Shown here: positions 1-64,000 of the stretch, one piece after another
Layout of the letters: every line of letters begins with the position of its first letter
Numbering within the stretch: position 1 is the first letter of the stretch
Assembly (NCBI GenBank): GCA_965200895.1
Contig: CBDAVM010000002.1
Span: 1,701,089 to 1,765,088, forward strand
Length of the DNA stretch: 64,000 nucleotides
DNA from: Vicinamibacterales bacterium
Lineage (GTDB): Bacteria; Acidobacteriota; Vicinamibacteria; Vicinamibacterales; UBA8438
Direction of reading: 5' to 3'
Made by a program: the position numbers and the translations under genes
The notes under the pieces: generated by a model
The model's input: only the letters and a program-made list of their open reading frames with translations
What the model was told of the DNA's origin: nothing
Databases searched by the model: none

Positions 1-744
1 GTCGTCGCAGCATGCATCCAGCGCGGAGCGGGTTTCGAGCGGCGCGACCTGCTCGTCGCGGACGTGCCATACACCGGTCGAGACCAGCGCCCCGCTGCCG
101 TCGGCCGCCGCCAGATAGGCGGTGCCGGCGTCCCAGCCCCCCCATTCGGCGAGCAGCCGCATGACGTCACGGACCGCCTGGTGGAACGACCCGGCGTCGC
201 GGCCCACCGCCATGGCGCCCTCGAGCATGCGCAACGTGTCCGCCTGCCTCGTCTCCGGCGTCTCGTCCCCGACGGCGCCGGCCGCGGGGTTCCGCGTGTC
301 GGTGACGTCCGTGTAGACGAGCAGCGTCTCGCCCTGATCGGTGGGTCGGGTTCGGATCTCGATCCAGCGTCCGTCCGGGGTCCGCAGGGTCTCGGTGGCG
401 GCCTCAGCGCGTCCTTCGAGCTGCTGCGCGATCCACTGGTCCAGCTCGGCCTCGGGTACGAGCACCACCGCACGTGTCGCGGTGTAGCGCACCAGGTCCT
501 CGAACTCGAGGCCGGGCGTCAGGGTGACCTCGGGATAGAATTCCCTGAAGCGGCCGTTGCAGGCGACGAGCCTTCCGGAGGCATCCCACACCGCCAGTCC
601 CGCCATGTCGCTCTCCAGCAGGGCCGCCAACCGCGCGCGCGTCCTGACCTCGCTCGCTCGCGCCGCGCGCAGGCGCCACACCACCGCGCCCAGCAGCAGG
701 ACCAGCAGGACCAGCAGCGAACCGACGGCGCCCCACAGGATCAT
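1..744 (-). CDS. Sensor protein, N-terminal part (TM helix + PAS-like domain + start of a GAF-like domain); 3' end lies beyond the window start
   Basis: Absent from the ORF track because it runs off the left edge. My frame check found no TTA/CTA/TCA triplets in plus frame 1 from 1 to 753, and ATG at 744-742. Translation MILWGAVGSLLVLLVLLLGAVVWRLRAAR (one TM helix), then GLAVWDASGRLVACNGRFREFYP...TPDGRWIEIRTRP (PAS-like), then FHQAVRDVMRLLAEWGGWDAGTAYLAAADGSGALV (GAF-like). Confidence 0.6.
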   Translation of the reverse strand, partial: MILWGAVGSLLVLLVLLLGAVVWRLRAARASEVRTRARLAALLESDMAGLAVWDASGRLVACNGRFREFYPEVTLTPGLEFEDLVRYTATRAVVLVPEAELDQWIAQQLEGRAEAATETLRTPDGRWIEIRTRPTDQGETLLVYTDVTDTRNPAAGAVGDETPETRQADTLRMLEGAMAVGRDAGSFHQAVRDVMRLLAEWGGWDAGTAYLAAADGSGALVSTGVWHVRDEQVAPLETRSALDACCDD

Positions 745-930
745 GGCGCGATCTTACCGGTAGCACCCGGCGCAGGCTCCGCCCGTCGGGGAACCTGCCC
801 GGCCGCGCCCTTGACACTCGATCCGGTGGACACCCGCGCGACGTTTCGCGCGCCCGTCGGGGGAGCTGACCGGGCCGCGACCCTTGACACGGTGTCCGTG
901 GCGTCGTAGCGTGAGCATCGTTGGAGACTC

Positions 931-1323
931 ATGCTGCGGATGCCACTGACGCGGTCAGGCGTTGCCCTGGTACTGGGGATCGGATTTGTCGCGCCCGCGA
1001 TGGCCGCGGCGCAGGAGTCTGACGCGGAACCGGTCGTTACAGTAGCCGCGACCCACGAGCTGCCGGTGTCTCTGGAGCGCATCAAGCGGCGGCTGGCAAC
1101 CACCCGGGAAGCGCAGGAAGGAGGCCACGGCCTGCTCAACCTGAGCTTCTACGTGGACGTCTATGCCCGCGCGCCGGCCATCGAAGTGCTCCGGGATCTC
1201 GATCCGGGGAGCGAGAGCGTACCGTACGGCGCACCGACGCATCTCGAAATGCTGGAGGCGGTGACGCCGCGCGAATGGCGGCCGAGAGCCATCAGCTCCG
1301 GAAACCTCTTCGGTTGGCGCTGA
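931..1323 (+). CDS. Hypothetical exported protein (130 aa)
   Basis: ATG preceded by GGAGA (923-927). The N-terminus MLRMPLTRSGVALVLGIGFVAPAMAAAQE looks like a Sec signal peptide with an AxA site. No family recognised. Confidence 0.5.
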   Translation: MLRMPLTRSGVALVLGIGFVAPAMAAAQESDAEPVVTVAATHELPVSLERIKRRLATTREAQEGGHGLLNLSFYVDVYARAPAIEVLRDLDPGSESVPYGAPTHLEMLEAVTPREWRPRAISSGNLFGWR

Positions 1324-1356
1324 CTCCCGCCCCCGCAAGCGCCGCGCCCTCCGCTG

Positions 1357-1608
1357 TTACGCGTCCCGCGTCCAGTGCCGCAGCGGCAGGGACACCAAGG
1401 GGTACTGCCGGCGCAGGGCGATGACGTGGCGCGAGTACTCGTGCCTTGGAATCTCGCCGCGGACCTGACGAGCGCGGAGCTGCCGCAGCTCGAATCGGTA
1501 CAGGTCGTTCACGAACCCGTGAACCAACGCCGGGAGCGTGGCGGCCGTCGGCCGGACGCCGTGGGCCTCCAGGGCCTTGAGAACCTCCGGCCGATAGTGA
1601 TAGTGCAC
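1357..1608 (-). CDS. Hypothetical small protein (83 aa)
   Basis: Track ORF 1357..1860 trimmed to GTG at 1608. GGGAGGGGAG lies directly upstream, and the longer form would overlap the aldolase gene. Product VHYHYRPEVLKALEAHGVRP...; no family recognised. Confidence 0.4.
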   Translation of the reverse strand: MHYHYRPEVLKALEAHGVRPTAATLPALVHGFVNDLYRFELRQLRARQVRGEIPRHEYSRHVIALRRQYPLVSLPLRHWTRDA

Positions 1609-1654
1609 TCCCCTCCCGGCGGCGCACGATCGCGGCCGCTTCTCGACCGGGCGC

Positions 1655-2668
1655 CTAAACGGGCTGCGCCCGGCCCGACCCGACCCCGTACGCCCCGAAC
1701 CACGACGTCGCGCCGCGCAGCGCCTGGTTGACGTTGGCGATGTTCCGCGCACCCTCCGTCGCGAGCCATTCGCGAAAAGCGTCACCGCCCTGCGTGGCGT
1801 AGACCGGGATGCCGTCCTTCCAGGTGGCCCGCCCGCACAGGACGCCGGCGAACTCGACACCGGACTCGGCCGCCAGCTCCAGCGACTCGGTGAATTCCGC
1901 GTTGCTCACCCCTGCCGACAGGTAGATGAACGGCTTCCGCGCCACCGCCGCCGCCTGCCGGAACGAGTGAATCGCCTCGTCCTTCGTGTAGACCCTCGTT
2001 CCCTGGAAGCTGCTCGCACCTTCCACGAACTTCATGTTGACCGGGATCTCCACCTTCATCACGTCGACGCCGTAGCGATCCTTGGAGAACTCGGCCATGC
2101 TGCCGGCCACCACGTCCGGCTTGCGCCTGGCGAACTCGGGTCCCTTCTCGTCGCCGCCCTCGTGGTCGTAGCCGACGAACTCCAGAAAGAACGGGATGTC
2201 GTTCGTGCGGCACTCGTCGCCGATGCGCTCGACGAACGCGTGCTTCTCCTCGTTGACCGCCGACGCATCGTGGGGCGTGTAATAGATGAGCACCTTGATG
2301 CAGTCGGCGCCGGCCGCCTTGAGCCGCCGCACCGACCACTGCGGGAGCAGGTCGGGCAGCCGGCCGGGACGCGTGTTGTCGTAGCCGCTCTCCTCGTAGG
2401 CCAGCAGGAGGCCGGCGTTCGCACTCCGCTGCTTCGACGCCTCGAGACCCCACTGCGGATCGAGCAGTATCGCCGACGCGTGCGGGGTGAGCGCCGCGGT
2501 CACTATCGACTTGAACTCCTCGAGCATCGCGTCGGTCGCCTCGCCGCCGCTGGCCCTGCCGAGCGCCTTCTTCAGCGATCCGCGCTGGTCCATCGCGGCG
2601 GCTGCAATCGTGCCGGTCGTCGTCGATACCGCTCTCATTCCGGCGAGCTTTCCTCGTGTGATCTCCAC
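1655..2668 (-). CDS. lacD: Tagatose-1,6-bisphosphate aldolase, LacD-type class I aldolase
   Basis: 337 aa, colinear with LacD-family aldolases as I recall them. Motifs: AMDQRGSLKK, LLLAYEESGYD, RLKAAGADCIKVLIYY, IPFFLEFVGYD, GVDVMKVEIPVN, YLSAGVS, FAGVLCGRATW. GTG start with GGAGGGGG about 9 nt upstream. Confidence 0.85.
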   Translation of the reverse strand: MEITRGKLAGMRAVSTTTGTIAAAAMDQRGSLKKALGRASGGEATDAMLEEFKSIVTAALTPHASAILLDPQWGLEASKQRSANAGLLLAYEESGYDNTRPGRLPDLLPQWSVRRLKAAGADCIKVLIYYTPHDASAVNEEKHAFVERIGDECRTNDIPFFLEFVGYDHEGGDEKGPEFARRKPDVVAGSMAEFSKDRYGVDVMKVEIPVNMKFVEGASSFQGTRVYTKDEAIHSFRQAAAVARKPFIYLSAGVSNAEFTESLELAAESGVEFAGVLCGRATWKDGIPVYATQGGDAFREWLATEGARNIANVNQALRGATSWFGAYGVGSGRAQPV

Positions 2669-2721
2669 GTCTGGTCTACCCCCTCCGTCGGGTCCACGCG
2701 CCCACTGGCGAACCGGTTGTC

Positions 2722-2786
2722 GTCATTGATAACTATTAGCAACACTCATACGTTGCGCTTGGTATTATACTGGAAACTCATATCGC
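2722..2786. promoter_or_regulatory. AT-rich divergent intergenic patch between lacD-like and slt-like genes (probable promoter/operator region)
   Basis: cattgataactattagcaacactcatacgttgcgcttggtattatactggaaactcatatc is strikingly AT-rich in a ~70% GC background. It contains TTGATA-17nt-TACGTT on the plus strand and TATAAT on the minus strand. No experimental support. Confidence 0.3.
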
Positions 2787-2817
2787 ACCCGGCTTCGCGC
2801 CGAGGAAGGGACATGCC

Positions 2818-2955
2818 GTGCCACCAGCGACGACACACCGCGGCGCCGCCTTCTTCGTCTGCCTCGCTTGGCTCGCGTGCCTTTTCCCCGCTGGCGGCGC
2901 GGCGGCGCAGGAAGCCGACACACGCGGCAGCCTCCGACTGCCGTCCCCGACCTGA
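2818..2955 (+). other. Signal-peptide-encoding segment in the same frame as the slt-like ORF, ending at an in-frame TGA (2953-2955)
   Basis: GTG at 2818 sits 6 nt after GAGGAAGGGA. It translates to VPPATTHRGAAFFVCLAWLACLFPAGGAAAQEA (classic Sec signal, AxA site). This is frame 1, the same frame as ORF 3001..5061. Confidence 0.45.
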
Positions 2956-3000
2956 CCCGACGCCGTCGCACACCTGCGCGCGGGCCGGCCCGGCGACGGA

Positions 3001-5061
3001 TTGGCCGCTCTGGAGCGGGACGCCGCGGTTGCGCGGAGCGGCTCCGAGCCTCCGCTGGAGCGGGCCATCCTGCGCGCCACGCTGCTCGCCGCGGCCGGTC
3101 GGGCGGTGGCAGCGGAATCCGCCTGGCGCGAGGTAATCGCACGTGCGGTCTTCATGCGCACCTTCGCGCGGCGCGCCATCGTCGAGAGCGCGGCGGGTCG
3201 GGACGCGCCGGACGTCGCCGCGCCCGTGCTCGCCGAGCTGATCCGCAGCGATCCGGTTCGCCACCGCGATCTGGTCCTGCGCGTAGCCGCAGCGCACCTG
3301 ACCGCGGGTGCGCCGCGACGCGCGGCGGCGCTCTACCGGCAGGTGCTCGACGCAACCACGTCGAGCGCGGCGGCGGACACCGCCCGTCTGGGACTCGCGG
3401 CGGCGCTCGAAGCCGGCGGTGACGACGCCCGGGCCCTGGCCACGCTGCGGACGGCGCAACTGCGTCACCGCACGGCAGACGCGTTCGAGGCGGCGCGGCG
3501 CGAGGCCCGGCGGCTGGCGCGCGCCCGTGGTGAGACGATCCCGCCGTTCACCGAGTCCGAGTACGGGGGCCTGGTCCGACGGCTGCGCGGCGCGTCCCGC
3601 TTCGAGCCCGCGCTCGCCCTGCTCGACGAATGGGCGGCGGCGTTCCCGGACCGTGCGTCGCAGGAGCGCATGGCCGCAGAACGGATCGAGACGCTGTACG
3701 CGCAACGCGACAACGAGGCCGCGGTCCTGGCCAGCGCCGCCTTCCATGACCGTTTCCCGTCCAGCACGATGGCGCCCGCCATTCGGTTGACCGACTTCCG
3801 ACTGGCCGTGCGCATGGGCGACATGACGCGCGCCCGCCGGCTCGGAGGCGACATCTGGCACCGGCGCGTGCCCGGCGCCACAGCAGCCCAACGCCGGGGG
3901 GCCGGCGTCCTGCTGGCCGCCGCGCTGGTGGCAACCGGTGACGTGACCGGCGGTCTCGCCTTCTTCCCCGGCCTGTTCGAGACGGCGCCTTCCCCCGACG
4001 ACGAGCGCGCGATCCTCTGGCGGGCCGGGGTCGCCGCGGTGCGCGTCGGACGATACGACCGGGCGCTGACCAACCTCCGCGGACTGCTCCAGCGAGAGCC
4101 GGGCGGGGAGCTGGCGCTCGCCGGCCGCTACTGGCTGGGCGTCGCCCACGAGCAGCGCGGCGATCACGCCGCGGCCACCGGTGTCTTCGAGACACTGGCC
4201 ACGCGCCACCCGTACCACTACTACGGGCTGACGGCGCGGCGGCGGCTCGTCGAGCTCCGCGGGCAGCCGGACGGCGGCCTCGACGCCCCCACGCCCCTCG
4301 ACTTTCCGCGTCTGGCCGTCAGCCCCACATCGCGCCAACGCGCGGAGTTCCGCGCTGCGATGGCCCTGGCGCGGGCCGGGCTGGTGGCCGATGCGGCGTG
4401 GTACCTGCGGCGCCTGCTCGACCGCCGCCGCGGCGACCGGGGGCTGGCCCTGCTCGCGGCCCGCGCCTCGTCTCAGGCCGGCGACCACGCGAGCGCCGCG
4501 CGGGTGCTCTTCGACCACTTCACGGCCTGGTTCCTCCGGCCGGGGCGCGGACTGCCGGACGACTTCCTGTCGATGGCCTACCCCCGCCCGTTCTGGGACA
4601 CGGTCGTCGAACAGGCCCGCGTCCACGGCGCCGACCCGGTGCTGCTGGTGTCGCTGATGCGACGTGAATCGCGCTTCGACCCGGCGGCGCGCTCCGCGGT
4701 GGGCGCGGTCGGGCTGCTGCAGATCATGCCCTATACCGCCGAGGCGATCGCCGAGCGGGCCGGCGTCGGTGCGATCCTGGCGGGCGGCATCGACGATGCC
4801 GTGCTGGCCGAGCCGCGCGTCAACATCGCGCTCGCGGCGCGCCTGAACGCCGACATGCTGGCGCTGTTCGACGGTGAACGTCTGCCGGTGATCGCCTCCT
4901 ACAACGCCGGCGAGGAACGTGCCGGCGACTGGTGGACCGCCGCGCGCGGCCTGCGCGACGACTTCTTCGTCGACAGCATCCCGTACACGGAGACCCGCAA
5001 CTTCGCCCGCGAAGTGATCGCGAACTACGCCGCCTACCAGCGAATCTACGGCGCCCGGTAG
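3001..5061 (+). CDS. slt: Soluble lytic murein transglycosylase (Slt70-like: helical N-terminal region + SLT catalytic domain)
   Basis: C-terminal SLT motifs LLVSLMRRESRFDPAARSAVGAVGLLQIMPYTA and ASYNAGEERA. The long Ala/Leu/Arg-rich helical repeat N-terminal region resembles Slt70. This ORF has no signal peptide; see 2818..2955. Confidence 0.8.
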   Translation: MAALERDAAVARSGSEPPLERAILRATLLAAAGRAVAAESAWREVIARAVFMRTFARRAIVESAAGRDAPDVAAPVLAELIRSDPVRHRDLVLRVAAAHLTAGAPRRAAALYRQVLDATTSSAAADTARLGLAAALEAGGDDARALATLRTAQLRHRTADAFEAARREARRLARARGETIPPFTESEYGGLVRRLRGASRFEPALALLDEWAAAFPDRASQERMAAERIETLYAQRDNEAAVLASAAFHDRFPSSTMAPAIRLTDFRLAVRMGDMTRARRLGGDIWHRRVPGATAAQRRGAGVLLAAALVATGDVTGGLAFFPGLFETAPSPDDERAILWRAGVAAVRVGRYDRALTNLRGLLQREPGGELALAGRYWLGVAHEQRGDHAAATGVFETLATRHPYHYYGLTARRRLVELRGQPDGGLDAPTPLDFPRLAVSPTSRQRAEFRAAMALARAGLVADAAWYLRRLLDRRRGDRGLALLAARASSQAGDHASAARVLFDHFTAWFLRPGRGLPDDFLSMAYPRPFWDTVVEQARVHGADPVLLVSLMRRESRFDPAARSAVGAVGLLQIMPYTAEAIAERAGVGAILAGGIDDAVLAEPRVNIALAARLNADMLALFDGERLPVIASYNAGEERAGDWWTAARGLRDDFFVDSIPYTETRNFAREVIANYAAYQRIYGAR

Positions 5062-5102
5062 CTGTGTCCGGGGACGAAATGGCTGTCACAGGGCACTGTG
5101 AC

Positions 5103-5287
5103 GCGCTCGGTACCCGACCGCCGCAGCGGCGGCGCCGACGGCCGCACCGAGCGCGCACCTCGTCGATCGTGATCGCGCGCTCAGTACCCCGACTGCCGCA
5201 GCGTCGGTGCCGCGCGTCTCGCCGATGGTCGTCATGACCGGGCGCAAACGCTGCGCTCAGTACCCGACCGCCGCAGCGTCGGCGCGG
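5103..5287. repeat. Three direct copies (~35 bp, ~70-bp period) of the 3' end of ggt
   Basis: GCGCTC(A/G)GTACCC(C)GAC(C/T)GCCGCAGCG(G/T)CGG starts at 5103, 5177 and 5253. The third copy contains the real ggt stop (tca at 5257-5259). Confidence 0.6.
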
Positions 5288-7056
5288 CGGGGATCGGCCG
5301 CTCCCTCCAGCACATCAGCATCGGCGTCGAGGACGATCGCGTGCGCCGCACCCTGGCTCGCACGAGCGGTCAGCACGTGGCCGCGCGCCTCGAGCAGCGC
5401 CACGGTGTCCGGCGACAGGCCGCGCCGCTCGTGGACGAGACGGTCGGGCAGCCACTGGTGGTGGAAGCGCGGCGCATCGACTGCCTCCTGCACGTTCATC
5501 CCGAAGTCGATGACGTGCAGGATCGTGTGCAGCACCGTGTTGATGATGGTGCGTCCGCCGGGACTCCCGGTGACCATGAACAGGCGGCCGTCCTTCGAGA
5601 CGATTGTGGGGGTCATGCTCGACAGCATGCGCTTGCCCGGCGCTGCAAGGTTCGGCACGGTGCCGATGAGGCCGTTGGCGGTGGTCAGACCGGGCGCGGC
5701 GTTGAAGTCGCCCATCTCGTTGTTGAGCAGAAAGCCCGCTTCCGGCACGACGATCTTCGAACCGTAGGACTGCTCCAGGGTCGTGGTCAGGGCTACGGCG
5801 TTGCGCTCGGCGTCGACCACCGACACGTGCGTCGTCTCCTGGCCGACCGCCGGCCACGCGAACGTCTCGGGACCGGACCGCGACGCGCGGTCGTCGTCGA
5901 TGGTGGCCCGCAGCTCCGCCGCGTAGTCCTTCGACACGAGCCGCAGCAACGGCATCGACGGGTTGAAGTCGGGATCCCCCAGGTGCCGGGCGCGGTCGGC
6001 GAAGCCGCGCCGCATCGCCTCGGCGATGCGGTGGACGTTGCGCGCCGAGCCGTAGCCGGCGGCCCGCAGGTCGTAGCCTTCGAGCACGTTCAGCATCTGC
6101 ACGAGGGTGACGCCGCCGGAGCTGGGTGGCGGCATGGACACGATCTCGTGCCCGCGATAGAGGCCCCGTATCGGATCGCGGACCCGCGGCTCGTAGGCGG
6201 CGAGATCCGCCTCGGTGATCAACCCGCCATGCGCCGCCATCTCGCGCGCGATCAGCGCCGCGGTCCGCCCGCGGTAGAAGCCGTCCGGCCCATCGGCCGC
6301 GATCCGCTCCAGGGTCGCCGCGAGCTCCGGCTGGCGGAAGCGCGCGCCGGCGGCGTACGGCGCGCCGGCGGCGGAGAACGCGGCGACCGAGGCCGGATAC
6401 CGCGCCATGCGCGGCAGGACGGCGGCCAGTGATGCCGCACGCGCCCAGGTGAGCACGAACCCGTCACGTGCGAGCGCGATCGCCGGCTCCACCAGCCGCC
6501 GCCACGAGAGACGCCCGTGGTCGCTCCAGGCGCGATGGAGACCGGCGACCGTACCGGGCACGCCGACCGCGACGTGGCTGTCGTGATGCCGCGCGAAGTC
6601 GTAGGCGCCGTCGGTGAGAAACATCTCTGCCGACGCGGCCGCCGGGGCGGTCTCGCGGAAGTCGTACGCGGCGGCCGAGCCGTCCGCCGCACGATGGACG
6701 AGGAACCCGCCGCCGCCGATGTTGCCCGCCGCCGGCAGCGTCACCGAGAGCGCGAACGCAGTGGCGACCGCCGCGTCGACCGCCGATCCGCCGGCCTGCA
6801 ACACGTCGCGGCCCACTTCGGCCGCCACCCGGTCGGAGGCCACCACCATGCCCTGCCGCGTCCGCACCGGCTCGGAGCTGCCGCCGACGGTGGCGACGCA
6901 CAGAGCGCCCGCCGTGACGACCGCGAGCAGGCTCCGCCAGCGACGGGGCGCCCGCGAACGTTCCGCCGACACGTGGGCGGGGGCTCCGACCGCGCGACCG
7001 CCCTGCGTGCCGTCGCGCCCGTCGGCCGCGCGCGTGTGAACGGGCCTCATCACCAT
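5257..7056 (-). CDS. ggt: Gamma-glutamyltranspeptidase
   Basis: GGT motifs including the autoprocessing site region GQETTHVSVVDAERNAVALTTTLEQSYGS, plus FLLNNEMGDF and MLSSMTPTIV. Track ORF trimmed to ATG 7056 (MVMRPVH...), which precedes the signal-like WRSLLAVVTAGALCVATVGG. Confidence 0.85.
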   Translation of the reverse strand: MVMRPVHTRAADGRDGTQGGRAVGAPAHVSAERSRAPRRWRSLLAVVTAGALCVATVGGSSEPVRTRQGMVVASDRVAAEVGRDVLQAGGSAVDAAVATAFALSVTLPAAGNIGGGGFLVHRAADGSAAAYDFRETAPAAASAEMFLTDGAYDFARHHDSHVAVGVPGTVAGLHRAWSDHGRLSWRRLVEPAIALARDGFVLTWARAASLAAVLPRMARYPASVAAFSAAGAPYAAGARFRQPELAATLERIAADGPDGFYRGRTAALIAREMAAHGGLITEADLAAYEPRVRDPIRGLYRGHEIVSMPPPSSGGVTLVQMLNVLEGYDLRAAGYGSARNVHRIAEAMRRGFADRARHLGDPDFNPSMPLLRLVSKDYAAELRATIDDDRASRSGPETFAWPAVGQETTHVSVVDAERNAVALTTTLEQSYGSKIVVPEAGFLLNNEMGDFNAAPGLTTANGLIGTVPNLAAPGKRMLSSMTPTIVSKDGRLFMVTGSPGGRTIINTVLHTILHVIDFGMNVQEAVDAPRFHHQWLPDRLVHERRGLSPDTVALLEARGHVLTARASQGAAHAIVLDADADVLEGAADPRRADAAAVGY

Positions 7057-7235
7057 CAGGATACACGGCTCGCAGCGGCACCGGCAGCCGGACGTGACGG
7101 TCGCTACTCGGCAGGAAACAGCCGGAGGCCACACGACCGGACACTGTAGACTGCCACTCCTGGACGGGCAGGCAGGAAACCACCGGTGCGAGCGCCGGTC
7201 ACCCCCCTGCGCACTGCAACAGAAGCGGATCAACG

Positions 7236-7586
7236 ATGCGCGCCAGTGACGTGACCGTGCTGCGGGCCCCGGCACCCTGTTCCTTCGAGGAGCTGCGCCG
7301 GCGCGCCGTTCCCGTGCTGCAGGAGGCTGGCGCCCACCGCGCCGTCGTCTTCGGATCGTGGGCGCGGGGCGAGGCGGACGGCTTCTCCGACCTGGACCTC
7401 GTCGTGGTGCTGGAGAGCGACGGGCCGCGCGCCGGGCGCAGCCTCGATCTCACCCGGCGGCTCGACGACGCACTCCCTGTCGTCGTCGACCTGCTCGTCT
7501 ACGACCCGGCGGAGTTCGCTGCAGGCGAGGCGCGCGGTCGCGGCGTGTTCGATGCGCTGGCGCGCGACGGCCTCGTGATCCTGTGA
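7236..7586 (+). CDS. Minimal nucleotidyltransferase (MNT), antitoxin-type partner of HEPN
   Basis: VVFGSWARGEADGFSDLDLVVVL matches the GSxxRGxxxxxSDxDLxV polymerase-beta-fold NTase motif. 116 aa, followed by a HEPN-like ORF. Confidence 0.8.
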   Translation: MRASDVTVLRAPAPCSFEELRRRAVPVLQEAGAHRAVVFGSWARGEADGFSDLDLVVVLESDGPRAGRSLDLTRRLDDALPVVVDLLVYDPAEFAAGEARGRGVFDALARDGLVIL

Positions 7587-7667
7587 TTCGCCCCATGACG
7601 AGCGGGAACTGGCGTCCGCGACGTGTCCACTCTCCGCCGCATGGCGCGGCAAGCCTGTGACCCGGTC

Positions 7668-8057
7668 ATGACGAGCATGGACGAGGCGCGGCGGTGGCTG
7701 CAGGCGGCCGAAGACGATCTGCGCTTCGCCCGTTTCGCTGCGGACGGCGGGTTCTTCGCGCAGGCGTGCTTCCACGCCCAACAGGCGGCAGAGAAGGCGG
7801 TCAAGGCGGTCCACTACGCCGGCGGCGCGCGGGCGGTCCCGCTCTCCGCACCGATGGCTCACAGCCCGCGGATGGCCGGTGCGCCTGTGAACCGCCAGCG
7901 CCACCGGCGCTCCTCCTCTACGACCGGGGCGGTTCCCGGAACACGTGAGATCACGGCGGGAGACCGGCGTGGGCGGCTCCGGCGACCGCGGCGCCGCCGG
8001 CGCGCGGCGCCCCACCCACACCGCTGGACGTTGAGCGGGGCGGGCCACTTCGTGTAG
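7668..8057 (+). pseudogene. HEPN domain protein, only the N-terminal half recognisable (probable frameshift decay or assembly error)
   Basis: MDEARRWLQAAEDDLRFARFAADGGFFAQACFHAQQAAEKAVKAVHYAGG is a typical HEPN helix pair. After about aa 55 the frame becomes Arg-rich nonsense. An RFPE (RYPD-like) motif appears only in another frame near 7930. Confidence 0.5.
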
Positions 8058-8156
8058 CCTGCCGGACACACCGGAGGGTGCAAGACGCCATCGACATATC
8101 CGGGGACCGCGTCACCGTCGGCCGACCGCCCGGACATCAAGCAAGGGGATATCGAT

Positions 8157-9146
8157 ATGCAACTTCGGCTCGCCGGCATCGTCTGGATTCTGTTCGTCCT
8201 GATCGCGCCGGGGTCGATGGCTCCGGCTTCCGTCCACGCGCAGGCGTCGACCGACGGAACGTCCATGCCCCGCACGCCGGACGGGCGGCCCGACCTCCAG
8301 GGCGTCTGGGATTTCAGCTCCCTGACGCCGCTCCAACGACCCGCCGAGCTCGCAGGACGGGAGTTCCTGACCGACGAGGACGTGGCCGCGCTCGAAGCGC
8401 GGGCGGCCGCGCGGGTGGACACCGCCCCGCGCCCGGGGGACCCCGGCAGCTACAACCGGTTCTGGTTCGCGGACGGCACCCGGGTCGTCGAGACGCGGCG
8501 GACGGCGCTCATCGTCGATCCGCCGGACGGGCGTCTGCCGGCCTATGAACCGGAGGGCAGGGCGCGGATGGCCGCCCGCGAGGAGGCGCGGGGCCGGAAC
8601 GCCGGTCCGGAGGACCGCGACGTGGACGAGCGCTGCATCCTCGGCTTCAATTCCGGGCCGCCGATGCTGCCCGGCGCGTACAACAACTTCGTGCAGTTGT
8701 TCCAGACGCCGGGCCACGTGGCGATCCTCAACGAGATGGTGAACGACGTGCGGCTCGTCCCCCTGGACGGCCGGCGGGCGCTGTCGCCCGAAGTGCGCCA
8801 GTGGAAGGGGAACTCGCGCGGCCGCTGGGAGGGCGACACCCTCGTGGTCGAAACCGGGAACTTCCAGGATCTCGGCACCGCGCACCCTGCCCCCAACATG
8901 GAGCTCCTCGAAGCCCTCGGCCCGCATCTGCAACTGACGGAACGGTTCAGCCTCCTCGACGCCGACACGTTGCTCTATCGGTTCACGATCGACGATCCGA
9001 CCGCGTTCACCCGACCCTGGAGCGTCGAGATGACGATGACGAGGTCGGCTGACCGGCTGTACGAGTACGCGTGCCACGAGGGAAACTACGGCCTGTACAA
9101 CATCCTCGCCGGCGCGCAGGCCGAGGGGCGAACCACCGGGCCGTGA
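8157..9146 (+). CDS. Secreted protein of unassigned family, paralog A ('YEYACHEGNY' family)
   Basis: Signal peptide MQLRLAGIVWILFVLIAPGSMAPASVHAQA; AAGGGGA RBS. Shares the blocks PDLxGxWD, TPLQRP, IxDPPDGRxP, ERCxLGF, WEGDTLVVxTxNF, LLYRFTxDDPT and YEYACHExNY with ORFs 38733..39860 and 39999..41012. Confidence 0.75.
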   Translation: MQLRLAGIVWILFVLIAPGSMAPASVHAQASTDGTSMPRTPDGRPDLQGVWDFSSLTPLQRPAELAGREFLTDEDVAALEARAAARVDTAPRPGDPGSYNRFWFADGTRVVETRRTALIVDPPDGRLPAYEPEGRARMAAREEARGRNAGPEDRDVDERCILGFNSGPPMLPGAYNNFVQLFQTPGHVAILNEMVNDVRLVPLDGRRALSPEVRQWKGNSRGRWEGDTLVVETGNFQDLGTAHPAPNMELLEALGPHLQLTERFSLLDADTLLYRFTIDDPTAFTRPWSVEMTMTRSADRLYEYACHEGNYGLYNILAGAQAEGRTTGP

Positions 9147-9426
9147 CCCGCGCGGTCGTCTTTGAACGGCGGGGTCGGCCCGCCGGAGCGGACGGGAACG
9201 CCCGGGCCCTGCAGAACGCAGCGACCGGGCATCGTCCTCCACCATGTGGCGAGCGAGGATCCCGGGGCAGCGGAACCGACATGCGGCACTGCTGCGAGTG
9301 ACTCCGCGCGCCGTCAGGGTCGTCGCCACCGCTGCGCGGCCCGGCGCCACCGCGACCGAGGGACGCTCGGCCACGGATCGGACATAATGGGCGCTCGGTA
9401 CCGAGGGCGGACAGGAGGCGGCAGAA

Positions 9427-10458
9427 ATGAAGACACGACACCCGGCGAACGCACGTCGACGGGCGAACCGCGCGCACTGGATGGTCCCGGCGCTGGTGAT
9501 CGCCGCCGCACTCGCCGTCGCCGTTCCGGCCTGTGGGCCGCCCAACAGCGGTGCCGGCCTGACCGTGCGGCTGTCGATCGCCACCGGCGGCACCGGCGGC
9601 GTCTACTATCCGTACGGCGGCGGCATCGCCAAGGTGATCAGCGACTACGTCGACGGCGTCGAGGCGACGGCCGAGGTGACGGCCGGGACGGTGGACAACC
9701 TGAAGTTCATCGCCAACCGCTCTGCGGATCTGGCCTTCGGCCTGGCCGACTCCATCGACGACGCGGCGAACCAGCGCGGCGTGTTCGCCGACTTCGGCGA
9801 GGTGCCGATGCGCGGGCTGGCCGTGCTGTACGACAACTACAACCACCTCGTCTCGGTCACCGCGACCGGCATCGAGACGGTCGCCGACCTGAAGGACCGG
9901 GTGGTGTCGACCGGCGCGCCCGGCAGCGGCACGGAAGTGAGCGCCTTCCGCATCCTGGAGGCGGGGGGCGTGAATCCGGAGACCGACATCACGCGGCAGA
10001 GCCTCGGCGCGGCGCAGTCGGTGGACGCCATCAAGGACGACAAGATCGACGCGTTCTTCTTCAGCGGCGGCCTGCCGACCGGGGCCATCCTCGACCTGGC
10101 CTCCACGCCCGGCCGCACCATCAAGGTGGTGCCGAACGGCGAGACGCTCCCGACGCTGCAGGAGCAGTACGGCTCGCTCGTGTATCACAACTCGCCCATC
10201 CCGCCGTCGGTCTATCCGGGCATGGAGGACACGGTGACCGTCGTGGCCGTCTCCAACGTGCTCGTAGTGCATGCGGACATGGACGAGGAGCTGGCCTATC
10301 AACTGACGCGGGTCCTGTTCGACCACCACGAGGAGCTGGCCGCGGTGCACCCGATGGCCGCCATCCTGACGCTGGACACGGCGACGGCCGGCTCGCCCAT
10401 CCCGTTCCACGACGGCGCGATCCGCTACTACCAGGAACGGGGCGTCTGGTCCGAGTGA
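9427..10458 (+). CDS. TAXI-family TRAP transporter solute-binding receptor (lipoprotein)
   Basis: Lipobox AVAVPAC, then the TAXI hallmarks LSIATGGTGGVYYPYGGGIAKV, STGAPGSGTE, DAFFFSGGLPTGAI and PFHDGAIRYYQERG. CAGGAGG RBS. Confidence 0.85.
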   Translation: MKTRHPANARRRANRAHWMVPALVIAAALAVAVPACGPPNSGAGLTVRLSIATGGTGGVYYPYGGGIAKVISDYVDGVEATAEVTAGTVDNLKFIANRSADLAFGLADSIDDAANQRGVFADFGEVPMRGLAVLYDNYNHLVSVTATGIETVADLKDRVVSTGAPGSGTEVSAFRILEAGGVNPETDITRQSLGAAQSVDAIKDDKIDAFFFSGGLPTGAILDLASTPGRTIKVVPNGETLPTLQEQYGSLVYHNSPIPPSVYPGMEDTVTVVAVSNVLVVHADMDEELAYQLTRVLFDHHEELAAVHPMAAILTLDTATAGSPIPFHDGAIRYYQERGVWSE

Positions 10459-10596
10459 GAGCCGCTCGACGACGCCGCGAGCCTGGGACGGGAGCCGACG
10501 CTGACGACACCTGACTCGCCGACCGAGGTCCACGACGACCCGGAAGCCGATGTCCCGACGCGCAGACTGACGGGCCTGACGGCGACACTGGCCACC

Positions 10597-12420
10597 GTGC
10601 TCGCCGCGGGGCTGTCCCTGTACGCCCTCTACTGGGTGGTGGGCATCATCCAGCCGCAGATCTACCGGGTCAGCTTCCTGCTGGTCACCCTCGTCCTGAC
10701 GTTCCTCGTCTTCCCGGCCCATCCGCGCTGGCGAGCGCGGCCGGTGTGGCTCGACTGGGCGCTCGCCGCCGCCGCCGTCGCGGCGCTGGCGTGGCCGGTC
10801 ATCGACTTCGACCAGTTCGTCTACCGCGCCGCCACGCCGCTCGCGGTGGATCTGGTCCTCGGCGTGGTCACGACGCTGCTGGTCCTGGAGGCCACGCGCC
10901 GGACGGTCGGGCCGATCCTGCCGGTGACGGCGGTGGCGTTCCTGCTCTACGGCTACTACGGCCCCTACCTGGAGCTGGTCGGGCTGGAGCTGTTCGCGCA
11001 CCGCGGCTACGACGCGGCGCGCCTTGTCGGCACGCTGTACATGACGCTGGAGGGCATCTTCGGCGTGCCGCTGAACGTGTGCGCCACCTTCATCATCCTG
11101 TTCACCATCTTCGGCTCGGTCCTGGCCAAGTCCGGTGCCGGACCGTTCTTCATCAACTGGACGATGGCGGCGTTCGGGCGCTCGGACAGCGGCGCGGGGC
11201 CGGGCCGGACGGTGACGCTGTCGGGCTTCCTGCTCGGCACCGTGTCGGGCAGCGGCGTGGCGACCACGGTGACGCTGGGCGCGGTGGTCTGGCCGCTGCT
11301 GCGGCGCGCGGGCTTCTCGGCCGAGATCGGGGGCGGCATCCTCTCGGCCAGCGGCATCGGGGCCATCATGGCGCCGCCGATGATGGGAGCCGCTGCGTTC
11401 CTCATCGCCGAGTTCCTGCAGATCACGTATCTGCAGGTGATCGTGATGGCGATCGTCCCGGCCATCCTCTACTACCTCTCCATCGTGCTGATGATCGAGG
11501 CGGACGCCCGCCGGCTGGGAACGAAAGCGGTCACCGTCGACCTCCCGTCGGTCGGCGAGCTGACCCGCCGCCACGGCTACCAGTTCCTGCCGCTCATCGC
11601 CATCGTCGTGCTGCTGGTGAGCGGGATGACCCCGTTCCGGGCCGTCTTCCTGTCGACGCTGCTCGCCGTCGGCCTCAGCTTCCTCAACCGCAGGAACGCG
11701 CTCTGGCCTCGCCGGCTGCTCGAGGCACTCGAGGCCGGCGGCCGCGGCGTGCTGTCGGTTGCGGCGACGACCGCCACGGCGGGGATCATCGTCGGGGTGG
11801 TGACGCTGACCGGCCTCGGGCTGAAGCTGTCCGGCATCATCGTCTCGCTCGCCGGCGGCAACATCTTCCTGACGGTGGTCTACGCCGCCGTCGCGGTCTG
11901 GATGCTCGGCCTCGCCGTCCCGGTCACCGCCTCCTACATCATCGCGGCGGTCATGATCGCACCGGCCCTGACCCTGGTCGGCGTCCCCGAGTTCGCCGCG
12001 CACATGTTCATCTTCTACTACGCGGTGCTCTCCGAGGTCAGCCCGCCGACGGCGCTCTCGCCGTTCGCGGCGGCCGCCATCACCGGCGGCAACCCGTTCC
12101 AGACGATGATGCTGACCTGGAAGTACACGCTGCCGGCCTTCCTGGTGCCGTTCGCGTTCACGGTCAGCCCGGAGGGGGCCGGCGTCCTGCTGCAGGCGCC
12201 GCTCGGCGACATCGTGCGGACCGTCGGCACCGCCGCCGTGGGCGTGAGCGCGCTGGCGATGGGGCTCGGGGGCTGGCTGCGGCAGGCCGCGAACCCGGTC
12301 GAGCGCGTCGCGGCGGTGGTCGGGGGCCTGCTGCTCTTCTACGCGACCACCGTCACGGATATCATGGGACTGGTGCTGTTCGGCGCGGCCATCGCGCTGC
12401 ATCTGGTCCGCACCCGCTGA
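10597..12420 (+). CDS. TRAP transporter fused DctQ/DctM-type permease (TAXI-associated)
   Basis: About 18 predicted TM segments; typical TAXI-linked fused permease sequence. The true start is probably upstream of 10597: the conserved-looking RRLTGLTATLATVLAAGLSLYALYW is in frame, but no ATG/GTG/TTG exists between the receptor stop (10456-10458) and 10597. Confidence 0.8.
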   Translation: MLAAGLSLYALYWVVGIIQPQIYRVSFLLVTLVLTFLVFPAHPRWRARPVWLDWALAAAAVAALAWPVIDFDQFVYRAATPLAVDLVLGVVTTLLVLEATRRTVGPILPVTAVAFLLYGYYGPYLELVGLELFAHRGYDAARLVGTLYMTLEGIFGVPLNVCATFIILFTIFGSVLAKSGAGPFFINWTMAAFGRSDSGAGPGRTVTLSGFLLGTVSGSGVATTVTLGAVVWPLLRRAGFSAEIGGGILSASGIGAIMAPPMMGAAAFLIAEFLQITYLQVIVMAIVPAILYYLSIVLMIEADARRLGTKAVTVDLPSVGELTRRHGYQFLPLIAIVVLLVSGMTPFRAVFLSTLLAVGLSFLNRRNALWPRRLLEALEAGGRGVLSVAATTATAGIIVGVVTLTGLGLKLSGIIVSLAGGNIFLTVVYAAVAVWMLGLAVPVTASYIIAAVMIAPALTLVGVPEFAAHMFIFYYAVLSEVSPPTALSPFAAAAITGGNPFQTMMLTWKYTLPAFLVPFAFTVSPEGAGVLLQAPLGDIVRTVGTAAVGVSALAMGLGGWLRQAANPVERVAAVVGGLLLFYATTVTDIMGLVLFGAAIALHLVRTR

Positions 12421-12582
12421 GGGTGTGGTCGAGGTGACGGGATGGCCGGTCGGCGCCGCCGAGGCGCCGGGAGTCCCACAGGATCGGGGGAATGCAGTCG
12501 TCTGGTCCGCGCTCCTGCGGGCCCGTGCGATGGATTCCGCGGAGGATCGGATAGAGGTTCACCGGAGGATCGAGGTAACACC

Positions 12583-13881
12583 ATGAGATCACGGATTCGC
12601 CTGACGGCGCTCGCCGTCGTGTTCGCGCTGCTGCTCGTTCCGCAGACCCTGCTGGCCCAGGGGCTGGAACGCGTCACGCCGGAAGAGGTCGGGATGTCGT
12701 CGGAGCGGCTCGACCGCCTGAGCCTGGCGCTCGAGGGCTACGTCGACGAGGGCCGGCTGGCCGGCGCGGTGACCATCGTGGTGCGGCGCGGCCGGATCGC
12801 CTACCGCGAGGGGATCGGCTACCGCGACGTCGAGGCGCAGGCGCCGATGCCGTCCGACGGCATCTTCCGCATCGCGTCGCAGACCAAGGCGCTCGCCAGC
12901 GTCGGCGTCATGCTGCTGCAGGAGGAAGGCAGGCTGCTGATCACCGACCCGGTCGGCAAGTACCTGCCGGCGTTCGCCGAGACGACCGTCGCCGAGCCGA
13001 ACGACGAGGGCGGCTACGACGTGGTGCCGGCGCGCCGGCCGATCACCATCCGCGACCTGCTGACGCACACCGCCGGCATCAGCTACGGCATGGGCCTGCT
13101 GGCCAACCGCGGGCCGGCCGCCGACGCGTGGGCCGACGCGGGCATCACCGGCTGGTACTTCGCCGACCGCGACGAGACGGTGGGCGACACCATGGCGCGG
13201 CTCGCCGAGCTGCCGATGGACGCGCATCCCGGCGAGCGCTGGATCTACGGCTACAACACCGACATCCTGGGCGCGATGATCGAGAAGATCAGCGGTCAGA
13301 CGCTCGGCGCGTTCCTCAAGGAACGGCTGTTCGACCCGCTCGGGATGACCGATACGCACTTCTTCCTGCCAGAGAACAAGCTGGGCCGGCTGGCGACCGT
13401 CTATTCGTCCGTCGGGGACGGGAACAGCTTCGAGCGGGCGCCCGACCCGGGTCACATGGTGGGCCAGGGACACTACGTGAACGGCCCGCGCAAGGCGTTC
13501 TCGGCGGGCGCCGGAGTGCTGTCGACCGCCACCGACTACGCCACGTTCCTGCAGATGATGCTCAACGGCGGCGAGCTGAACGGCACGCGCATCCTGTCGC
13601 GCAAGACGGTCGAGTCGATGATCTCCGACCACCTGGGCGACATCCCGTTCCGCAACGGCCAGGGCTTCGGCCTCGGCTTCTCCGTCACGCACGACCCGGC
13701 CGCCGGCGGCCTGCCCGGCTCGGTCGGCGAGTTCGCCTGGGCCGGCGCCTACCACTCCGTCTACTGGGTCGACCCGCAGGAGGAGATGGTCGTCGTCTAC
13801 CTGACGCAGATCATCCCGGCCATCGGCCTCGACGACCAGCAGAAGGTGAGATCGCTGGTCTACCAGGCGATCGTCGACTGA
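12583..13881 (+). CDS. Serine hydrolase, beta-lactamase/transpeptidase-like family, exported
   Basis: Trimmed to ATG 12583 (GGAGGA upstream). Signal MRSRIRLTALAVVFALLLVPQTLLAQG. SxxK motif in FRIASQTKALASVG; YGYNTD (YxN-like). Confidence 0.8.
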   Translation: MRSRIRLTALAVVFALLLVPQTLLAQGLERVTPEEVGMSSERLDRLSLALEGYVDEGRLAGAVTIVVRRGRIAYREGIGYRDVEAQAPMPSDGIFRIASQTKALASVGVMLLQEEGRLLITDPVGKYLPAFAETTVAEPNDEGGYDVVPARRPITIRDLLTHTAGISYGMGLLANRGPAADAWADAGITGWYFADRDETVGDTMARLAELPMDAHPGERWIYGYNTDILGAMIEKISGQTLGAFLKERLFDPLGMTDTHFFLPENKLGRLATVYSSVGDGNSFERAPDPGHMVGQGHYVNGPRKAFSAGAGVLSTATDYATFLQMMLNGGELNGTRILSRKTVESMISDHLGDIPFRNGQGFGLGFSVTHDPAAGGLPGSVGEFAWAGAYHSVYWVDPQEEMVVVYLTQIIPAIGLDDQQKVRSLVYQAIVD

Positions 13882-13893
13882 CGGCTCACGAGA

Positions 13894-13926
13894 GTCGGGG
13901 CGGCCGACACGCCCGGCCGTCCCGAC
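13894..13926. terminator. GC-rich hairpin between convergent genes (possible bidirectional terminator)
   Basis: GTCGGGGCGGCC-gacacgc-CCGGCCGTCCCGAC lies between the stops at 13881 (+) and 13994 (-). Confidence 0.35.
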
Positions 13927-13993
13927 AACGCACGCTGCGGACACGCGACTCGGAGGACCTTTTCGCCCGCCGGCCGGAGGTCGCCGCCACGCC

Positions 13994-15670
<1,677 letters not shown>

Positions 15671-15803
15671 GATCCTCCGATCCTAGCAGTCCGGTATGCC
15701 TGTGTTCGGGCACCCAAGGCGCCGGGCGCGACCCTGGTCCTCCGCCTCCGGGCACATCCCCCGAAGCCCCGGCGCGACGCCTGCGGCGGACCCGCGGCCG
15801 GCA

Positions 15804-15840
15804 CGAAAAACGGCCGGGGAACCTCCAGGCTCCCCGGCCC
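15804..15840 (-). terminator. Intrinsic terminator downstream of TonB-dependent receptor 1
   Basis: The minus strand reads GGCCGGGGAGCCTGGAGGTTCCCCGGCC followed by GTTTTTCG. Confidence 0.6.
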
Positions 15841-15890
15841 TGATGGAATTGCGTCACGCCCGATGCGCGACGCGAACGTCAGGCCGCCGC

Positions 15891-18800
15891 CTACCAGTGC
15901 AGGTGCGTGGCAAGCTGCAGGAAGCGGCGGTTGATGGTCCGCGTCGCGTTGCCGAGACTCCCGCCGAACGTCGTGTTGAAGCGCGTGATCGGGAAGTAGT
16001 TCGGCAGGTTGTAGACGTCGGCCTGCACGTCCCAGCGCATGCCGTTGGGCAACTGGAAGCTCTTGCGCACCGAGATGTCGATCTGCGTCAGCCGGTCGGC
16101 GAAGAGCGAGCCGGGCGGCATCAGCGGGATCGAGAGACCCTGCGTCCGCGTCACGCCCTGGGCCGCGAAGTCGTCCACGCTCGTGTTGTAGTTCACGTTG
16201 CCGATGTAGGCGTGGACGTCGTCGAACGTCGTGCCGCCCTGGTTGGTGCCGCCGAAGTTGTCAGTGCCCCGGATGGCCATCTCCTGCGCCGGATAGAACT
16301 GCGCCGAACCGCTGAGCTGGATGCCGCCGGGCAGCGGCACCGTGCCCGAGATCTTGAAGTCGTGCAGCCACGGGATGTCGTACTGCGACGCGTCGCAGAA
16401 CAGCAGCCGGTTGGGATCCTCCGGCTGGTCGCAGCGATTCAGGATCGCGCGCTCCATCGACCAGCCGCCGAAGATCGTCGCGCCGGCGGCCAGCCGCGCG
16501 TTGAAGCCGGCCTCGAAGCCGTTGTAGACGTCGGTGTTCGAGTCCGAGTTGCGCATGAAGCGGTCGGTGCCGGTCAGCCCCCGCGCCTCCGGGTTCAGGT
16601 TGTAGATGGTGAGCGTCGGCGGCGCCGAAACGCCCCGCGTCGAGCAGGGGAACCCGTTGGGCGCCATACCGGTGGCGGCGCACGGGTTGGGGATGGACAG
16701 CGCCGTCCAGTCGGCGTGGGTCACGCCGCGGCCGTACTGGATGATGGGGTCGAACGATTCGCGCCGGTACCAGTTCACGTTGACCGAGAGCCCCGTCACC
16801 AGCTCGCGCTCGATGCCGAGGTTCATCAGACTGACCCAGGGCCGCTCCACGCCGGCGGGATCCTCTGTGGGCACCGCGCCCGGAAGACCGAAGGCGGACG
16901 ACACCGGAAAGCCGATCTCCCAGTCCTGCACGTAGTCGTCGCCGTTGGTCCCGCCGTTGTGCACGGTGCCGGCGGCGCCGACCGTGTGCATGTCGGCCAT
17001 GCTCGTCCCGAAGGCGACGGCCGGGTCGAAGCCCATCGCCATCAGCTCCTGCCGGGTCGCGCAGCGCGTGTCGTCCATCGGACTCAGCGCGCAGTCGAAC
17101 CAGTTGCGGTTCTCGCCCACGTGCGTGACGGCGTTGAACTGCCGCGCGTAGCTCGTGGTGTTCGAACCGTTGTAGCGGCCCCACGAGAACTTCAGCGCCG
17201 TCGATGCGTCGCCGAACAGGTCGTAGGCCATGCCCAGGCGGGGCGCGATGTCGTTCCAGTTCGGGAGCTGGTCGCGGCCGGGCACGTCGAAGTAGGGCAC
17301 GAAGCGGTTCTGCGCGTGGTAGGTGTCGCGGTTGCGCCCCCGGTTGATCTCGTAGCGCACCCCGAGGTTGAGGGTCAGCCGGTCGATGGTCCAGGTGTCC
17401 TGGGCGAAGATGCCCATGTCGCGCTGGTAGTCCATCGGCCGCCAGATGGGCGTATTCGACACGCGCACCTGGTACGGCACGCCCTCCCGGTAGTTCTGCT
17501 GCCACAGGTCGGCGTTCATCGTGTGCGAGCGGTCGTGGATGCCCCAACTGTTCATCACGCCGAACTTCATGTTGTGCGAGCCGGTGACGTAGGACATCGA
17601 GACGTTGTAGTTGAAGCGCTCCGGCGTCTCGTGGACGTAGCTCCAGTTGCCGCGGTCGCGGAAGTTGGCGTTGGCGTCGTTGCGGCGCACGATCTGGTAC
17701 CACGGGTCCATCGTCCCGCCCGACTGCAGGGCGATGGCGGCGGGGTCGCCGACGTGGTAGCAGGGCGTGCTCGCACAGAACGGCACCCCGCCGGTCGGAC
17801 GCGGCTGCCGGAGCTGCTGCGCCGGGCCGAACGGCGGCGCGTCCTGCCGCTCCTCGTAGCTCCAGTTCTCGACGTTCGACGAGTAGCCCGCCTCGAGCAG
17901 CAGCCGGCTGCTGATGGTCGAGGTCCACTTGGCCGACCCGGTGTAGTAGATGGGCGATCCCTGGTGGTTGGGCGCAGTCGCCGGGTCGTCGCCGGCCCCG
18001 TGCGGCCGGAAGCGATCCTTGAAGATGCGGTCCATGTAGGCGGCGAACTTGTTCGACGCGTTCGCCTGCCAGGTCAGCCGCAGCAGGCCGCTGGTGATGG
18101 TGTTGGCGTCGATGCCCGACAGCAGCTCGCGGCCGTCCTTGCCGTCGAGCTTCACCGGACGCGGGTCGAAGTAGCGCGGCCACGTGCCGTCCATGTTGCG
18201 GTAGAAGCTGCCGGTGATCGGCTTGTCCACCTGCCAGCGGCGCGAGCTCATGAAGAACCAGAACTTGTCGCGCACGATCGGCCCGCCGTAGGCGGCGTTC
18301 AGGTCCCAGAACAGGGTGTTGCCCTCCGACGACGAGGCGCGCTCCGCGATCGCGGACGGCACGCTCGTGTGGTCGGCGGCCAGCGCGTTGCTGGAGTAGC
18401 CGGTGTAGAACTGCCCGCTGTAGGTGTTGCCACCCTCGCGCGGGATCATGTTGATGCGCACCCCGCCGCCGGAGGTCTCGGCGGTCATGCCGCTGGTCTC
18501 GTAGGTCATCTCCTGGGTGGCCAGCTCGTTGTGGTAGTTCTGGATGCCGCCGTCGCGGTCGGTGCCGTTGACGAGCTGCCCGTCCACCGCCACGCTGACC
18601 TGCCGCCAGCTCATGCCGTGGGTCATCATGACCGTCTGCTGCGCCGCCGTGGACAGCCCGACCTCGGGCCGGTTCAGCTTGATGCCGACGATGAGCTGCG
18701 CCGTCGACTGCATGTTGCGGCCGGTCGGGATGGCGTCGAGCACCTCGGCGTCGAGCACCTCCACCCGGCGGGTCGACTGCACGTCGACCACCGGCGCCTC

Positions 18801-19166
18801 GCCGGAGACGGTCACCGTCTCCTCGAGCGCGCCGACCGAGAGCTCCGCGTCGACCGTGGCGGTGAAGCCGGCCGGCAGGTCCTGGCCCTCGACCAGGACG
18901 GTCGAGAAGCCGGGCAACGTGAACGTGAGCGTGTAGACGCCGGGCCGCAGGTCGACCAGCGTGTAGCGGCCTGCGCCGTCCGTGATGGCGACGCGGCTGC
19001 CCTCGATGAGCGCCGGCGACGACGCCTCGACGGTGACGCCGGGCAGGATGCCGCCGGTGTTGTCGGTGACCTCTCCGGTCAGCGCGCTGTTGGTCTGGGC
19101 CGCCGCCCACGGGGGCGCCAGGGCCAGCGCCGCCAGCGCGACGACTGCCGTGCAGGAACGTCTCAT
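15891..19166 (-). CDS. TonB-dependent receptor with N-terminal carboxypeptidase-regulatory-like domain (1091 aa)
   Basis: Trimmed to ATG 19166 (GAGGAGGA upstream). Signal MRRSCTAVVALAALALAPPWAAAQ. CarbopepD_reg-like LTGEVTDNTGGILPGVTVEASSPALIEGSRVAITDGAGRYTLVDLRPGVYTLTF; plug-like region; C-terminal aromatic ...ATHLHW. Confidence 0.85.
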   Translation of the reverse strand: MRRSCTAVVALAALALAPPWAAAQTNSALTGEVTDNTGGILPGVTVEASSPALIEGSRVAITDGAGRYTLVDLRPGVYTLTFTLPGFSTVLVEGQDLPAGFTATVDAELSVGALEETVTVSGEAPVVDVQSTRRVEVLDAEVLDAIPTGRNMQSTAQLIVGIKLNRPEVGLSTAAQQTVMMTHGMSWRQVSVAVDGQLVNGTDRDGGIQNYHNELATQEMTYETSGMTAETSGGGVRINMIPREGGNTYSGQFYTGYSSNALAADHTSVPSAIAERASSSEGNTLFWDLNAAYGGPIVRDKFWFFMSSRRWQVDKPITGSFYRNMDGTWPRYFDPRPVKLDGKDGRELLSGIDANTITSGLLRLTWQANASNKFAAYMDRIFKDRFRPHGAGDDPATAPNHQGSPIYYTGSAKWTSTISSRLLLEAGYSSNVENWSYEERQDAPPFGPAQQLRQPRPTGGVPFCASTPCYHVGDPAAIALQSGGTMDPWYQIVRRNDANANFRDRGNWSYVHETPERFNYNVSMSYVTGSHNMKFGVMNSWGIHDRSHTMNADLWQQNYREGVPYQVRVSNTPIWRPMDYQRDMGIFAQDTWTIDRLTLNLGVRYEINRGRNRDTYHAQNRFVPYFDVPGRDQLPNWNDIAPRLGMAYDLFGDASTALKFSWGRYNGSNTTSYARQFNAVTHVGENRNWFDCALSPMDDTRCATRQELMAMGFDPAVAFGTSMADMHTVGAAGTVHNGGTNGDDYVQDWEIGFPVSSAFGLPGAVPTEDPAGVERPWVSLMNLGIERELVTGLSVNVNWYRRESFDPIIQYGRGVTHADWTALSIPNPCAATGMAPNGFPCSTRGVSAPPTLTIYNLNPEARGLTGTDRFMRNSDSNTDVYNGFEAGFNARLAAGATIFGGWSMERAILNRCDQPEDPNRLLFCDASQYDIPWLHDFKISGTVPLPGGIQLSGSAQFYPAQEMAIRGTDNFGGTNQGGTTFDDVHAYIGNVNYNTSVDDFAAQGVTRTQGLSIPLMPPGSLFADRLTQIDISVRKSFQLPNGMRWDVQADVYNLPNYFPITRFNTTFGGSLGNATRTINRRFLQLATHLHW

Positions 19167-19399
19167 GCGTGTCCTCCTCAACATGCGGATGCGACGACCT
19201 TGCGCCCGGACAGTCACTCTGGCGTTCGGCCGCCGGCTGTAGCCCGTACTCAACTACGCGACGGCTCGGATGTCAACCGACGGCGCAGCACTCGTCGTGC
19301 TGGTGCTGCTGGCAGGTGCGGAAGGCGAGCGTGGCATGCGCGACCCTGGTCTTCCGCCCCGGCGTCTCCCCCCGAAGCCCCGGACGCGACGCCTGCGGA

Positions 19400-19437
19400 A
19401 CAAGAAAGGGCCGGGAAACCGTCGGCTCCCCGGCCCT
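19400..19437 (-). terminator. Intrinsic terminator downstream of TonB-dependent receptor 2
   Basis: The minus strand reads GGGCCGGGGAGCCGACGGTTTCCCGGCCC followed by TTTCTTGT. It is homologous to the terminator at 15804-15840. Confidence 0.6.
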
Positions 19438-19484
19438 CGGAAGGTCGCACCCGGCAAGGTCATACCGCGCAGGGTGCGCGGCGC

Positions 19485-22400
19485 CTACCAGTGGATATTC
19501 GTCGCGAACTGCACGAAGCGGCCCTGGATGGTCGAGCTCGCCCGGCCGAGCGAGCCGCCGTAGGTGTTGGTGCCGTTGAGGATCGGCTGGTAGTTGACGA
19601 TGTTGTAGAGGTCGGCCTGCAGGTCCATCCGCATGCCGTTGCCCAGCGTGAACGTGCGCCGGACCGAGAGATCGATCTGGGTCAGCCGATCGTAGAAGAG
19701 CTGGCCGGCCGGCAGCAGCGGGACACTGATGCCCTCGGTGCGGGCGATGCCCAGGTTGTCCATCACGTTCGCCGGCGTGACGTTGTAGTTGATGTTGCCC
19801 GCGTAGGGCCGCGCGCCGGACAACTCGCCGCCGCGGTGCGTGCCGCCCCACTGGTCCTGCGAGCCGCCGGCCACGGCCTCCTGGGCCGGGTAGAACTGCG
19901 CCGACCCGCTGATCCAGAAGCCGCCGGGCAGCGGCACGTTGCCCGAGATCTTGAACTCCTGGAGGAACGGGATGCTGTAGGCCGGCTGCGTGATCGGCAC
20001 GCCGCCGACCATATCGCTTCGGCCGCGCGGATCGCAGAACAGCAGGCGGTTCGGATCGTGCGGGATGTCGCAGCGCACGAAGACGTTGCGCTCCATCACC
20101 CAGCCGCCGAAGACGGTGCTTCCGTTGGGCAGCCGCGCGTTGAAGCCGGTCTCGAAGCCGTTGTAGACCTCCGAGAAGTCGTCGCCGGTCGGCGTGTTCT
20201 GCACCACCCAGTCATCGGCGATGCCCGCCCCCTCGGGATTCAGGTTGAATACGCTGATCCGCGCGGGCACGAGTCCGCCGCTCTGGTTGCACGAGAGGAA
20301 CCCGCGGTTGGGATCCGTCACGCAGGGGTTGTCCATCAGGAACCCCGTGTAATCGTCGAACCCGAGCGCGCGGTTCACCCGCAGGACGCTGTCGTAGGTG
20401 TCGCGGCGGTACCAGTTGAAGCTGGCCGAGAAGCCCTCGAAGAGCTCGCGCTGGACGCCGACGTTCAGCACGCTGACCCAGTTGCGCTCCACGCCGTCGG
20501 GATGCTCGACCGGGCGCGACGCCAGGCCGCCGAAGTTGGCCCGCAGGGGCGGACCGATCTCCCAGTCCTGCGCGAAGCCGTCGCCGTTGGTGCCGCCGTT
20601 CCAGACCGTACCCTCCACGCCGACCGTATGCGCGTCGGCGGTGCTGGCGCCGAACGCGATGCCCGGGTTCAACCCCATCGCCATCAACTCCGTCTGCGTC
20701 AGGCAGGCGCGCCCGTCAAGGCTGGCGCAGTCGACCCAGTTGCGGTTCTCGCGCTGGTACGACACGGGGTTGAACCACTCGGCGTAGGTGAACGTGTTGG
20801 CCGCGTTGTAGCGGCCCCACGACACCTTCAGCGCCGTCGAGGCGTCGCCGAAGACGTCGTACGACAGGCCCAGGCGCGGTGCGAAGTCTTTCCAGTTGGG
20901 CAGGTTGCGCCGCGAGGCGAAGCTCTGCGCCGCCACGAAGCGGCCGGTCTGGGTGATGGTGGAGCGCGGGCCGGGCGTGACGTTCGGCCCGGCCTCGTAG
21001 GTGTGGGCGATCATCTGCTCCCAGCGCAGGCCGAGGTTCAGCGTCAGCCGGTCGATGGTCCAGGTGTCCTGCGCGAAGATGCCCATGTCGCGGGCGTAGT
21101 CGATGCCCGAGATCACGGGCCGGTTCGTCACACGGGCGAACTCGGGGATGCCGTTGCGGTACATCTGCCGCTCCAGATCGCCGTTGCCGGTGCGGTACGA
21201 CTCGTACGGACCCCAACTGTTGTTGGTGCCCACCTTGATGTTGTGCGAGCCGGTGACGTACGAGAGGCCGACGTTGTAGTTGAAGCGCTCGACGCGCCAG
21301 TGCTCGCGGCCCCAGTGGTAGCGGTCGCGGAAGCCGGTTGACTGGTCGTGCCGCAGGACCAGCCCGTACCACGGATCGATGGTCGGGTTGAACTCGTCCG
21401 GGCCGCTGAGCTGTGCCGGGTGGCCGTAGTTCTCGAAGCACGGCGTGGCGTGGCAGGGCATCCAGCCCGCGGCCCGGTCCTGCGTCAGGTCCTGGCCGAG
21501 CGCACTGACGCCGCCGGGCGGATCCTGCTGGTTCCAGTTCTCGACGTTGGTCGAGTAGCCCGCCTCGAGCAGCAGACGGCTGCTGAGCGTCGAGGTCCAC
21601 TTCGCGCTGCCGGTGTAGTAGATGGGCGAACCCTGCCAGCGGCCGGCGGTGGCGATGTCGTCGTTCGAGCCGTGGTTGGCGTAGCGCTCCTTGAAGACCC
21701 GGTCGATGTGCGCCGAGAACTTGTTGTTCTGGCTCGCCTGGAAGGTCAGCCGCAGCAGGCCGCTCGAGATGGTGTTCTCGTCGATGCCCGGGATGCGCTC
21801 GGTGCCGTTGGTGCCGTCGAGCTTCTGCGGGTCGGGGTCGAACCAGCGCGGGGCGGCGTAGTACCAGTTCTGCGGAATCGAGCCGTTGGGATCGAAGCGC
21901 CAGAAGCTGTTGGTGACCTTCTTGTCGATCTGGAAGTTGCGGACGCTGCCGAAGTACCAGAAGCGGTCGCGGACGAGGGGCCCGCCGTGCACGAGGTTCA
22001 TGTCGTACATCATCGCGATGCCCTCGGTGGAGGTCACGCCGCGGTTCTGGACCTCCTGCGAGAGGCTCTCGAGACCGTCGCGCTGCAGGCTGTCGTGGCT
22101 GCCGCCGAACCAGAGCTGGCCGCTCTGCGTGTTGCCGCCCTCGCGCGGGACCATGTTGATGCGCACGCCGCCGCCGGACGTCTCGGCGCTCATGCCGCTG
22201 GTCTCGTAGACCATCTCCTGGTTGGCCAGATGGTTGTGGTAGCTCTGGACGGCGCCGTCGCCGCCGATGCTGTTCATGTTCTGGCCGTCGACCTGGATGG
22301 TCACCTGCGACGGACTCATCCCGTGCACCGACATGTAGGTCTGCTGGGCCGCGGTGGTCAGCCCCACCTCGGGACGGTTCATCTTGACGCCGGTGATGAG

Positions 22401-22889
22401 CTGCGCCGTCGACTGCAGGGTATTGCCGGTCGGGATGGCGTCGAGCAGCTCGCGGTCGAGCACCTCGGCGCGCGCCGTCGACTGGACGTCGACCAGAGGC
22501 GCCTGGCCGGAGACGGTGACCGTCTCCTCAAGGGCGCCCACCGACAGCTCGGCGTTGACCGTGGCCGTGAAGTCGGCCGGCAGGTTCTGCCCCTCGACCA
22601 CGACGGTCGAGAAGCCGGGCAGGCTGAACATCAGGCGGTAGACGCCGGGCCGCAGGTCGATCAGCGTGTAACGTCCCGCCCCGTCCGTGAAGGCGACGCG
22701 GCTGCCCTCGATGAGCGCCGGGCTGGACGCCTCGACGGTGACGCCGGGCAGGATGCCGCCGGTGTTGTCGGTCACCAGCCCGGTGATGGTCTGCGCCATC
22801 GCGGCGCCCGGCGCCAGGGCCAGGCAGACCAGCGCGACGGCGGTGCGCGAGCATCGCGCGCGGTTCGTGTGGTTCGGTTCCTGCAACAA
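19485..22889 (-). CDS. TonB-dependent receptor with carboxypeptidase-regulatory-like domain, paralog of 15891..19166 (1134 aa)
   Basis: TTG at 22889 sits 9 nt after AAGGAGG. Signal RCSRTAVALVCLALAPGAAMAQT. The N-terminal 250 aa are about 75-80% identical by eye to receptor 1. Ends ...FATNIHW. Confidence 0.85.
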   Translation of the reverse strand: MLQEPNHTNRARCSRTAVALVCLALAPGAAMAQTITGLVTDNTGGILPGVTVEASSPALIEGSRVAFTDGAGRYTLIDLRPGVYRLMFSLPGFSTVVVEGQNLPADFTATVNAELSVGALEETVTVSGQAPLVDVQSTARAEVLDRELLDAIPTGNTLQSTAQLITGVKMNRPEVGLTTAAQQTYMSVHGMSPSQVTIQVDGQNMNSIGGDGAVQSYHNHLANQEMVYETSGMSAETSGGGVRINMVPREGGNTQSGQLWFGGSHDSLQRDGLESLSQEVQNRGVTSTEGIAMMYDMNLVHGGPLVRDRFWYFGSVRNFQIDKKVTNSFWRFDPNGSIPQNWYYAAPRWFDPDPQKLDGTNGTERIPGIDENTISSGLLRLTFQASQNNKFSAHIDRVFKERYANHGSNDDIATAGRWQGSPIYYTGSAKWTSTLSSRLLLEAGYSTNVENWNQQDPPGGVSALGQDLTQDRAAGWMPCHATPCFENYGHPAQLSGPDEFNPTIDPWYGLVLRHDQSTGFRDRYHWGREHWRVERFNYNVGLSYVTGSHNIKVGTNNSWGPYESYRTGNGDLERQMYRNGIPEFARVTNRPVISGIDYARDMGIFAQDTWTIDRLTLNLGLRWEQMIAHTYEAGPNVTPGPRSTITQTGRFVAAQSFASRRNLPNWKDFAPRLGLSYDVFGDASTALKVSWGRYNAANTFTYAEWFNPVSYQRENRNWVDCASLDGRACLTQTELMAMGLNPGIAFGASTADAHTVGVEGTVWNGGTNGDGFAQDWEIGPPLRANFGGLASRPVEHPDGVERNWVSVLNVGVQRELFEGFSASFNWYRRDTYDSVLRVNRALGFDDYTGFLMDNPCVTDPNRGFLSCNQSGGLVPARISVFNLNPEGAGIADDWVVQNTPTGDDFSEVYNGFETGFNARLPNGSTVFGGWVMERNVFVRCDIPHDPNRLLFCDPRGRSDMVGGVPITQPAYSIPFLQEFKISGNVPLPGGFWISGSAQFYPAQEAVAGGSQDQWGGTHRGGELSGARPYAGNINYNVTPANVMDNLGIARTEGISVPLLPAGQLFYDRLTQIDLSVRRTFTLGNGMRMDLQADLYNIVNYQPILNGTNTYGGSLGRASSTIQGRFVQFATNIHW

Positions 22890-23296
22890 CGAATATGCCT
22901 CCTTCGAAGGGTTGCACTGCGCCGCGACCCCGTGCGCGCGGCGGTAGCTCCCTGCAAGAGCAAGTTTCGTACCGGTTCTCGTCAGCGCGCAGCGTGGTCT
23001 GCGACGACGCAGCGAACTCCGGTGCCCCCCCTCGGGGGAGGGGGACACCGCACGCCGCCCACGTCGTGACGCGGCGCCCGAATCCAGCCGGATGGATCCA
23101 CGATCCGGGATTCGGCGGTGTCGGCGTCTCACCCCGGCGACCGGTGACGTCGCTCCGCGACTGGACCTCCAATCCGCATGCAGATGGCAGCAGATGCCCA
23201 GTATCCAGGTGCGCAACGTCCCGACGACCTGCATCGGACTCTCACCTTGCGCCGGCGCTCGACGACGGCGCGTCGGCGGCCCGGCGCCGGTGGACG

Positions 23297-25282
23297 TCAC
23301 GCCCGGGCCGCGTCGGCGAGCCGGCGGGCCTCGGCGACCCAGCCGTGGTAGGTCTTCCGCAGGTCGACGAGGAAGGCCCGCATCTGCTCCCGGTCGCGCG
23401 GGTCGCCCAGCACGTCGGACACCCGGAACGGCGGCTTGATCACCGCCGCGCAGACCGTCGAGTGGACCCGGCGGTCGAAGTGGGCGACCGCTATGGGAAC
23501 GATCAGCGGCTCGGGATCGACGCTGGCGGCGAGGCGGAAGGCCCCGGGCTTGAAGGGCCCCGGCGAGTCCTCCGTCCAGTAGCTCGTGCCCTCGGGGCTG
23601 AGGATCAGGTTGGTGCCGGCCCGCAGGCAGCGGCCCGCGGTCTCGAAGAACTCGTCCTGTCGGCTGCGGCGCTGCTCCGGCGTCTCCTCGATGCGGTCGG
23701 ACTCGTGCGTGTAGACGGCGATGTGGCCCAGCCGGTCGTAGTACGCCTGGTGCCCGTACTCCGATCCGCGGCTCTGCCGGACCACCCGGATGCCGCTGTC
23801 GCCGTAGCGCCGGTCGAGGATCATCGCGCTCACGAAGTGCGAGTCCAGCGTGAGCTGGAAGTTGTTGGGCAGCGTGTTATGCTCGTGGTTCTTCAGGTGG
23901 TTGAAGATGAAGATGTGGCCGGGGTCGGCCGGCAGGCGCTCGTCGCCCTCGACGACGTAGCGCATGCGGCGGAACGCCTGCTGGAACCCGCGCGCGCACA
24001 GCTTGCGCACGTCGCGGGCCGGCATACGGTCCGGCGCGGTCGCCACCGCGTGGTAGACGCGGCGCAACGCCTCGAAGAACTCGTGCTCGCGCTTCACGTC
24101 GCGCAGCATCTCCTGGCACAGCTCGGCCAGGCTGCGCTCGAGCGCATCGCCCTCGGCCGCCAGCCGCTCGATGATCGCGAAGGCGTCGCCCACGGTGAGC
24201 TGGCTCCCGAGCAGGTGCGGCACGGTGTGCAGCGGCGAGTGGACACTCAACTGCGTGCAGCTCTGTTCGAGCAGGTTGCCGACCGCCAGCCGCTCCTTCT
24301 CGAACCGCCGCGAGATGAACAGGGCGCGCGCGGCGCCCAGGTGCGTGGACGCCAGCCACAGCACGCGGCGCGCCAGGGCCAGGGCGAAGTGCGGATCGTC
24401 GCGCAGCGCCGTCTCGATCCGCGGCGTCTCGAAGCGGTACACCGTGCAGTCGCGGGTCGCCACCACCGAGGCGTCGTGGGCATCGGCGCCCGGCAGCCCG
24501 GCCAGGGCCACGACCGAGCCCGGCTCCGAGATGGTCCGCAGGGCGAAGGCGTCGCCGGACGACGGCGGGCTGTAGTTGAGCGCCACGCGACCGGTGGCCA
24601 GCACCCACAGGCCGGGCTCCGGGCTCCCCTGCTCGACGATGGGCTCGCCGCGGCAGAAGTAGCGGCTCTCGACGGCCCCTGCGAACAGGCGCAGTTGCCC
24701 CTCCTCCAGCGGCGCGAAGAACGCCGACCGCCGCAGCAGCTCGACCAACGGCGGCGGGGCGCGGTTGTACGCCTCCTCCTCCCCCTCGTCCTGCAGGGCC
24801 CGCGCGAAGTTCACCGGCGTCTGCGAGTACGCCGTCAGCCGCGCCCGCATCGCGGCCAGCCGCTCGAAGCACTGGCGGAGGATCGGCTCCAGGAAGACGA
24901 CGCCCAGCCGCGGCTGCTCCTCGAAGAGCGCGGCCAGGGCAGCGTGCTCGAACTGCAGCGTGCGGCAGGGCCGGGTGCAGACCACGGTGGTGGCGTAGCG
25001 CCGCAGGTCGCGGAACCCGGACCAGCCGACCGCCGTCCACGGGGCCGAACGCTCGCCGACATCGAGGTCCTCGTTGCCCTCATCGAGCCGGATCCGGAAC
25101 CGGACGCCCCCCGCCTCCACGAAGAACAGGCGTCGGGCCGGGGCGAACTGCCGCGTCAGGACGCCGCCGGCATCGAAGCGGCGCTCCTCGGCCAGCGCGG
25201 CCAGACGCTCCCACGGCAGGCCGCGGTCCGCGTCGAGCCACGACGCACGCGCACGGATGGAAGCGATACACTCTCGTGTCAC
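23297..25282 (-). CDS. Fusion protein: two cyclic-nucleotide-binding-like domains + C-terminal PlsC/LPLAT-type acyltransferase domain
   Basis: cNMP-like segments (FFAPLEEGQLRLFAGAVESRYFCRGEPIVEQGSPEPGLWVLATGRV...). Acyltransferase blocks IFIFNHLKNHEHN, LILSPEGTS and PLIVPIAVAHF. Start uncertain (GTG 25282 or 25333); the 25411 start would overlap the divergent esterase gene. Confidence 0.7.
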   Translation of the reverse strand: MTRECIASIRARASWLDADRGLPWERLAALAEERRFDAGGVLTRQFAPARRLFFVEAGGVRFRIRLDEGNEDLDVGERSAPWTAVGWSGFRDLRRYATTVVCTRPCRTLQFEHAALAALFEEQPRLGVVFLEPILRQCFERLAAMRARLTAYSQTPVNFARALQDEGEEEAYNRAPPPLVELLRRSAFFAPLEEGQLRLFAGAVESRYFCRGEPIVEQGSPEPGLWVLATGRVALNYSPPSSGDAFALRTISEPGSVVALAGLPGADAHDASVVATRDCTVYRFETPRIETALRDDPHFALALARRVLWLASTHLGAARALFISRRFEKERLAVGNLLEQSCTQLSVHSPLHTVPHLLGSQLTVGDAFAIIERLAAEGDALERSLAELCQEMLRDVKREHEFFEALRRVYHAVATAPDRMPARDVRKLCARGFQQAFRRMRYVVEGDERLPADPGHIFIFNHLKNHEHNTLPNNFQLTLDSHFVSAMILDRRYGDSGIRVVRQSRGSEYGHQAYYDRLGHIAVYTHESDRIEETPEQRRSRQDEFFETAGRCLRAGTNLILSPEGTSYWTEDSPGPFKPGAFRLAASVDPEPLIVPIAVAHFDRRVHSTVCAAVIKPPFRVSDVLGDPRDREQMRAFLVDLRKTYHGWVAEARRLADAARA

Positions 25283-25374
25283 GTTCGACCGTTCGTCGGC
25301 TCCGGCTTGCTCGTCGGCTCCGGCGCGCGCCACGTTCGTCGGCAGCGCCGCTGCCTCGGCACGTACGTCACGCC

Positions 25375-26442
25375 ATGCGCCGCCACGACGCGATCCGGGC
25401 CACTCGACCACCGCTGACCCGACCCGACGGCTTCTTCCCCTTCTGGCGGGACACGCTGGCGGCGCTGGCCACCGCGCCCGCGAACCCGCGGCCCGGGCTG
25501 GCCGTGACCGCGCCGGAGGGCGCCCGCATCGTCCCCGTGCGCTTCTCGTCCCTGGGCGGCTGCGACATCCAGGGGTTCCTGATCACGCGGGACGGCGGCG
25601 ACGCGCCGCCGTCAGCGGCCCGCCGACCGCTGGTGGTGACCACGCACGGCTACAACGGGCAGTGTAATCCCGTGCTGGAGGCGCGGCACACCGCGGCCAC
25701 CGGGGCGGACCTCTTCTGCTTCGATGTGCGCGGTTTCGGACTGTCGCGCACCGCCTGTCCGGTCGATCCGCGCGGTTACATCCTGACCGGCGTGACGGAT
25801 CCGCGCACCTCCATACTGCGCGGCGCGGTCTGCGACTACGTGCGCGCCGCCGAGGTGGCGCAGCAGCTTGGCGACGGTCTCGCGGGCGTCGTCTTCCACG
25901 GTCGCAGCTACGGCGGCGCGCTCGCATTCCTCGCCCAGGGACTCACGTCGCGCGCCGACTACCTGGCGGTGGCGCTGCCCACGTTCGGCTGGGTCGAGGG
26001 CCGCCGGCGGCTGGTGACGCGCGGGTCGGGCCAGGAGGTCAACGACCACCTCGCACAGAACCCGCGTCTGGAAGCGGCGGCGATGGCGACGCTGCGCTAC
26101 TTCGACACGGTCAACGTCGCCGATCGCATCACCTGCCCCACCTTGATGGGCGTGGCGCGGCGGGACGAGGTGGTGCCCGCCGCCACGGTCTACGCCATCG
26201 CCAACCACATGGACCCGCCGCCCGAGATCATCGAGCTGCCGGTCGGCCACTCCACCGACGAGGAGGAGCGCCGCTGGGTCGACTTCGACGCGCGCTGGAC
26301 CGCTTCGGTGGCCGCACTGGGCGCGCGGGAAGCCGTCGCCCGCGGCACACCCGACACACCCCGACCGGCGGCACGCAACTCGCCTGCCGCGGACAACGCC
26401 CGCGCCGACGGCGGTCCCGCCCGGCGTCAGTACTTGTCGTAG
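25375..26442 (+). CDS. Acetyl xylan esterase / cephalosporin-C deacetylase-like alpha/beta hydrolase (AXE1 family)
   Basis: Trimmed to ATG 25375. PDGFFPFWRDTLAAL matches the AXE1 N-terminal motif. Nucleophile elbow HGRSYGGALA. The C-terminal 50 aa are low complexity, so the end is less certain. Confidence 0.7.
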   Translation: MRRHDAIRATRPPLTRPDGFFPFWRDTLAALATAPANPRPGLAVTAPEGARIVPVRFSSLGGCDIQGFLITRDGGDAPPSAARRPLVVTTHGYNGQCNPVLEARHTAATGADLFCFDVRGFGLSRTACPVDPRGYILTGVTDPRTSILRGAVCDYVRAAEVAQQLGDGLAGVVFHGRSYGGALAFLAQGLTSRADYLAVALPTFGWVEGRRRLVTRGSGQEVNDHLAQNPRLEAAAMATLRYFDTVNVADRITCPTLMGVARRDEVVPAATVYAIANHMDPPPEIIELPVGHSTDEEERRWVDFDARWTASVAALGAREAVARGTPDTPRPAARNSPAADNARADGGPARRQYLS

Positions 26443-27236
26443 CCTTCGGTCAGCTCGATGTAGGTGCCGGCCGGGTCGGTCAGGAACGCGCTGTCGAGCC
26501 CGACGCTCTCGACCTCGTGGTACTCGACGTCGAACTCGATTCCCTTCGCCTTGAGCTTCTCGCAGAACGCCTTCAGGTCATCCACCTCGAAGCCGATGTG
26601 GTCGAGGGCGCGCCCGCGGGTCGGCTCGGTCGCCACATCCGTGCCGGCGAAGCTCATGTTCATGCCGGGCACATCGGTCGTCGTCTGAATCCGGCCGCGC
26701 GGGCGGATGCGGAAATTGAACACCTCCGAGTACCAGTCGAGCAGCTCCTCGTGCTCCGGCGTCCAGAAGTGAATGTGGTAGCCGGCGATCGGGACGTGCA
26801 GCGACGGATCCTCCTGCAGCTCCACCCAGACGTCGTCGGGGGCCATGACGTACGCGTTGGGCATCCCCTCGGCGCCGGTGAAAATCTGCCCCGCCTCCAT
26901 GCCGGCGGCGGTCCAGCGCTCCACGAACTCGGCCGTGTTGCGCACCTTGAAGCCGAAGTGATCCATGACCGAGCCCTGGGTCGGCCCGGCAGGCTCGCGC
27001 TCGCTCAGTGCGATCAGGAAGTTCGGCAGCTTGATGGTGGTCAGCGGCTCCGTCCGGACGACCTCGCCGCCGAACCACTCGACCCAGATCTTCTTGTGGG
27101 CCTCGATGTCGGTCACGTTCAGGTGCACGTGGCCGAAAGTGATGCCGTCGGCGTTCGGCGTCGCGAGCTGGGCCTCGGCGGGAGGCGCGGCGGCGGCGAG
27201 CGCGAGGACCAGGGTGGATGTCAGCAACAGCCTCAT
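26427..27236 (-). CDS. Exported two-domain VOC (glyoxalase/bleomycin-resistance/dioxygenase) family protein
   Basis: ATG 27236 follows AAGGAGA. Signal MRLLLTSTLVLALAAAAPPAEAQ. Two VOC-like halves (FGHVHLNVTD..., LDHIGFEVDDLKAFCEKLKAKGIEF). Confidence 0.75.
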   Translation of the reverse strand: MRLLLTSTLVLALAAAAPPAEAQLATPNADGITFGHVHLNVTDIEAHKKIWVEWFGGEVVRTEPLTTIKLPNFLIALSEREPAGPTQGSVMDHFGFKVRNTAEFVERWTAAGMEAGQIFTGAEGMPNAYVMAPDDVWVELQEDPSLHVPIAGYHIHFWTPEHEELLDWYSEVFNFRIRPRGRIQTTTDVPGMNMSFAGTDVATEPTRGRALDHIGFEVDDLKAFCEKLKAKGIEFDVEYHEVESVGLDSAFLTDPAGTYIELTEGYDKY

Positions 27237-27307
27237 GGTCGATTCTCCTTTTGGCGGCGCGTCGCACACGGCGGGAACGCCGCGTGGTTCGCGAGGTCTC
27301 ACGGCCA

Positions 27308-27398
27308 CCTAGCCCGACGATCGTCGCCTGCGGCTCCGATTGTCGCCCAACCAAGCCTGACTAGGAGCCTGCACCGTTCCTGCGGCGCAAACTCCTAG
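27308..27398. repeat. REP/MITE-like 91-bp intergenic element, copy R1 (inverted twin at 49200..49291)
   Basis: CCTAGCCCGACGATCGTCGCCTGCGGCTCCGATTGTCGCCCAACC..GCCTGACTAGGAGCCTGCACC-gttcct-GCGGCGCAAACTCCTAG. The terminal part forms a hairpin. The reverse complement of 49200-49291 aligns along the full length with few mismatches. Confidence 0.75.
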
Positions 27399-27456
27399 TG
27401 TATCGTGCTTCCGTGCGCGGCCGGCGCCGACCGCAGGCCGTGGGAGGGAACGACAA

Positions 27457-28647
27457 ATGGCTGAGAGCAGGAACGGGCGCGCGCGGAGCGCGTGGAACGT
27501 CGCGACGACGCTCGCCGCGGCGGCGGTGTGGACGATCCTCGCGGCCACGGACACGGCCGGCGCAGGCACGGGTGCTCCGACCGGGCCGTCCGGAGCGGCA
27601 GAACAGGCGGGCCAGGCCGAACCGGCGGCGGAGATCCCGCAGTTCCGGGTCGATCCCTTCTGGCCGGCGCTGCCCGACGACTGGATCCTCGGCCAGACGG
27701 CCGGTGTGGACGTGGACGCCGACGATCACGTCTGGCTCATCCACCGGCCGCGCACGCTCGACGCCCGGCAGCGCGGCGAGGAGGGGATGTGCTGCACCCC
27801 GGCGCCGCCCGTGATCGAGTTCGCCGCCGACGGCACGGTGCTGCGTTCGTGGGGCGGCCCCGGCGCCGGTTACGAGTGGCCCCAGAGCGAGCACGGCATC
27901 CACGTCGACCACCGGGGCCATGTCTGGATCGGCGGCAACGCGGCCGGCGACGCGCACATCCTGAAGTTCACGAAGGACGGCGAGTTCCTGCTGCAGATCG
28001 GCCGCGCCGGGCAGAGCGGCGGCAGCAACGACACCGCCAACCTCGGACGCCCGGCCGGGATCCGGGTGGACCCGGAGGCCAACGAGGTCTATGTCGCCGA
28101 CGGCTACGGCAACCGGCGGGTGATCGTCTTCGACGCCGACAGCGGAGCCTACAAGCGCCACTGGGGCGCCTACGGCGAGCGCCCGGACGATGTCGAGCTG
28201 CCGCCCTACGACCCGGACGCCGATCCGATCCGCCACTACCGCAGCCCGGTGCACGACGTGGCCATCGCCGACGACGGCCTGGTCTACGTGGCCGACCGCA
28301 CCAACGACCGTCTGCAGGTCTTCCGCAAGGACGGGACCTTCGTGCGCGAGGCGTTCATCCGCCCCGACACCCTCGGCAGCGGATCGGCCTCGGGCGTGAC
28401 GCTGTCGGTCGATCCCGACCAGCGCTGGCTGTTCGTGCCCGACGGCACCAACAACGTGATCTGGATTCTCGACCGCGCCTCGCTGACCGTGGTCGACCGC
28501 ATCGGCCGCATGGGCAAGTACGCCGGTCAGTTCTACCGGCTGCACAACGTCGCCATCGACTCGCGGGGCAACCTGTACACCACGGAGGTCAATGTCGGGC
28601 AGCGGCTCCAGAAGTTCGACCGGCTGTCGGGAGGGGACGCCCCCTGA
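27457..28647 (+). CDS. NHL-repeat beta-propeller protein, exported
   Basis: GGGAGGGA RBS and a signal-like N-terminus. Repeated NHL-type blocks (VYVADGYGNRRVIVFD, VYVADRTNDRLQVFRKDG, LYTTEVNVGQRLQKF). Confidence 0.75.
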   Translation: MAESRNGRARSAWNVATTLAAAAVWTILAATDTAGAGTGAPTGPSGAAEQAGQAEPAAEIPQFRVDPFWPALPDDWILGQTAGVDVDADDHVWLIHRPRTLDARQRGEEGMCCTPAPPVIEFAADGTVLRSWGGPGAGYEWPQSEHGIHVDHRGHVWIGGNAAGDAHILKFTKDGEFLLQIGRAGQSGGSNDTANLGRPAGIRVDPEANEVYVADGYGNRRVIVFDADSGAYKRHWGAYGERPDDVELPPYDPDADPIRHYRSPVHDVAIADDGLVYVADRTNDRLQVFRKDGTFVREAFIRPDTLGSGSASGVTLSVDPDQRWLFVPDGTNNVIWILDRASLTVVDRIGRMGKYAGQFYRLHNVAIDSRGNLYTTEVNVGQRLQKFDRLSGGDAP

Positions 28648-28759
28648 TCCGGCGGCGGCTCCCCGCCTGAAGCTGACCACGCATCGCCGACCCATGCGCG
28701 CGAACGCGCGGTCGAGCGCTCCCGAAGGGCCGTCGTCGCGGGCGGAGCACCGGGCACGG

Positions 28760-28930
28760 TCAGCCTCCCGGTCGGGGTTGCGGCGGATCGTCGCCCCGCC
28801 CGGCCGCGCGCTCGTCGTGGCGCTGGCGGTCGAGCCGCAGGACGAACCACAGCGCGAAGGCCGCGAAGCCGAGCAGCAGGCAGACGGCTGCAGCCGGAAC
28901 GACCCAGCCGAAGGTGACGCCGGTATCCAT
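28760..28930 (-). CDS. Hypothetical small membrane protein (56 aa)
   Basis: Internal ATG of track ORF 28760..29464. MDTGVTFGWVVPAAAVCLLLGFAAFALWFVLRLDRQRHDE has one clear TM helix followed by a positive cluster. Divergent from hspQ. Confidence 0.35.
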   Translation of the reverse strand: MDTGVTFGWVVPAAAVCLLLGFAAFALWFVLRLDRQRHDERAAGRGDDPPQPRPGG

Positions 28931-29005
28931 GGTGTGGACTATCCTATCCGCAACGCGAGCGGAGCCACGCGCGACCAGGCGTCGACCGCTGCCGGGCAAC
29001 CAGCC

Positions 29006-29329
29006 ATGCATGACACGGAACGGATCGCCAGGTTCTTCGTGGGGCAGATCGTCCATCACGTCCGGTTCGACTATCGCGGCGTGGTCTTCGACGTCGACCC
29101 GACTTTCCAGGGCAGCGACGCCTGGTACGCACGGGTCGCACGTTCGCGACCGCCGCGGGACCGTCCGTGGTACCACGTGCTGGTCGACGGCGCGCAGCAC
29201 ACGACCTACGTGGCGGAGCGGAACCTGGAGCCGGCCACCGACGCCGAGCCCATCCATCACCCGCTCGTGCAGGTGGTGTGCGGCGCCTACCGCGACGGCC
29301 GCTACCTGCCGCGCAGCGCCGTCCAGTAG
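29006..29329 (+). CDS. hspQ: Heat-shock protein HspQ / hemimethylated-DNA-binding YccV-family protein
   Basis: Trimmed to ATG 29006. FFVGQIVHHVRFDYRGVVFDVDPTF...PWYHVLVDGAQHTTYVAERNL is the YccV/HspQ signature. 107 aa. Confidence 0.8.
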   Translation: MHDTERIARFFVGQIVHHVRFDYRGVVFDVDPTFQGSDAWYARVARSRPPRDRPWYHVLVDGAQHTTYVAERNLEPATDAEPIHHPLVQVVCGAYRDGRYLPRSAVQ

Positions 29330-29482
29330 GAGCCCGGATCGATTCGGAAGCCTCCATGGAGCACGTCCGCAGAACGGATGCGCGGTCTCCCGGGTCCACA
29401 AGCCGGGCAGCCGGCGCTGCCCGGGCAGGGATGAACGTGGACTGACCGCGCAACTGTCTTCCACTCGCCACCACGCCGACCG

Positions 29483-31180
29483 ATGCCCGCAGCCCGTCGC
29501 CGCCGCACGCGCCCGAAACAGCCGCGCGCCGGCGCGCCCGGGCCGGGGACTCCCCCGCCTGCGCCGCCCTCCGCGCCGTCATCGGCAATCGGCGACCGGC
29601 GGCGCGGCGCCCGTGGAGCGACGCCCCGGCCCGCGCCCTCCACGTCCCCGGGACAACTCTTCGGCATCCCCCTGGCGCTGACGCTCGGCCTCCTGTCGAT
29701 GTCGTTCCTGCCCCGCGTGCAGGCGTCAGCCGCACTCGCGCTGTCGTTCCAGGGCGCCGCGGGGGTGCTGCTGGCCTGGCTGGCGGCGCTCCACCTGCTG
29801 CACCGGCGCGAACGCATCCGGCCGGCCATCGACACGGCCCTGCGCCCCCAGCACTACGTGCAGGCGGCGGTGCAACTGTCGGTCTTCGCCTACTGGGGCT
29901 GGTACTGGCGGCCGGTCTACGACCACGCCTGGCTGCTGGCCGGGCAGCTCGCCTTCGCCTACGCCTTCGATCTGCTGCTGGCCTGGTCGCGCCGCGAGCG
30001 CTACGTGCTGGGCTTCGGCCCCTTCCCGATCATCTTCAGCACCAACCTGTTCCTGTGGTTCCGCGACGACTGGTTCGGTCTGCAGTTCCTGATGATCGCG
30101 GTCGGCTTTCTCGGCAAGGCGTTCGTGCGCTGGGAACGCGACGGGCGGCGCGTGCACGTCTTCAATCCGTCCGCGTTCTCGCTGGGCCTGTTCTCGGTCG
30201 TCCTCATCGCCACCGACACGACAGCGCTCACCTGGGGCGAGGAGATCGCCACCACGCTGACCCGGGCGCCGCGCATCTACCTGTTCCTGTTTCTCGCGGG
30301 CCTCGTGGTGATGTACCGTTTCGCGATCACGCTGGTCGCAGGCTCCGCCGCGGCCGTCCTGTTCGGGCTGAGCGCACTGTGGGCGGCGGCGACCGGGGTG
30401 CCCTGGTTCGTCGACTCCGAGATCCCCACGGCGGTCTTCCTGGGCCTGCACCTGCTGGTCACCGATCCGTCGACCTCGCCGCGCACACCCATCGGGAAGA
30501 CCGTCTTCGGCGTGCTGTACGGCGCGGGCGTCTTCGCACTCTACGCACTGCTCGGGGCGTTCGGGGCGCCCACCTTCTACGACAAGCTGCTGTCGGTGCC
30601 GCTGCTCAACCTGAGCGTGCGCCGGATCGACCGGCTGGCTGCCGCGCTCGAGTCCGGGGCGCCGCTGCGGCCGATCGCCGGACGAATGGCCCGCCCCGGC
30701 GCCAACCGCGTGCAGATGGCGGTCTGGATCGCCTTCTTCGCCGTGATGACCGTGGCGGGCGCGACCGACGGGCGGCACCGCGGCGACAGCGTGCCGTTCT
30801 GGGAGCAGGCGTGCGCCGAGGGGCGCCGGGGAGCGTGCGCGCGGCTGCTGCAGATCGAGGCGTCGTACTGCGCCGACGCCTCGGCCTGGGCCTGCAACGA
30901 ACTCGGCCGCCACTACCTGGACGGCGTCATCGTCGTCGCGGACGCGGCGCTCGGGCTCGACTACTTCGCACGGGCCTGCGAGCTGCGCTTCCGGCCGGCG
31001 TGCCTGAACCTGCTGGCGCAGGACAGTGCCTACGGCGCGCCGCCCAAGACCCTCGACCTGCGGCTGCTGCTGCGGGAGGGCGGACGCAACCTGATGGAGA
31101 TGTCCGAGGCGGACCTGCTGGCGCGGGCCTGTGACCACGGCTGGGCCTTCGCCTGCGGGCGGAGGGAGGCGCTCCGATGA
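29483..31180 (+). CDS. Polytopic membrane protein (RnfD/NqrB/UnbU-like TDPxTSP motif) fused to C-terminal Cys-rich Sel1-like repeats
   Basis: About 10 TM segments, with HLLVTDPSTSPRTP. C-terminal WEQACAEGRRGACARLL, AWACNELGRHYLDG, YFARACELRFRPACLNLL and LLARACDHGWAFAC resemble Hcp-type Sel1 repeats. Start uncertain (29483 to ATG 29699). Confidence 0.6.
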   Translation: MPAARRRRTRPKQPRAGAPGPGTPPPAPPSAPSSAIGDRRRGARGATPRPAPSTSPGQLFGIPLALTLGLLSMSFLPRVQASAALALSFQGAAGVLLAWLAALHLLHRRERIRPAIDTALRPQHYVQAAVQLSVFAYWGWYWRPVYDHAWLLAGQLAFAYAFDLLLAWSRRERYVLGFGPFPIIFSTNLFLWFRDDWFGLQFLMIAVGFLGKAFVRWERDGRRVHVFNPSAFSLGLFSVVLIATDTTALTWGEEIATTLTRAPRIYLFLFLAGLVVMYRFAITLVAGSAAAVLFGLSALWAAATGVPWFVDSEIPTAVFLGLHLLVTDPSTSPRTPIGKTVFGVLYGAGVFALYALLGAFGAPTFYDKLLSVPLLNLSVRRIDRLAAALESGAPLRPIAGRMARPGANRVQMAVWIAFFAVMTVAGATDGRHRGDSVPFWEQACAEGRRGACARLLQIEASYCADASAWACNELGRHYLDGVIVVADAALGLDYFARACELRFRPACLNLLAQDSAYGAPPKTLDLRLLLREGGRNLMEMSEADLLARACDHGWAFACGRREALR

Positions 31181-32262
31181 CCTCGAACCGCCGCAACCCG
31201 GCACCGACCCGCCCCCGGGCCACGCCATCGAGCGGTCATCCGCACGAGACGCCGCACCGCGGCCGGCCGGCGCCGGCCGGCCGCGCCGCATCGCAACGGG
31301 TCGACGCCGACGCGGGGCGCCGGCCCGGTCCCGGCATCACGAGCGCCCGCGTGCCCCGGCACGCGCTGGCCGCGGCGCTGGCGCTCATGCTCACGGCCAC
31401 GGCGTGCGAACGGCCGGCTTCACCGGCATCGTCCAGCGATCCGGCGCTGTCTCCGCTGCCCGAGGCGCTGGACGGCTTCCGCGCCGATGCCTGGTTCCTC
31501 CCGGACGACGACCTGCTCGGCTTCGTCGAGATCCCGGCCGGCCCCTTCACCATGGGCAGCGACCCGGCAGCCGACCCGCGCGCCTTCGAAAACGAGCGCT
31601 GGTCGCAGGCCGAGACCCGGGGGACGGTCGCACTGCCCGCCTTCGCCATCGGCCGCCACGAGGTGACCGTGGCCCAGTTCCGCGCCTTCGCCGCGGCCGC
31701 CGGCGCATCCGTCGACCCCGAGGCGCTGCGCGGGCCGCCCGACCACCCGGTAGCATCCGTCTCCTGGCCCGACGCGCTGGCCTACTGCCGCTGGCTGGAG
31801 GCGACGCTGCGCGACTGGCCCGGCGCGCCGCCGCGCCTGCGCCGGTGGCTCGCCGGCGGCTGGCGCATCACGCTGCCGAGCGAGGCGGAATGGGAGAAGG
31901 CGGCCCGCGGCGCGGACGGGCGCGTATATCCCTGGGGCGACGTCCCCCGGCGCGAGCGGGCCCGCTTCGGCGGCGCGGACGGCCCGGCGCCGGTCGGAAG
32001 CCTCGACTGTCCCGAATGCCCCTTCGGCCTGCGCGACATGAGCGGCAACGTCTGGGAGCTGACCCGCAGCCCGTACCAGCCCTACCCCTACGACGAGACC
32101 GACGACGCCGGTGACCTCGACGCCGATGCGCTCTTCGTCATGCGCGGCGGCTCGTTCCTGGATCCGCCGCCCAACGTGCGCGCCGCCGTCCGCGGCGGCG
32201 CCGACCCCGGCGCGCGCCGCCCGTTCATCGGCTTCCGGGTCGTCGTCACGCCCTCCCCGTAG
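31177..32262 (+). CDS. Formylglycine-generating-enzyme (FGE/SUMF1) domain protein, probable lipoprotein
   Basis: ATGA overlap with the upstream stop; GGAGGGAGG 7 nt upstream. Lipobox LMLTATAC. FGE motifs FTMGSD, HPVASVSWPDALAYCRWL, LPSEAEWEKAARG, RVYPWGD, GNVWELT, MRGGSF and GFRVV. Alternative start GTG 31351. Confidence 0.8.
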   Translation: MTSNRRNPAPTRPRATPSSGHPHETPHRGRPAPAGRAASQRVDADAGRRPGPGITSARVPRHALAAALALMLTATACERPASPASSSDPALSPLPEALDGFRADAWFLPDDDLLGFVEIPAGPFTMGSDPAADPRAFENERWSQAETRGTVALPAFAIGRHEVTVAQFRAFAAAAGASVDPEALRGPPDHPVASVSWPDALAYCRWLEATLRDWPGAPPRLRRWLAGGWRITLPSEAEWEKAARGADGRVYPWGDVPRRERARFGGADGPAPVGSLDCPECPFGLRDMSGNVWELTRSPYQPYPYDETDDAGDLDADALFVMRGGSFLDPPPNVRAAVRGGADPGARRPFIGFRVVVTPSP

Positions 32263-32889
32263 ATGCCTGGAACGTCGAGACCGTCGACTACCATCCGAAA
32301 CGTCACCGCCGCAGGCGAACAGATGCGCCGCGTCGACGGGCCGCGGCAGCGGCAACCGATCCGGGAGGAGGAGTGGTCGAGGTCGCGTCGGAACGACCGG
32401 TAGCACGCCACCCGGCGGCGCGAGCGTTCCGGATCCAGGCGGATTTCGTGCAGCGGGCCGGCGTAGCGCTGGCAAGTGCGCCAGCGATTCGACGGTGCGG
32501 CGTTCCTCGGCTCGGAAGAGTGGCATGGTGCGAAGGAGACGTCGCACGCACGACCGTGGCCGCCCTGCGCCGCCTGACGCCTGAGCCGGCGCCCACTACG
32601 CGAGAGCGCGACAGCAGGCGCCGCCGGCTCCGACCGGACCGGGCCTCGGCGGAACGACTGCGCCCGACCACCCCGGCCCTTGGCGAGGTGAGGCCGGCAG
32701 GCAGCACGCAGGCGAAGAGTCCCGCCGCGGGCGCCGTCGGACCGAACGAGGCGCGTGGCAAGGACGATTGCAACCGCCCTGCCCCGCACCCCCGAGTGCG
32801 CCGGCCGGCTGGACCGTACCGGCGCCTGCAGCTCCGGTGCAGGCTCGACCGGTCCTCGCCGACCGTCTGCCCCGTTCGCCGCGCAGACC

Positions 32890-34521
32890 CTACGGCAACG
32901 GCACGAGCTGCGGCAGCACGTAGGCGAAGATCATCGTCACGATCCCCATGAACACGGCCAGGATGATGCTGTGCCGCAGCGTGATGCGGAACAGCCGTCC
33001 CTCCTCGGACGACGCCATGCCGGTGGCGGCCACCGCGACCGCGATGCTCTGCAGCGAGATCATCTTGCCCATCACGCCGGTGGCCGCGTTGGTCGAGGTC
33101 GTCAGAATCGGGTTCAGCTCGAGCGTGTTGGCGGTGACCGTCTGCAGCGTGCCGAACAACGCGTTCGACGCCGTATCGCTGCCGGTCAGGAACACCCCGG
33201 TCCAGCCGAGCATCGCGCTGAAGAACGGGAACACCGCACCGGTGGCCGCGAAGGCGAGCCCCAGGGTCGTGGTCATGCCGGCGTAGTTCATCACGTAGGC
33301 CACGGCCAGCACCGAGGCGATGGTCAGCAGCGGCATCGACAACTGCTTCAGCACGGCTCTCACGATCCCGAAGAAGCGGGCCGGAGACAGGCCGAGCACG
33401 AGCGCGGCGGTGAACGCGGCCAGGAAGCACGAGGTGCCGGCGCCCGAGAGCCACTGGAAGTTGTAGACCGCGGGGTACGCCGACGGCTCCGCGGTCAGCG
33501 GCGGGAGGCGCTGGATCACGTTGTGCAGCCCCGGCACCTCGATCGGCACGCTGACCAGGTTCAGCACGCCCTGGATCGGCGGATAGCGCCACGCGAGCAC
33601 GAACACGACGAGCAGGATGTAGGGGACCCACGCCGTGACGAGCTCTCCGGTCGTGTGCGAGCGGTGCTGCCGGACGGCCTCGCTGTCGCCTTCGAGGCGG
33701 AAGACCTGCTTCGGCGTCCACGCCTTCATCACGAGCACCATCGTCACCAGCGCGGCGATCGAGGCCAGGATGACCGCCACTTCGGGTCCGATGGTGTTGG
33801 TCACCAGGATCAGCACGCCGGCGAACGCGAGCGAGCAGGCCGCAATCGGCGGCAGCACCTCGGCCGCGCGCCGCACGCCCGACATGATGACGACCATGTA
33901 GGCCGGGATGACGATGGCGATCAGGCCGCACAGGCGGCCGGTCATCGAGCTGAGCGCGTCCTCCGGCAGCCCGGTGACGTTGGCGAGGGTGACCACCGGG
34001 ATGCCGAGCGACCCGAACGCCACCGGCGCGGTGTTGGCGACCAGACAGATGAACGCCGCGTAGAACGGCGGAAAGCCCAGGCCCGTCAGCATCGCCGCGG
34101 CCACCGCCACCGGCGTGCCGAACCCGGCCGCGCCCTCGATGAAGGCGCCGAAGGCGAAACCGATCAGCACCGCCTGCAGGCGGCGGTCATCGGAGAGGGC
34201 GCCGATCGAGTCCTTGATGATCTCGAACTTGCCGGTGTCGAGCGTCACCCGGTACAGGATCAGCGACGCGATGACGATCCAGCCGATGGGGAACAGCCCG
34301 AAGGCGGCGCCGTTGACCATCGACGCCGCCGCCTGCGGGACCGGCATGCCGTAGACGCCGATCGCCAGGACGAGCGCGGCGGCGAGCCCGCTCAGGCCGG
34401 CGACCCAACTGGGTTTCCGCTTGACCCCCAGCAGGTAGAAGAGAACGCCCAGCGGGATGGCCGAGATGAGCGTCGAGTAGACGAGGCTGTCAGCAACCGG
34501 CGTGTAGTTGTGCTCCCACAT
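32890..34521 (-). CDS. lctP: L-lactate permease (LctP family)
   Basis: Trimmed to ATG 34521 (MWEHNYTPV...). LctP-family blocks FGLFPIGWIV, LIGFAFGAFIEGAAGFGTPVAVAAAML, LVANTAPVAFGSLGIP and GKMISLQSIAVA. Confidence 0.85.
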   Translation of the reverse strand: MWEHNYTPVADSLVYSTLISAIPLGVLFYLLGVKRKPSWVAGLSGLAAALVLAIGVYGMPVPQAAASMVNGAAFGLFPIGWIVIASLILYRVTLDTGKFEIIKDSIGALSDDRRLQAVLIGFAFGAFIEGAAGFGTPVAVAAAMLTGLGFPPFYAAFICLVANTAPVAFGSLGIPVVTLANVTGLPEDALSSMTGRLCGLIAIVIPAYMVVIMSGVRRAAEVLPPIAACSLAFAGVLILVTNTIGPEVAVILASIAALVTMVLVMKAWTPKQVFRLEGDSEAVRQHRSHTTGELVTAWVPYILLVVFVLAWRYPPIQGVLNLVSVPIEVPGLHNVIQRLPPLTAEPSAYPAVYNFQWLSGAGTSCFLAAFTAALVLGLSPARFFGIVRAVLKQLSMPLLTIASVLAVAYVMNYAGMTTTLGLAFAATGAVFPFFSAMLGWTGVFLTGSDTASNALFGTLQTVTANTLELNPILTTSTNAATGVMGKMISLQSIAVAVAATGMASSEEGRLFRITLRHSIILAVFMGIVTMIFAYVLPQLVPLP

Positions 34522-34753
34522 GCGGCGGACTGTAGCACACGATCGGCGGTGCGGCAGGCGACGGCGCGCACGGCAGATGGGGCGGCGCCGGAAGTGCGGC
34601 AACCTGAACACGATCGGCGTGCGGCGGGCGCACACGAGCTGGTCAGCAGCGACGGCGAGCCGGCAGGCGATGCCCACGATCGGCGGCACGGCAGGCGACG
34701 CGCGCACAGGGCTGCTATCCTACGCAGCGTCCGTCACCGCGGAGCGTTCAACG

Positions 34754-35227
34754 ATGTCCAGACGCCACTGGCTGATGAAGTGCGAGCCGTCCGCCTACTC
34801 CATCGACGATCTCGCCCGCGACAGGCGGACCTGCTGGGAAGGAGTCCGCAACTTCCAGGCGCGGAACTTCATGCGCGACGTGATGCAGGTTGACGACGCC
34901 GTGCTGTTCTACGCCTCGAACGCCGACCCGTCGGGAGTCTCCGGCCTCGCCCGGATCTGCCGCACCGGCTATCCCGACCACTACGCCTGGCAGGCCGGGC
35001 ACAAGTACTTCGACGCCCGCAGCACCGAGGACAGGCCGCTCTGGTACATGGTGGACATCGAGTTCGTGGAGCGGTTTCCCGCCACCATCCCGCTCGCCAC
35101 CCTGAAGGCGACCCCGGGGCTCGACGAGATGATGGTGACGAAGAAGGGCAGCCGCCTGTCGGTCCAGCCGGTCACCGCGGCGGAGTACGACATCGTCGCC
35201 GCCCTCGGCCGCGGCGCCGGCGTGTGA
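34754..35227 (+). CDS. EVE (PUA-like, DUF55) domain protein
   Basis: Trimmed to ATG 34754. HWLMKCEPSAYSIDDL...WEGVRNFQARNFMRD...VLFYASN...LWYMVDIEF...L matches the EVE domain pattern. 157 aa. Confidence 0.8.
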   Translation: MSRRHWLMKCEPSAYSIDDLARDRRTCWEGVRNFQARNFMRDVMQVDDAVLFYASNADPSGVSGLARICRTGYPDHYAWQAGHKYFDARSTEDRPLWYMVDIEFVERFPATIPLATLKATPGLDEMMVTKKGSRLSVQPVTAAEYDIVAALGRGAGV

Positions 35228-35525
35228 TCGGCCCACCGCACGCGACGACCCAGGGAGCGCACGGAAGGATCTCCGCCGCGAAGGCGCACGACCGCGCCTC
35301 GACGGTGCTCCCTGCCCGAACGCGGCGTGATCGTGCTGCAGCCGTGGCCGGCGAAGCACCCGCAAGCGCGCGCCGCCTCGCGCCGCCAACCCGTCGCAAG
35401 GCTCCGTGTTCGGCCCGGCCCCCACCGCCCCAGGAGCTTGCGCTGCAGAAGCGCCGAGGCGCAAGCTCATGGAACGGGGGAGATGGCCCGAAACGCCGAG
35501 CCGGCGAGGCGTTTCGGGCGCCGGC

Positions 35526-36971
35526 CTACTGCGTGGGCGGCTCCCCGATCGCCTTGAGCACCTCCCGCGTCAGGCTCCAGCGGTCGAAGCCCTGCCGCCC
35601 GTAGTCGAGGCCGCGGCGCACGATGACGAGGTCGTGCGTGGGTACGATGACCACGTACTGCCCGCGGTTGCCCGATGTGGAGTACGCCGACTTCGGCACG
35701 TCGTTGCGGCCGTCCGGCACCAGCCAGAACTGCCCGCCGTAGAAGTTGCCGGTCCCGGCGGTGGCCGGCGCCGGCGTGCGAACGAAGTCGACCCATGCCT
35801 CGGAGATCAACCGCTCGCCGTTCCAGACCCCGCCCTGCAGATAGAGCAGCCCGAAGCGGGCCAGGTCGCGCGCGTTCGTGTAGACCTGACTGCTGAGGAT
35901 GAAGTCGCCGAAACGATCCGTGCTGACCAGCGTGTTGCGCATGCCGATGCGGTCGAGCAGGCGCCGGCGCGGGAACTCGCGATAGGCCTTCTCGCTGCCC
36001 AGGGCGCGCTTCATGGCGTAGACGCCGAGCAGCGTGTCGTAGTTCTCGTAGTCCCAGTTCGTACCCGGCTCGCGGATCGCGCCGCGGCTGCGCGCGCCGA
36101 CCACCGAGCTGGCCCCGGCCCAGTACGACAGCCCCGATCCGATGGCGTACTCGCGGCCGGAGTTGTCCACCGGCTCCAGGCCGCTGGACATGTTCAGCAC
36201 GTGGCGGAGGGTGATCTCCGAGCGGGGATCCTGGTCCGGGGCCGCCGCCTGCGGGAAGAAGTCGTAGCCGAGCGGCTCGTCAAGGGCCAGCTTCCCCTCG
36301 TCGACCAGCATCCCCATCAGCGTCGATGCGATGCTCTTGGCCGTCGACCAGGTCCGCGTCCGCGTCGTCACGTCGACGCCCGGCGCGTACCGCTCGTGGA
36401 TGATCTCGCCCTGGTGCACGACCAGCAGGCTCAGCGTGACCTGCTCGGGCGACTCCCGGTCGAACGCCCAGTCCGACGCTGCCTGCAGGGCCGCCGCATC
36501 GACGTGCGCCGGCAGCGGCTGTTCCTCGACCTTGTCGCCGTCCGGCCAGGCGATTTCGGCCGCATCGCCCGGGGGCAGCGGCAGATCCAGGATCGGCAGG
36601 CCGTCGATATCGTCCAGGGTCTGGTCGGGGGCGAGAATCACGCAGCCGACGCCCTCCCGGAACGCGGCCCGCATCTTCGGCGCGCCGTGCCCGTTGCCGA
36701 TGACGACCGCCCGGCGGGCGGTGTCGACCTCGTAGTCGCCTCCCTCGGGCGTTCCCACCGGCTCGGGCAGGAACGCCAGCTCCTGCGCGAAGACCTGCTC
36801 GATCGTCCGGTTCGAGGTGAACAGGCCGTTGCACAGGAAGATGGCCTGCTGCCCGTGGCGGACCATTTGCCGCTGCTGCTGCCAGTAGTCGTAGGTTTCC
36901 TTCTGCTGCGCGCCGGCGATGCCGCCGAACAGCAATGCGCCCGCGAGCGCCGTGGCCAGAACGTTTCTCAT
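35526..36971 (-). CDS. Exported serine hydrolase, beta-lactamase-related family
   Basis: Trimmed to ATG 36971 (GGAGG upstream). Signal MRNVLATALAGALLFGGIAGAQQ. SxxK in TWSTAKSIASTLMG; YENYDT (YxN). Confidence 0.75.
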   Translation of the reverse strand: MRNVLATALAGALLFGGIAGAQQKETYDYWQQQRQMVRHGQQAIFLCNGLFTSNRTIEQVFAQELAFLPEPVGTPEGGDYEVDTARRAVVIGNGHGAPKMRAAFREGVGCVILAPDQTLDDIDGLPILDLPLPPGDAAEIAWPDGDKVEEQPLPAHVDAAALQAASDWAFDRESPEQVTLSLLVVHQGEIIHERYAPGVDVTTRTRTWSTAKSIASTLMGMLVDEGKLALDEPLGYDFFPQAAAPDQDPRSEITLRHVLNMSSGLEPVDNSGREYAIGSGLSYWAGASSVVGARSRGAIREPGTNWDYENYDTLLGVYAMKRALGSEKAYREFPRRRLLDRIGMRNTLVSTDRFGDFILSSQVYTNARDLARFGLLYLQGGVWNGERLISEAWVDFVRTPAPATAGTGNFYGGQFWLVPDGRNDVPKSAYSTSGNRGQYVVIVPTHDLVIVRRGLDYGRQGFDRWSLTREVLKAIGEPPTQ

Positions 36972-37168
36972 CGGAGCCTCCATCACCGTGTCGTCACCGC
37001 AACCGCAGTATTGCCGAACCCGCTCACCGTACGGTCCCGCAGGCGCTCGTCGCGCCCGGCCGACCCGGCGAGCAGGAACCGTTGCCACCGACGGACGCCG
37101 CCGCAATCTCGACCGGCCGACCTCACGCCCGCGAAGGCGGCCCCACGACCCCGCGTCGCTGCGGCCGA

Positions 37169-38524
37169 TCAGTAGTCCGCAGCCCGCAGCGACGCGCGGA
37201 TGATCTCCCGATCGTTGCGGTGCACGATGTGGCCGTTGGCGTAGGCCGGGTGCGACCAGTTGATCAGACGCGCCGCGATGCGGCCGTGCGGCGTCCGGGT
37301 GCCGGAGCTGCCCGTCGGCTCGATCAGCCGTGTGCGGCTCGTCTCGAGGTAGCCCTGCGGGGTGAACTGCGCGATCATCAGGAACCCGTCGTCGTTGTTG
37401 ACGAAGTACCGGTCCTCGTGGCGCACCAGGAAGGCGGTGGCCCAGCGCGCCTGCGCGGTCATGTCCGGGCTCATCCAGACGCGCTCGCCGGTCCGCGCGT
37501 CGAGCGCCCGCAGCTCCCCGTAGCTGTCGACGCCGTAGACGTGGTCGCCGATGATGATCGGCGTGGTCACCATCGCGTGGATGGTGTCGGTCTGGCCCGG
37601 CAGCTCGCTGCGGCTCCTGCCCTGCCAGAGGTGCGTCGCGGCGGGCCGGTCCTGGCTGAGCCGCATCATCATCGAGCCGTTGAAGAACTGCGAGACCAGC
37701 AGGTAGTCGCCGCTTTGCACCGGGGTGGCGACCGTCACCCCCATCGACACGTCCCAGGGCTGCTCCCAGTAGAGTTCGCCGGTCTCGGGGTCGAGTGATG
37801 CGAGCGCGGACGGGTGCCAGATGATGAGCTGCCGGGCGCCGCCCGCCTCGTAGATCACCGGTTGCGCGTAGCCCATCTCCGTGCCGGTCTCGATCGCCCG
37901 CCAGATCTCGGCGCCGGTGTGCTTGTCGAAGGCCATCACCAGTGCGTCGGGCTCGCCGCCCACCACGGTGATGAGCCGGTCGCCGTCGACGAGCGGCGCG
38001 CTGACGATGCCCCATACCGGCACGCTGGTGTCGTACTCGGCGACGTAATCCTTCTCCCAGATCACACGACCGGTCTCCACGTCGAGGCAGAAGAGACGTC
38101 CCGTGCCGCCGACGACGTAGACGCGGTCACCGTCGACGGTCGGCGTGGCCCGCGGGCCGACGGCGTAGGCCACCGACAGCATCCGGTAGCTGGTGGTCCA
38201 CTCGTGCGTCCAGAGCACGGCGCCGGTCCGCTCGTCGAGGGCCAGGGCGCGCTCGGTGCCGTCCAGCGTGCGCGACTCGGGATCCTCCATCCAGTCGGTG
38301 ATGAAGATGCGCCCGTCGGCGACGGCCGGGCCGGAGTATCCCGACCGGATGGGCGTGCGCCATGCGACGCGCAGCGTCTCCGGCAGTTCCTCGACGATCC
38401 CGGTCTCGTTCCAGACGGCCAGCCGCTCCGTCCCGCGCCACTGCGGCCAGTCCTCCGCCGACACGCCGGTGACGGCGCCCGCCGCGATTACCGCGGCCCC
38501 GCCGAGACTCAGGATCCTGCGCAT
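37169..38524 (-). CDS. Exported PQQ-like (BamB-like) beta-propeller repeat protein
   Basis: Trimmed to ATG 38524. Signal MRRILSLGGAAVIAAGAVTGVSAEDWPQWRG. Repeated blocks GRIFITD, ERTGAVLW, DRVYVVGGTGRLFCLDVETGRVIW, FDKHTGAEIW and LDARTGERVW. Confidence 0.8.
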   Translation of the reverse strand: MRRILSLGGAAVIAAGAVTGVSAEDWPQWRGTERLAVWNETGIVEELPETLRVAWRTPIRSGYSGPAVADGRIFITDWMEDPESRTLDGTERALALDERTGAVLWTHEWTTSYRMLSVAYAVGPRATPTVDGDRVYVVGGTGRLFCLDVETGRVIWEKDYVAEYDTSVPVWGIVSAPLVDGDRLITVVGGEPDALVMAFDKHTGAEIWRAIETGTEMGYAQPVIYEAGGARQLIIWHPSALASLDPETGELYWEQPWDVSMGVTVATPVQSGDYLLVSQFFNGSMMMRLSQDRPAATHLWQGRSRSELPGQTDTIHAMVTTPIIIGDHVYGVDSYGELRALDARTGERVWMSPDMTAQARWATAFLVRHEDRYFVNNDDGFLMIAQFTPQGYLETSRTRLIEPTGSSGTRTPHGRIAARLINWSHPAYANGHIVHRNDREIIRASLRAADY

Positions 38525-38732
38525 CGGGCTCTCCCCCGTCCTCGCATCACGTGCGTTGTCCCACCGCTCGGGATACGACCTCGTATCTCCCCACCGCCGG
38601 CCGGCACCATGACCGACTCGTGCCCGGCAAGTCCAGCCGGCCGGCCGATATGCATTGCCATGCGGTCGATGCCCCCAACGTCTCCGCCACCGCCGCCGGC
38701 CGGCGCCATGCCGTCCGCAGACCGTCCGCGAA

Positions 38733-39860
38733 TCAGTCGCGTCCGGCGCCGTCCCCCGCCCCCGCGCGGGCATCCGCCTCCAGGATCCGCGCGCCGCCGA
38801 GAATGCCCCGGAACGAGTAGTTCGCCTCGTGGCAGGCGTACTCGTAAACCCGGTCGCGGGTGGCCGGCCAGACGTACTCGCCGCTCCAGGGCGCCGTCCA
38901 CACCGTCGGATCGTCGACGGTGAACCGGTACAGCAGCGCATCCGGGCCGATGCGGGTGAAGCGCTCGACCACGTGCAGGTTGCGCGATGCGCCGCCGAGG
39001 GCCGGCGTGTCGTTGAAGTTGGTGGTGTCGACCACCAGCGTGTCACCTTCCCAGTGGCCCACCGAGTCGCCGAGCCAGCTCCGCATCTCAGGCGGCGCGT
39101 GGGGCTGGTTCATCCGCACGATGCGCGCGTCGTGGACCATCTCGACGTGGATCAGCACGTGGTCCTCGGTCTGGACAATCTTCTTCAGGTTGTTGTAGAG
39201 CACGGGCAGCATCGGCGGACCGCCGACCGACCCGAAGCCGAGCAGGCAGCGCTCGGCGAGGGGCCGGATCTCGGGATCGTCGTAGGGGCCGGGCGCGTCG
39301 AGGTCGTCGTCGAGCCACCACGCCGTGCCGGTGTTCGGGCGGAAGAAGCGCGCCCGTTCCGCGGCGCGCGCCCGCGCCGCGTCGGTCAGGGGCGGACGCC
39401 GACCGTCCGGCGGGTCGGTGATGATCGATGTCCGCCACTCGCCGTCGATCCGGAAGACGCCGGTGCCGCGATCGATCCAGAACGTGTTGTAGCCGCCGAC
39501 GTTGCCCGCCGCGCCGCCCGAGCCGTCGCCGCCGACCGGCGGCGCCACCTGCTCGGCCTCCCGCACGCCGCTCTCGGCGTTGCGGGCCTCGCGTCGTTCG
39601 TCGGACCCGCTCGGCGCAATGCTGAAGAGCGTCCTGAGGGCGCCGGGATCGGATGCGACGATCGCCGCCTCCTCCGCGGTGAGCGTCCCGCGCGTACCGA
39701 AGCGCTGCGGGCGCTGCAGCGGCGTCAACGTCGCCGTGTCATAGGTGCCCGACAGATCGGGTCTGCCCTCGGCGGTGCGCGGGATACCGTCCTGCGCCGC
39801 CGCGGTGACCGGCAACGCCAGCCCGACCACCAGGATTGCGGCCATCAATCGACTGCCCAT
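38733..39860 (-). CDS. Secreted protein of unassigned family, paralog B ('YEYACHEANY')
   Basis: ATG 39860 follows GAGGAGA. Signal MGSRLMAAILVVGLALPVTAAAQ. Shares all conserved blocks with 8157..9146 and 39999..41012. Confidence 0.75.
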   Translation of the reverse strand: MGSRLMAAILVVGLALPVTAAAQDGIPRTAEGRPDLSGTYDTATLTPLQRPQRFGTRGTLTAEEAAIVASDPGALRTLFSIAPSGSDERREARNAESGVREAEQVAPPVGGDGSGGAAGNVGGYNTFWIDRGTGVFRIDGEWRTSIITDPPDGRRPPLTDAARARAAERARFFRPNTGTAWWLDDDLDAPGPYDDPEIRPLAERCLLGFGSVGGPPMLPVLYNNLKKIVQTEDHVLIHVEMVHDARIVRMNQPHAPPEMRSWLGDSVGHWEGDTLVVDTTNFNDTPALGGASRNLHVVERFTRIGPDALLYRFTVDDPTVWTAPWSGEYVWPATRDRVYEYACHEANYSFRGILGGARILEADARAGAGDGAGRD

Positions 39861-39971
39861 CGTCTCCTCTCGCATCCGGATGCGGCGAGCGGGGGGCGCC
39901 TGCGCGGCCCGTCCCCCGCCCCCAATCACCGCACGTACGTTCGCCGCCGGTCGCCCGAACAACCCTGCGGA

Positions 39972-39997
39972 AGTCCGCGCCGTCCACGGCGCAGACT
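39972..39997. repeat. REP-type hairpin directly after the stop codon of paralog C
   Basis: AGTCCGCGCCG-tcca-CGGCGCAGACT. Same GGAGTCTGCGCC/GGCGCAGACTCC core as the hairpins at 27362-27398, 43148-43182 and 49200-49238. Confidence 0.6.
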
Positions 39998-39998
39998 C

Positions 39999-41012
39999 CT
40001 AGCGGGCCGCCGCGGCCTCGGCCGCCGCCTCCTTCTCGCGCGCCCCGGCCATGATGTTGTACAGGCCGTAGTTGCCCTCGTGACAGGCGTACTCGAAGAT
40101 CGGGAAGTCGTTCTTCACCATCGGGATCCGGTAGGTCCACGGCTGGTCCCACGCGTTCGGGTCCTCGACCGTCACCTCGTACATCAGCGTCCCCTCGGAC
40201 ACCCGCGTGAAGCGCTCGACCAGGTGCAGGGCCGAGGTGGTGACACCGCGGCGGAAGCTGGTCTCGCGCAGGAAGTTCGTGGTCTCGACGACCAGCGTGT
40301 CGCCCTCCCAGCGCCCCCGCGAATCGCCCATCCACTGCCGCAGACCGTCGGGCAGACGGCCCCGCCCATCGAGCGGGATCACGCGCGAGCTGTGCACCAT
40401 CTCGTTCAGCAGCACCACGTGGTCTTCGGTCTGGAACACCTGCACGTTCTGGTTGTAGCCGCCCGGCGTCATCGGCGGTCCCGAGTTGAATCCGAGGATG
40501 CAGCGGACCGCGAACATGCCCGATCCGAGCGTGTCGAGGAAACCGCCGGGGGTCGGCTCGTGGCGGTTGACGCCCTCGCGCGCCCGCGCCTCCGCGTCCA
40601 GCTTCGCCTGCGCCGTCGCGTTCAGCGGCGGCACGCGGCCGTCGGGCGGGTCGATCACCAGCGATGTCTGGTTGGTCTCGCTCACCCTGTCGCCCGGATC
40701 GAACCAGAACTGGTTGTAGTTGCCGACGCCGTCGGCCGGCTCCAGCGTGTCGCGGATCTCGAAGGCGGCGAGGCGATCGGCCTCGTACTGCGCGGCCTCC
40801 TCCTCGGTGAAGAACGCCTGATCCGCCAGCGCTTCCGGCCGCTCGAACGGCGTCAGCGTCCTGAAGTCCCAGACCCCGTTCAGGTCCGGCGCCCCCCACG
40901 CCGTCCGCGGGGCATCCTCGGCCACGTCCTGGGCACGCGCCCCGGCCGGCGCCAGCATCAACGACAACGTGACGACGACAGCGAACGAAGACGTGAACAT
41001 GCCATTGGCCAC
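39999..41012 (-). CDS. Secreted protein of unassigned family, paralog C ('YEYACHEGNY')
   Basis: GTG 41012 sits 6 nt after AAGGAGAG (alternative ATG 41000). Signal FTSSFAVVVTLSLMLAPAGARAQ. Conserved blocks as in paralogs A and B. Confidence 0.75.
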   Translation of the reverse strand: MANGMFTSSFAVVVTLSLMLAPAGARAQDVAEDAPRTAWGAPDLNGVWDFRTLTPFERPEALADQAFFTEEEAAQYEADRLAAFEIRDTLEPADGVGNYNQFWFDPGDRVSETNQTSLVIDPPDGRVPPLNATAQAKLDAEARAREGVNRHEPTPGGFLDTLGSGMFAVRCILGFNSGPPMTPGGYNQNVQVFQTEDHVVLLNEMVHSSRVIPLDGRGRLPDGLRQWMGDSRGRWEGDTLVVETTNFLRETSFRRGVTTSALHLVERFTRVSEGTLMYEVTVEDPNAWDQPWTYRIPMVKNDFPIFEYACHEGNYGLYNIMAGAREKEAAAEAAAAR

Positions 41013-41039
41013 CGGAATCTCTCCTTCTGCGCCCCGGCC

Positions 41040-41125
41040 GGGTCCGGGGCCGCGTTCACCCGGAAGTCTGCGCCGATTGCGACCCGGTCCGGGTCCGGGA
41101 TCGCGTTCACCCGGAACTGCGCCGG
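41040..41125. repeat. Two direct ~35-bp repeats (51-bp period) upstream of paralog C
   Basis: GGGTCCGGGGCCGCGTTCACCCGGAAGTCTGCGCCG (41040-41075) and GGGTCCGGGATCGCGTTCACCCGGAA-CTGCGCCGG (41091-41125). Confidence 0.6.
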
Positions 41126-41300
41126 CCCCGTGGCGTCGGCGCAGACGACGTTGCACCTGGCAACAGGGCGATCCTATCGTCGGCGGCGGGCGGGCGCCAT
41201 CAGGAAACGTCCGCACCCGGCCGCCACCGGGTATACCCGGCATGCGGGTTGCGTGCGCCGGCCGGCCCGGGCGCCGGACCGCGCCGGCCGGAACCGCGCG

Positions 41301-42236
41301 CTACTGGCCGTCGAAGACGTACTGCACGACCGACTGCAGCCGCCCGGGCTCGGCGTTGAAGTCCCGCAGGTCGATCGGCACCGAGTACGAGCCGACCACA
41401 TCTTCGACCGACTGCCCGGCCGCCTGTCCCGCCCTGGCGGCGTCGACGATGCCGTTGTAGAAGGTGCTGTAGTTCACCAGATCATCCCAGACGAGCGTCT
41501 CGTCGTTGTGCCCCGGAATGATGATGTCGACGTCGGGGATGCCCGCCACCGCCTTCCTCAGCGTCTCGCCGAACTCGAGCGCGCTGCCGTTGCCGTTGGC
41601 CACGTCGAGGAAGGGCAGGCCCTTGCGGGCGAACATGTCGCCGGTGTGCACGGTGCGCGCGTTGCGGAAGACCACCCAGGTGTCGCCGTCGGTGTGCCCG
41701 CGTCCGAAGTAGTAGAGATCGATGGCGTCCGGGCCGCTGAACAGCGTCATGCGGTCCGCGAAGGTGGTCCGCGGCAGGTACTTCGCGTTCTCGCCCTTGA
41801 ACGCGTCGCAGTTGGTCACCGGCTCGCAGGTCTCGCGCGACATCTGCGCCGCCGTGTTCTCGTGCACCACGATGTTGACGGTGTCGGAGAACTCCACGTT
41901 GCCGCCGCTGTGGTCGTAGTGGGTGTGGGTGTTGATGATGGTCGTCACCGGCTTGGGGGTGATCTTCGCGATTTCGGCCAGGATGTCCTGCCCGTAGCCG
42001 TAGATCTTCGTGTCGACCAGCGCCACGCCGGCATCGGTCAGGAAGACGGCCGTGTTGCCGCCGCTGCGCATCCCCTGCTCGGCCGGGTCGTTGGCGAGCA
42101 TGTAGAGGTTGTGCGCCACCTCGTGCAGCACCAGGTTGGCGCGAGGCTCCGCCGCCGGCTCCTGCGCCACGTTGGCCACCACCGTCGCCAGAACGCCCGC
42201 TGCGGTCACGATTCCCAGACAGACCATGCGTCGCAT
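41301..42236 (-). CDS. Exported MBL-fold metallo-hydrolase
   Basis: ATG 42236 sits 7 nt after AGGAGGG. Signal MRRMVCLGIVTAAGVLATVVANVAQE. HxHxDH motif in INTHTHYDHSGGN; later GHTDGDT and PGHND. Confidence 0.8.
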   Translation of the reverse strand: MRRMVCLGIVTAAGVLATVVANVAQEPAAEPRANLVLHEVAHNLYMLANDPAEQGMRSGGNTAVFLTDAGVALVDTKIYGYGQDILAEIAKITPKPVTTIINTHTHYDHSGGNVEFSDTVNIVVHENTAAQMSRETCEPVTNCDAFKGENAKYLPRTTFADRMTLFSGPDAIDLYYFGRGHTDGDTWVVFRNARTVHTGDMFARKGLPFLDVANGNGSALEFGETLRKAVAGIPDVDIIIPGHNDETLVWDDLVNYSTFYNGIVDAARAGQAAGQSVEDVVGSYSVPIDLRDFNAEPGRLQSVVQYVFDGQ

Positions 42237-42589
42237 CTGCAATCCCTCCTGGACTCGCTCACCGGAGCGCCTTCGACTGTGCACGCCCTTCCCCGGCCGA
42301 CAGCCCCACCGGAATCTCTTCGCGCCGGGTGAGCAGATCCTACTGCCCACGGGCGGTGGAACGCCATCGCTCGCAGAAAGGTGATCAACACACCGAATGG
42401 CAGACCCACCCCACACGAGCACCAGCGATCTCGTAAGCCACTGATAACAAACGGTTTGCGGCCTTGTTACCGATACGCTGGCGCCTCCGGCAGAAACGGA
42501 TTGTTGGTCCGATTGCAGGAACGGTTCCCGGCCCCGTTCGTGGGAATGCCGTGGGAACAACCGTCAGCAGGAGCCGTCGCCGTCTTGAA

Positions 42590-43036
42590 CCGACACGCCG
42601 TCAACACGATGAACACCAGCAGGAGCCGCACCGCCTCGTCGACGTCGTCCGCCGCCCACACCGTCCGCACCGCGTCGGCGACCCGCTTATGCGGGAGATA
42701 CGGATGGTGATCCGGTTCCCGCTTCACCTTCGGCAGCAGCACCTTCAAGTCGGCCGCCGGGTTGTCCTGCCGGCACTTGTGGGCGACGGCGTACTGCATC
42801 ACGCTGTCGAGGCGCTGACGCAGCACGTACCCCTTCGAACCGCGGCCCTTCCAGAACGGAGCGACGATCTGCCGACAGTCGTCGAGCGTCACATCGTTGA
42901 CGACGCGGTCCCCGATGACCGGGAACACGAACGACTCGAACAGATTCCGCCACACCTGTTCGGTGGTCTTGCTGCGCCAACTCGTACTACGGTCCTTGAT
43001 CACCTGCTCGACGACGTCGCGCACCGTCGGCACGCG
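42590..43036 (-). pseudogene. Tyrosine recombinase (P4-type integrase) internal fragment, truncated at both ends
   Basis: TVRDVVEQVIKDRSTSWRSKTTEQVWRNLFESFVFPVIGDRVVNDVTLDDCRQIVAPFW...NPAADLKVLLPK...LLLVFIVLTACR matches the core-binding region up to the first catalytic Arg. The rest of the catalytic domain and the N-terminal DNA-binding domain are missing. Confidence 0.65.
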
Positions 43037-43100
43037 CACGCGCCGCGATGCGTGGCGGGCGAACGCGCCACCGAGGTCACAAGGCCTGCGACCTCGCAAG

Positions 43101-43245
43101 CCCGGAAAGCGTCGCCCGCGGCTCCGCTTCCCGCCCAGCCCGCCTACCAGGAGTCTGTGCCTTTCCACGGCGCAGACTCCTGGCCCGGAAAGCCTCGCCT
43201 GCGGCTCCGCTTCCCGCTCAACCCGCCTCCTAGCAGGAGTAGCAG
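43101..43245. repeat. Two tandem REP-family units (variant of R1/R2); the second runs into the 3' end of the RiPP precursor gene
   Basis: Both units start with a near-identical ~45-nt segment: unit a (43101-43182) CCCGGAAAGCGTCGCCCGCGGCTCCGCTTCCCGCCCAGCCCGCCT, unit b (from 43183) CCCGGAAAGCCTCGCCTGCGGCTCCGCTTCCCGCTCAACCCGCCT. Unit a continues ACCAGGAGTCTGTGCC-tttcca-CGGCGCAGACTCCTGG. Unit b continues CCTAGCAGGAGTAGCAG. Confidence 0.7.
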
Positions 43246-43511
43246 TACCAGGCGGCGCCGCCGGCGACGTTCTCGAGCTGTTCCTCGTCGAGCTCGGGCA
43301 CTGGCGGGAGGGCGATGTGGGCGTTCTCCATGTCAATCTGATGCACGTGCACCCGCATGCTGTCCGGGATTTCAACGCCGAATTCGCGGCTGATGACGGC
43401 CTTGGGGTCGGCCACAAATGCCGCCCGGAAGTGGGTATCCTCGCCCGCCTTGTCGACGATCTTCTGCCGGATCTCCTCCGCCGTCACCATCATGCTCTCG
43501 AAACTCGGCAT
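43230..43511 (-). CDS. NHLP (nitrile-hydratase-like leader peptide) family RiPP precursor, leader ...LENVAGG, core AAWYCYSC
   Basis: ATG 43511 sits 6 nt after AAGGAGG. Leader AEEIRQKIVDKAGEDTHFRAAFVADPKAVISREFGVEIPDSMRVHVHQIDMENAHIALPPVPELDEEQLENVAGG matches the NHLP leader pattern, including the double-Gly end. Followed by 8 residues with 2 Cys and 1 Ser. Confidence 0.8.
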   Translation of the reverse strand: MPSFESMMVTAEEIRQKIVDKAGEDTHFRAAFVADPKAVISREFGVEIPDSMRVHVHQIDMENAHIALPPVPELDEEQLENVAGGAAWYCYSC

Positions 43512-43691
43512 CTTCATCCTCCTTGCATGCACGGATGCCAGCCTGGCTTGCACGGAAGGCAGGCTTCCATACCCAGTGGTCTCCGAGCGAGACAGATGCG
43601 GCGTTCTGCATGCCGACCCCGCACCGAACCCCCTGCCACCGTACCACGTCTTCCGAACGTCAGGTCGCCCGCTCCACGGAAATCGTCCTCC

Positions 43692-44135
43692 ACCCACACC
43701 CTGCTCGTGACGGTCTGCAACGACTATCTCGACCGCCGCCACGACGACGTCAACCGGCGCCGCATCGCGTCCGGCGCGCCGTGGATGCTGCTGGCCCCGC
43801 GGGGTGAGCGGCCGCTCGTCGGACCGGTCTTCTCGGCCGGCGGAGCAGGGACCGTGCTGGGCCTGTCTCGCCCATCGCCTGCGCGGTCACCGGGAGATCC
43901 ACGAGTTCGTGCGCAGGCTCGCCGGCGACGACCGCGCGCCGGCGCCGCGGGTGTCCGAGCCGGTCGTGGACGCCGTGTACGACCTGGCCGCAGCCGAGAT
44001 CGCCAAGTGGCTGGTCCTCGACGCGCTGGCGCCGCTGCAGGCAGTGAGCGCCTCCGGCTGTACGAAACCTTCATCCAACCGGCCGCCGCGCGACTCCATG
44101 CGCACCTCCACATTCAACCCGGCGTACCATGGCTT
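43692..44135 (+). pseudogene. TOMM-type cyclodehydratase docking (SagC/E1-like) domain remnant with at least two frameshifts and no YcaO domain
   Basis: Frame 3: THTLLVTVCNDYLDRRHDDVNRRRIASGAPWMLLAPRGERPLVGPVFSAGG. Frame 1: GPCWACLAHRLRGHREIHEFVRR...AAAEIAKWLVLDALAPLQ. Frame 3 again: ERLRLYETFIQPAAARLHAHLHIQPG. Joined, these give the PWL...GP.F.PG..GPCW.CL..RL pattern of bacteriocin cyclodehydratase domains. Confidence 0.6.
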
Positions 44136-44241
44136 GCGGTCGAAGCCCGAACCGTCCCGGAGAACGACGGCGGGAAACATCAGCTCACGGCCGCAACACG
44201 ACCCAAACCTGAATCCGAGACCCAAGCCATCTGACGGTCCC

Positions 44242-45243
44242 ATGCACGACGAGACGTACAAGAAGCTCTTCGCCTCCCGCCACATGGTCGAGGACCTGGT
44301 GCGGGCCTTCGGCCCGGCCCCGATCGCCGACCAGATTGACTACACGTCGCTCCGACGACTGTCCTCCGAGCTGATCAGCCACGACCTGCAGAAGCGCTCC
44401 GGCGACACCATCTGGTCAGCCACGCTCCGCGCGGACGCCCACGCCAAACGAGCACAGAAGCTCTACCTGCTGATCCTGCTCGAGTTCCAGTCCACCCACG
44501 ACCACTGGATGGCGCTCCGCATGGCGGTCTACACCGCGCTGCTGTACCAGAACGGCATACGCGATGGAACGATCACGCCAGCAACCGGCCTCCCGCCCGC
44601 ACTCCCGATCGTCGTGCACAACGGTGACCGCCCGTGGCGCGCGCCCCGCTCGATGCGCGAGCTAAGCGCACTCAGCGACGAGAGTCTGCGCGAACACCAG
44701 CTCTCGCAGAAGTACGTGCTCGTCGATCTCCAGCAGACCAACGCCGACGACATCGCACCGGACAACCTGATGACCGCGCTCGCACGAATTGAGCAAAGCC
44801 AATCCGCCACCGACCTGCCGGGCGTGGTATCGTCGCTCGACGGGCTGCTCGGCCGACGACCCGGCAACGACGAACTCAGGAACACGTTCCGGATCTGGAT
44901 CGAGCAGCTTGCAGGACGGCTGTCCCCGGACCAGCCGCTCCCGCCCTCAGCAACGTTAGGAGAACTGAAAATGACCCTCGAGGAACGCCTCGCCGAGTGG
45001 CCCAAACAGTACATCGCGCAAGGTCGCGCCGAAGGCCGCGCCGAAGGTCAGCTCAACACTCTCTGTCAACTGGCTACAGCCAAGTTCGGTGCCGCCGCCG
45101 GGCAACCGACAGGCGAAGCGCTGGCCCCGCTGACCGACACCCACGCCCTCGACACCGCAGGCCGGCACCTGCTCACAGCTACCTCGCTCGACGACTTCCT
45201 CGCCCGTATCCGCTCCATCCCATCCCACAAGGCAACGCCGTAG
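44242..45243 (+). CDS. Rpn/YhgA-like recombination-promoting nuclease (PD-(D/E)XK putative transposase)
   Basis: Trimmed to ATG 44242. MHDETYKKLFASRHMVEDLVRAF...IDYTSL...GDTIWSATLR...KLYLLILLEFQSTHDHWMALRMAVYTALLYQ follows the Rpn-family pattern (HD..fK.lf, D, E.QS). Confidence 0.75.
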   Translation: MHDETYKKLFASRHMVEDLVRAFGPAPIADQIDYTSLRRLSSELISHDLQKRSGDTIWSATLRADAHAKRAQKLYLLILLEFQSTHDHWMALRMAVYTALLYQNGIRDGTITPATGLPPALPIVVHNGDRPWRAPRSMRELSALSDESLREHQLSQKYVLVDLQQTNADDIAPDNLMTALARIEQSQSATDLPGVVSSLDGLLGRRPGNDELRNTFRIWIEQLAGRLSPDQPLPPSATLGELKMTLEERLAEWPKQYIAQGRAEGRAEGQLNTLCQLATAKFGAAAGQPTGEALAPLTDTHALDTAGRHLLTATSLDDFLARIRSIPSHKATP

Positions 45244-45514
45244 CGCCGGGGGGCTCCGCCCCCGTGCTACACGGCCGGGCCAGCCCGCCACCCGCCCGCA
45301 AATCACGCCCCTTCAGCCGCCCGCACCCGCCCGTTCCACGGGTGCGATCTTGTACAGTGCGTCGTGATCAACCGTCGGTTGAAGTAGGATCATCCGTGGG
45401 AACGAAACAGGCCAGACGCCGTAAGCCATTGTGTTTACAGGACTTACGTCAGGGTCAGACGACCCACAGAAGCGTCGATTCCCATCCATCCAGGATTCGC
45501 ATACGCTTGCATCC

Positions 45515-47327
45515 ATGCCTGCGGAACATTCTCGACGCAGCTTCGTGAAACGTGTCGGCGCCGCCGCCGGTGCGGTCGCCTTCTCCCCCGCCGCGATGGC
45601 GGAGGCCGGGCAGCCGGCGCCGCGGCTTCCGGAGGAGACGCCTCGGTCGGTACATCCCTCCCTCAACCGTCGGGCGCGCGGCTGGCTGCGGTTCCTGTGG
45701 GAGAAGGCGACCACCCCGGACGACTGGAGCGCGGACGGCGTGCCGCACATGTGGTGGGACCGCTATTCGAATCCGGTGGTCACCAGCTACGGCCGCTTCG
45801 ACCTGCACAACTCGTCGTACGCCCTGCTGCTGATGGCCGACGAGACGCCGGCTTGGCGCGAGGTCTACACGCGCATCGCGGACGGGCTCGCCAGCCGCTA
45901 CCCCACCTACTGGGGCGCCATCGACTGGCTGACGCAGATCGGCGACGACCCGCGGCGGGCGAACTACCCCCCGCACGTCATGGCGATGATTCCGGAGCGG
46001 CTGCGCGGCAACTACAACCGCATCGGCTGGACCGCGAACGGCATCGAGCCGTGGGGACTGTCTCCCGATCCGATCGGCTCGGAGGGCAACCTGTTCTTCC
46101 GCGGCTGGTTCAACCTGGTCCTCGGCATCTACCGCTACATCTCCGGCGATGACAAGTACGAGCGGCCGTTCGAGGTCACCGGCTACGGCGACCGGGTCTT
46201 CGAGTGGGACCAGCACCGCATCGCGGCGCTGCTCGAACGGCAGTACCGCGAGCGCCCGGAAGGGCCGCAGTGCGAGAACACCAAGATCTGGTTCCCCTGC
46301 AACGCCGCCGCCGGGCTCGGGATGTACCTGTACGACCGGATCCACGGCCGCGACACGCACCGGCCCGTACAGGGCTGGCTGGAGTACGCGCGCGAGAACT
46401 TCACTGGGCGTCGGCGACGACGGCCGGCTGGAGTGGGTCACCAGCTACTACGACCCGATCGTCAACCACAAGGCCAACGGCGGCCCCGGTGCCGGCGTGG
46501 GGACCGCCTTCCTGCTGCTGCCGCAGGACCGGGAGCTGGCTGCGTTCCTCTACGAGTCGGCGGCCAACGCCCTGGGCTGGAACGACCCGCGCGTCGAGAT
46601 CCGCGCCTCGCAGCCCGGGCTGGTGATGGCGCGTGAACTGGGCGACCACACCGCCGTGGCTCGCCTGCGGGCCGCGGCCGAGCGCGAGTACGAGCCCCGG
46701 TTCTTCGGCGACGACGACGAGATGTTCGGCTGGTGGTTCGGGCTGAACGAGGCCTACCCGCGCGGACAGCGCAGCGCCAGCATGATGGTGGCCGAGGTCG
46801 GCATGGGCGACGCCTGGTACCGGGCCTTCGAGGCACCGCACCTCGACAAGTTCGACGCGCCGACCGTGGAGGGGGTCGACTTCCCCGCGCTGGGGATCTG
46901 GCAGGCGTGGAACGACACCGCGAGCGGGGCGCTGCACGTCGGCACCTGCGCGGGCTCCGCCGACCGGCGCGGACTCGATACGAGCTGGCAGGTCACCAAC
47001 CTGCCGGCCACCGACGACGTGTTCATCCTGTGCGACGGCGAGCCGTTCCGGCGGTTCAGCGTCGACGGACCGAACGCCATCCGCCTGGACACCACCATCG
47101 ACATGCGCCACTACCAGATCTTCACCGGCTGGCGCGGACCGGGTGGGCCGGCGGACGCCATGCGCTCAGGGGATCGCGCCGAGCGGAACGCGGCGGCGGG
47201 ACCGGGCGCCGCCGCGGGGTGCGCGGCGGCCGATCGCGCGACCGCGACCCGGCAGGCGCCGGACGCGAGGAACGCCACAGCCAGCTTCTCACCGAGCGGA
47301 CCGACCTGTCCCTGCTGCGTGGCGTAG
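45515..47327 (+). pseudogene. Tat-exported linalool dehydratase/isomerase (LDI)-like alpha/alpha-barrel protein, interrupted by a +1 frameshift near 46400
   Basis: Twin-Arg signal MPAEHSRRSFVKRVGAAAGAVAFSPAAMA. The blocks NLFFRGWFNLVLGIYRYISGDDKYE and CENTKIWFPCNAAAGLGMYLYDRIHGRDTH resemble the LDI sequence as I remember it. The reading frame switches between ...LEYARENFT (frame 2) and LGVGDDGRLEWVTSYYDP (frame 3). The end at 47327 is uncertain because of a low-complexity tail. Confidence 0.55.
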
Positions 47328-47550
47328 ACGGCTCTCCCGACCGCCAGCGCCCCGTGCGGCAGGTCGTCGGTGCATCTGCCGATCCCACCCGTCGGGCAGC
47401 ATCGCGCCGGGTGATGCACGGCAGGACCTCCGCCCCTCGACGCGGACAGACGCTGCCCAGGGCGGGCGTTGGCGTGCGCAGTCCAACGGGCACGGCCTCC
47501 GAACCCGGCGCGCCCATTCTGCGTCCATAACCGAAACAGGAGGCGCACGC

Positions 47551-47871
47551 ATGATTCTGACCACCACACCCGGCATCGAGGGCAGGGCCATCCGCGACTA
47601 CCGGGGCATCGTCACCGGCGAGGCCATCGTCGGCGCGAACATCTTCAAGGACTTCTTCGCCGGCATCCGAGACATCGTAGGCGGCCGCTCCGCCGCCTAC
47701 GAACAGGAGCTGCAGAAGGCGCGTGACCTCGCCTTCCGGGAACTGGAGGACGCGGCGCGGCGTCAGGGCGCCGACGCCGTCGTCGGCGTCGACCTCGACT
47801 ACGAGGTGGTCGGAGACAGCGGGAGCATGCTCATGGTGACGATCAGCGGCACGGCGGTCACGATCGATTGA
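47551..47871 (+). CDS. ybjQ: YbjQ-family (UPF0145) protein
   Basis: AGGAGG lies 7 nt upstream of the [57 protein letters not shown]...[11 protein letters not shown] is the YbjQ pattern. 106 aa. Confidence 0.85.
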
Positions 47872-48026
47872 CCGCACTTTCCGGCCCACCGCCGGCCGCA
47901 TGGCCAGCCGGTCGGGTCGACACTGCCCTTGCGTTGTTCTACAGTTGGTCTGCGCGCCGCCATGGGAACGACAGGCCACGACGGGCGACCGGTGCGCGCC
48001 CGCGGCAGCGGCGCTGACGACAGCCG

Positions 48027-49127
48027 ATGATCCTGGCGAATCGGCACATCGAGGCCGGCGGCGACGGGCCCTTCCACGCCACGCTGCGCATCCGGCCCGC
48101 TTCCCGTATCGACCTCATCGACGTGCGGGGCACCCTGCGCGACGAGTTCGGGTCCGAGTTCACGCGCTATCCGAAGGCGTTCTACATCTCGGACCACACC
48201 ACGGCCGGCTACCTGGACCGGCGCCTCGCCGAGGTGCTGGAGCACGACGGCGACAACATCCAGGCCTATCTCCAGGTCTTCCAGAAGCTGTTTCCGCCCG
48301 ACGCGGGCTATGTCCACGACGAGCTCCACCTGCGGACCGAGCTCTCCGCCGAGCAGCGCGCCACCGAGCCGCGCAACGCCGACTCGCACCTGACGTTCAT
48401 GGGCGGCGGGCTGCGCAACTGCGCGTCCTACGCGCTCAGCGGGAACGAGCCGGTGTGGTTCGTGGAGCTGGACGGCGTCCACGTCGGCGGCACGCGGCAA
48501 CGCCGCACGACGGTGGTCGCCTACCGCCGCGAGGAGGATGTCGCCCGGACACAGATGCAGGTGCCCGCGTCCGGACACTCCATCGACGCCCAGAACCTGC
48601 GCGATCCGCGGCTCGGCTTCATCGGCCAGCTACAGGAACTGGCGCGGCGGCACGCCGTCGCGTTCGGCCGCTTCGACATAGCGCTGCCGGCGGGCGAAAG
48701 GCACGCGGGCCTGACGGTGAACGAGTACGAGACGCTGCTGATGACCCACGATCTGCGCGAGGTCCTCCGCAACCCGCTGCGCTTCATGGCGCGGATGGGC
48801 AGGGAGGCGCTCCAGGCCCCGTTGTCCATTCCCGCCAGGGCGCTCAACTACGCGCAGTACGACGCCGTGCAGATCTTCAACGAGCTGATGGACCGGGTCG
48901 GCGTGCGGCGCTCGGTGGTCGAGCGGCTGGTCAACCGGGCGCTGGCGGTCCCGGTCTCGCACTTTCTGCGCATGAAGCGCGGCATCAGTCTCCCGATCCT
49001 GGACCGCCGCGGCGCCGGCGTCGGCGAGATCGGCTGGGGGACGTACCAGAGCCCGATCCTGGTCCAGTGGAAGGCCGGCGCCGGCTCGATGCGGGTGCTC
49101 AACGTCCGGCTCGTCCGGTTCGCGTAG
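48027..49127 (+). CDS. Tandem YjbQ-like (UPF0047, secondary thiamine-phosphate synthase-like) domain protein
   Basis: First half: FYISDHTTAGYLD...YVHDE...NADSHLTFMGGG...PVWFVELDG. Second half: ERHAGLTVNEYE...GEIGWGTYQSPILVQWKAG...VRLVRF. Both follow the YjbQ pattern HTTA...NE, N..sHl, G.WQ.i.l.E. Confidence 0.5.
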   Translation: MILANRHIEAGGDGPFHATLRIRPASRIDLIDVRGTLRDEFGSEFTRYPKAFYISDHTTAGYLDRRLAEVLEHDGDNIQAYLQVFQKLFPPDAGYVHDELHLRTELSAEQRATEPRNADSHLTFMGGGLRNCASYALSGNEPVWFVELDGVHVGGTRQRRTTVVAYRREEDVARTQMQVPASGHSIDAQNLRDPRLGFIGQLQELARRHAVAFGRFDIALPAGERHAGLTVNEYETLLMTHDLREVLRNPLRFMARMGREALQAPLSIPARALNYAQYDAVQIFNELMDRVGVRRSVVERLVNRALAVPVSHFLRMKRGISLPILDRRGAGVGEIGWGTYQSPILVQWKAGAGSMRVLNVRLVRFA

Positions 49128-49199
49128 GGTGGGACGCGCCCCAATCCGTCGTCCGACGGCCCGTCGAAGCATGACGCCGGTTCCGGTCCGCAACGCGCG

Positions 49200-49291
49200 G
49201 CCAGGAGTCTGCGCCGTAGGTAACGGTGCAGGCTCCTGGTCAGGCCCGGTTGGGCGGCAATCGGAGCCGCAGGCGACGATTGTCGGGCTAG
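49200..49291. repeat. REP/MITE-like element copy R2 (inverted relative to 27308..27398)
   Basis: CCAGGAGTCTGCGCCGT-aggt-AACGGTGCAGGCTCCTGG hairpin, then ..GGGCGGCAATCGGAGCCGCAGGCGACGATTGTCGGGCTAGG. The terminal CTA is the stop codon of the VOC gene 49288..50373. Confidence 0.75.
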
Positions 49292-50373
49292 GTGCAGACG
49301 TCGCCGAGGTACCCGCCGCCACCGCAGTAGCGCACGTCCTGGAGCTGCAGCAGGATGCCGTCCGGATCCGTGAAATAGAGTTCCGGCGTGCCCTCCGGGG
49401 CTCCGCCGCGGTCCGGCATGCGCATCGTGACATACGATGTGAGCGGATCCGGCGGTCCCTGGGCGTCCGCCGCCCTGGGTCGGACGCCGAACTGCTCCAG
49501 CGTGGCCATCACTTCCTCGTGCTGGAAGTTCTCCATCGACATGCACGCGTGGTGGATGCGGGCCGGGCCCGGCCCCGGGGAAAGCGCGAGGAACTGGCGC
49601 CCCGAACCGACCGACAGCAGCGGCAGCGCCCCCTGCGAGCGGGTGATCGGCATGCCGAACAGCCCCTGGTAGAAGTCGATCGACCGCTGCTGATCCGACA
49701 CGAACACGGTGAAGTGGTTGATGTCGTGAAGCGCAATCGCCCCGGCGCCCGGCGACGGCTCGGGCGTCTCGCAGAGCTCACCCAGGATTCCCTCGCCACC
49801 GCAGTAGGTCGTGTCCTGGAGTTGTCCCACGACGCCGTCAGGATCGCCGAAGTAGAGCTCGGGGGTGCCTTCCGGCGCGCCGCCGAACTCGGCTCCGCGC
49901 ATCCGGATGCGCACACGGCGCGGCGCGTTCTGTCCGGGCTGATCGACCTGTGCCACGCCATGCTCCCCGAGAACGCCCACCAGCCGGTCGGCGTCGAAAT
50001 CGTCCACCGCCAGGCAGAAATGGCTGATGCGGGGTTCCGCGTCGGGTCGACCACCCCCCAGCGCCAGGAACTGCGGGCCGCTGCCGATCCGCAGGACCAG
50101 CGTCCGCGCCTGGCGCGCCGCGATCGTCATCCCGAACAGCCCCTGGTAGAACTCCAGCGACCGTCCGATGTCGGTAACGGTCAGCGTCAGGTGGTTCCAG
50201 GCGCGCACCGGGATCGGCGGTGCGACCGCCTGGCCGGCGGCCAGACCGGTTCGCGGCAGCAGGGCCGGCGTCATCGCCAGCGCGGGGAGAGATCCGAGGA
50301 ACGACCGGCGGGACAGGCGGGAGACATCGATTGCGCCCCGACCGTGGCCGGTGGCGGTGCGGATATGGTGCAT
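49288..50373 (-). CDS. Tat-exported two-domain VOC family protein
   Basis: ATG 50373 sits 8 nt after AGGAG. Twin-Arg signal VSRLSRRSFLGSLPALAMTPALL. Two VOC halves, each with FYQGLFGM and ending GAPEGTPELYFxDPDGxxxQLQDxxYCGGxGxLGxxC. Confidence 0.75.
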   Translation of the reverse strand: MHHIRTATGHGRGAIDVSRLSRRSFLGSLPALAMTPALLPRTGLAAGQAVAPPIPVRAWNHLTLTVTDIGRSLEFYQGLFGMTIAARQARTLVLRIGSGPQFLALGGGRPDAEPRISHFCLAVDDFDADRLVGVLGEHGVAQVDQPGQNAPRRVRIRMRGAEFGGAPEGTPELYFGDPDGVVGQLQDTTYCGGEGILGELCETPEPSPGAGAIALHDINHFTVFVSDQQRSIDFYQGLFGMPITRSQGALPLLSVGSGRQFLALSPGPGPARIHHACMSMENFQHEEVMATLEQFGVRPRAADAQGPPDPLTSYVTMRMPDRGGAPEGTPELYFTDPDGILLQLQDVRYCGGGGYLGDVCT

Positions 50374-50490
50374 GGCTCGGACTCCTGTGGAAGAGCGTGA
50401 TGGCGTGGGCTGCATTATATTCGGTGGCCTCCGGTGGCCCCTGGCCGGCGGCGAGATGTGGTACCGTGTCTGGCGGCGTTCCGGTCAACG

Positions 50491-50567
50491 CGGGGCGTGG
50501 CGCAGTCTGGTAGCGCGCCTGCTTTGGGAGCAGGAGGTCCCGAGTTCGAACCTCGGCGCCCCGACCA
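50491..50567 (+). tRNA. tRNA-Pro (anticodon UGG), CCA encoded
   Basis: Folded by hand. Acceptor CGGGGCG/CGCCCCG, D stem GCGC/GCGC, anticodon stem CCTGC/GCAGG with loop TTTGGGA (anticodon TGG), T arm CCGAG-TTCGAAC-CTCGG, discriminator A, then CCA. 77 nt. Confidence 0.9.
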
Positions 50568-50714
50568 TTTTCACTTCGACCGCGTGGGACGCCCGGTCCG
50601 GCGCCGCTTCCCGTGGCGAAAACGCCAGGTCGCGGGCGTATCGGCGGGGCGGTCGCGATGCGGGCACGCGGTCCGGTGCCGTTCCATGACGAAGGGACTC
50701 GACGGCGCGCTCAG

Positions 50715-51563
50715 ATGATGCCGACCCTGCGTACGCCGCCGCTCCTCGTCTTTCTCCTCCTCGGAACCGGCGTGTTCGCGCTGGAGCGCTGGCTGGCCGG
50801 CGGGGACGCCGGGCAGCGGGTCGTCCGCGTGACGGACGAGCAGGTGGAAGCGCTCCGCGCCCGCTGGGACGCCCAGTGGGGCCGGACGCCCACCGACCGG
50901 GAGCTGCAGGGACTGATCGACGAGGCCGTCCGCGAGGAGATCCTCTATCGTGAAGCACTGCGGATGTCCCTCGATCACGAGGATCCGATCGTGCGCCGGC
51001 GGCTCGCACAGAAGATGACGTTCATGCTGGAGGACAATGCGGAGGCGCCGACGCCGACCGGCGATGAGGTGGCCGACTACTTCACCGCGCATGCCGAGCG
51101 CTACCGCGAGCCGCTCCGAACCACCTTCCGGCACGTGTTTCTGAGCAGCCACCGGCGGGTCGACCCGCGAGCGGATGCGGCGGCGCTGCTGCACGACGTG
51201 CGCCACGGGGAGGAAGGGAGCTGGAGAGGCGCCGGCGACCCGTTCATGCTGCTCGGCGAGTACACGGCCCGCACCGACCGGCAGATCGCGGAGCTGTTCG
51301 GCGCGGACTTCGCAACCGCACTGGGCGACATCGCGAAGGGAGGCTGGCAGGGCCCCGTCAGCTCGATGCACGGCGCGCATCTCGTGCGGGTGCTGGATCG
51401 GAGCGCACCGCGCACCCCGGCGCTCGACGAGGTTCGCGAGCGGGTCGTCGAGGAGCTGCTGGAGGAACGGCGCCGCGACCAGAACCGGGACGCGTTGCGG
51501 ACCTTGCGGCAACGGTACGACGTGCGGATGCCAGGTGCGGACTTCGGCCGGGAGCAGCCATAG
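50715..51563 (+). CDS. Peptidyl-prolyl cis-trans isomerase, PpiC/parvulin-type with SurA-like N-terminal helices, membrane-anchored
   Basis: Trimmed to ATG 50715. TM anchor TPPLLVFLLLGTGVFAL. The blocks ILYREALRMSLDHEDPIVRRRL and ...FRHVFLSS...GGWQGPVSSMHGAHLVRVLDR resemble a parvulin domain. Confidence 0.65.
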   Translation: MMPTLRTPPLLVFLLLGTGVFALERWLAGGDAGQRVVRVTDEQVEALRARWDAQWGRTPTDRELQGLIDEAVREEILYREALRMSLDHEDPIVRRRLAQKMTFMLEDNAEAPTPTGDEVADYFTAHAERYREPLRTTFRHVFLSSHRRVDPRADAAALLHDVRHGEEGSWRGAGDPFMLLGEYTARTDRQIAELFGADFATALGDIAKGGWQGPVSSMHGAHLVRVLDRSAPRTPALDEVRERVVEELLEERRRDQNRDALRTLRQRYDVRMPGADFGREQP

Positions 51564-51567
51564 CGAC

Positions 51568-52692
51568 ATGCCGGTGGCGACCCGGACCACCCCGTCGGCG
51601 ATGCCGGGTGGCTGCCCGTCCAGGGGCAGCCGCCGCGGCGAGGTCCGGGCACGGCGGTGCGAGCGCCGACCGCGCTGCCGGCCGGCCTTGGCGCTGCTGG
51701 GATGGCTCCTGCTTCCGGCGTCGGTTGCAGCGCACGAGGTGCGGCCCGCCTACCTCCAGGTGACGGAGGAACAACCGGGACGTTTCGAGGTGCTCTGGAA
51801 GCAGCCGATCCTGCCGGACGCCGATCCAGGACTCGTCCGGCGCCTGCCGATCGCGCCGCGATTCCCCGCACAATGCCGGGAGAGCGACCGGGCGCTGCCG
51901 GACCTGACCGCATCCGCGCTCATCGAGCGCTGGACGCTGACCTGCGGCGAGACGGGGCTGCGCGGCGCGCAGATCTCCATCGACGGCCTGCCGCGAACGC
52001 TGACCGACGTCCTGCTACGGGTGCGCCGGCTCGACGGGACGTCGGTCGATCACCTGCTCCGCTCGGAAGCGCCGGGCGTGGTGCTGTTCCCGGCGTCGGG
52101 CGGCGGGGCGGCGGTGCCCGCCTATCTCGTGCTCGGCATCGAGCATCTGCTGTTCGGATTCGATCACATCCTGTTCGTCGTCGGCCTGCTGTTCCTGGTG
52201 CGCCGGCCCCTGCAGCTCGTGCAGGTGGTGACGGCGTTCACCGCCGCGCACAGCATCACCCTGGCGCTGTCGTCGCTCGGCGTGGTGACGCTGGCGCAGC
52301 GGCCGGTCGAGGCCGTCATCGCGCTGAGCATCCTGTTCCTCGCCGTGGAACTCGCCCGCGGTCCGACGAGCGGGCGGTCGGCGATGGCGCGCTCGCCGTG
52401 GGCGATCGCCTTCGGCTTCGGCCTGCTGCACGGCTTCGGCTTCGCCGGCGCGCTGGCCGAGATCGGTCTGCCGGAGTCGGCCCGGGCCATGGCGCTGCTG
52501 CTGTTCAACATCGGGGTCGAGATCGGCCAGCTCGCAATCGTCGGCGTCCTGCTCGGACTGCTCCAGGTCGTCAGGATCTCGCGCGTCCCGGCGCCGGCGT
52601 TCGCCGCGCAGTTGCCGGTCCTGGTCATGGGCACGGTTTCCGCCTACTGGTTCGTCGAACGCCTGCTGTCGATGGCGCCGGCCGCACCGTAG
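51568..52692 (+). CDS. HupE/UreJ family metal (Ni/Co) transporter-like membrane protein with extended N-terminal periplasmic domain
   Basis: Signal ...ALALLGWLLLPASVAA followed by His (HEVRP...), as in HupE. C-terminal TM core GIEHLLFGFDHILFVVGLL, TAFTAAHSITLA, GLLHGFGFAGAL and FNIGVEIGQL. Confidence 0.75.
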   Translation: MPVATRTTPSAMPGGCPSRGSRRGEVRARRCERRPRCRPALALLGWLLLPASVAAHEVRPAYLQVTEEQPGRFEVLWKQPILPDADPGLVRRLPIAPRFPAQCRESDRALPDLTASALIERWTLTCGETGLRGAQISIDGLPRTLTDVLLRVRRLDGTSVDHLLRSEAPGVVLFPASGGGAAVPAYLVLGIEHLLFGFDHILFVVGLLFLVRRPLQLVQVVTAFTAAHSITLALSSLGVVTLAQRPVEAVIALSILFLAVELARGPTSGRSAMARSPWAIAFGFGLLHGFGFAGALAEIGLPESARAMALLLFNIGVEIGQLAIVGVLLGLLQVVRISRVPAPAFAAQLPVLVMGTVSAYWFVERLLSMAPAAP

Positions 52693-52704
52693 AGCCGCCG
52701 CGCC

Positions 52705-54795
52705 ATGAACCGTGTTGGAGGTGTCATGTCACGTCACGACCGCCGTTCCGGAGACTCCACCGTACACTTCGTTCGCTGCGGCGTCGATGGTCGGCAGCAG
52801 GGGTGTAACGACCGCCGTTCCGCAGGTTCCACGGCGCACCGGATCTCCCCACGGGCCGGCGCGCTGGTCGCCGCACTGGGTGCGGTCGCCCTCGGCCTCT
52901 CGCTGGGCGGCTGCGCAGGTGACGGCGGTCGGGTCGCCGCCACGGAACCGCAGGACGAGGCCGGAGACGCACGGGCCGGGCAGGAATCGGCGCCAGGCCG
53001 CATCGCCACCGTGGAACCGCAGGACGCCGCCGGCCGGTCCGCGCCGGCGGCCGACCCGCACCGCAACGTGTACTTCGGCGACCTCCATACCCACACCAAC
53101 TTCTCCTACGACGCGTTCCTCAACGGCACCCGGGCCACCCCGGACGACGCCTACCGCTACGCGCAGGGCGAGCCGCTGACCCACGCGGCCGGCTTCGAGA
53201 TCCAGCTCGACAGACCGCTGGACTTCTTCGCGGTGACCGACCACGCCAGCTTCCTGGGCATGCTGCCGGCCATGCTGGATCCGGAACAGGAGGCGTATGG
53301 ACATCCCGACTCCGAGCTGGCGAGACGCATCGCGTCCGGGGCGCTGACCGGCGCGGACCGGGCGGCGGCCTACGCCGACATCCGGGCCCACACCCTCGGC
53401 GTGCGCGACGGCCTGATCGACATGAACATCGTGCGCTCCGCGTGGCGGGAGACCATCGCTGCGGCCGAGCGCCACAACGCTCCGGGCCGTTTCACCACCT
53501 TCATCGCCTACGAGTTCACCGGCAGCCCCGAGAACCAGAACCTGCACCGCAACGTGATCTTCCGCGGCAGCGCGGCGCCGGAGATTCCCTTCAGCCGCCT
53601 CGACTCGTTCAACCCGGAGGCGCTGTGGGCGTGGATGGACCGCAATCGCGAGGCGGGGATCGAGGCCCTGGCCATCCCCCACAACTCGAACGGCTCGAAC
53701 GGCCTGATGTTCCGGCTGGCGACCTATGCCGGCGAGCCGCTCGACGCCGCCTACGCCGAGACCCGGACGCGCAACGAGCCGCTGGTCGAGATCACCCAGA
53801 CCAAGGGCACCTCCGACACGCACCCGGCGCTGTCCCCCAACGACGAATGGGCCGATTTCGAGATCTGGTCCTACCGCATCGGCGGCGGCACGACCCCCAG
53901 CCAGCCGTCCGGCAGCTACGTGCGCGAGGCGTACCTGAACGGGCTGCGCCTGGAAGAGGAACGCGGCTTCAACCCGTTCCGCTTCGGACTCGTCGGGGCC
54001 ACCGACAACCATGCCGGCTCGGGCGCCCCGACCGAGTCCGACTACTTCACCGCCGGCGGCCGGCCGCAGCGGGGCGCCTCGATACCGTTCGACCCGCCCC
54101 GGCCGGACGGCAGCCTCTACAGCGCCTCGCCGCTCGGCGCGATCCGCGGTGCGTCGGGACTGACCGGGGTGTGGGCCGAGGAGAACACGCGCGACTCGAT
54201 CTACGAGGCGTTCCGTCGCCGGGAGACCTTCGCCACCACCGGACCGCGCATGCGCGTGCGGTTCTTCGCCGGCTACGACTACCCGGAAGACCTCGCGGAC
54301 GACGCTGACGCCATAGCGGCGGCCTACGCCGGCGGCGTCGCCATGGGCGGCGAGCTGGTCGCGCCCGGCCGGCGCGTCCCGAAGTTCCTGGTCTGGGCCA
54401 GCCGCGACCCCCTGGGCAACCCGCTGGCGCGGCTGCAGGTCATCAAGGGCTGGATCGAGGGAGGCGAGGCGCACGAGCGGGTCCACGATGTCGCCTGCTC
54501 CGACGGCGCGTCCGTGGACCCGGAGACGCAGCGCTGCCCCGACAACGGCGCGACGGTGGACCTCTCCAGTTGCGCCGTGAGCAACGACGCGGGCGACGGC
54601 GAGCTGCGCACGCTGTGGACGGATCCGGACTTCGATCCGACGCAGCGTTCCCTCTACTACGTACGGGTGCTCGAGAACCCGTCGTGCCGCTGGTCCACCT
54701 GGGAGGCGGTGCGCGCCGGTGTGGAGCCTCGTCCCGATCTTCCGGCCACCATCCAGGAGCGGGCCTGGTCGTCGCCGATCTGGATCACGCCCTGA
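52705..54795 (+). CDS. DUF3604 domain protein (PHP-like metal-dependent hydrolase fold), probable lipoprotein
   Basis: Lipobox LGLSLGGC. DUF3604 hallmarks VYFGDLHTHTNFSYDAF, DFFAVTDHA, FIAYEFTGSPENQNLHRNVIF, AIPHNSNGSNG, VEITQTKGTSDTHP, GATDNH and WSSPIW. Start 52705 or 52726. Confidence 0.85.
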   Translation: MNRVGGVMSRHDRRSGDSTVHFVRCGVDGRQQGCNDRRSAGSTAHRISPRAGALVAALGAVALGLSLGGCAGDGGRVAATEPQDEAGDARAGQESAPGRIATVEPQDAAGRSAPAADPHRNVYFGDLHTHTNFSYDAFLNGTRATPDDAYRYAQGEPLTHAAGFEIQLDRPLDFFAVTDHASFLGMLPAMLDPEQEAYGHPDSELARRIASGALTGADRAAAYADIRAHTLGVRDGLIDMNIVRSAWRETIAAAERHNAPGRFTTFIAYEFTGSPENQNLHRNVIFRGSAAPEIPFSRLDSFNPEALWAWMDRNREAGIEALAIPHNSNGSNGLMFRLATYAGEPLDAAYAETRTRNEPLVEITQTKGTSDTHPALSPNDEWADFEIWSYRIGGGTTPSQPSGSYVREAYLNGLRLEEERGFNPFRFGLVGATDNHAGSGAPTESDYFTAGGRPQRGASIPFDPPRPDGSLYSASPLGAIRGASGLTGVWAEENTRDSIYEAFRRRETFATTGPRMRVRFFAGYDYPEDLADDADAIAAAYAGGVAMGGELVAPGRRVPKFLVWASRDPLGNPLARLQVIKGWIEGGEAHERVHDVACSDGASVDPETQRCPDNGATVDLSSCAVSNDAGDGELRTLWTDPDFDPTQRSLYYVRVLENPSCRWSTWEAVRAGVEPRPDLPATIQERAWSSPIWITP

Positions 54796-54887
54796 CGTAC
54801 ACGACCCCAGGCATCGGAACCTGGCGGCGGCGCGAGGCGTCGACGGCCGGCCTCGCACAACGGACGGCGGGGACGGCCATCGCCGTC

Positions 54888-56156
54888 ATGCTGGCGCTCG
54901 CCATCTCGGGGGCGGTCTGGTCCGCGGTGCCCGCGGTGGCGCCCGCAGCAGCGGCGTGGGCGGCGCTCGCCCTGCTGTGGCCGGGCATCGGCCGCCGGCA
55001 GCAGGTGCAGGCGCTCGTGTTCATCGCGATGGGGCTGGCTGCGTTCCTCTGGGGCGCGGGCCGCGGCGCAGCCCTGCGGTTCGACAGTCTGCTGGGCCAG
55101 AACCAGCCGATCCTGTCGATGCTGGCCTCGATCACCCTGCTGCGGTTGTTGAATCGCCCGCCGCGAACGGACGAACCGGTGCTGCCGCGCGGGCTGGGCG
55201 CCTATCTGCAGAACATGCTGGGGGTGCACGCTTTCGGATCGGTCATCAACATCTCGGCCGTCATCATCATGTCCGACCGGCTGGCGCGCGTGCAGCGGCT
55301 CGGGTTCACGCAGGCGCAGCTCTTCAGTCGCGCGTTCAGCGCTGTCGCCTTCTACTCGCCGTTCATCGGCGGCGTGGCCCTGGGTCTGTCCTACACGCCC
55401 GGCTCGAATCCGCTGGTGATGATGCTGTTCGGGCTTCCGCTCGCGGCGGCCGCCTTCCTGTGGCTGTACTGGTACGCGCGCAGCGGTCGCGCCGAAGACA
55501 TCGAGGGCTTCCGCGGCTATCCGCTGCACCCGCAGGATCTGAAGGTGCCGCTGGCGCTCGGCGCCGGGGTGCTCCTCGCCTACATGACGATGCCCGGCTA
55601 TTCGGTGCTGACGCTGATCACCATGGTCACCCCCGCCGTGGTCCTGGGCGTCCTGCTCAAGCGGCACGGCCCGCGCGGTCTGCGCCCGGCGTTCGCGGAG
55701 TACGTTCGGGAGCGCGCACCGCAGATGGGCGGCGAGCTGGCGCTCTTCCTCGGCGCCGGCGTGCTGGCGGCCGGTCTGGTCGCTGCGGCGGCCGGAACCG
55801 GCGACCGGGTGATCTTCCCGGAACTGGACGGATTCCTTGCCAGCCTGCTGGTGCTGGCCTTCATTGCGACGTCGATGGCCTGCATCCACCCCGCAGTGCT
55901 GGTCGGCGTCACCGTCGCGCTGGTGGAGACGATCGAGTTCGACCCCACGCTGCTGGCCACGACGTTCGCGATGGGGTGGGGACTGGGGTGCGCCGTCAAT
56001 CCCCTGTCCGGGGTCAATATCGTGCTGGCCAGCCGCTACGGCGCCGACAACTGGCGCATTGCGCGCAGCAACGTGGCCTTCAGCGTCACGCTGTACTTCG
56101 TCGCCGTGGGGTTGCTCTACCTGTACGAGTCCACGAGGCTCCAGTCCGGGCCCTGA
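54888..56156 (+). CDS. Polytopic membrane protein, function unknown (possible transporter)
   Basis: About 11-12 hydrophobic segments across 422 aa; no motif recognised. Start set at the first in-frame ATG after the DUF3604 stop, but it could lie further upstream. Confidence 0.55.
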   Translation: MLALAISGAVWSAVPAVAPAAAAWAALALLWPGIGRRQQVQALVFIAMGLAAFLWGAGRGAALRFDSLLGQNQPILSMLASITLLRLLNRPPRTDEPVLPRGLGAYLQNMLGVHAFGSVINISAVIIMSDRLARVQRLGFTQAQLFSRAFSAVAFYSPFIGGVALGLSYTPGSNPLVMMLFGLPLAAAAFLWLYWYARSGRAEDIEGFRGYPLHPQDLKVPLALGAGVLLAYMTMPGYSVLTLITMVTPAVVLGVLLKRHGPRGLRPAFAEYVRERAPQMGGELALFLGAGVLAAGLVAAAAGTGDRVIFPELDGFLASLLVLAFIATSMACIHPAVLVGVTVALVETIEFDPTLLATTFAMGWGLGCAVNPLSGVNIVLASRYGADNWRIARSNVAFSVTLYFVAVGLLYLYESTRLQSGP

Positions 56157-56239
56157 GACGCAGCGTCAATCGGCGGACCGCCACGCGGTTCGATGGGTGT
56201 CCTGGTGTTCATCGTGTGAGATTCCCCGCTGACGGGTGT

Positions 56240-56616
56240 TCAGTTGACCGGGTTGTCTGGCGCGGTGCGCTCGAGGATCTGGAGCAGCAGACTGCGCATC
56301 TCCCGCATCTCAGTGCGGACCTCGCCGATGTCGGCACGCATCTCGGCACGCATCCCGTGCATCCCGGTGCGCAGCTCGGCGCGCATCTCGCGCATGTCGA
56401 TCTGCATTTGGTCCATCCGGTTGTTGGTGTCGTCGATTCGGGCGTTGAGGGTGGCGTTCTGCTGGAACATCATGCTGATGAGGTAATGATCGTGCGGACG
56501 GCGATCTCGCCGTCGCTTGCTGGCGGGAATGGCCCGCTGCGTCGTGCCGAACACGGCGTGGACGGCCTCGGCGTCGCGCTCGCGGCTGAGGATGGCGTCG
56601 AGACTTCCGTGTTCCA

Positions 56617-56620
<4 letters not shown>
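56240..56620 (-). CDS. Met/Arg-rich coiled-coil small protein (126 aa), translationally coupled to hsdR
   Basis: Its ATG overlaps the hsdR TGA (ATGA at 56620-56617). The C-terminal half [49 protein letters not shown] shows a heptad-like repeat. No family recognised. Confidence 0.55.
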
Positions 56621-59756
<3,136 letters not shown>

Positions 59757-59757
<1 letters not shown>

Positions 59758-60263
59758 CAACCAGCGGCTCCGCTGTGCTCGAGCACGAACCGCGCTCGCT
59801 CACGTCGCAACATCTCGTACGGGGTCATGCAGCGCACGCCGAGGGCGACGCAGGCGTTCGGAATCTTGATCTTGCGGTCGGTATTTGCGGGAACCTCGTG
59901 CGTCACGACGATGCAGTCGTGAGCCACCGCGTGCGCAACGAGCCAGTAGTCAGCGACCTGCAGGAAAGTCCCAACCGCCGCGGACGTATAGCCCGCGCCA
60001 CCGGCCCAGTCGCTCACGGTCTGAAGCGTACCGAGCACGGAGTCGTCCGGCCTCAGAAAGAAGCCGCTGCCGCGCTCGGCAGCCCATCGGGCCAGATCGT
60101 CGTCAACGGCATGGAGTTCATCGGCAACCTTCTCGACGCTCGCCACCGTTCCGTCCGCGTTCCTGCGGATCAGCCAGTCCCAGAATGCGGGGCAGAAGTC
60201 GAAGCCGTAGTGGAGATTCTTGGCCTGAATGAAGACGTTTGCGTCGAGGAGGTACCGGATCAC
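59757..60263 (-). CDS. DUF4411 PIN-like domain protein
   Basis: [31 protein letters not shown]...SVEKVADEL...LARWA...[20 protein letters not shown]...KIKIPNAC follows the DUF4411 pattern. Its GTG start overlaps the ImmA stop (GTGA). Confidence 0.8.
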
Positions 60264-61414
60264 GACAACGCCCCGACTTCACGTCCGAGGCGGTCGAAGG
60301 TCTCGGTCCTGGAGATACCAAGCATGCGATAGGCGTCCCGATAAAGCGTCTGCCCCTCCAGCGTGCTGACCACGACCGCCTGAACGAACCGGCGGCTCAT
60401 GCGAGAGAGCGTCGTCCGATAGAAGTCGCCTCCGCCACTGCCGCGCTGTGCAAGTTTGCGCAGACGGGTCGATTCGTGCGCCCAGGCCGCGTCGAACCTG
60501 TCGCGGTCAAGCCGGTTCGCATCAAGCAGGCGCCGCAGAATGACCAGCGGGCTGACCTTGAACGTGCGCGCCAGCCGGGCGAGTGCGTCGGGAAGCGCCT
60601 CGTCGTCGCGCAGTTCGGCCCGCAGTGCGTCCAACGGCGCCAGCAGCTCGGCCGCGACGGCGTTGCACCAGATTTCTTCACGCCGCTGTTGCTGAGTCGG
60701 CGCCGCCTCGCTGTTCGACAAGGCGGAGGCGCCGAGCCAAAGATGCGCAAGCTCGTGGGCCAGCGTGAACATCTGCGCCGCCTTCGTATCGGCGCCATTG
60801 ACGAAGACGAGCGGCGCCAGGGGGTCGGACAGTGCGAAGCCGCGGAACTCCGCGGGATCGAGCCGGCGGCTCGTGTTGCTCCCGACGACCCCGCTCACCA
60901 TGACGAGCACGCCCGCGTCCTCGGCTTGTCCGATCAGCAGCCGCAACGCATCGGTCCATGTCGGGCACGCGTGTCGGGCGGCCAGATCGACACCGAGCCG
61001 GGCGCCGATCATGGGCGCGACGGTCTCGGGCGCGATCGCGATGGTTGCGCTGCCGACGAAATCCGCGGCCGGTTGCCCGGCAATGCGGACGAACTCGCGA
61101 TACCAGCTCTGCCGCTCCTGGCAGGCGTGGATGGTGTCCAGCAGGTCAGGGCTCGGCCGCTCCAACGCCTGCCCGGCCAGGGTGCGGAAGTCCGCGATGG
61201 GCAGGGACTCTTCGGGAGGCTCGCTGAGGAACAGATAGCCGACTGGAACGTGGACCGCGCGGGCGAAGTCCTCAACCTGCCGCAGGGTGGGCCGGACCTC
61301 GCCCGCTTCCCACGCCGGCAACTTCCTGAACCGCGCCGCAAGACTCTCCGGCGCGAGGCCGGCGCGCTCGCGCGCCCAGCGGATCAGCGCCGGATTGACG
61401 GGCGCGCGCATCAT
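60260..61414 (-). CDS. XRE-type HTH + ImmA/IrrE family zinc metallopeptidase
   Basis: ATG 61414 sits 6 nt after GAGGGAGGTG. N-terminal HTH (LIRWARERAGLAPESLAARF...WEAGEVRPTLRQVEDFARAVHVPVGYLF). HEXXH in FTLAHELAHLWLG, with a downstream E in CNAVAAELLAP. Confidence 0.8.
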   Translation of the reverse strand: MMRAPVNPALIRWARERAGLAPESLAARFRKLPAWEAGEVRPTLRQVEDFARAVHVPVGYLFLSEPPEESLPIADFRTLAGQALERPSPDLLDTIHACQERQSWYREFVRIAGQPAADFVGSATIAIAPETVAPMIGARLGVDLAARHACPTWTDALRLLIGQAEDAGVLVMVSGVVGSNTSRRLDPAEFRGFALSDPLAPLVFVNGADTKAAQMFTLAHELAHLWLGASALSNSEAAPTQQQRREEIWCNAVAAELLAPLDALRAELRDDEALPDALARLARTFKVSPLVILRRLLDANRLDRDRFDAAWAHESTRLRKLAQRGSGGGDFYRTTLSRMSRRFVQAVVVSTLEGQTLYRDAYRMLGISRTETFDRLGREVGALS

Positions 61415-61440
61415 GGTCGCCACCTCCCTCAAGTGTCTTC

Positions 61441-62565
61441 TCATGCCTGTCCGTCGTCGCGAAAGACGCTTTCCACGTGCGGATTCAGCAATCTCCAGCG
61501 CTGGCCGGTGCGCTCGAGGTCCCCCGTCAACACCACCAGCGCCCGGTCCTTGTGGGCCTGAACCGCCCGGTCGTAGTCCGCCTGCTCCAGAACCGCCACG
61601 ACCGACTGCCGTTGCCCGTCGATCTCGGTTGCGAGACGGATCGTGCCGTCGTCCTCGGTCTCTCCGCGTTTCAGGAGCCGAACGAATCCGTGGAGACGCA
61701 CGTCGGGCCGGGGGGCGCGCTCGCGGAGCGACCGGGCCGCCTCGCGCAGGATTGGCGCATCGGCCCGACCGAATCGAACCACCGTCGTCGGCGCCGCCCG
61801 GGGTCGGGTCCGGGCCCACGAGATGCCCACGTCCAGCGTCGGGAAAGGCTCGACGAGCCGCACCAGCGCCTCCCACAGATTGGCGCTCACGCCCCGCGCC
61901 ACCGCGCCCGCGAAGGTGCTCCCGTCGCCGGCTGTTGCCGATTCGGTCGCCTCGCGCGCCGCCGTGAGCGCCTCCGCCAATCGCCTCGTCATCCGGCGTT
62001 CGATCGGCGCCTGCCGGTCGTCCGGATCCGGAAGCACCCCGGGCATCGGCGGCGGTACGACCGGCGTCAGCAGCGTGACCACGAAACTGCCCTGGTCGGT
62101 CTGTCCCACGCGCACACGGCTCAACAGGTCGCTCGCCGCGCGGTTCGGACCGTCACGGTAGACGGCCTGCGGTTCCCGAAGCGAACAGGCTGCCGACAGC
62201 AGCATGTCGCGCGCACCCGCGACGAGGTCGATGCCGTCGTGCAGCGTCAGGCTGCCGTCGTCGCTCTCCCCGGCGCGAAGGCGGACGACGTCGCGGTCCG
62301 CCGTCACGAGGGACCGGTAGACGGTCAATTGGTCCTGATCGGCGACCTGCGAGAAGGTCTCGACCAGTGTCGCCACGACGTTGGCGTAGTCCCCGAGGTG
62401 AGCCGTGCGCGGGACGATGATCTCCGGCAGCGCCTCGCCGTCGTAGACGTCCGAGTGCTCTCCGTACGGTTCGGACCGCCGCCAGCCGGCGGCGCGCACA
62501 TAGGCGGTGAGGGCGGCCGGCGAGACCGCCCGCAGCGCGTCGGCGTCGCGAATGCTGACCTTCAT
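61441..62565 (-). CDS. Hypothetical protein (374 aa), no recognisable domain; first gene of the ImmA/DUF4411/HsdR block
   Basis: ATG 62565; balanced, non-repetitive composition, unlike the Arg-rich antisense ORF. MKVSIRDADALRAVSPAALTAYVRAAGWRRSEPYGEH...; the stop lies 26 nt before the ImmA start. The first 78 codons are duplicated at 63667-63900. Confidence 0.65.
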   Translation of the reverse strand: MKVSIRDADALRAVSPAALTAYVRAAGWRRSEPYGEHSDVYDGEALPEIIVPRTAHLGDYANVVATLVETFSQVADQDQLTVYRSLVTADRDVVRLRAGESDDGSLTLHDGIDLVAGARDMLLSAACSLREPQAVYRDGPNRAASDLLSRVRVGQTDQGSFVVTLLTPVVPPPMPGVLPDPDDRQAPIERRMTRRLAEALTAAREATESATAGDGSTFAGAVARGVSANLWEALVRLVEPFPTLDVGISWARTRPRAAPTTVVRFGRADAPILREAARSLRERAPRPDVRLHGFVRLLKRGETEDDGTIRLATEIDGQRQSVVAVLEQADYDRAVQAHKDRALVVLTGDLERTGQRWRLLNPHVESVFRDDGQA

Positions 62566-62592
62566 CAGATCACTTCTCGTGGGATCGTCGCC
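62332..62592. repeat. Direct repeat copy 1 (5' end of the 374-aa gene plus ~27 bp upstream)
   Basis: Hand alignment of 62332-62565 with 63667-63900 gives 234 bp, no indels and 9 mismatches (about 96%). Weaker similarity continues about 27 bp past the ATG. Confidence 0.85.
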
Positions 62593-62836
62593 TTCCGGCC
62601 CGCCCCGGGCGATCCGCCAGCCTCGCGATCCACTTCCGGTCGAACCTCTGCGACCACTTGTCGACGGTGGTCGTGGACATGCCGACCTCCTGCGCAACGT
62701 CCGCTTGCCTCATGCCCTGGCCGCGCAGGAGCACGATACGGGGCGCGGAGGCTGTCGCGGGTGATAAACGCCGATCCGGTGTCGGAACAGATGCGTCGGG
62801 CCTGTACCCGTTACCTTTCGAGCGAGTCCGCGACAT
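62570..62836 (-). CDS. Small HTH protein resembling the N-terminal DNA-binding part of IS630-type transposases (fragment or exapted regulator)
   Basis: APRIVLLRGQGMRQADVAQEVGMSTTTVDKWSQRFDRKWIARLADRPGRAGR matches the rariVLl..G.s...iA..lg.s..TV.kW..Rf...G...L.DrpR.GR pattern. No DDE domain follows. The stop lies 4 nt before the 374-aa gene ATG. The ATG 62836 overlaps the upstream gene end by 26 nt. Confidence 0.5.
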   Translation of the reverse strand: MSRTRSKGNGYRPDASVPTPDRRLSPATASAPRIVLLRGQGMRQADVAQEVGMSTTTVDKWSQRFDRKWIARLADRPGRAGRRRSHEK

Positions 62837-63569
62837 CGTAACCCTTCCTCGTGACCTCAAACAAGTTCCGAGCATCCCCTGTGGCCCTGACGAAATCGTT
62901 AGCCTCCAGTTCTTCCATCCCGGCGACCCAGGAAGCCACGTCCCTGGGTCGGACGTTCTGAGGAATGAATGATCTTTCACCCACCTGAATAGACACACCT
63001 GGGGAACCCAGACCGCGGCGGTACTTAATTTTTCCGTCTCCGACCGCGGCAGTCCTGAGAATTTCTTTCGCTTCGCGCGACAACGACTTGCTGAGATCGT
63101 CTGAACTGACGAGCAATAGCTGCCCTACCTCGAGGTTGTTGTTCTCGATACTCCTCCCTCGTGCGCTGTCCGCAGCGAGCCGTGCAGTTACTCGCTCCAC
63201 GATATCCCTGTGAAGCTGTTTGAAGTCACTTGGCGTCGCCGTCCCATACTTGATGACAACCCGATGCCGAATATCGAACGGCAACCGCTCAGATCGGGAC
63301 TTCGCACAGATCATGACTACCGGCCCACCCGCGGCGTACGCGAATCCGAGCTCGTACCACACATTCGGGTTGTCAGTCGTGATGTCGGCAAGACAGATGT
63401 CGGCGTTCCGTATTCGATCCTCGATTGCCTCGATTGGTACATCGACAGCCGGATCGCGATCAACTCGATACGGCTCAACGCCGGCTTCGTTCAGGGCCGG
63501 CGCAAATACTTCGTCGTATCTCTTGTCGTTTTCGTCGTCGAACGGCTGGATCACAAAACACATTGGCAT
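62811..63569 (-). CDS. Low-GC gene: nucleoside 2-deoxyribosyltransferase/TIR-like Rossmann-fold N-terminal domain + unassigned C-terminal domain (252 aa)
   Basis: GAGGAA RBS. CFVIQPFDDENDKRYDEVFAPALNEAG...ADICLADITTDNPNVWYELGFAYAAGGPVVMICAK resembles the D..G/N....E.G.A.A.G.P core of NDT-fold proteins. The C-terminal ~110 aa are unassigned. GC is visibly lower than the flanks. Confidence 0.6.
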   Translation of the reverse strand: MPMCFVIQPFDDENDKRYDEVFAPALNEAGVEPYRVDRDPAVDVPIEAIEDRIRNADICLADITTDNPNVWYELGFAYAAGGPVVMICAKSRSERLPFDIRHRVVIKYGTATPSDFKQLHRDIVERVTARLAADSARGRSIENNNLEVGQLLLVSSDDLSKSLSREAKEILRTAAVGDGKIKYRRGLGSPGVSIQVGERSFIPQNVRPRDVASWVAGMEELEANDFVRATGDARNLFEVTRKGYDVADSLER

Positions 63570-63624
63570 GGCATTCCTCAGTCAATACGAGTCCACACTT
63601 CTTCGCGGCGAACGACGTTGGCCC

Positions 63625-63900
63625 TCAACTTGCGACCCGCCTCGGCAGCAAAAGGAGTGTGCACGCGTCCTGATCGGCGATCTGCGGGAACGTCTCGACC
63701 AGTGTCGCCACGACGTTGGCGTAGTCCCCGAGGTGAGCGGTGCGCGGGACGATGATCTCCGGCCGCGCATCGCCGTCGTAGACGTCCGAGTGCTCTCCGT
63801 ACGGTTCGGACCGCGGCCAGCCGGCGGCGCGCACATACCCGGTGAGGGCGGCCGGCGAGACCGCCCGCAGCGCGTCGGCGTCGCGAATGCTGACCTTCAT
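63625..63900 (-). pseudogene. Truncated duplicate of the 374-aa gene (first 78 codons, then unrelated tail)
   Basis: MKVSIRDADALRAVSPAALTGYVRAAGWPRSEPYGEHSDVYDGDARPEIIVPRTAHLGDYANVVATLVETFPQIADQD, then ACTLLLLPRRVAS and a stop. Similarity to 61441..62565 ends exactly at the repeat boundary. Confidence 0.7.
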
Positions 63901-63929
63901 CAGATGATCCCTCTCGTGCGAGCGTCGCC
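63667..63929. repeat. Direct repeat copy 2
   Basis: See 62332..62592. Confidence 0.85.
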
Positions 63930-64000
63930 CCGGTCCGGCGGGTCGGCCGGCTGGGGGAGTCGTCGAGCGTGTCGTCGGGGAGGTTGGGATTGAGACAGGC
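63915..64000 (-). pseudogene. Second hsdR 5'-region fragment (continues beyond the window end)
   Basis: 63959-64000 aligns with 59550-59591 (35/42 identical by hand). The minus-strand translation ACLNPNLPDDTLDDSPSRPTRRTGATLAR parallels HsdR residues [30 protein letters not shown]. Confidence 0.45.

What the first reader, a model, noticed from the sequence alone, without database searches (positions are those of the whole stretch)
43230..43511. Intact NHLP-type RiPP precursor with an 8-residue Cys/Ser/aromatic core (AAWYCYSC)
The 85-aa leader matches the nitrile-hydratase-like leader peptide family, with an amphipathic N-terminus, HxxLP-like middle and a terminal ...EEQLENVAGG double-Gly cleavage motif. 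NHLP leaders are known to guide thiazole/oxazole (TOMM) or lanthipeptide-type maturation. The core has 2 Cys and 1 Ser (potential azol(in)e or thioether sites) flanked by Trp/Tyr. The gene has a strong AAGGAGG RBS, yet its only neighbouring maturation gene is a wreck (next finding).
Basis: partly seen in the sequence, partly recalled or inferred. Interest (0 to 1): 0.65.

Follow-up and report, generated by a model that had tools for sequence, protein, structure and literature searches.

The report
Orphaned azole-peptide precursor gene, enzymes lost
This is a real, intact gene for a small antibiotic-like peptide precursor of a kind already known from sponge-associated bacteria, but the enzyme gene that once sat beside it has been destroyed, so the peptide can only be finished by enzymes encoded elsewhere in the genome, if at all.

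Summary
Window 43230-43511 (-) encodes a 93-aa protein. Residues 11-85 match the NHLP leader model TIGR03793 end to end (71.8 bits, cutoff 50.9). They end in GG and are followed by the core AAWYCYSC.

Close homologues show the RiPP signature of a conserved leader and a hypervariable, Cys-rich 6-8-residue core. In the nearest relative with an intact locus, such precursors sit divergently beside a fused 773-aa YcaO cyclodehydratase and a SagB-type dehydrogenase, followed by a double-glycine-peptidase ABC exporter. This is the architecture of the published mpr and srp "proteusin" azol(in)e RiPPs.

In the window only YcaO residues ~150-278 survive. They carry a +1 frameshift and are cut off by an Rpn/YhgA-like gene. 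A truncated integrase lies on the other side of the precursor.

Proteins that appear to lie on the same 2.09-Mb contig include a second precursor, a full-length SagB dehydrogenase and a YcaO called at 583 aa that lacks the N-terminal ~190 residues.

The gene is therefore an orphan from a decayed duplicated module. Maturation in trans is plausible (~0.5) but unproven, because close paralogue leaders show dN/dS of about 1. It is a new member of a known kind and of modest interest.

The parts
43230..43511 (-). Precursor CDS, 93 aa. Leader is residues 1-85 (43257-43511). Core AAWYCYSC is residues 86-93 (43233-43256). Stop TAG is at 43230-43232.
   Evidence: ORF. TIGR03793 71.8 bits (cutoff 50.9), residues 11-85 covering model 2-77/77. 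PDB 8TB1 (MprE7 proteusin) E=3e-7. Conserved leader and hypervariable core in alignment A1. Codon-position GC 0.65/0.37/0.88.
43518..43524 (-). Shine-Dalgarno sequence AAGGAGG, 6 nt before the ATG.
   Evidence: Read directly. The same AAGGAGGATGAAG-ATG context is found in paralogue loci L059, L064 and L065.
43512..43646 (-). 135-nt 5' region of the precursor, shared with paralogue loci. It ends at the junction where the truncated YcaO remnant begins.
   Evidence: 96% identical over 91 nt to L059. The same junction occurs in L064 and L065. No sigma-70-type promoter was found by the consensus scan.
43647..44040 (+). Dead remnant of a fused E1-like/YcaO cyclodehydratase. Only residues ~150-278 of 773 remain, with a +1 frameshift (extra T near 43831). 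The RRE-bearing N-terminus and the entire YcaO domain are missing.
   Evidence: tblastn with the L057 enzyme gives 59% identity (residues 150-214) and 78% identity (residues 210-278) in two frames. TIGR03882 matches only model positions 22-82/164. Sequence read. Identical in L056.
44242..45243 (+). Rpn/YhgA-like (Transposase_31) gene that follows the breakpoint of the YcaO remnant.
   Evidence: PF04754 E=3e-24. NCBIfam RpnA and Rpn-family models hit below their cutoffs. YcaO homology stops at 44040.
43100..43236 (-). Structured 3' flank. It has two copies of a 54-nt hairpin-forming element (43100-43153 and 43183-43236) around a 15-bp hairpin (43147-43183). There is no U-tract.
   Evidence: Repeats D1 and I4. 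Two matches against 0 expected by chance. RNA fold -84.3 kcal/mol, z=-4.2. One hairpin+element unit follows the L059 paralogue, and another lies at window ~49200-49290 between convergent genes.
42467..43021 (-). Truncated tyrosine-integrase fragment, central domain only, just downstream of the precursor.
   Evidence: PF22022 Phage_int_M E=4.7e-17. It matches positions 98-250 of the 413-position integrase model PRK09692. No arm-binding or catalytic domain is present.

Best explanation
The gene encodes a proteusin-type (NHLP-leader) precursor of a short linear azol(in)e peptide.

**Inferred mechanism**
1. [quoted passage not shown]
2. A fused E1-like/YcaO cyclodehydratase docks on the leader. 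It converts Cys90 and Cys93, and possibly Ser92, of the core AAWYCYSC to azolines using ATP.
3. A SagB/ThcOx-type FMN dehydrogenase oxidises the azolines to azoles.
4. A C39-peptidase ABC exporter cuts after G84-G85 and exports the octapeptide.

**Origin of this locus**
- It began as a duplicated [precursor <-> cyclodehydratase] module.
- The enzyme gene then decayed. An N-terminal deletion is shared with two paralogue loci. After that came a frameshift and loss of everything beyond residue 278 next to an Rpn-like gene.
- What remains is an orphan precursor among mobile-element debris.

**Likelihoods**
- Identity as an NHLP azol(in)e-type precursor: about 0.9.
- Orphan by decay of a module: about 0.85.
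- Still expressed and matured in trans by the YcaO (P0045) and SagB dehydrogenase (P0130) that appear to lie elsewhere on the same 2.09-Mb contig: about 0.5.

**Shown versus inferred**
- Inferred: every chemical step, expression, and trans-maturation.
For: **Family and motifs**
- The leader HMM scores above its cutoff over the full model length.
- There is a sequence match to the solved proteusin MprE7, 8TB1, at E=3e-7.
- The AlphaFold model has helices at 11-24, 26-34, 36-44 and 76-82. The two solved proteusin precursors are the top two Foldseek hits, although weakly.

**Paralogues**
- Eight close homologues share 43 invariant leader columns, including L74 and L79. Their cores differ: AAWYCYSC, WCELCC, AWWMNCCC, GGIGYICC, GWFSQCC, GVFASGCC, YIHCGSC, YFSGCS.

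**Intact relative L057**
- The precursor lies divergent to a 773-aa protein with TIGR03882 and TIGR03604, next to a SagB dehydrogenase (TIGR03605, ThcOx).
- NHLP-type ABC/C39/HlyD exporter genes follow.

**Window remnant**
- The remnant is 78% identical to that enzyme over residues 210-278.
- It is nearly identical to the N-terminal part of P0045.

**Enzymes on a contig of the same length**
- P0045 is a YcaO with complete TIGR03882 and TIGR03604 matches.
- P0130 is a 458-aa SagB dehydrogenase.
- P0002 is a second precursor. All three are on a contig of the same length, 2,086,339 bp, as the window's protein.

**Orphan precursors are common in this lineage**
- L059, L060, L064 and L006 carry precursors with no adjacent YcaO.
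- All sequenced paralogues keep open frames and in-frame core length changes, while the flanking remnants carry indels.
- The core WCELCC is identical in P0002 and P0127 despite four leader substitutions.

**Precedent**
- MprC/MprD process ten different MprE precursors and need the L(X)4L motif (PMC12455567).
- srp precursors are among the most highly transcribed genes in sponge symbionts, and only 116 of 343 were co-located with a YcaO (bioRxiv 10.1101/2023.06.09.544420).
Against: - No maturation enzyme or exporter is encoded in the 64-kb window.
- P0045 was called at 583 aa, starting at the equivalent of residue 193. It therefore lacks the ~190 N-terminal residues where fused cyclodehydratases carry the leader-binding RRE.
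- A search with that N-terminal part found no piece from that contig among the listed hits.
- The N-terminal deletion junction is shared by the window, L064 and L065. It therefore predates the paralogue spread and might also affect P0045.
- Among close paralogues, leader dN/dS is 0.86-1.3 with dS of only 0.04-0.08. The window lineage has 7 non-synonymous and 2 synonymous changes.
- Leader DNA diverges at least as fast as the flanking junk, 7.5% against 3-5.5%.
- No sigma-70-like promoter or canonical terminator was detected.
Their DNA could not be fetched.
- No product or transcript data are available.
Confidence: 0.5

Rival explanations
1. The gene is an evolutionary relic. The precursor ORF is still open only because it is short and the decay is recent. 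The pathway in this lineage is defunct: every cyclodehydratase copy lacks its leader-binding N-terminus. The peptide is either not made or made and never modified.
For: - The adjacent enzyme is wrecked and flanked by integrase and Rpn debris.
- The shared N-terminal deletion junction in three paralogue loci shows that the truncation is old relative to the paralogues.
- The only close YcaO on the same-length contig is called at 583 aa, with no N-terminal piece detected.
- In a related strain, the YcaO-dehydrogenase locus L065 is itself rearranged, with only fragments of YcaO left.
- dN/dS is about 1 in the leaders, and the leaders diverge no more slowly than the flanks.
- No promoter-like site was found.
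Against: - At least six paralogues keep intact frames, the GG site and Cys-rich C-termini.
- Their cores changed completely but always in frame. The flanking remnants collected about 2 indels per 180-290 nt in the same comparisons.
- A rough expectation under neutrality is several frame-breaking indels across the paralogues.
- The core WCELCC is conserved between two contigs while the leader changed.
- Window-specific replacements are mostly conservative (D>E, R>K, L>I, N>S) and all lie in codons 3-48, outside the C-terminal recognition part.
- The dehydrogenase P0130 is full length.
Confidence: 0.35
2. The precursor is live but is tailored by a different enzyme set acting in trans through the same NHLP leader. 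Candidates are a flavin-dependent halogenase acting on Trp88 (as SrpI brominates SrpE), radical-SAM or lanthionine enzymes, or a more distant srp-type YcaO rather than P0045.
For: - NHLP leaders are used by several enzyme classes, and SrpI accepts foreign proteusin leaders (PMC10858898, PMC10286304).
- In paralogue locus L059, a 552-aa flavin halogenase-like gene lies directly upstream of two orphan precursors, one of which has the Trp-containing core AWWMNCCC. Its matches are Trp_halogenase and CmlS at E=5.5e-31.
- The window core contains Trp.
- More than 1000 related YcaOs exist in metagenomes, and only the best 120 were listed.
Against: - No halogenase homologue is present in the window or in any other fetched locus.
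- SrpI needs a C-terminal or near-C-terminal Trp (PMC10286304), whereas here Trp is 5 residues from the end.
- The remnant next to the gene and all intact relatives point to YcaO chemistry.
- No LanM or radical-SAM gene was seen next to any close paralogue.
Confidence: 0.1
3. The gene is not a RiPP precursor at all. It would be a small nitrile-hydratase-alpha-like protein with another role, and its C-terminal Cys-rich tail would be incidental.
For: There are weak matches to the nitrile hydratase alpha subunit: PF02979 at 28.6 bits, and PDB nitrile hydratases at E about 1e-5.
Against: - The match covers only the part of NHase alpha that NHLP leaders are known to resemble.
- The specific NHLP model scores far higher.
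- The conserved-leader, hypervariable-core pattern, the GG site and the genomic linkage to YcaO/SagB/C39-ABC in relatives are the RiPP signature.
Confidence: 0.03

Closest known systems
mpr system of Methylovulum psychrotolerans: MprE1-10 precursors, MprC YcaO cyclodehydratase, MprD FMN azoline oxidase (PMC12455567, PMC10286304, PDB 8TB1)
   Same: - The leader is a long, structured NHLP leader (about 81-85 aa) with an L(X)4L motif before a GG boundary.
- Several precursors with different short Cys/Ser cores are served by one fused RRE-YcaO enzyme and one flavin oxidase.
- The window protein hits MprE7 directly (E=3e-7).
- Relatives carry YcaO plus SagB/ThcOx dehydrogenase pairs.
   Different: - The precursors here are scattered around the genome rather than clustered.
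- This copy sits beside a dead enzyme fragment.
- Sequence identity to MprE7 is only about 30%.
- The host is a 70% GC gammaproteobacterial MAG lineage.
- No enzymology exists for this clade.
srp (sponge-derived RiPP proteusin) clusters: SrpE (core LCCCW), SrpC YcaO, SrpI brominase (Nguyen et al. 2021 as cited in PMC10858898; bioRxiv 10.1101/2023.06.09.544420)
   Same: - Both have an NHLP leader, a very short Cys-rich core and YcaO-made thiazol(in)es.
- Both occur in MAGs named for sponge symbionts.
- The wider clade retrieved here (L002-L020) has cores LCCCL, LCCCG, RCCC and LSCCV. It also shares YcaO, ABC, C39-ABC and HlyD-like genes.
- Many precursors are not co-located with a YcaO.
   Different: - The window core (AAWYCYSC) is not LCCCW-like and has no terminal Trp.
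- No halogenase is encoded in the window.
- The window's closest relatives add a SagB dehydrogenase, which the LCCC-type loci fetched here lack.
- The leader is only about 50% identical to the LCCC clade.
NHLP/TOMM systems defined by Haft, Basu and Mitchell 2010 (TIGR03793 with TIGR03882/03604/03605 and exporters TIGR03796/03797/03794)
   Same: - The precursor meets TIGR03793.
- Relatives' enzymes meet TIGR03882, TIGR03604 and TIGR03605.
- The exporters have these NHLP-specific models as their best hits.
   Different: - The exporter scores in L057 fall just under the equivalog cutoffs: 846.6 vs 853.3, 658 vs 709, and 81 vs 156.
- None of these partner genes is intact in the window.
Prochlorosin-type one-enzyme, many-dispersed-precursors arrangement (ProcM with Nif11-leader ProcA peptides; recalled from general knowledge, not tested here)
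   Same: A conserved long leader and hypervariable cores on many precursor genes, several of them far from the modifying enzyme.
   Different: - The leader family differs (Nif11, not NHLP).
- The chemistry differs (lanthionine, not azoles).
- Here the orphans carry visible fragments of former enzyme genes.

Membership tests
NHLP leader peptide family RiPP precursor (TIGR03793) | Score above the curated cutoff of the family HMM, over the whole leader model | tested here: met
   71.8 bits against a cutoff of 50.9, E=3.1e-20. Residues 11-85 cover model positions 2-77/77.
NHLP leader peptide family RiPP precursor (TIGR03793) | Resemblance to the nitrile hydratase alpha subunit in the leader | tested here: met
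   PF02979 scores 28.6 bits against a gathering score of 27.2. PDB nitrile hydratases match at E=1e-5 to 1e-3.
NHLP leader peptide family RiPP precursor (TIGR03793) | Double-glycine type leader end followed by a short, variable core | tested here: met
   The leader ends ...LDEEQLENVAGG|AAWYCYSC. The core is hypervariable among homologues while 43 leader columns are invariant. Weak matches to double-glycine leader models lie at residues 73-87.
Proteusin precursor fold (MprE7 8TB1, DprE2 9CJX) | N-terminal helical bundle, then a looser region with an alpha-4 helix carrying L(X)4L | tested here: inconclusive
   Sequence match to 8TB1 at E=3e-7 and to 9CJX at E=3.4e-4. The model has helices 11-24, 26-34, 36-44 and 76-82 but a mean pLDDT of only 61.7. 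9CJX and 8TB1 are the top Foldseek hits, but at E=0.2-0.5 and TM about 0.45-0.5.
Proteusin/YcaO recognition | L(X)4L motif needed by MprC and SrpI (PMC12455567, PMC10858898) | tested here: met
   L74-D-E-E-Q-L79. Both Leu residues are invariant in alignment A1.
TOMM / linear azol(in)e peptide cluster | Functional YcaO cyclodehydratase encoded with the precursor | tested here: not met
   In the window only residues ~150-278 of 773 remain, and they are frameshifted. The feature is met in relatives L057, L066 and L002-L020.
TOMM / linear azol(in)e peptide cluster | Core with Cys/Ser/Thr available for heterocyclisation | tested here: met
   The core AAWYCYSC has 2 Cys and 1 Ser. Nearly all close paralogue cores end in Cys-rich motifs.
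TOMM / linear azol(in)e peptide cluster | SagB-type FMN dehydrogenase | tested here: inconclusive
   None is present in the window. P0130 (458 aa, 76% identical to the L057 enzyme) is recorded on a contig of the same length as the window's contig. Linkage to this precursor is not testable here.
srp clusters (SrpE/SrpC/SrpI) | LCCCW-type core with a terminal Trp, and an SrpI-type brominase | tested here: not met
   The core is AAWYCYSC. No halogenase homologue is present in the window. A halogenase-like gene is present only at paralogue locus L059.
NHLP-type export apparatus (TIGR03796/03797/03794) | C39-peptidase ABC exporter able to cut the GG leader | tested here: not met
   It is absent from the window. 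tblastn finds only generic ABC ATPase similarity at 14168-15640. It is present in L057, with these models as best hits just below cutoff. The rest of the genome is not testable here.
Any RiPP | Modified peptide product detected | not testable with these tools
   This needs expression and mass spectrometry. Predicted [M+H]+ of the released core: 966.348 unmodified, 926.296 with two thiazoles, 906.270 with three azoles.

The most novel reading that the evidence does not exclude
The lineage maintains a dispersed, rapidly diversifying library of NHLP precursors: at least six cores, with leaders evolving at dN/dS of about 1 or more. The library would have spread as a [precursor + 5'-truncated YcaO stub] cassette. 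It would be serviced by a cyclodehydratase that lacks the canonical RRE-bearing N-terminus. That would imply that the structured NHLP leader can be recognised without an RRE, or through a separate RRE protein.
Probability: 0.12. Interest if true: 0.55.

Novelty: new member of a known kind. Interest (0 to 1): 0.28.

Why it matters
If the gene is live, it adds one more short Trp/Tyr/thiazole-type octapeptide to the srp/mpr proteusin family that is abundant in sponge-associated bacteria. It would also show that this lineage scatters its substrate genes away from the enzymes. Cluster-based genome mining with antiSMASH-style tools would miss such genes.

The locus is also a clear snapshot of how duplicated RiPP modules decay. 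The short precursor stays open while the 2.3-kb enzyme gene is deleted, frameshifted and cut by mobile-element genes.

None of this changes what is known about RiPP biosynthesis. The value is mainly for annotation, where orphan precursors should be linked to distant enzymes, and for choosing cores for heterologous expression.

Tried and rejected
**DNA of the presumed trans-acting genes could not be fetched**
- Exact-protein look-ups for P0002, P0003, P0045 and P0128 returned no record.
- The single genome-contig scan did not return the window's own genome.
- Whether P0045 has an upstream N-terminal extension therefore stays open.
- A chimeric query (YcaO residues 1-195 plus the dehydrogenase) found the dehydrogenase P0130. 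It found no N-terminal YcaO piece from that contig among the 120 listed hits.

**Regulatory signals**
- The sigma-70 promoter and intrinsic-terminator scan of 42900-44300 found 0 sites.
- By eye, a sigma-54-like TGGCA...TGCA upstream of the RBS has the wrong spacing and lies too close to the RBS. It was rejected.
- Rfam at gathering thresholds found only tRNA-Pro at 50491 and nothing near the gene.

**Selection tests**
- dN/dS was expected to show purifying selection on the leader. It did not for close paralogues (0.86-1.3, on few changes).
- Only distant comparisons give 0.23-0.6.
- Comparing the leader with its flanks likewise showed no slower substitution in the leader.

**Other checks**
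- A halogenase homologue was sought in the window and not found.
- The idea that the precursor cassette was inserted into a YcaO gene was rejected. No YcaO N-terminal sequence lies on the other side of the precursor.
- The structure prediction was only moderately confident, and the fold search was not significant.
- The mpr discovery paper (PMC9746716) is not held.
Full report
**Observation**

The ATG is at 43511-43509 and the TAG at 43232-43230, giving 93 aa: MPSFESMMVTAEEIRQKIVDKAGEDTHFRAAFVADPKAVISREFGVEIPDSMRVHVHQIDMENAHIALPPVPELDEEQLENVAGGAAWYCYSC. AAGGAGG lies at 43518-43524, six bases before the ATG. GC by codon position is 0.65/0.37/0.88, which matches the long genes of this 70% GC window.

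The NCBIfam model TIGR03793 (NHLP leader peptide family RiPP precursor) matches residues 11-85 over model positions 2-77 of 77. The score is 71.8 bits against a curated cutoff of 50.9, with E=3.1e-20. Pfam NHase_alpha also passes its gathering score. The leader therefore ends at G84-G85, and the core is the eight residues AAWYCYSC.

**What the gene is**

A search of the large protein collection found only five close relatives at 61-84% identity. Cluster look-up and fetched loci added more. Aligned, they show the classical RiPP pattern.
- Forty-three leader columns are invariant. They include ADPKAVISREFGV, VHVH, NAH-AL-P-P and L74-x4-L79.
- The C-terminal 6-8 residues are unrelated in sequence and mostly end in Cys: AAWYCYSC, WCELCC, AWWMNCCC, GGIGYICC, GWFSQCC, GVFASGCC, YIHCGSC, YFSGCS and GAFHCGCC. 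One core, HSFSATF, has no Cys.

The window protein also matches the solved proteusin precursor MprE7 (PDB 8TB1, E=3e-7) and DprE2 (9CJX). An AlphaFold model from the six-sequence alignment is only moderately confident, with pLDDT 61.7. It shows three N-terminal helices and a helix over LDEEQLE. The same two proteusin structures are its top Foldseek hits, but not significantly.

**Intact relatives**

In the nearest relative whose DNA could be read (L057, a 2.57-Mb contig of a Gammaproteobacteria MAG), each of two precursors is transcribed divergently from two enzyme genes. This two-enzyme module is tandemly duplicated.
- A 773-aa protein carries TIGR03882 (TOMM leader-peptide-binding, E1-like) and TIGR03604 (SagD/YcaO).
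- A 460-aa SagB/ThcOx-type dehydrogenase (TIGR03605) follows it.

Further genes follow the modules.
- A conserved 381-aa protein has no family match.
- Two ABC transporter genes follow, one with a C39 peptidase domain. Their best matches are the NHLP-specific exporter models TIGR03797 and TIGR03796.
- A HlyD-like protein matches TIGR03794.

A second relative, L066, has YcaO, a dehydrogenase, a methyltransferase and three precursors with cores VAGNCW, GNMGCW and GRWGFCG.

A wider clade with about 50% identical leaders has cores LCCCL, LCCCG, RCCC and LSCCV. Its members come from MAGs labelled Candidatus Porisulfidus, Foliamicus and Rariloculus, Vicinamibacterales, and sponge bin sets. Their loci carry the YcaO, the 381-aa protein, the exporters and a methyltransferase, but no dehydrogenase.

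**Comparison with the literature**

This is the published srp/mpr group of proteusin azol(in)e RiPPs.
- SrpE has the core LCCCW. SrpC converts its cysteines to thiazolines, and SrpI brominates the terminal Trp (PMC10858898, PMC10286304).
- MprC (YcaO) and MprD (FMN oxidase) process ten MprE precursors with 81-aa NHLP leaders and need the L(X)4L motif (PMC12455567).
- srp-type precursors are among the most transcribed genes in sponge symbionts. Only 116 of 343 were found next to a YcaO (bioRxiv 10.1101/2023.06.09.544420).
- Sponge microbiomes are rich in NHLP/YcaO clusters (PMC9426513).

The window gene fits the mpr-like variant, with a cyclodehydratase plus an oxidase and several different cores. 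It fits strict srp less well, because it has no LCCCW core and the window encodes no halogenase.

**The surroundings**

Upstream of the precursor, on the + strand, 43647-44040 matches only residues ~150-278 of the 773-aa enzyme. Identity is 59% and 78% in two frames. The frame change is a single extra T near 43831, giving GGACCGGTCTTC-T-CGGCCG.
- The first ~149 codons and part of the intergenic region are missing.
- The whole YcaO domain is missing.
- Homology stops at 44040. An Rpn/YhgA-like gene follows at 44242-45243 (PF04754, E=3e-24).

Downstream of the precursor lies a structured repeat: two copies of a 54-nt hairpin-forming element around a 15-bp hairpin, with fold z=-4.2. Beyond it is a tyrosine-integrase fragment with only the central domain, at 42467-43021.

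No dehydrogenase, exporter, 381-aa protein or halogenase is encoded anywhere in the window. The 2.9-kb region is 100% identical in L056. L056 is a separately assembled 33.5-kb contig that differs from the window elsewhere by 33 mismatches and 14 gaps over 20 kb. The damage is therefore real and not an assembly error.

**Origin of the locus**

The window, L064 (core WCELCC) and L065 (core GVFASGCC) share the same junction 135 nt upstream of the precursor ATG, where the YcaO remnant begins. They retain different lengths of the remnant. L059b, L064 and L065 also carry antisense fragments of the YcaO 3' end downstream of the precursor.

The simplest reading has three steps.
1. Precursor-cyclodehydratase modules were duplicated. 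L057 shows a fresh tandem duplicate.
2. One copy lost the enzyme's 5' end.
3. That unit was copied to further sites, and the enzyme remnants eroded.

Orphan precursors without any nearby YcaO are common in this lineage: L006, L059, L060 and L064.

**Is it still used?**

Evidence for continued use:
- The open frame, the Shine-Dalgarno sequence and the native codon composition.
- The 5' region is conserved with paralogues, 96% over 91 nt with L059.
- All sequenced paralogues are open and changed their cores only in frame. The flanking remnants collected about two indels per 180-290 nt in the same comparisons.
- The core WCELCC is identical in P0002 and P0127 although their leaders differ at four residues.
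- Window-specific replacements are mostly conservative and confined to codons 3-48.
- Proteins recorded on a contig of the same length as the window's (2,086,339 bp) include a second precursor (P0002), a YcaO (P0045) and a SagB dehydrogenase. P0045 is 79% identical to the L057 enzyme and has complete TIGR03882 and TIGR03604 matches. The dehydrogenase, P0130, is full length at 458 aa and 76% identical.

Evidence against continued use:
- P0045 is called at 583 aa, starting at the equivalent of residue 193. It therefore lacks the ~190 N-terminal residues where fused cyclodehydratases carry the leader-binding RRE. That the RRE sits there is domain knowledge from LynD as described in PMC12455567.
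- No N-terminal piece from that contig appeared in the search.
- The shared deletion junction may also apply to P0045.
- dN/dS among close paralogue leaders is 0.86-1.3 on few changes. The window lineage has 7 non-synonymous and 2 synonymous changes.
- The leader diverges no more slowly than the flanks, 7.5% against 3-5.5%.
- No promoter-like site was found.
- The DNA of P0002 and P0045 could not be fetched.

I put trans-maturation at about 0.5, a non-functional relic at about 0.35, and tailoring by a different enzyme set at about 0.1.

**Mechanism, all steps inferred**

The mechanism is inferred from family knowledge and the cited papers.
1. The NHLP leader docks on the cyclodehydratase through L74/L79 and its folded N-terminal part.
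2. The enzyme performs ATP-dependent cyclodehydration of Cys90 and Cys93, and possibly Ser92.
3. An FMN-dependent dehydrogenase oxidises the azolines to azoles.
4. A C39-ABC exporter cleaves after G85 and exports the peptide.

Predicted [M+H]+ values of the released core are 966.348 unmodified, 926.296 with two thiazoles and 906.270 with three azoles.

**Verdict**

The gene is a new member of a known kind, an mpr/srp-type proteusin azol(in)e precursor. Its notable features are its orphan state and the clear record of module decay. Interest is modest.

Noticed in passing
window 43100-43236 and 49200-49290; L059 7861-7935: A unit made of a 15-bp hairpin plus a 54-nt hairpin-forming element recurs. 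The element is duplicated after the precursor and present once after the L059 paralogue. A diverged copy lies between two convergent genes at ~49.2 kb. It looks like a REP-like or terminator-like dispersed intergenic element without a U-tract.
   Followed up: partly
window 42467-43021 (-), 44242-45243 (+), 50491-50567 (+): A truncated integrase (central domain only), an Rpn/YhgA-like putative recombination nuclease, and a tRNA-Pro 7 kb away lie near one another. The stretch from ~42.4 to 50.5 kb may be the scar of a genomic island. Its boundaries were not determined.
   Followed up: no
L059 5416-7074 (+), 7579-8296 (+), 8816-9727 (+): In a paralogue locus, a 552-aa flavin-dependent halogenase-like gene sits directly upstream of two tandem orphan precursors with cores GGIGYICC and AWWMNCCC. 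An IS1-like gene follows them. Peptide halogenation of the SrpI kind is possible, but this halogenase has no homologue in the other loci fetched.
   Followed up: partly
L065 5854-6131, 6704-6893, 7005-8381: In a related low-coverage contig, the dehydrogenase P0130 is preceded only by YcaO fragments. These are residues 382-474 upstream of a precursor, and an overlapping inverted duplication of the last ~40 codons downstream. This is either a real inversion or insertion in the YcaO gene, or a fold-back assembly artefact.
   Followed up: partly
L057 1327-9713: The YcaO+dehydrogenase+precursor module is tandemly duplicated. The two YcaO copies are about 99% identical to each other and the two dehydrogenase copies nearly so. 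The two precursors differ essentially only in the core (YIHCGSC vs YFSGCS). This looks like very recent duplication with core-only change.
   Followed up: partly
L002-L020 (for example L004 10884-11978) and L057 10273-11415: A conserved ~365-381-aa protein with no Pfam or NCBIfam match sits next to the YcaO in nearly all srp-like loci. A ~233-aa methyltransferase is also widely conserved there. The LCCC-core loci lack a SagB dehydrogenase.
   Followed up: partly
window 43257-43511 compared with 43512-43802: The leader-coding DNA differs from paralogues by 7.5-7.8%, while the adjacent non-coding and pseudogene flank differs by only 3.2-5.5% (p=0.03 against L064, not significant for the others). 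This is compatible with diversifying selection or with gene conversion among paralogues.
   Followed up: partly
window 38733-39962 (-) and 39999-41243 (-): Two adjacent paralogous genes of unknown function share motifs such as WEGDTLVV-TTNF and ACHEGNY. The gene calls for the matching contig list no Pfam family for them.
   Followed up: no

Follow-up and report, generated by a model that had tools for sequence, protein, structure and literature searches.

SPARDA systems consist of a short prokaryotic Argonaute and a DREN-APAZ nuclease. A different, self-contained module with three components and a toxin-antitoxin (TA)-like organization is formed by HTH-ImmA/IrrE (DUF955, COG2856) together with DUF4411 (Matelska et al. 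2017, PMC5499597). The PDC systems, finally, are 145 'phage defence candidates', whose prediction is based on genes embedded in BREX, DISARM and type I restriction-modification (R-M) loci, a principle termed 'guilt-by-embedding' (Payne, Hughes, Fineran, Jackson; bioRxiv 10.1101/2024.01.29.577857). One of them, PDC-M02, comprises two genes, M02A and M02B. Our literature search for 'PDC-M02' found no paper mentioning it, and hence no experimental test.

Here, we analysed a stretch of 64,000 nt (contig C2, positions 1701089-1765088, genome G000), referred to as the window in this text. On its minus strand, it encodes a 374-aa protein that had been predicted to head an ImmA/IrrE-DUF4411 module. 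We now consider it quite probable that this gene is the M02B half of the catalogued two-gene anti-phage candidate PDC-M02, that M02A has been deleted at this locus, and that the ImmA and DUF4411 genes next to it are separate from the system. For the narrower statement, the identification as M02B together with the separateness of the ImmA-DUF4411 cassette, we have little doubt. The family is thus already catalogued as a predicted candidate, and its instance in the window is an ordinary one, in a locus that is incomplete and scrambled.

Identity of the 374-aa protein and layout of its locus

Translation of the gene is free of stops over its 374 codons (N-terminus MKVSIRDADALRAV), as expected of the real protein-coding ORF that the original prediction had seen here. 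The ATG at 62565 is preferred as start codon over a TTG further upstream at 62697, because the alignment of 85 relatives opens at the Met encoded by this ATG. PADLOC model PDLC04298 (PDC-M02B) is matched with an E value of 1.1e-120, the alignment spanning residues 1-370 of the protein and positions 1-376 of the 380 in the profile, and a total of 38 PADLOC M02B models recognize the protein. By this significant, full-length HMM match it belongs to PDC-M02 as the B subunit. Scans with Pfam and NCBIfam gave no match for the protein; the sole Pfam line, SnoaL_3 with an E value of 0.097, was dismissed as noise. A profile search of the PDB sequences with the 85-sequence alignment resulted in 0 matches at E values up to 10. 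The earlier statement that the protein carries no assignable motif therefore holds for Pfam, NCBIfam and the PDB sequences, but not for PADLOC.

The M02B family comprises 3,393 representatives at 50% clustering (E <= 0.001), and these are mostly 370-390 aa long. M02B is also matched by phrog_27927, a PHROG of unknown function, and the M02B structure model has a full-length match in a protein of Leptospira phage LE1 (E 4e-21, TM 0.62).

Apart from the full-length match, the window gene resembles PDC-M02 in its embedding in a type I R-M locus, which is the context that defines these candidates, and in the presence of a complete A+B pair at a paralogous locus of the same genome. It differs in that nothing but the final 37 nt of M02A has been kept at the window locus, which has no adjacent M02A/DUF4365 gene. 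By the two-gene definition of PADLOC, it is therefore not a complete PDC-M02 system.

The features around the gene are listed in Table 1. Read along the minus strand, and drawn up with DNA beyond the window end, the order is hsdM, a nucleotidyltransferase and hsdS, PDC-M24A (DUF6978), PDC-M24B (DUF1828/DUF1829), a 5' remnant of hsdR, an M02A 3' end, M02B codons 1-78, an insert, a further M02A 3' end, full M02B, HTH-ImmA, DUF4411 and hsdR. The nucleotidyltransferase is fused to hsdS or abuts it, and hsdS and hsdM sit just past the window end. All window cassettes thus lie within a type I R-M operon, in the gap between hsdS and hsdR. Pfam agreed with the original naming of the downstream neighbours as ImmA/IrrE, DUF4411 and HsdR, and the spacer of 26 nt reported between the M02B stop and the ImmA ATG at 61414 was found as described, including the Shine-Dalgarno-like GAGGGAGG within it. 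A promoter and terminator scan over 56000-64000 gave nothing above shuffled expectation.

Table 1. Coordinates of the M02B gene and of the features surrounding it in the window
Feature	Position	Strand	Evidence and remarks
hsdR, type I R-M operon	56617..59760	minus	HSDR_N, SWI2_SNF2, T1RH-like_C
DUF4411 PIN-like gene	59757..60263	minus	PF14367 5.1e-54; partner of ImmA
HTH-ImmA/IrrE (Peptidase_M78)	60260..61414	minus	Pfam PF06114 4.8e-17; separate cassette
M02B gene, intact	61441..62565	minus	374 aa; open frame; PADLOC PDC-M02B match
M02A 3'-end remnant, 37 nt	62566..62602	minus	homology to intact C1 M02A-M02B junction and to second copy
IS630-like HTH fragment	ORF 62570-62998, HTH ~62588-62737	minus	HTH_29/HTH_23 ~1e-6
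lower-GC insert, 1,064 nt	62603..63666	minus	between repeat copies; boundaries from blastn
NDT/TIR-like gene in insert	62811-63569	minus	Nuc_deoxyrib_tr 3.7e-5, TIR_2 0.018 (Pfam)
truncated M02B copy	63625..63900	minus	codons 1-78 (63667-63900), 13 unrelated codons, stop
second M02A 3'-end remnant	63901..63937	minus	blastn repeat boundaries; upstream of truncated M02B
diverged hsdR 5' remnant	63921..64000, on to ~64082 outside window	minus	L005 9010-9171

The M02A remnant directly ahead of the intact M02B bears a purine-rich stretch and a TGATG stop/start overlap. When the second remnant is read in the M02A frame, it ends in DARTRGII and a stop codon, compared with ERSRTKGMI and a stop codon in intact M02A. 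The truncated M02B copy that follows it matches the PDC-M02B models over the N-terminal ~80 positions only, and the hsdR 5' remnant consists of 162 nt that are 79% identical to hsdR codons ~30-83. The insert between the two copies has a GC content of 0.61-0.67, compared with ~0.70 in the surroundings, and its NDT/TIR-like gene also matches a PADLOC TIR effector (1.2e-7).

It had been noticed before that the N-terminal ~78 aa of the protein are duplicated 1.3 kb upstream. We could confirm this duplication, since 62332-62602 and 63667-63937 are 93.4% identical over 273 nt (blastn); the 234 coding nt within the repeat show 9 differences, 6 of which change amino acids. The conclusion that residues 1-78 are a discrete protein unit, in contrast, does not agree with the boundaries of the repeat. 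At one end, it includes 37 nt 5' of the ATG that are derived from M02A, so that it is a DNA segment and more than a coding N-terminus. The other end, codon 78, falls in a three-residue loop between predicted helices 60-75 and 79-87, which are followed by a strand at 91-98. Because the repeat starts before the ATG, ends in a loop and brackets the 1,064-nt insert, it is a recombination scar, not a domain. Such a scar could result from the integration of DNA by a single crossover, or from unequal exchange of two M02B alleles.

The genome harbors a second full copy of M02B on another contig (C1), which is 93% identical to the window copy. It lies within a paralogous type I R-M locus and has an intact DUF4365 gene immediately ahead of it (PDC-M02A E 1.6e-55; PF14280 E 6.7e-21), the only DUF4365 gene in the genome. 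After the C1 copy of M02B, we found an insertion of 88 nt and then the ribosome-binding site and the first ~15 codons of ImmA. Since the ImmA start has been kept at C1, the M02B-ImmA junction appears to be ancestral to both loci. Their common ancestor probably had the order M02A-M02B-ImmA-DUF4411-hsdR, and ImmA and DUF4411 were probably lost later at C1, and M02A at the window locus.

M02A-M02B pairing in related loci

We compared 80 related loci, each from the genome of a different species and 55-79% identical, from Acidobacteriota, Alphaproteobacteria, Gammaproteobacteria, Rhodothermales, Spirochaetia, Cyanobacteria, Acidimicrobiia, Nitrospirales, Latescibacterota and others. This comparison showed that M02A and M02B are a translationally coupled pair. 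The upstream partner M02A is a small DUF4365 nuclease of ~165 aa that is encoded as a stand-alone protein. By tblastn, an M02A gene or a fragment of one is located upstream of M02B and on the same strand in 65 of the 80 loci, at a distance of at most 21 nt in all but five of these 65. A clade-specific HMM detected a full M02A in 52 loci (53 if L052 is included), a partial one in 10 and a short remnant in 3, and none in 14. Where M02A is full, its stop codon and the start of M02B overlap (ATGA or TGATG) in 49 of 50 loci. A reverse census, started from M02A, covered metagenome contigs: all 22 contigs that continue beyond M02A have M02B as the very next gene downstream. For each of the two censuses, M02A and M02B, the seeds came from a single clade. 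The pairing extends to distant relatives. One on a Methylobacterium plasmid (~29% identity) has a 173-aa ORF that overlaps the M02B start and whose C-terminus, judged by eye, is DUF4365-like. Genes 1 and 2 of an M. abscessus prophage also display the M02A-M02B layout, with an M02B match that is limited to residues 214-359.

The surroundings of the pair were examined in the same 80 loci. HsdR was found in 41 of them, HsdS in 42 and HsdM in 35. The defence context implied by the original prediction is therefore well founded, as M02B recurs beside hsdR in about half of the loci. The same cannot be said of the two other neighbours that were expected to recur with M02B: ImmA follows it in 5 of the 80 loci, and DUF4411 is present in 3.

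Since M02A is the conserved, coupled partner of the 374-aa protein, the latter is not the head of an ImmA/DUF4411 module. The two genes directly downstream of it in the window are a textbook example of the HTH-ImmA/IrrE-DUF4411 module, but M02B is not among the described components and co-occurs with them in ~6% of the related loci, i.e. it lacks the conserved co-occurrence expected of a third component. One could still imagine that M02B, the ImmA/IrrE protease and the DUF4411 PIN nuclease form a three-gene module, to which M02B contributes the sensor or specificity part. The shared strand and the short spacer with its Shine-Dalgarno-like sequence would fit such a module, as would the M02B-ImmA adjacency that is seen again in L036, L044, L056 and L065 and the ancestral junction of which C1 retains ~15 ImmA codons. 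However, this idea has been largely refuted by the census and appears highly improbable to us, given also that HTH-DUF955 and DUF4411 have been described as complete without a third gene (PMC5499597), that the window ImmA has no PDC-M02A match in PADLOC, and that M02B has another, near-universal partner to which it is translationally coupled. The adjacent ImmA/IrrE-DUF4411 genes are most likely an independent cassette in the hsdS-hsdR gap. The position of about half of the related loci between hsdS and hsdR might instead indicate that M02B assists the type I R-M enzyme as an accessory factor, for example by modulating HsdR. We give this explanation hardly any credence, because hsd genes are missing within 8 kb in 30 of 79 loci, most of which nevertheless have M02A-M02B, and because plasmids and a prophage also harbor such pairs outside of R-M loci. 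Moreover, the absence of an intact M02A beside M02B (we refer to such M02B genes as stranded) showed no association with an R-M context (Fisher p 0.26 and 0.46), so that a preferential location of stranded M02B genes inside type I R-M loci was rejected as well.

Predicted structures of M02A and M02B

The structure of M02B was modelled with AlphaFold2 from the 85-sequence alignment (pLDDT 94.9, pTM 0.89). The PDB matches listed for this model are nearly all OB folds, among them SSB, RPA, PriB, the RecG wedge and HIN domains. The aligned part spans 83-100 columns, with Foldseek probabilities of 0.9-1.0, weak E values of 0.016-0.12 and an identity of 10-19%. DSSP assigned the following elements to the C-terminal part of the model: strands 286-299, 307-315 and 318-326, helix 328-339, and strands 343-353 and 356-368. 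We place the OB fold at ~286-368, because this is the only region in which strands 1-3 are followed by a helix and then by strands 4-5; the residue range was derived from this secondary-structure string and not from the alignments. On the predicted model, both the order of the barrel elements and the structural similarity thus agree with an OB fold. The likeness to SSB, RPA and PriB lies in this strand/helix order and in a Foldseek probability of about 1, whereas the E values of at least 0.016 and the low identity set M02B apart from them, and the OB fold makes up only one part of the 374 aa.

For residues 1-285, the search of the PDB with the full-length model gave no solved-structure match at E < 0.12. 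Conservation in the family is highest in the motifs G27-W28, D59-Y60, D92..R95, GQTExGSF (154-161), R190, GVSANLC (225-231) and W250, all of them in the N-terminal and middle part of the protein. According to the model, M02B is therefore composed of a conserved N-terminal and middle region without a known fold and a predicted C-terminal OB fold. The C-terminal module varies among relatives: P0127 has TPR repeats added after the OB domain, and P0142 carries TPR repeats in its place.

M02A, which has invariant D..D and QxK residues, was modelled with a pLDDT of 89. Its best matches are the DREN domains of SPARDA filaments (9qcc, 9vx6, 9jsz; E 2e-6, TM 0.6), with an E value of 1.9e-6 and a TM score of 0.61 against 9qcc_A (Foldseek), followed by Hjc resolvases and EcoRV. 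A comparison of the M02A profile with the PDB sequences gave noise only, so the link between M02A and DREN is visible only by structure comparison. The model shows M02A to have a predicted PD-(D/E)XK fold of the DREN type, as found in the SPARDA effector nuclease.

PDC-M02 thus resembles SPARDA in the DUF4365/DREN fold of its nuclease, which is provided by the partner M02A and not by the window gene, and in the pairing of this nuclease with a separate, non-catalytic protein, the putative sensor M02B. It differs in having neither an Argonaute (MID-PIWI) gene nor an APAZ domain, which places it outside the SPARDA family; its putative sensor has an OB fold (or TPR repeats) and is not a guide-loaded pAgo. 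No SPARDA or Argonaute chain was found among the top matches of the M02B model in the PDB.

M02B genes without M02A and the possible role of the protein

In ~27 of the 80 loci, about a third, M02B is not accompanied by an intact M02A, the latter being truncated, frameshifted or missing. Many of these stranded loci retain the last 10-35 codons of M02A, including the purine-rich stretch ahead of M02B. The same junction, in which the stop of M24B is followed by a short M02A remnant and M02B, occurs in three loci from Rhodothermales (L033, L041 and L046). The deletion of M02A must therefore be older than the divergence of these three. Their M02B genes show a dS of 0.12-0.53 and a dN/dS of 0.16-0.29, comparable to the median of 0.21 among M02B genes from loci with M02A. 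We also searched ten genomes with stranded M02B for DUF4365. In seven of these, neither the Pfam model nor the clade profile detected a DUF4365 gene genome-wide, although the Pfam model did score in four other genomes of the same search. All seven have a single, uninterrupted M02B gene; two of them are single-chromosome assemblies, and some of the genomes with stranded M02B are MAGs of uncertain completeness.

The persistence of the two genes is thus asymmetric, as in TA systems: M02A never occurred without M02B in the reverse census, and M02B is often alone. From this asymmetry and from the swappable C-terminal module (OB or TPR), which is what would be expected of a sensor, we infer that M02B may be a sensor or regulator of a potentially toxic nuclease, M02A, an assignment for which we see about even chances. 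M02B would keep the nuclease in check, and its C-terminal module would sense an infection cue, most likely single-stranded nucleic acid. M02B might then free or assemble M02A, leading to indiscriminate DNA cleavage with the logic of abortive infection. The sensor or specificity function of the original prediction would in this respect be retained, as a sensor-type role is suggested by the OB fold and the TPR swap, but not as a component of an ImmA/DUF4411 system. However, a simple model in which M02B only senses for M02A does not explain why M02B is preserved without M02A, and M02B may therefore also have a role that is independent of M02A, either a TA-like 'anti-addiction' role or another function. 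In the window, M02B could work only with the M02A encoded at C1 or in such an independent role.

M02A and M02B might also be a plain toxin-antitoxin or addiction pair, in which stranded M02B genes persist as immunity against incoming M02A nucleases. Besides the asymmetry, this would account for the M02A genes that are often 5'-truncated or frameshifted beside an intact M02B, for the purifying selection on M02B after the loss of M02A, and for the presence of M02B in genomes without any detected DUF4365. Nevertheless, a plain antitoxin would be expected to be smaller than a three-part protein of 374 aa with an OB or TPR module, and the two censuses are not symmetrical because that of the M02B loci was seeded with M02B; we consider a plain pair rather unlikely. 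For the window copy in particular, it has to be asked whether M02B is a functionless relic that is decaying after the loss of M02A. The reduction of M02A to 37 nt, the scrambled locus with its truncated second copy, IS-like fragment and hsdR remnant, and a C231W exchange within the most conserved motif (GVSANLC) could be understood in this way. Yet the ORF is full-length with zero stops and retains 49 of the 51 positions that are conserved at >= 80%, and of the two deviations, C231W and E157D, the latter is common to the C1 copy. Position 231, a Cys in 94% of the sequences, is occupied by F, L, W or Y in 6 of the 85 aligned, the window copy included. The dN/dS of 0.30 between the window and C1 copies likewise does not support obvious decay, and other stranded M02B copies are clearly maintained. 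Decay is thus conceivable for the window gene, though not the explanation we would expect to hold.

A more far-reaching reading of the sensor model, to which we subscribe only tentatively and which we think is more apt to be wrong than right, is that PDC-M02 is an Argonaute-free DREN immune system in which an OB or TPR sensor replaces pAgo-APAZ, and that M02B has a selectable function of its own, being preserved intact under purifying selection in genomes from which all DUF4365 genes have been lost; there it might serve as an anti-addiction or 'immunity' factor against M02A nucleases that enter the cell.

For the window, these results remove a supposed new three-gene ImmA/PIN system. Its M02B gene is instead the stranded half of a catalogued candidate, within a patchwork of defence cassettes that extends from hsdS to hsdR. 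In the literature searched, we did not find the DREN-like nature of M02A, the C-terminal OB fold of M02B and its TPR variants, the observation that M02A never occurs without M02B, or the frequent survival of M02B, still under purifying selection, after M02A has been lost. With these points, PDC-M02 becomes a reasonable candidate for a simple test of whether a DREN nuclease can be controlled independently of pAgo.

Cassettes at the hsdR 5' end

In both paralogous type I R-M loci, the one at the window end and the one on contig C1 (L006), the M02 cassette (M02A, a DUF4365 nuclease gene, and its partner M02B) is preceded upstream by a diverged fragment of the hsdR 5' end. The presence of these fragments at both loci suggests that the cassettes entered by recombination inside the 5' end of hsdR.

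Coordinates of features at the M02B loci (L005, window-end locus extended past the window; L006, paralogous C1 locus)
Feature	Position	Strand	Remark
130-aa Met/Arg-rich ORF	window 56240-56632	-	overlaps hsdR stop
NDT/TIR-like gene, 252 aa	window 62811-63569	-	lower GC; weak nucleoside 2-deoxyribosyltransferase/TIR-like matches
hsdR 5' fragment, window locus	window 63921-64000, on to L005 9171		diverged, 79%
hsdR 5' fragment, C1 locus	L006 11085-11194		diverged, 79%
PDC-M24, second embedded candidate system	L005 9207-10513 (about window 64118-65424, just past window end)	-	M24A and M24B matches
Nucleotidyltransferase (Polbeta/NTP_transf_2)	L005 10416-12296		between hsdM and hsdS
Nucleotidyltransferase (Polbeta/NTP_transf_2)	L006 12349-15995		between hsdM and hsdS
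ImmA 5' remnant, C1 locus	L006 9260-9425		downstream of C1 M02B
Third M02B remnant of the genome	G000:C2:1307732-1308064 (L007 7478-8110)	+	44% identical

At the window locus, PDC-M24 lies with hsdS on one side and M02 remnants on the other. Its two genes match DUF6978 (M24A, E 2.6e-52) and DUF1828/DUF1829 (M24B, E 6e-103). M24B is found near M02B in 12 of the 80 related loci, outnumbered among the M02B neighbours only by M02A and the hsd genes. It directly adjoins a stranded M02B (one without an intact M02A) in L041 and L048, as do 5'-truncated M24B pieces in L033 and L046. The NDT/TIR-like gene (Pfam 3.7e-5; PADLOC TIR effector 1.2e-7; phrog_3634 7e-22) looks like one more mobile cassette of such arrays, since a 56% identical homologue comes after M24A-M24B in L017.

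Other elements of the two R-M loci

The nucleotidyltransferase element is an MNT/HEPN-type pair embedded in both R-M operons. An NTase-substrate-binding (HEPN-like) match was present at the C1 locus only and was not found at L005; the long ORFs join the MNT/HEPN-type sequence with hsdS or hsdM frames. Downstream of its M02B copy, on the far side of an 88-nt insertion, the C1 locus keeps the ImmA ribosome-binding site and the first ~15 ImmA codons. The remaining ImmA and DUF4411 are lost, and in their place stands ~1.2 kb holding an opposite-strand ORF of 349 aa without a family match. The ORF overlapping the hsdR stop matched no family significantly; its Pfam lines were all weak and of coiled-coil type (E > 0.03).

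M02B variants and spread

The third M02B remnant comprises only the C-terminal OB part, within a 210-aa open frame that neighbours an opposite-strand ORF of 597 aa. Among the relatives from the family search, TPR repeats are added after the OB domain in P0127 (752 aa) and replace it in P0142 (453 aa). In P0264 and P0268, the C-terminal half of DUF4365 is fused in frame to M02B; these fusions may be truncated gene calls.

In the related loci (L016-L095, one per species genome), M02B copies that are 55–79% identical span at least 10 phyla. Many of these copies are in MAGs, and by their record names these MAGs may have marine or sponge-type habitats in common. Such identity across phyla, together with the suggested common habitats, implies that the M02B cassette moves often by horizontal transfer.

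Follow-up and report, generated by a model that had tools for sequence, protein, structure and literature searches.

Locus organization

All genes considered here are encoded on the minus strand and occupy the middle of a type I restriction-modification (R-M) operon that runs past the end of the window (the whole stretch of DNA analysed, 64,000 nucleotides). Read along the minus strand, the order is hsdM, NTase/hsdS, PDC-M24A/B, hsdR' (a fragment), 374' (a truncated copy of a 374-aa gene) with an insert, PDC-M02B, ImmA, DUF4411 and hsdR. An earlier sequence-only reading of this DNA had placed the cassette at the head of the operon, which is wrong: it is mid-operon, being preceded on the same strand, beyond base 64000, by hsdM, an NTase-hsdS fusion and a pair of PDC-M24 genes, all upstream.

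The fragment hsdR' (63921..64000, continuing to about 64082 outside the window) is the dead 5' fragment of an older hsdR, with 79% identity to positions 59513-59673 of the live gene. It passes directly into ~25 nt from the 3' end of a PDC-M02A gene that is otherwise deleted, and this tail aligns with the M02A 3' end of a paralogous locus on another contig of the genome (C1) and of a contig from a strain-level relative (L131). The intact 374-aa gene (61441..62565) corresponds to the PADLOC candidate PDC-M02B (E 1.1e-120). It is followed by a gene for an HTH and Peptidase_M78 protein (ImmA/IrrE-type, 60260..61414) and a DUF4411 (PIN-like) gene (59757..60263), both recognized by domain search, and by the live hsdR (56617..59760; PADLOC REase_I, 1063 bits), the type I restriction subunit and last gene of the operon. 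The PADLOC candidate system PDC-M02 consists of adjacent components A (DUF4365) and B; the pair is incomplete here, with B present and A reduced to the 3' remnant fused to hsdR', and an intact A is found on contig C1 only. No recombinase was found within about 7 kb on either side of the cassette.

Direct repeat and truncated gene copy

A repeat finder run on the window reported a direct repeat at 62332-62570 and 63667-63905 (96% identity). Comparison of the region with itself by blastn, a check proposed in the sequence-only reading, recovered it as 62332-62602 versus 63667-63937, with 93.4% identity over 273 bp (E 1.7e-114). Both copies lie on the minus strand and hold the last ~37 nt of the leader and codons 1-78 of PDC-M02B; the upstream copy occupies 63667..63937, and the downstream copy (62332..62602) forms the leader and 5' end of the intact gene. 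One repeat plus cassette amounts to a unit of 1335 bp. A codon-by-codon comparison of nt 1-234 of the gene gave nine mismatches and no indels (3.8% divergence), the very count reported earlier, and confirmed that the repeats represent the 5' end of the 374-aa gene. The weaker similarity described beyond this segment does exist, but reaches ~37 nt 5' of the ATG instead of ~27, with an indel of 2-3 nt, and continues in patches to about -60. With a length of 270-273 bp the repeat is, as had been argued, far too long for the target-site duplication of a transposase.

The truncated ORF (63625..63900, minus strand) has 91 codons, 78 of them homologous to PDC-M02B and 13 forming a foreign tail, and is a probable pseudogene. 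Polarized with C1 and five outgroups, about seven of the nine differences are derived on the truncated branch and two on the full branch. Five of these seven changes are non-synonymous, including R29P, S72P and A21G, and G21 and P72 fall in columns conserved in at least 90% of the homologues. The excess of seven over two is not significant (relative-rate chi-square about 2.8), and the normal non-synonymous share of the PDC-M02B gene is already about 40%. At nt 137 and 162 the truncated copy retains the ancestral states and the intact allele is derived. The downstream copy is intact, and the upstream copy is probably a decaying pseudogene. The predicted structure of the 374-aa protein is poor (pLDDT 54), residues 5-88 at the N-terminus being the sole confidently predicted domain; its closest homologue outside the host genome is 79% identical.

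Inserted segment

The segment between the repeats measures 1064 bp. Its upstream joint (J1, 63666/63667) lies inside codon 79, where homology to the full copy ends after GATCAGGAC. The insert begins with a leader of 97 nt (63570..63666, minus strand), which, when considered as the tail of a donor gene, resembled none of the genes that precede the nearest homologues of the gene next to it.

This gene (62811..63569, minus strand) encodes a protein of 252 aa with an N-terminal N-glycosidase-like domain and a variable, winged-helix-like C-domain. The match to Pfam Nuc_deoxyrib_tr (3.7e-5) scored 24.3, under the cut-off of 28.8. The structural model (pLDDT 86) had its best Foldseek matches among NDT, BcmB, DNPH1 and TIR proteins; those to 8pqt, 4jen and DNPH1 yielded E-values of 7e-5 to 1e-3 and TM-scores on the target of 0.5-0.7. 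By its predicted fold (flavodoxin-like) the product belongs to the NDT/TIR superfamily, and E73 of a W-Y-E-L-G motif, invariant in 34 homologues, is the candidate nucleophile. Within the genome the gene occurs once; its closest full-length homologues reach only 60% identity, and its 90% protein cluster has one member. A second copy of the cassette was found neither in the genome nor, at an identity of at least 90%, among 5.8 billion proteins. Three of these closest homologues occur in R-M or mobile contexts, e.g., between hsdS and hsdR. Among 39 JGI loci of the family (each at least 4 kb), hsdM was nearby in only two, so that the association with R-M loci is claimed solely for the nearest homologues, and a general tie of the family to type I R-M was dropped. 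The NDT/TIR-like family has more than 3000 members.

The remainder of the insert (62603..62810, minus strand) is an internal fragment of an IS630-family transposase gene, covering about codons 20-75, whose HTH segment matches NCBIfam transpos_IS630 (4.7e-9). The Pfam, Foldseek and NCBIfam results thus bear out the NDT/TIR-fold gene and the IS630-like HTH fragment that the first reading had recognized between the repeats. The fragment has no start codon, inverted repeats, TA duplication or catalytic domain and neither end of the element, and the genome holds no other copy. The ends could not be placed by comparison either, as IS630 genes of relatives are ~50% identical in protein and gave no usable DNA match. 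IS630 transposition with a target-site duplication was ruled out because IS ends are lacking; the IS630 piece is an inert passenger and not the agent of the insertion.

The G+C content of the whole insert is 58.7%, compared with 69.9% for the contig. The earlier description of a lower-GC cassette holds for the insert as a whole, but the low values are confined to the NDT part (GC 56%, GC3 64%), and the IS630 piece is host-like (GC 70%, GC3 88%). The joint between the IS630 piece and the downstream repeat (J2) lies within 62590-62625, inside the transposase frame and in a patch of imperfect similarity; a third joint (J3, near 62800), internal to the insert, connects the NDT gene with the IS630 piece. 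The joints are illegitimate and the insert is a mosaic. Regarding an integron-like or other site-specific cassette, att-like sites were not found, the cassette borders being gene fragments that share no short motif; with no recombinase within about 7 kb, this candidate was rejected. That the repeat brackets a horizontally acquired cassette, as proposed earlier, is supported.

Independent assemblies

Logan per-run short-read contigs were located through an exact-protein look-up and represent at least six other SRA runs. One of them (L133) matches at 100% from hsdR' into the truncated copy, four (L139, L140, L141 and L142) match at 100% from J1 over the NDT gene, the IS630 piece and J2 into the full copy, and J1 is spanned by contigs L138-L140. 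At least six runs gave contigs of identical structure. The genome is probably metagenome-assembled (its relatives are MAGs, and the contamination estimate is 1.76%) and a paralogue with 94% identity is present on another contig, conditions under which a repeat might be misjoined or left uncollapsed. Against such an artefact, the Logan contigs of at least six further runs span both novel joints without a mismatch, and J1 offers no homology able to cause a misjoin; moreover, the Logan contigs end precisely at identical runs of >31 nt common to both copies, as expected if both copies occur in one population. An assembly artefact is therefore exceedingly unlikely.

The exchange had also been called recent, which is doubtful, given that the copies are 3.8% apart, with about seven of the nine changes derived in the stump, and that the same structure is present in at least six runs; the divergence together with fixation in several samples argues against a very recent event.

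Related loci

A single copy of the gene without insert is present in C1, in L131 and in 28 family genomes, none of which has the hsdR'|M02A' leader; the nearest is the paralogous locus. The pair of stump and full gene is absent from all 28 of these other family genomes carrying PDC-M02B. No strain-level empty site came to light: the gene start, used as an exact pattern, had no match in the JGI metagenomes scanned, and a scan of genome contigs gave only relatives of 57-77% identity; insertion here, as opposed to deletion elsewhere, is therefore deduced solely from the single-copy homologues (C1, L131 and genus relatives). Just 5' of the ATG both copies carry derived hsdR'|M02A' junction features specific to the present locus (C2), namely GGCGACG, the loss of GT, and ACGAGA, at a position where the M02A 3' end is intact in C1, L131 and five relatives. 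The shared derived features mean that both copies descend from the C2 locus type.

The strain-level relative L131 has a C1-type locus in which a ~99% identical C2 allele lies between C1-type flanks, compared with 93% for the C1 copy of the host; on this contig the two loci have also crossed over in the central region of hsdS. L131 is a contig of 3x coverage, and its converted tract could be an effect of polishing. Further scars of gene ends were seen at C1, with a stump of ImmA (ImmA') and a 3' stump of DUF1828/9, and in the relative G013, where a 107-bp duplicate (98%) of the hsdR start brackets one ORF. In another relative, G006, two type I loci stand in tandem; hsdR' is accordingly the weaker as proof of an earlier insertion-duplication, because a deletion between tandem loci could also leave such a fragment. 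With several other gene-end scars, the locus is, as read from its sequence, a recombination hot spot.

Origin of the structure

The structure is interpreted, with slightly more confidence than doubt, as a fixed recombination scar of the type known as insertion with long target duplication. A piece of foreign DNA of 1.06 kb would have lodged just inside the 5' end of PDC-M02B, and ~280 bp of resident sequence (about -45 to +234/237) would have been duplicated in the same process. Owing to this duplication of the 5' end, the downstream copy would have stayed a complete, presumably functional gene, and the upstream copy would have been left as a 5' stump that has drifted since. The insertion was presumably not site-specific and may have occurred by replication template switching, or by break repair combining homologous pairing with a microhomology joint. 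The mosaic insert calls for more than one event, and at least one further event would have joined the NDT gene to the IS630 piece. Selection would have left the variants with PDC-M02B intact, and the cassette could now be lost by RecA-dependent recombination between the two repeats.

Import by homology-facilitated illegitimate recombination has a modest chance of being correct. The insert and the intact downstream copy would then have arrived on a linear DNA molecule whose source was another strain or the paralogous locus, with a homologous right end in or beyond PDC-M02B and an illegitimate left end inside the resident gene; the 78-codon stump would be the resident and the 3.8% divergence partly allelic. 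The exchange of the intact copy's allele between loci and the hsdS crossover, both seen on L131, are consistent with this, as are the two ancestral states of the stump, and a displacement model of the same type exists for effector arrays (PMC5361080). However, the low coverage of L131 weakens the first of these points, and most differences are radical changes derived in the stump, a pattern closer to decay than to allelic variation. The leader junction common to both copies further means that the donor must have been of the same locus type.

RecA-mediated Campbell-type single crossover of a small circle carrying about 280 bp of the 5' region of the gene together with the cassette, the leading idea of the sequence-only reading, is improbable. 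An insertion-duplication by a fragment that contains the 5' end would produce exactly this geometry, with the stump upstream, the complete gene downstream and a unit of 1335 bp, and such a unit, once formed, could loop out and re-enter. It is not the simplest reading, because the insert consists of two unrelated fragments, joined illegitimately to each other, and has no replicon, recombinase or transfer function. A circle already holding J1 and J2 presupposes the structure to be explained, the variants along the repeat show no clean chimeric pattern, and the search for a second copy of the cassette was negative. A functional arrangement, in which the stump would persist as a small N-domain protein acting as regulator or decoy, or the repeats would allow the NDT gene to be turned on and off reversibly, is very improbable. 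The ATG, a good Shine-Dalgarno-like GAGGGA and the open 91-codon frame of the stump are compatible with it, as is the correspondence of the stump to the only confidently predicted domain of the 374-aa protein. Against it stand the proline and glycine replacements at conserved positions of the stump, the near absence of stand-alone N-domain ORFs (two others among 5.8 billion proteins) and the lack of any such pair in the 28 other family genomes.

A wider scheme, in which accessory defence genes of type I R-M operons move as integrase-free cassettes, is rather unlikely. Each capture would duplicate the end of a neighbouring gene and thereby provide portable homology for RecA-dependent loop-out and re-insertion into any allele; hsdR', the M02A tail, the 374' stump and, at the paralogous locus, ImmA' and DUF1828/9' would represent successive rounds, with the 107-bp duplication of the hsdR start as another instance.

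Comparison with known systems

Accessory defence or toxin genes are known to be embedded in type I R-M operons, e.g., prrC in the EcoprrI locus. As in that locus, non-R-M genes of defence type lie between hsdS and hsdR in the same orientation; unlike it, several candidates are stacked here (PDC-M24, half of PDC-M02, M78-DUF4411 and the NDT-like gene), with visible scars between them.

Insertions with long target duplication have been described with repeats of 46-423 bp (Nobusato et al. 2000; Furuta et al. 2010; PMC2853133); they were found in and around R-M loci, and their mechanism is thought to involve DNA breakage (PMC2853133). Furuta et al. (2010) required a direct repeat of >30 bp, a target in single copy in an insert-free relative, no other responsible mobile element, and an insert of <20 kb (PMC2853133). 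The present repeat measures 270-273 bp at 93-96% identity and the insert 1064 bp, the IS630 piece is inert and no recombinase is nearby. The likeness extends to insert genes without a mobility function of their own, a long direct target duplication, deviating GC and an R-M locus. In contrast to the published cases, the insert is an NDT/TIR-like accessory gene with a dead IS630 fragment instead of an R-M system, and the target, the 5' end of a gene within the operon, belongs to an accessory defence candidate.

Displacement or orphan arrays arising through homology-facilitated illegitimate recombination are known for T6SS effector-immunity, Rhs and CDI modules (Kirchberger et al. 2017, PMC5361080; de Vries & Wackernagel 2002; Prudhomme et al. 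2002). They share with the present locus the stacking of modules in a conserved operon, truncated relics, one homologous and one illegitimate side, and the absence of an integrase. In such arrays the relics are 3' ends and, like the orphan immunity genes, are retained downstream of the new module, whereas here a 5' relic lies upstream and an intact gene is regenerated downstream. The product geometry of Campbell insertion-duplication is the same as here, but no circular-replicon or vector-like function was seen and the insert is a mosaic of fragments.

The structure is an ordinary recombination scar of an already described kind and involves no new mechanism. It represents a clean, independently confirmed case in which a single accessory gene enters an R-M operon without breaking the target gene; as the locus also keeps several older, similar scars, it contributes to the view that type I R-M operons gather defence-type genes without a recombinase. 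The more useful experimental leads are the NDT/TIR-like family and the PDC-M02 and PDC-M24 candidates.

Direct repeat and operon context

The direct repeat described in the sequence-only reading was confirmed: a repeat search of the window returned 62332-62570 and 63667-63905 (96% identity), a blastn self-comparison of the extended region aligned 62332-62602 with 63667-63937 (93.4% over 273 bp, E 1.7e-114), and codon-by-codon comparison found nine mismatches and no indels between the copies over nt 1-234 of the 374-aa gene. The homology ends within codon 79; 5' of the ATG the alignment persists over about 37 nt, interrupted by a small indel, and further out it is only patchy.

The operon was read beyond the window end, using the whole genome, in which the window occupies C2:1701089-1765088. 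All its genes lie on the minus strand: hsdM (69329-67500), an ORF fusing a nucleotidyltransferase domain to hsdS (67207-65327), a DUF6978 gene (PADLOC PDC-M24A, ~65334-64879), a DUF1828/DUF1829 gene (PDC-M24B, 64882-64118), a dead 5' fragment of hsdR (hsdR', 64082-63921, 79% to the live hsdR), the truncated copy of the 374-aa gene (the stump, 63900-63625), a 252-aa NDT-like gene (63569-62811), an IS630 HTH fragment (62810-62603), the intact 374-aa gene (PADLOC PDC-M02B, E 1.1e-120, 62565-61441), an HTH-Peptidase_M78 gene of ImmA/IrrE type (61414-60260), a DUF4411 gene (60263-59757) and hsdR (59760-56617). With hsdM to PDC-M24B upstream and PDC-M02B to hsdR downstream, the cassette therefore lies midway along a type I restriction-modification (R-M) operon and not at its head, where it had been placed. 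No recombinase was found in the ~7 kb that flank the operon at each end. The PDC-M24 pair (64118-65334, beyond the window), between hsdS and hsdR', has a low GC content (57-58%), and in two relatives (L031 and L034) it stands immediately 5' of a live hsdR. A 130-aa ORF (56240-56632, minus strand) with no Pfam family overlaps the hsdR stop.

Inserted DNA

The insert measures 1064 bp. The lower GC noted for the segment holds for the NDT-like gene (GC 56%, GC3 64%; contig GC 70%) but fails for the IS630 piece (GC 70%, GC3 88%). The latter, which lacks a start codon and terminal repeats and occurs nowhere else in the genome, corresponds approximately to codons 20-75 of relatives' IS630-family transposases. 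Given this GC contrast and the incompleteness of the IS630 piece, the insert is a mosaic with three novel joints: stump/insert (J1, 63666/63667), NDT gene/IS630 piece (J3, near 62800) and IS630 piece/intact copy (J2, within 62590-62625), the last placed in a patch where the resident leader by chance resembles transposase codons (LADRPGRAGR).

The 252-aa gene is single-copy in the genome. The N-domain of its protein was modelled confidently (overall pLDDT 86); the best structural matches were nucleoside 2'-deoxyribosyltransferases, the CMP N-glycosidase BcmB, DNPH1 and TIR domains, and PADLOC gave a weak TIR-effector match. The family numbers >3000 members of ~258 aa, in which the N-domain is highly conserved (invariant ...NPNVWYELG..., PFD..HR) and the C-domain varies; the closest full-length homologues are just 60% identical. 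Among the contexts read, one near homologue is flanked by hsdS and hsdR in a type I system, another immediately follows an MmeI-type enzyme that is itself preceded by M78 and DUF4411, and a third has a TIR_2 gene as its neighbour and is carried on a mobile element. An hsdM was near the NDT-family gene in only 2 of 39 more distant JGI loci. Beside the closest NDT homologue (L025, 60%), three copies of one piece (1328-1557, 3804-3901, 6668-6896) flank a TIR_2 and NDT pair; the opposite strand of this piece encodes a tyrosine recombinase N-terminus.

Independent contigs

Logan contigs, assembled per run from short reads, were retrieved by exact-protein look-up. One (L133, SRR33991084; the same contig in 8 samples) matches 65997-63876 at 100% and extends from the 3' end of hsdS over M24A/B and hsdR' into the truncated copy, of which it includes the first 25 nt. 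Four others (L139, L140 in 6 samples, L141 and L142), starting at 63721, 63570 or 63608 and likewise 100% identical to the window, span J1 where the start permits, the NDT gene, the IS630 piece and J2, and enter the intact copy. An artefactual repeat created by assembly is extremely improbable, since contigs with 100% match thus cross J1, the insert and J2, and run from hsdR' into the stump. Contig ends coincide exactly with the borders of the identical runs >31 nt common to both copies (nt -4..61, 87..131, 163..209), which is how a k-mer graph behaves when the two copies coexist in one population. A further contig (L138, SRR33991076; 63721-62357) runs into the intact copy but shows truncated-copy variants at nt 132, 137 and 162, reflecting either a graph path switch or gene conversion between repeats in the population.

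Origin of the two copies

At the paralogous locus on contig C1, as well as in a strain-level relative (L131) and five relatives from the genus or family, a DUF4365 gene (PDC-M02A) precedes the 374-aa gene and overlaps the ATG of the latter with its stop. At the present locus, on contig C2, M02A is lost save for ~25 nt of its 3' end, fused to hsdR' (62565-62602, 63900-63937); the PDC-M02 pair is therefore incomplete there and complete only on C1. The junction is present in both repeat copies together with derived features (GGCGACG, loss of GT, ACGAGA), and both therefore descend from the C2 locus type, after M02A loss.

Differences between the copies were polarised with C1 and five outgroups. 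About seven arose on the truncated copy (A21G, R29P, E44D, S72P, V74I and two silent) and two on the intact copy, an excess that rests on small numbers (relative-rate chi-square about 2.8); the ordinary non-synonymous share of the gene is ~40%. Two of the affected sites, A21 and position 72, show >=90% conservation across 28 homologues. This pattern fits decay of the stump after in-situ duplication. That the stump is functional, or that the repeats act as a switch, is very unlikely; stand-alone N-domain ORFs are nearly absent among the 5.8 billion proteins searched, and a stump beside a full copy occurs in none of 28 other family genomes with the 374-aa gene.

An in-situ event is somewhat favoured as the origin of the arrangement. 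Repair of a break, or of a stalled fork, in codon 79 would have proceeded by copying foreign DNA and re-entering the chromosome ~280 bp upstream at the patch of similarity that holds J2, leaving stump, insert and intact gene; the NDT/IS630 joint would have required at least one separate event. Joint import of insert and intact gene by homology-facilitated illegitimate recombination (model in PMC5361080) is a lesser candidate, and integrase-free cassettes using duplicated gene ends as portable homology are rather doubtful. Campbell integration of circular DNA, proposed in the sequence-only reading, is retained as an unlikely rival. The earlier interpretation as a whole is partly supported. The structure, a 273-bp repeat round an insert, matches 'insertion with long target duplication', known for all R-M types with published repeats of 46-423 bp and a mechanism that is not settled (PMC2853133); the C2 scar is probably a further case of this described class.

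Paralogous locus and related scars

The second type I R-M locus (C1:722000-736000) is 97% (hsdR), 98% (hsdM), 94% (PDC-M02B) and 48% (hsdS) identical to C2 in amino acids. There, a HEPN-motif gene and a DUF1828/9 3' stump replace PDC-M24, M02A is intact, an ImmA stump (16-34 codons) followed by an opposite-strand ORF of 336-350 aa replaces ImmA-DUF4411, and the locus has its own hsdR stump. The strain-level relative (L131; ENA ERZ25068762 ctg148263_3x_l, 1-20243), a contig from another sample, shows 99% identity to the C2 left flank through hsdS TRD1; beyond that, starting in the hsdS central region, it is 99% identical to C1. The crossover, a TRD swap, falls within the 268-bp conserved centre of hsdS, and the PDC-M02B of this contig is the C2 allele between C1 flanks. 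This mosaic suggests homologous exchange or gene conversion between the two loci, with a polishing effect possible in a 3x-coverage contig.

In another relative (G013, locus L023 on its own contig C1), a 107-bp, 98% direct duplicate of the hsdR start (11653-11759 and 12354-12460) brackets a single 188-aa ORF without Pfam match, just past an AAA_21/AAA_15 ATPase gene; the architecture is the same as at C2. In L031 an hsdR 3' piece recurs 1.85 kb downstream, where it follows an AAA-type ATPase gene (12009-12110 / 13856-13957), and a further relative (G006) has two type I loci in tandem. The C2 locus is a recombination hot spot. L031 also has a 128-bp repeat either side of hsdM (2025-2152 / 4013-4140). 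At C2:1124797-1131698 a third Peptidase_M78 and DUF4411 pair (45% and 36% identical) adjoins another R-M-like locus, where genes resembling hsdR and hsdM occur, and isolated fragments of hsdR, hsdM and PDC-M02B lie at C2:2053876, C2:893769 and C2:1307732.

Follow-up and report, generated by a model that had tools for sequence, protein, structure and literature searches.

What is a compositionally foreign gene doing in the middle of a bacterial defence locus, and what might its product be for? The question is raised by a gene for a 252-aa protein (P0001) on the minus strand of the 64,000-nt stretch of DNA analysed here (the window). The gene is surrounded by a type I R-M/defence locus that extends beyond the window end and is rich in PADLOC candidate genes. 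The order of genes on this strand is hsdM, an NTase_sub_bind protein, NTase-HsdS, PDC-M24A/B, an hsdR' fragment, a PDC-M02B' fragment, the 252-aa gene, PDC-M02B, HTH-ImmA, DUF4411, and hsdR. The initial annotation, made from the sequence alone, had described the gene as first in the array; this is partly right at most and does not hold as worded, the gene being located mid-locus.

The ORF includes the peptide quoted in the initial annotation and ends with a stop codon at 62811-62813. A Shine-Dalgarno-like sequence precedes the start codon (Table 1), and a consensus scan found no sigma-70-type promoter for the gene. The computed GC content is 0.562 and the GC3 is 0.643, compared with a genome GC of 0.70 and a median GC3 of 0.90 for 2,195 long reference ORFs; only 0.16% of the genome windows of 756 nt are equally GC-poor. 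The codon adaptation value (CAI 0.369) is below those of all 2,195 reference ORFs and differs strongly from the values of the neighbours hsdR (0.83) and PDC-M02B (0.66). No full-length orthologue was found in 14 genomes of the same genus, and an NCBIfam search with P0001 gave no match. The gene is strain-specific and compositionally foreign, and it was acquired horizontally; the low GC and probable horizontal origin proposed by the initial annotation are borne out.

Table 1. Features of the 252-aa gene, its protein domains, and the surrounding cassette (positions in the window)
Feature	Position	Strand	Basis
Entire coding sequence of P0001, the 252-aa NDT-like/winged-helix protein	62811..63569	-	Intact ORF, ATG start
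Shine-Dalgarno-like GAGGAA	63574..63579	-	5 nt 5' of ATG; direct sequence reading
N-terminal flavodoxin-like domain of NDT/DNPH1/TIR type, residues 1-112	63234..63569	-	Pfam, PADLOC, AF2, Foldseek
Candidate catalytic residues	F5 63557-63555; E50 63422-63420; E73 63353-63351	-	Conservation in 74 sequences
Long alpha-helix ("stalk") between the domains, residues 113-147	63129..63233	-	AF2 secondary structure and pLDDT
C-terminal winged-helix-like module, proposed sensor, residues 156-251	62817..63104	-	AF2, Foldseek, profile search, hhalign
Lower-GC cassette of ~1.1 kb carrying the 252-aa gene	62571..63666	-	Composition and repeat boundaries; no counterpart in the paralogous locus on contig C1
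Transposase N-terminal HTH remnant, ~70 codons, without catalytic domain	62573..62790	-	Pfam HTH_29 1e-6, HTH_23 1.3e-6, HTH_28 2.8e-5
Upstream copy of the 239-nt direct repeat	63667..63905	-	96% identity to 62332-62570
Downstream copy of the 239-nt direct repeat, 5' end of intact PDC-M02B	62332..62570	-	PADLOC PDC-M02B 1.7e-120

The boundaries of the foreign segment are marked by a direct repeat. The gene came in on the ~1.1-kb cassette, which carries the transposase remnant 3' of the gene and has on either side a copy of a duplicated 239-nt stretch from the PDC-M02B 5' end. The downstream repeat copy belongs to the intact PDC-M02B gene (62565..61441), whereas the upstream copy is a truncated PDC-M02B 5' end comprising the first ~78 codons, upstream of which only the 3'-terminal ~8 codons remain of a PDC-M02A gene that has been lost. 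A paralogous locus in this genome, on contig C1, is without the cassette and has a true PDC-M02A, which scores 1.6e-55 in PADLOC; at the window locus, no PDC-M02A was found with the PADLOC models. The 252-aa gene is directly upstream of PDC-M02B, in the position of PDC-M02A in the paralogous locus, and could in principle be the partner of PDC-M02B that replaces the missing PDC-M02A in a two-gene system. We regard this as very improbable. P0001 matched neither the PDC-M02A nor the PDC-M02B models, and its identity as PDC-M02A was rejected on the former ground; PDC-M02B was found by tblastn beside homologues of the gene in none of seven fetched loci (L006-L012). Moreover, the transposase remnant lies between the two genes and duplicated PDC-M02B 5' ends bracket the cassette, and therefore the arrangement looks like an accidental insertion rather than an operon.

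The same surroundings could suggest that the gene is only a silent or decaying passenger, brought by an IS-mediated or homology-facilitated event and now without expression or function. The very poor codon adaptation, the lack of a promoter consensus, and the flanking gene fragments (hsdR', PDC-M02B', and the transposase HTH) are consistent with such a fate, which is nevertheless quite unlikely for an intact ORF that has a good Shine-Dalgarno sequence, may be transcribed by read-through from same-strand upstream genes, and keeps all residues that are invariant in its family, which numbers more than 3,000 proteins.

The N-terminal domain of P0001 can be superposed on the flavodoxin-like alpha/beta fold of NDT and DNPH1, as revealed by comparison of the AF2 model (pLDDT 88) with the PDB using Foldseek. 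The best matches were an NDT (8pqt, E 1.7e-5), the CMP N-glycosidase BcmB (4jen, 4.3e-5), and DNPH1 (5e-4); TIR structures, including the TIR domains of SPARTA, TIR-STING, and SpbK, were matched at E 1e-4 to 1e-3. Foldseek also matched viral NDT/CMP-hydrolase and CAP12-TIR models. In Pfam, P0001 is matched by PF05014 at E 3.7e-5 with 24.3 bits, under the gathering threshold of 28.8, and 73 of 74 family members are matched by this profile at E <= 0.01 (best E 1e-7). The TIR_2 profile gave E 0.018 for P0001, below the cut-off, and TIR was matched in 5 of the 74 members as against 73 for NDT; the profiles thus favour NDT. The PADLOC model of the CBASS "TIR effector" matched P0001 at 1.2e-7, and PF13271 (DUF4062) gave no Pfam match at E <= 1. 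These profile and structure searches place residues 1-112 in the NDT/TIR fold group, in agreement with the initial annotation. Its suggestion of a SLOG relationship was rejected because no SLOG/LOG profile or structure was matched in any search.

The family also conserves a candidate catalytic set. E50 and E73 occur without exception in the 74 sequences, and F5 in nearly all of them. In the profile alignment, E73 from the motif NVWYELG corresponds to the catalytic E93 of Rcl/DNPH1 (GYELG in Rcl), and the motif singled out by the initial annotation as an active-site core does contain this residue. The catalytic Glu of the NDT superfamily follows strand beta4 (E98 in LlNDT, E93 in Rcl) and is preceded by 22-26 residues by an acidic residue for the sugar 3'-OH (Asp72/Asp69); the invariant E50 is located 23 residues before E73, one position off D69 of Rcl in a gap-free HMM alignment. 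The Tyr at the end of beta1 in classical NDT and DNPH1 proteins (Tyr7/Tyr13) corresponds to Phe5 in P0001. Other invariant motifs of the domain are PYRVDxDP, LADIT, NPNVWYELG, and PFDxxHR.

NDTs, DNPH1, and CMP N-glycosidases top the sequence and fold comparisons, and P0001 might be an ordinary enzyme of nucleoside salvage or nucleotide sanitation, namely an orthologue of classical NDT or DNPH1 that carries a regulatory tail. This is hardly credible here: the similarity is marginal and under the Pfam thresholds, Phe replaces the Tyr of the classical enzymes, and the gene is strain-specific, with a foreign composition. Furthermore, in the loci looked at, the gene and its relatives are located in defence or mobile islands and never in nucleotide-metabolism operons. 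Among the more than 3,000 homologues of the protein, there are some between hsdS and hsdR of type I R-M loci, others next to Druantia genes and integrases or next to a TIR gene, and others in TA-rich integrase islands; no conserved partner gene was found beside them in the fetched loci. The N-domain also occurs on plasmids and in records of streptococcal and staphylococcal phages, and it is combined with other C-terminal modules, such as a different wHTH, TPR, and a region with a P-loop motif. This N-domain family, with over 3,000 NDT-like proteins, is not in PADLOC 2.0. In the proteins of its main branch, the C-domain resembles MarR (PDB profile E 0.011) and the sequence ends in an SSB-like acidic DDIPF tail; the main-branch C-domain aligned with that of P0001 with an hhalign probability of 4%, homology between the two being undetectable.

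In P0001, the stalk helix is followed by a low-confidence linker (residues 148-155 of the AF2 model) and a C-domain of ~95 aa with pLDDT about 88 and the topology alpha-alpha-beta hairpin-alpha-beta hairpin-alpha. Its fold matches are weak (eS10, AF1382, TubR, and MarR at Foldseek E >= 0.02), as is its similarity to RosR and HTH_45, and its profile matched nothing meaningful among the PDB sequences (best TTHA0540, E 1.3). With residues 150-252 (only the C-domain) as query, a word-indexed search found no homologue other than the query itself; relatives were collected by an exhaustive profile search, which gave 1,086 cluster representatives. In the best 148 of these 1,086 proteins, the identifiable N-terminal partners are TIR_2 (19 proteins), DUF4062 (15), TIR (3), and CAP12-TIR (3), as well as single cases of ThsB_TIR, PNP_UDP_1, isochorismatase, and NDT. 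Most identifiable partner heads are NAD or nucleotide degraders, and the C-domain is a widespread mobile module, newly recognised here. The initial annotation had considered a winged-helix-like or sensor domain for this region; the former description applies weakly, and the latter agrees with a sensor-type module carried on NADase heads.

The relationship that bears most directly on function is to DUF4062 proteins. The C-domain was aligned with the C-terminus of the E. coli DUF4062 protein WP_000331919.1 with an hhalign probability of 96% (E 4e-9; BLASTP 2e-8), and the architecture combining DUF4062 with this domain is found in about 1,983 relatives, nearly all of which have Glu at position 97. 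On these alignments, the C-domain is homologous to the C-terminal domain of the E97-type DUF4062 proteins, DUF4062 being the domain family of the recently described Swarozyc NADases. The intact E. coli gene was reached by distant blastn from a Salmonella plasmid copy, which is itself truncated by IS3.

A winged helix could also bind DNA or RNA, as the DNA-binding domain of RcaT binds msDNA, in which case the NDT-like domain would be a recruited DNA or nucleotide glycosidase or a ligand-binding transcription regulator. This alternative draws on the topology of the C-domain with its weak similarity to MarR, TubR, RosR, and HTH_45, on the MarR-like domain of the main branch and the DDIPF tail that points to DNA-metabolism partners, and on the RcaT effectors, which join NDT-like and DNA-binding domains. 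We nevertheless consider it unlikely. The C-domain of P0001 has a net charge of 0, its closest relatives range from -3 to -6, and the helix in the "recognition" position is acidic, with a net charge of -3; for such a neutral to acidic domain, protein binding would fit better than DNA binding. The partners of the domain are effector heads (TIR, DUF4062, PNP) and not regulator modules, and no retron RT or ncRNA gene was found among the neighbours of the 252-aa gene; a retron context was rejected for lack of a nearby RT.

A foreign gene in an R-M locus, whose product combines a head of the NAD- or nucleotide-cleaving type with a module of anti-phage NADases, is therefore likely a one-protein phage-defence gene. 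We propose that it probably encodes a stand-alone, single-polypeptide anti-phage sensor-effector of the abortive-infection type. The analysis shows the fold, the invariant acidic residues, the modular occurrence of both domains, the setting in a defence island, and the horizontal acquisition; from these we infer an enzymatic activity, its substrate and trigger, and a phenotype, as follows. As the predicted effector, the N-terminal NDT/DNPH1/TIR-type domain would be an N-glycosidase in which E73 would serve as the nucleophile or general base, assisted by F5 and, tentatively, by E50. The winged-helix-like module would be the infection sensor, and the long helix may couple sensing to oligomerisation and activation. 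Without infection, the enzyme would be kept inactive. During infection, the C-domain would bind a phage-made component that, by analogy with Swarozyc, may be the portal or another structural protein that forms multimers; upon binding, the N-domains would be brought together, and the active enzyme would cut the N-glycosidic bond of an essential nucleotide, stopping phage replication. The most likely substrate would be NAD+, a (deoxy)nucleoside monophosphate being the alternative.

If this proposal is true, the DUF4062 NADase systems are not the only carriers of their winged-helix auxiliary domain, which constitutes a portable infection-sensor cassette on at least eight different NAD- or nucleotide-degrading heads, and the more than 3,000 NDT-like proteins that PADLOC 2.0 lacks become candidate defence effectors. 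A broader proposition, which we regard as doubtful, is that the NDT-like head, found in more than 3,000 proteins, is a new class of anti-phage effector placed on interchangeable sensors, the Swarozyc-type winged-helix module here and the MarR-like domain with the SSB-mimicking DDIPF tail in the main branch, with a substrate that is perhaps not NAD+ but a (deoxy)nucleotide, cleaved in a DNPH1-like dNMP N-glycosidase reaction. In that case, the tail could dock the main-branch enzyme onto SSB-interacting replication/repair proteins, or such proteins could trigger it.

For the sensor-effector proposed here, the combination of effector and sensor is new, while the plan itself is of a known kind. 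NDTs, DNPH1/Rcl, and the CMP N-glycosidases BcmB/MilB (Pfam clan Nribosyltransf) share with P0001 the fold, the Glu in a "YELG"-type motif, and, with E50 as the tentative counterpart, an acidic residue about 23 positions before that Glu. P0001 differs from them by its sub-threshold Pfam score and the Phe in place of the conserved Tyr, and it adds the invariant PYRVDxDP, NPNVW, and PFDxxHR motifs, the stalk with the putative sensor domain, and the defence-island context. Bacterial TIR effectors (CBASS/Pycsar, SpbK, and SPARTA; clan STIR) are similar at the level of the fold, and in other proteins genuine TIR domains carry the C-domain module of P0001; the active-site motif spacing is W-x-E in P0001 and usually W-x-x-x-E in TIR domains. 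The NDT-like RcaT effectors of type II retrons (Retron-Sen2, Eco1/Ec86) also consist of an NDT-like catalytic-type domain followed by a second domain, in their case one that binds DNA, and their Phe/Glu/Glu triad F28/E85/E107 resembles F5/E50/E73 with a similar Glu-Glu spacing. The 252-aa gene differs in that no reverse transcriptase or msr/msd is located near it and the C-domain of its product is not basic; moreover, the search of PDB profiles revealed no RcaT-like sequence.

The system with the same overall plan is Swarozyc. KpSwz is a DUF4062 NADase whose catalytic residue is E97; it has a winged-helix AUX domain as well as a helical stalk, and it is activated when the phage portal binds AUX (bioRxiv 10.64898/2026.05.01.722283); related DUF4062/NIR single-protein NADase defence systems are also described (10.64898/2026.06.25.731849, 10.64898/2026.09.04.749371). 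The published residue marks of KpSwz are E97, W176, and W238/Y239, of which W176 and W238/Y239 were found in no DUF4062 match, E97 being general in the subfamily. The C-domain is a putative counterpart of AUX, equated with it through the E. coli DUF4062/E97-type relative, and portal sensing and NADase activity would apply to the 252-aa protein by analogy. The head of P0001 is NDT-like and not DUF4062. Both proteins have an N-terminal flavodoxin-like glycohydrolase-type head with a Glu in the catalytic position, followed in KpSwz by the helical stalk and the winged-helix AUX domain with a beta-hairpin and in the AF2 model of P0001 by their putative counterparts, the long helix and the winged-helix-like module with its hairpins; both are encoded by single genes that occur in defence islands and spread horizontally.

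The target gene is an intact reading frame of 252 codons that begins with ATG. A GAGGAA Shine-Dalgarno sequence lies 5 nt upstream of this start, and the peptide cited in the initial annotation is the gene's product. The annotated contrast with the ~70% GC flanks was borne out: in a sliding window, GC drops from ~0.70 to 0.55-0.58 across the gene, its GC is 0.562 versus 0.70 for the whole 4.98-Mb genome, its GC3 is 0.643 versus a median of 0.90 for 2,195 long reference ORFs, and its codon adaptation index (0.369) is below those of all these ORFs (neighbouring hsdR, 0.83; PDC-M02B, a PADLOC candidate defence gene, 0.66). Of the 756-nt windows across the genome, only 0.16% have a GC content as low. 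A full-length orthologue was absent from all 14 genomes of the same genus, where the best matches cover the N-domain only (53-56% identity). Foreign composition and the lack of a full-length orthologue in these 14 genomes thus confirm the horizontal acquisition proposed earlier. A silent passenger gene was considered as one reading of this foreign, intact ORF.

In the AlphaFold2 model built on 74 homologues (mean pLDDT 88), the protein consists of three parts, with a short disordered linker following the long helix (see table). The C-domain modelled in isolation has the same topology (pLDDT 88, pTM 0.81). The N-domain matches the Pfam nucleoside 2-deoxyribosyltransferase (NDT) family PF05014 under its gathering score (E 3.7e-5) and TIR_2 at E 0.018; among 74 family members, 73 match PF05014 and five match TIR_2. 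The sole PADLOC match is the CBASS "TIR effector" model (1.2e-7). In a Foldseek search of the PDB, the top match is an NDT (8pqt, 1.7e-5), followed by the CMP N-glycosidase BcmB, DNPH1 and the TIR domains of SPARTA, TIR-STING, SpbK and MyD88, while a library of viral structures yielded CMP/hmCMP hydrolase, NDTs and one CAP12/Pycsar TIR. The NDT/TIR-like fold of the initial annotation is thereby upheld.

Among PDB sequences, the family profile matches DNPH1/Rcl (E ~0.1) and blasticidin M hydrolase. In the profile alignment the target motif LADITTDNPNVWYELGFA falls on VAEVTQPSLGVGYELGRA, which places the invariant E73 on the catalytic E93 of Rcl; E50, one position off Rcl D69 in the gap-free alignment, is its candidate equivalent. 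The family has 31 invariant columns, including E50, D62, N67-P68-N69, W71, E73 and P97-F98-D99..H102-R103. A housekeeping NDT was considered; whereas NDT and DNPH1 possess a classical Tyr, the target has Phe5 in its place. The NDT-like domain of RcaT, the type II retron effector, has a Phe/Glu/Glu triad (F28/E85/E107), and F5/E50/E73 of the target matches this triad in composition, with its two Glu residues similarly spaced.

The C-domain of the target, called unknown in the initial annotation, is not recognised by Pfam or NCBIfam. An exhaustive search of 1.84 billion cluster representatives with a profile built from nine C-domains gave 1,086 proteins (E <= 1e-3), of which 146 have E <= 1e-10. 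Across these proteins the domain may stand alone (~90-130 aa), be repeated two or three times in tandem, or form the C-terminal end of a bigger protein. In the best 148 of the 1,086, the N-terminal partners that could be recognised are TIR_2 (19), DUF4062 (15), TIR (3), CAP12/Pycsar TIR (3), and ThsB_TIR, PNP_UDP_1, isochorismatase and NDT (one each). Among P0130, P0141, P0143, P0158 and others, many DUF4062 proteins have two or three tandem C-domains, and further proteins have the domain without a partner or joined to transmembrane or zinc-ribbon N-termini. By these sequence matches, the DUF4062-type C-terminal module appears to be a portable one, shared by at least eight different heads.

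Among the best 148 there is also weak similarity to several winged-helix families, and the fold search with the isolated domain gave weak winged-helix matches (eS10, AF1382, TubR, MarR, RosR and SSV1 F-93; E >= 0.02, TM ~0.5), in line with the initial suggestion that it may be winged-helix-like. A nucleic-acid-binding role was accordingly among the alternatives considered. Since the domain is neutral in the target and acidic in its closest relatives, and its helix at the "recognition" position has a net charge of -3, the sequence argues for binding of protein rather than DNA.

In 2026, DUF4062 was demonstrated to act as a TIR-like NADase. In the single-protein Swarozyc system KpSwz, a DUF4062 head with the catalytic E97 is followed by helical stalks and an auxiliary HTH/winged domain, which anchors itself on the phage portal through a hairpin; portal binding switches on NAD+ hydrolysis (bioRxiv 10.64898/2026.05.01.722283). 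DUF4062/NIR proteins are described as modular effectors with sensor-like AUX (auxiliary) regions (bioRxiv 10.64898/2026.06.25.731849; 10.64898/2026.09.04.749371). A 294-aa DUF4062 protein among our C-domain matches has ~1,983 relatives of ~280 aa aligned over the full length, with Glu at position 97 in 109 of the 119 inspected. No DUF4062 chain was present in the PDB set searched. A truncated Salmonella copy led to the intact E. coli gene WP_000331919.1, which has an E97-type head and lies in an integrase/recombinase island. This gene is flanked by a recombinase and IS1/IS3 copies, its island adjoins fimG/fimH, and its head matches PADLOC PDC-S60 (3e-26). Its C-terminal 87 residues match the target C-domain profile (hhalign probability 96%, E 4e-9), and BLASTP aligns the two proteins at 2e-8; therefore, at the level of sequence, the target C-domain is homologous to the C-terminal domain of the E97-type DUF4062 subfamily. 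It probably corresponds to the experimentally studied AUX domain, to which it was compared via WP_000331919.1.

The N-domain family has >3,000 members in a collection of 5.8 billion proteins, with heads 55-77% identical and variable tails. The C-domain of the target is common to a small branch (P0002-P0009 and P0020). The main branch (~258 aa) has another, MarR-like C-domain with no detectable homology to that of the target (hhalign probability 4%), and still other members have a P-loop-motif region or unrelated C-termini. Main-branch proteins have an acidic ...DD[DE][IVLM]PF C-terminal tail, present in 74 of 120 family sequences (among relatives P0013-P0120) and absent from the target's own branch. 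Its pattern is identical to that of the C-terminal tip in bacterial SSB, pointing to possible SSB-partner mimicry or docking by main-branch proteins. The SSB tip recruits ExoI, RecQ, PriA and others. Remoter N-domain homologues are encoded in records of streptococcal and staphylococcal phages; plasmids carry others, fused to TPR-type repeats. In the phage records, for example Streptococcus phage 315.2 (3408-3836) and Javan454, the homologues are 30-36% identical and sit a few kb from one record end.

The neighbourhoods of seven homologues have no conserved partner gene. In type I restriction-modification (R-M) systems, P0009 and P0048 are located between hsdS and either hsdR or hsdM; P0104 adjoins an N6-methyltransferase and PemK, P0004 adjoins integrases and DruA/DruE-like genes, P0002 adjoins a TIR_2 gene and recombinases, and P0035 lies in integrase/toxin-antitoxin islands with AbiU2 and SieB genes. 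Such partnerless R-M, integrase, toxin-antitoxin and Druantia-like contexts are the signature of a stand-alone gene of defence islands.

Features of the target protein, its locus and the E. coli gene compared (items 1-12 in order on the - strand; L002, same-genome sequence overlapping the window end)
Feature	Position	Remarks
Rossmann/flavodoxin-like domain	residues 1-112	AlphaFold2 model
Single long helix	residues 113-147	AlphaFold2 model
Compact C-terminal module	residues 156-251	AlphaFold2 model; alpha-alpha-beta hairpin-alpha-beta hairpin-alpha
1 hsdM	(-)	
2 NTase_sub_bind protein	(-)	in front of item 3
3 NTase-HsdS fusion	within L002 6327-8476 (-)	N-terminal nucleotidyltransferase domain (Polbeta/NTP_transf_2)
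4 PDC-M24A (DUF6978)	L002 5118-6424 (-), with item 5; window-equivalent 64118-65424	PADLOC 2.6e-52
5 PDC-M24B (DUF1828/1829)	(-), see item 4	PADLOC 6.2e-103
6 hsdR 5' fragment	63921-64000 (-), on to L002 ~5114	80% identical
7 Truncated PDC-M02B 5' end	(-)	
8 Target gene	63569..62811 (-)	
9 Intact PDC-M02B	(-)	PADLOC 1.7e-120
10 HTH-ImmA/IrrE (HTH + M78) protein	within 59757-61876 (-)	PADLOC RmrA/CapP-like, 1e-15
11 DUF4411	within 59757-61876 (-)	between PDC-M02B and hsdR; 5e-54
12 hsdR	(-)	
Lower-GC segment holding target	63666..62571 (-)	1,096 nt
Transposase N-terminal HTH remnant	62573-62790 (-)	70 codons, without catalytic domain; HTH_29 1e-6, also HTH_23/HTH_28
Direct repeats of PDC-M02B 5' end	62332-62570 and 63667-63905	239 nt, 96% identical; bracket cassette
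DUF4062 + C-domain gene WP_000331919.1	L014 3785-4633	E. coli strain 510016 chromosome

The target itself lies in a type I R-M operon crowded with inserted genes. The NTase_sub_bind protein and NTase-HsdS form an MNT/HEPN-like pair inside this operon. The PADLOC candidate pair PDC-M24A/B, just beyond the window end, lies between hsdS and the hsdR fragment and is likewise lower in GC. The fragment matches codons ~57-83 (59513-59591) of the intact hsdR and is joined to the truncated PDC-M02B on its upstream side. In the listed 538-aa ImmA/IrrE ORF, the first ~140 codons overlap PDC-M02B, so that its actual start is probably downstream, near 61450.

A partnership of the target with PDC-M02B was considered, the two genes being neighbours. 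Between them, inside the lower-GC segment, lies the transposase remnant, and direct repeats bracket the whole cassette. A paralogous R-M locus on contig C1 of the same genome (~722000-737000; DNA identity 98% for hsdM, 97% for hsdR and 94% for PDC-M02B) has an intact PDC-M02A/PDC-M02B pair without the NDT cassette and provides a natural "empty site"; of PDC-M02A, the window locus retains no more than the final eight or so codons. The arrangement would fit entry of the cassette by single-crossover integration of a circular piece bearing a PDC-M02B 5' fragment. The repeats and the structure of the cassette argue that the adjacency to PDC-M02B is accidental.

We propose, as a moderately probable reading overall, that the target is a one-polypeptide sensor-effector of defence. 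Its C-domain would recognise something that the phage produces; the analogy suggests a structural protein that forms oligomers, for instance the portal. The stalk helices would transmit the signal or permit oligomerisation. The NDT-like heads, inactive by default, would then cleave NAD+ or a (deoxy)nucleotide at its N-glycosidic bond and thereby abort infection. The fold, the conserved acidic residues, the modular nature of both domains, the genomic contexts and the foreign origin were established here; catalysis, substrate, trigger and phenotype are predictions. Within this sensor-effector reading, NAD+ is the favoured though tentative substrate, and the portal, suggested by analogy with KpSwz, is an unlikely candidate for the specific trigger. 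The NDT-like family, the combination of head and sensor in the target, and the portability of the DUF4062-type C-module over at least eight heads are undescribed in PADLOC 2.0 or the literature searched; the kind of system is a known one, namely a single-protein TIR-like/NDT-like Abi effector with a C-terminal sensor.
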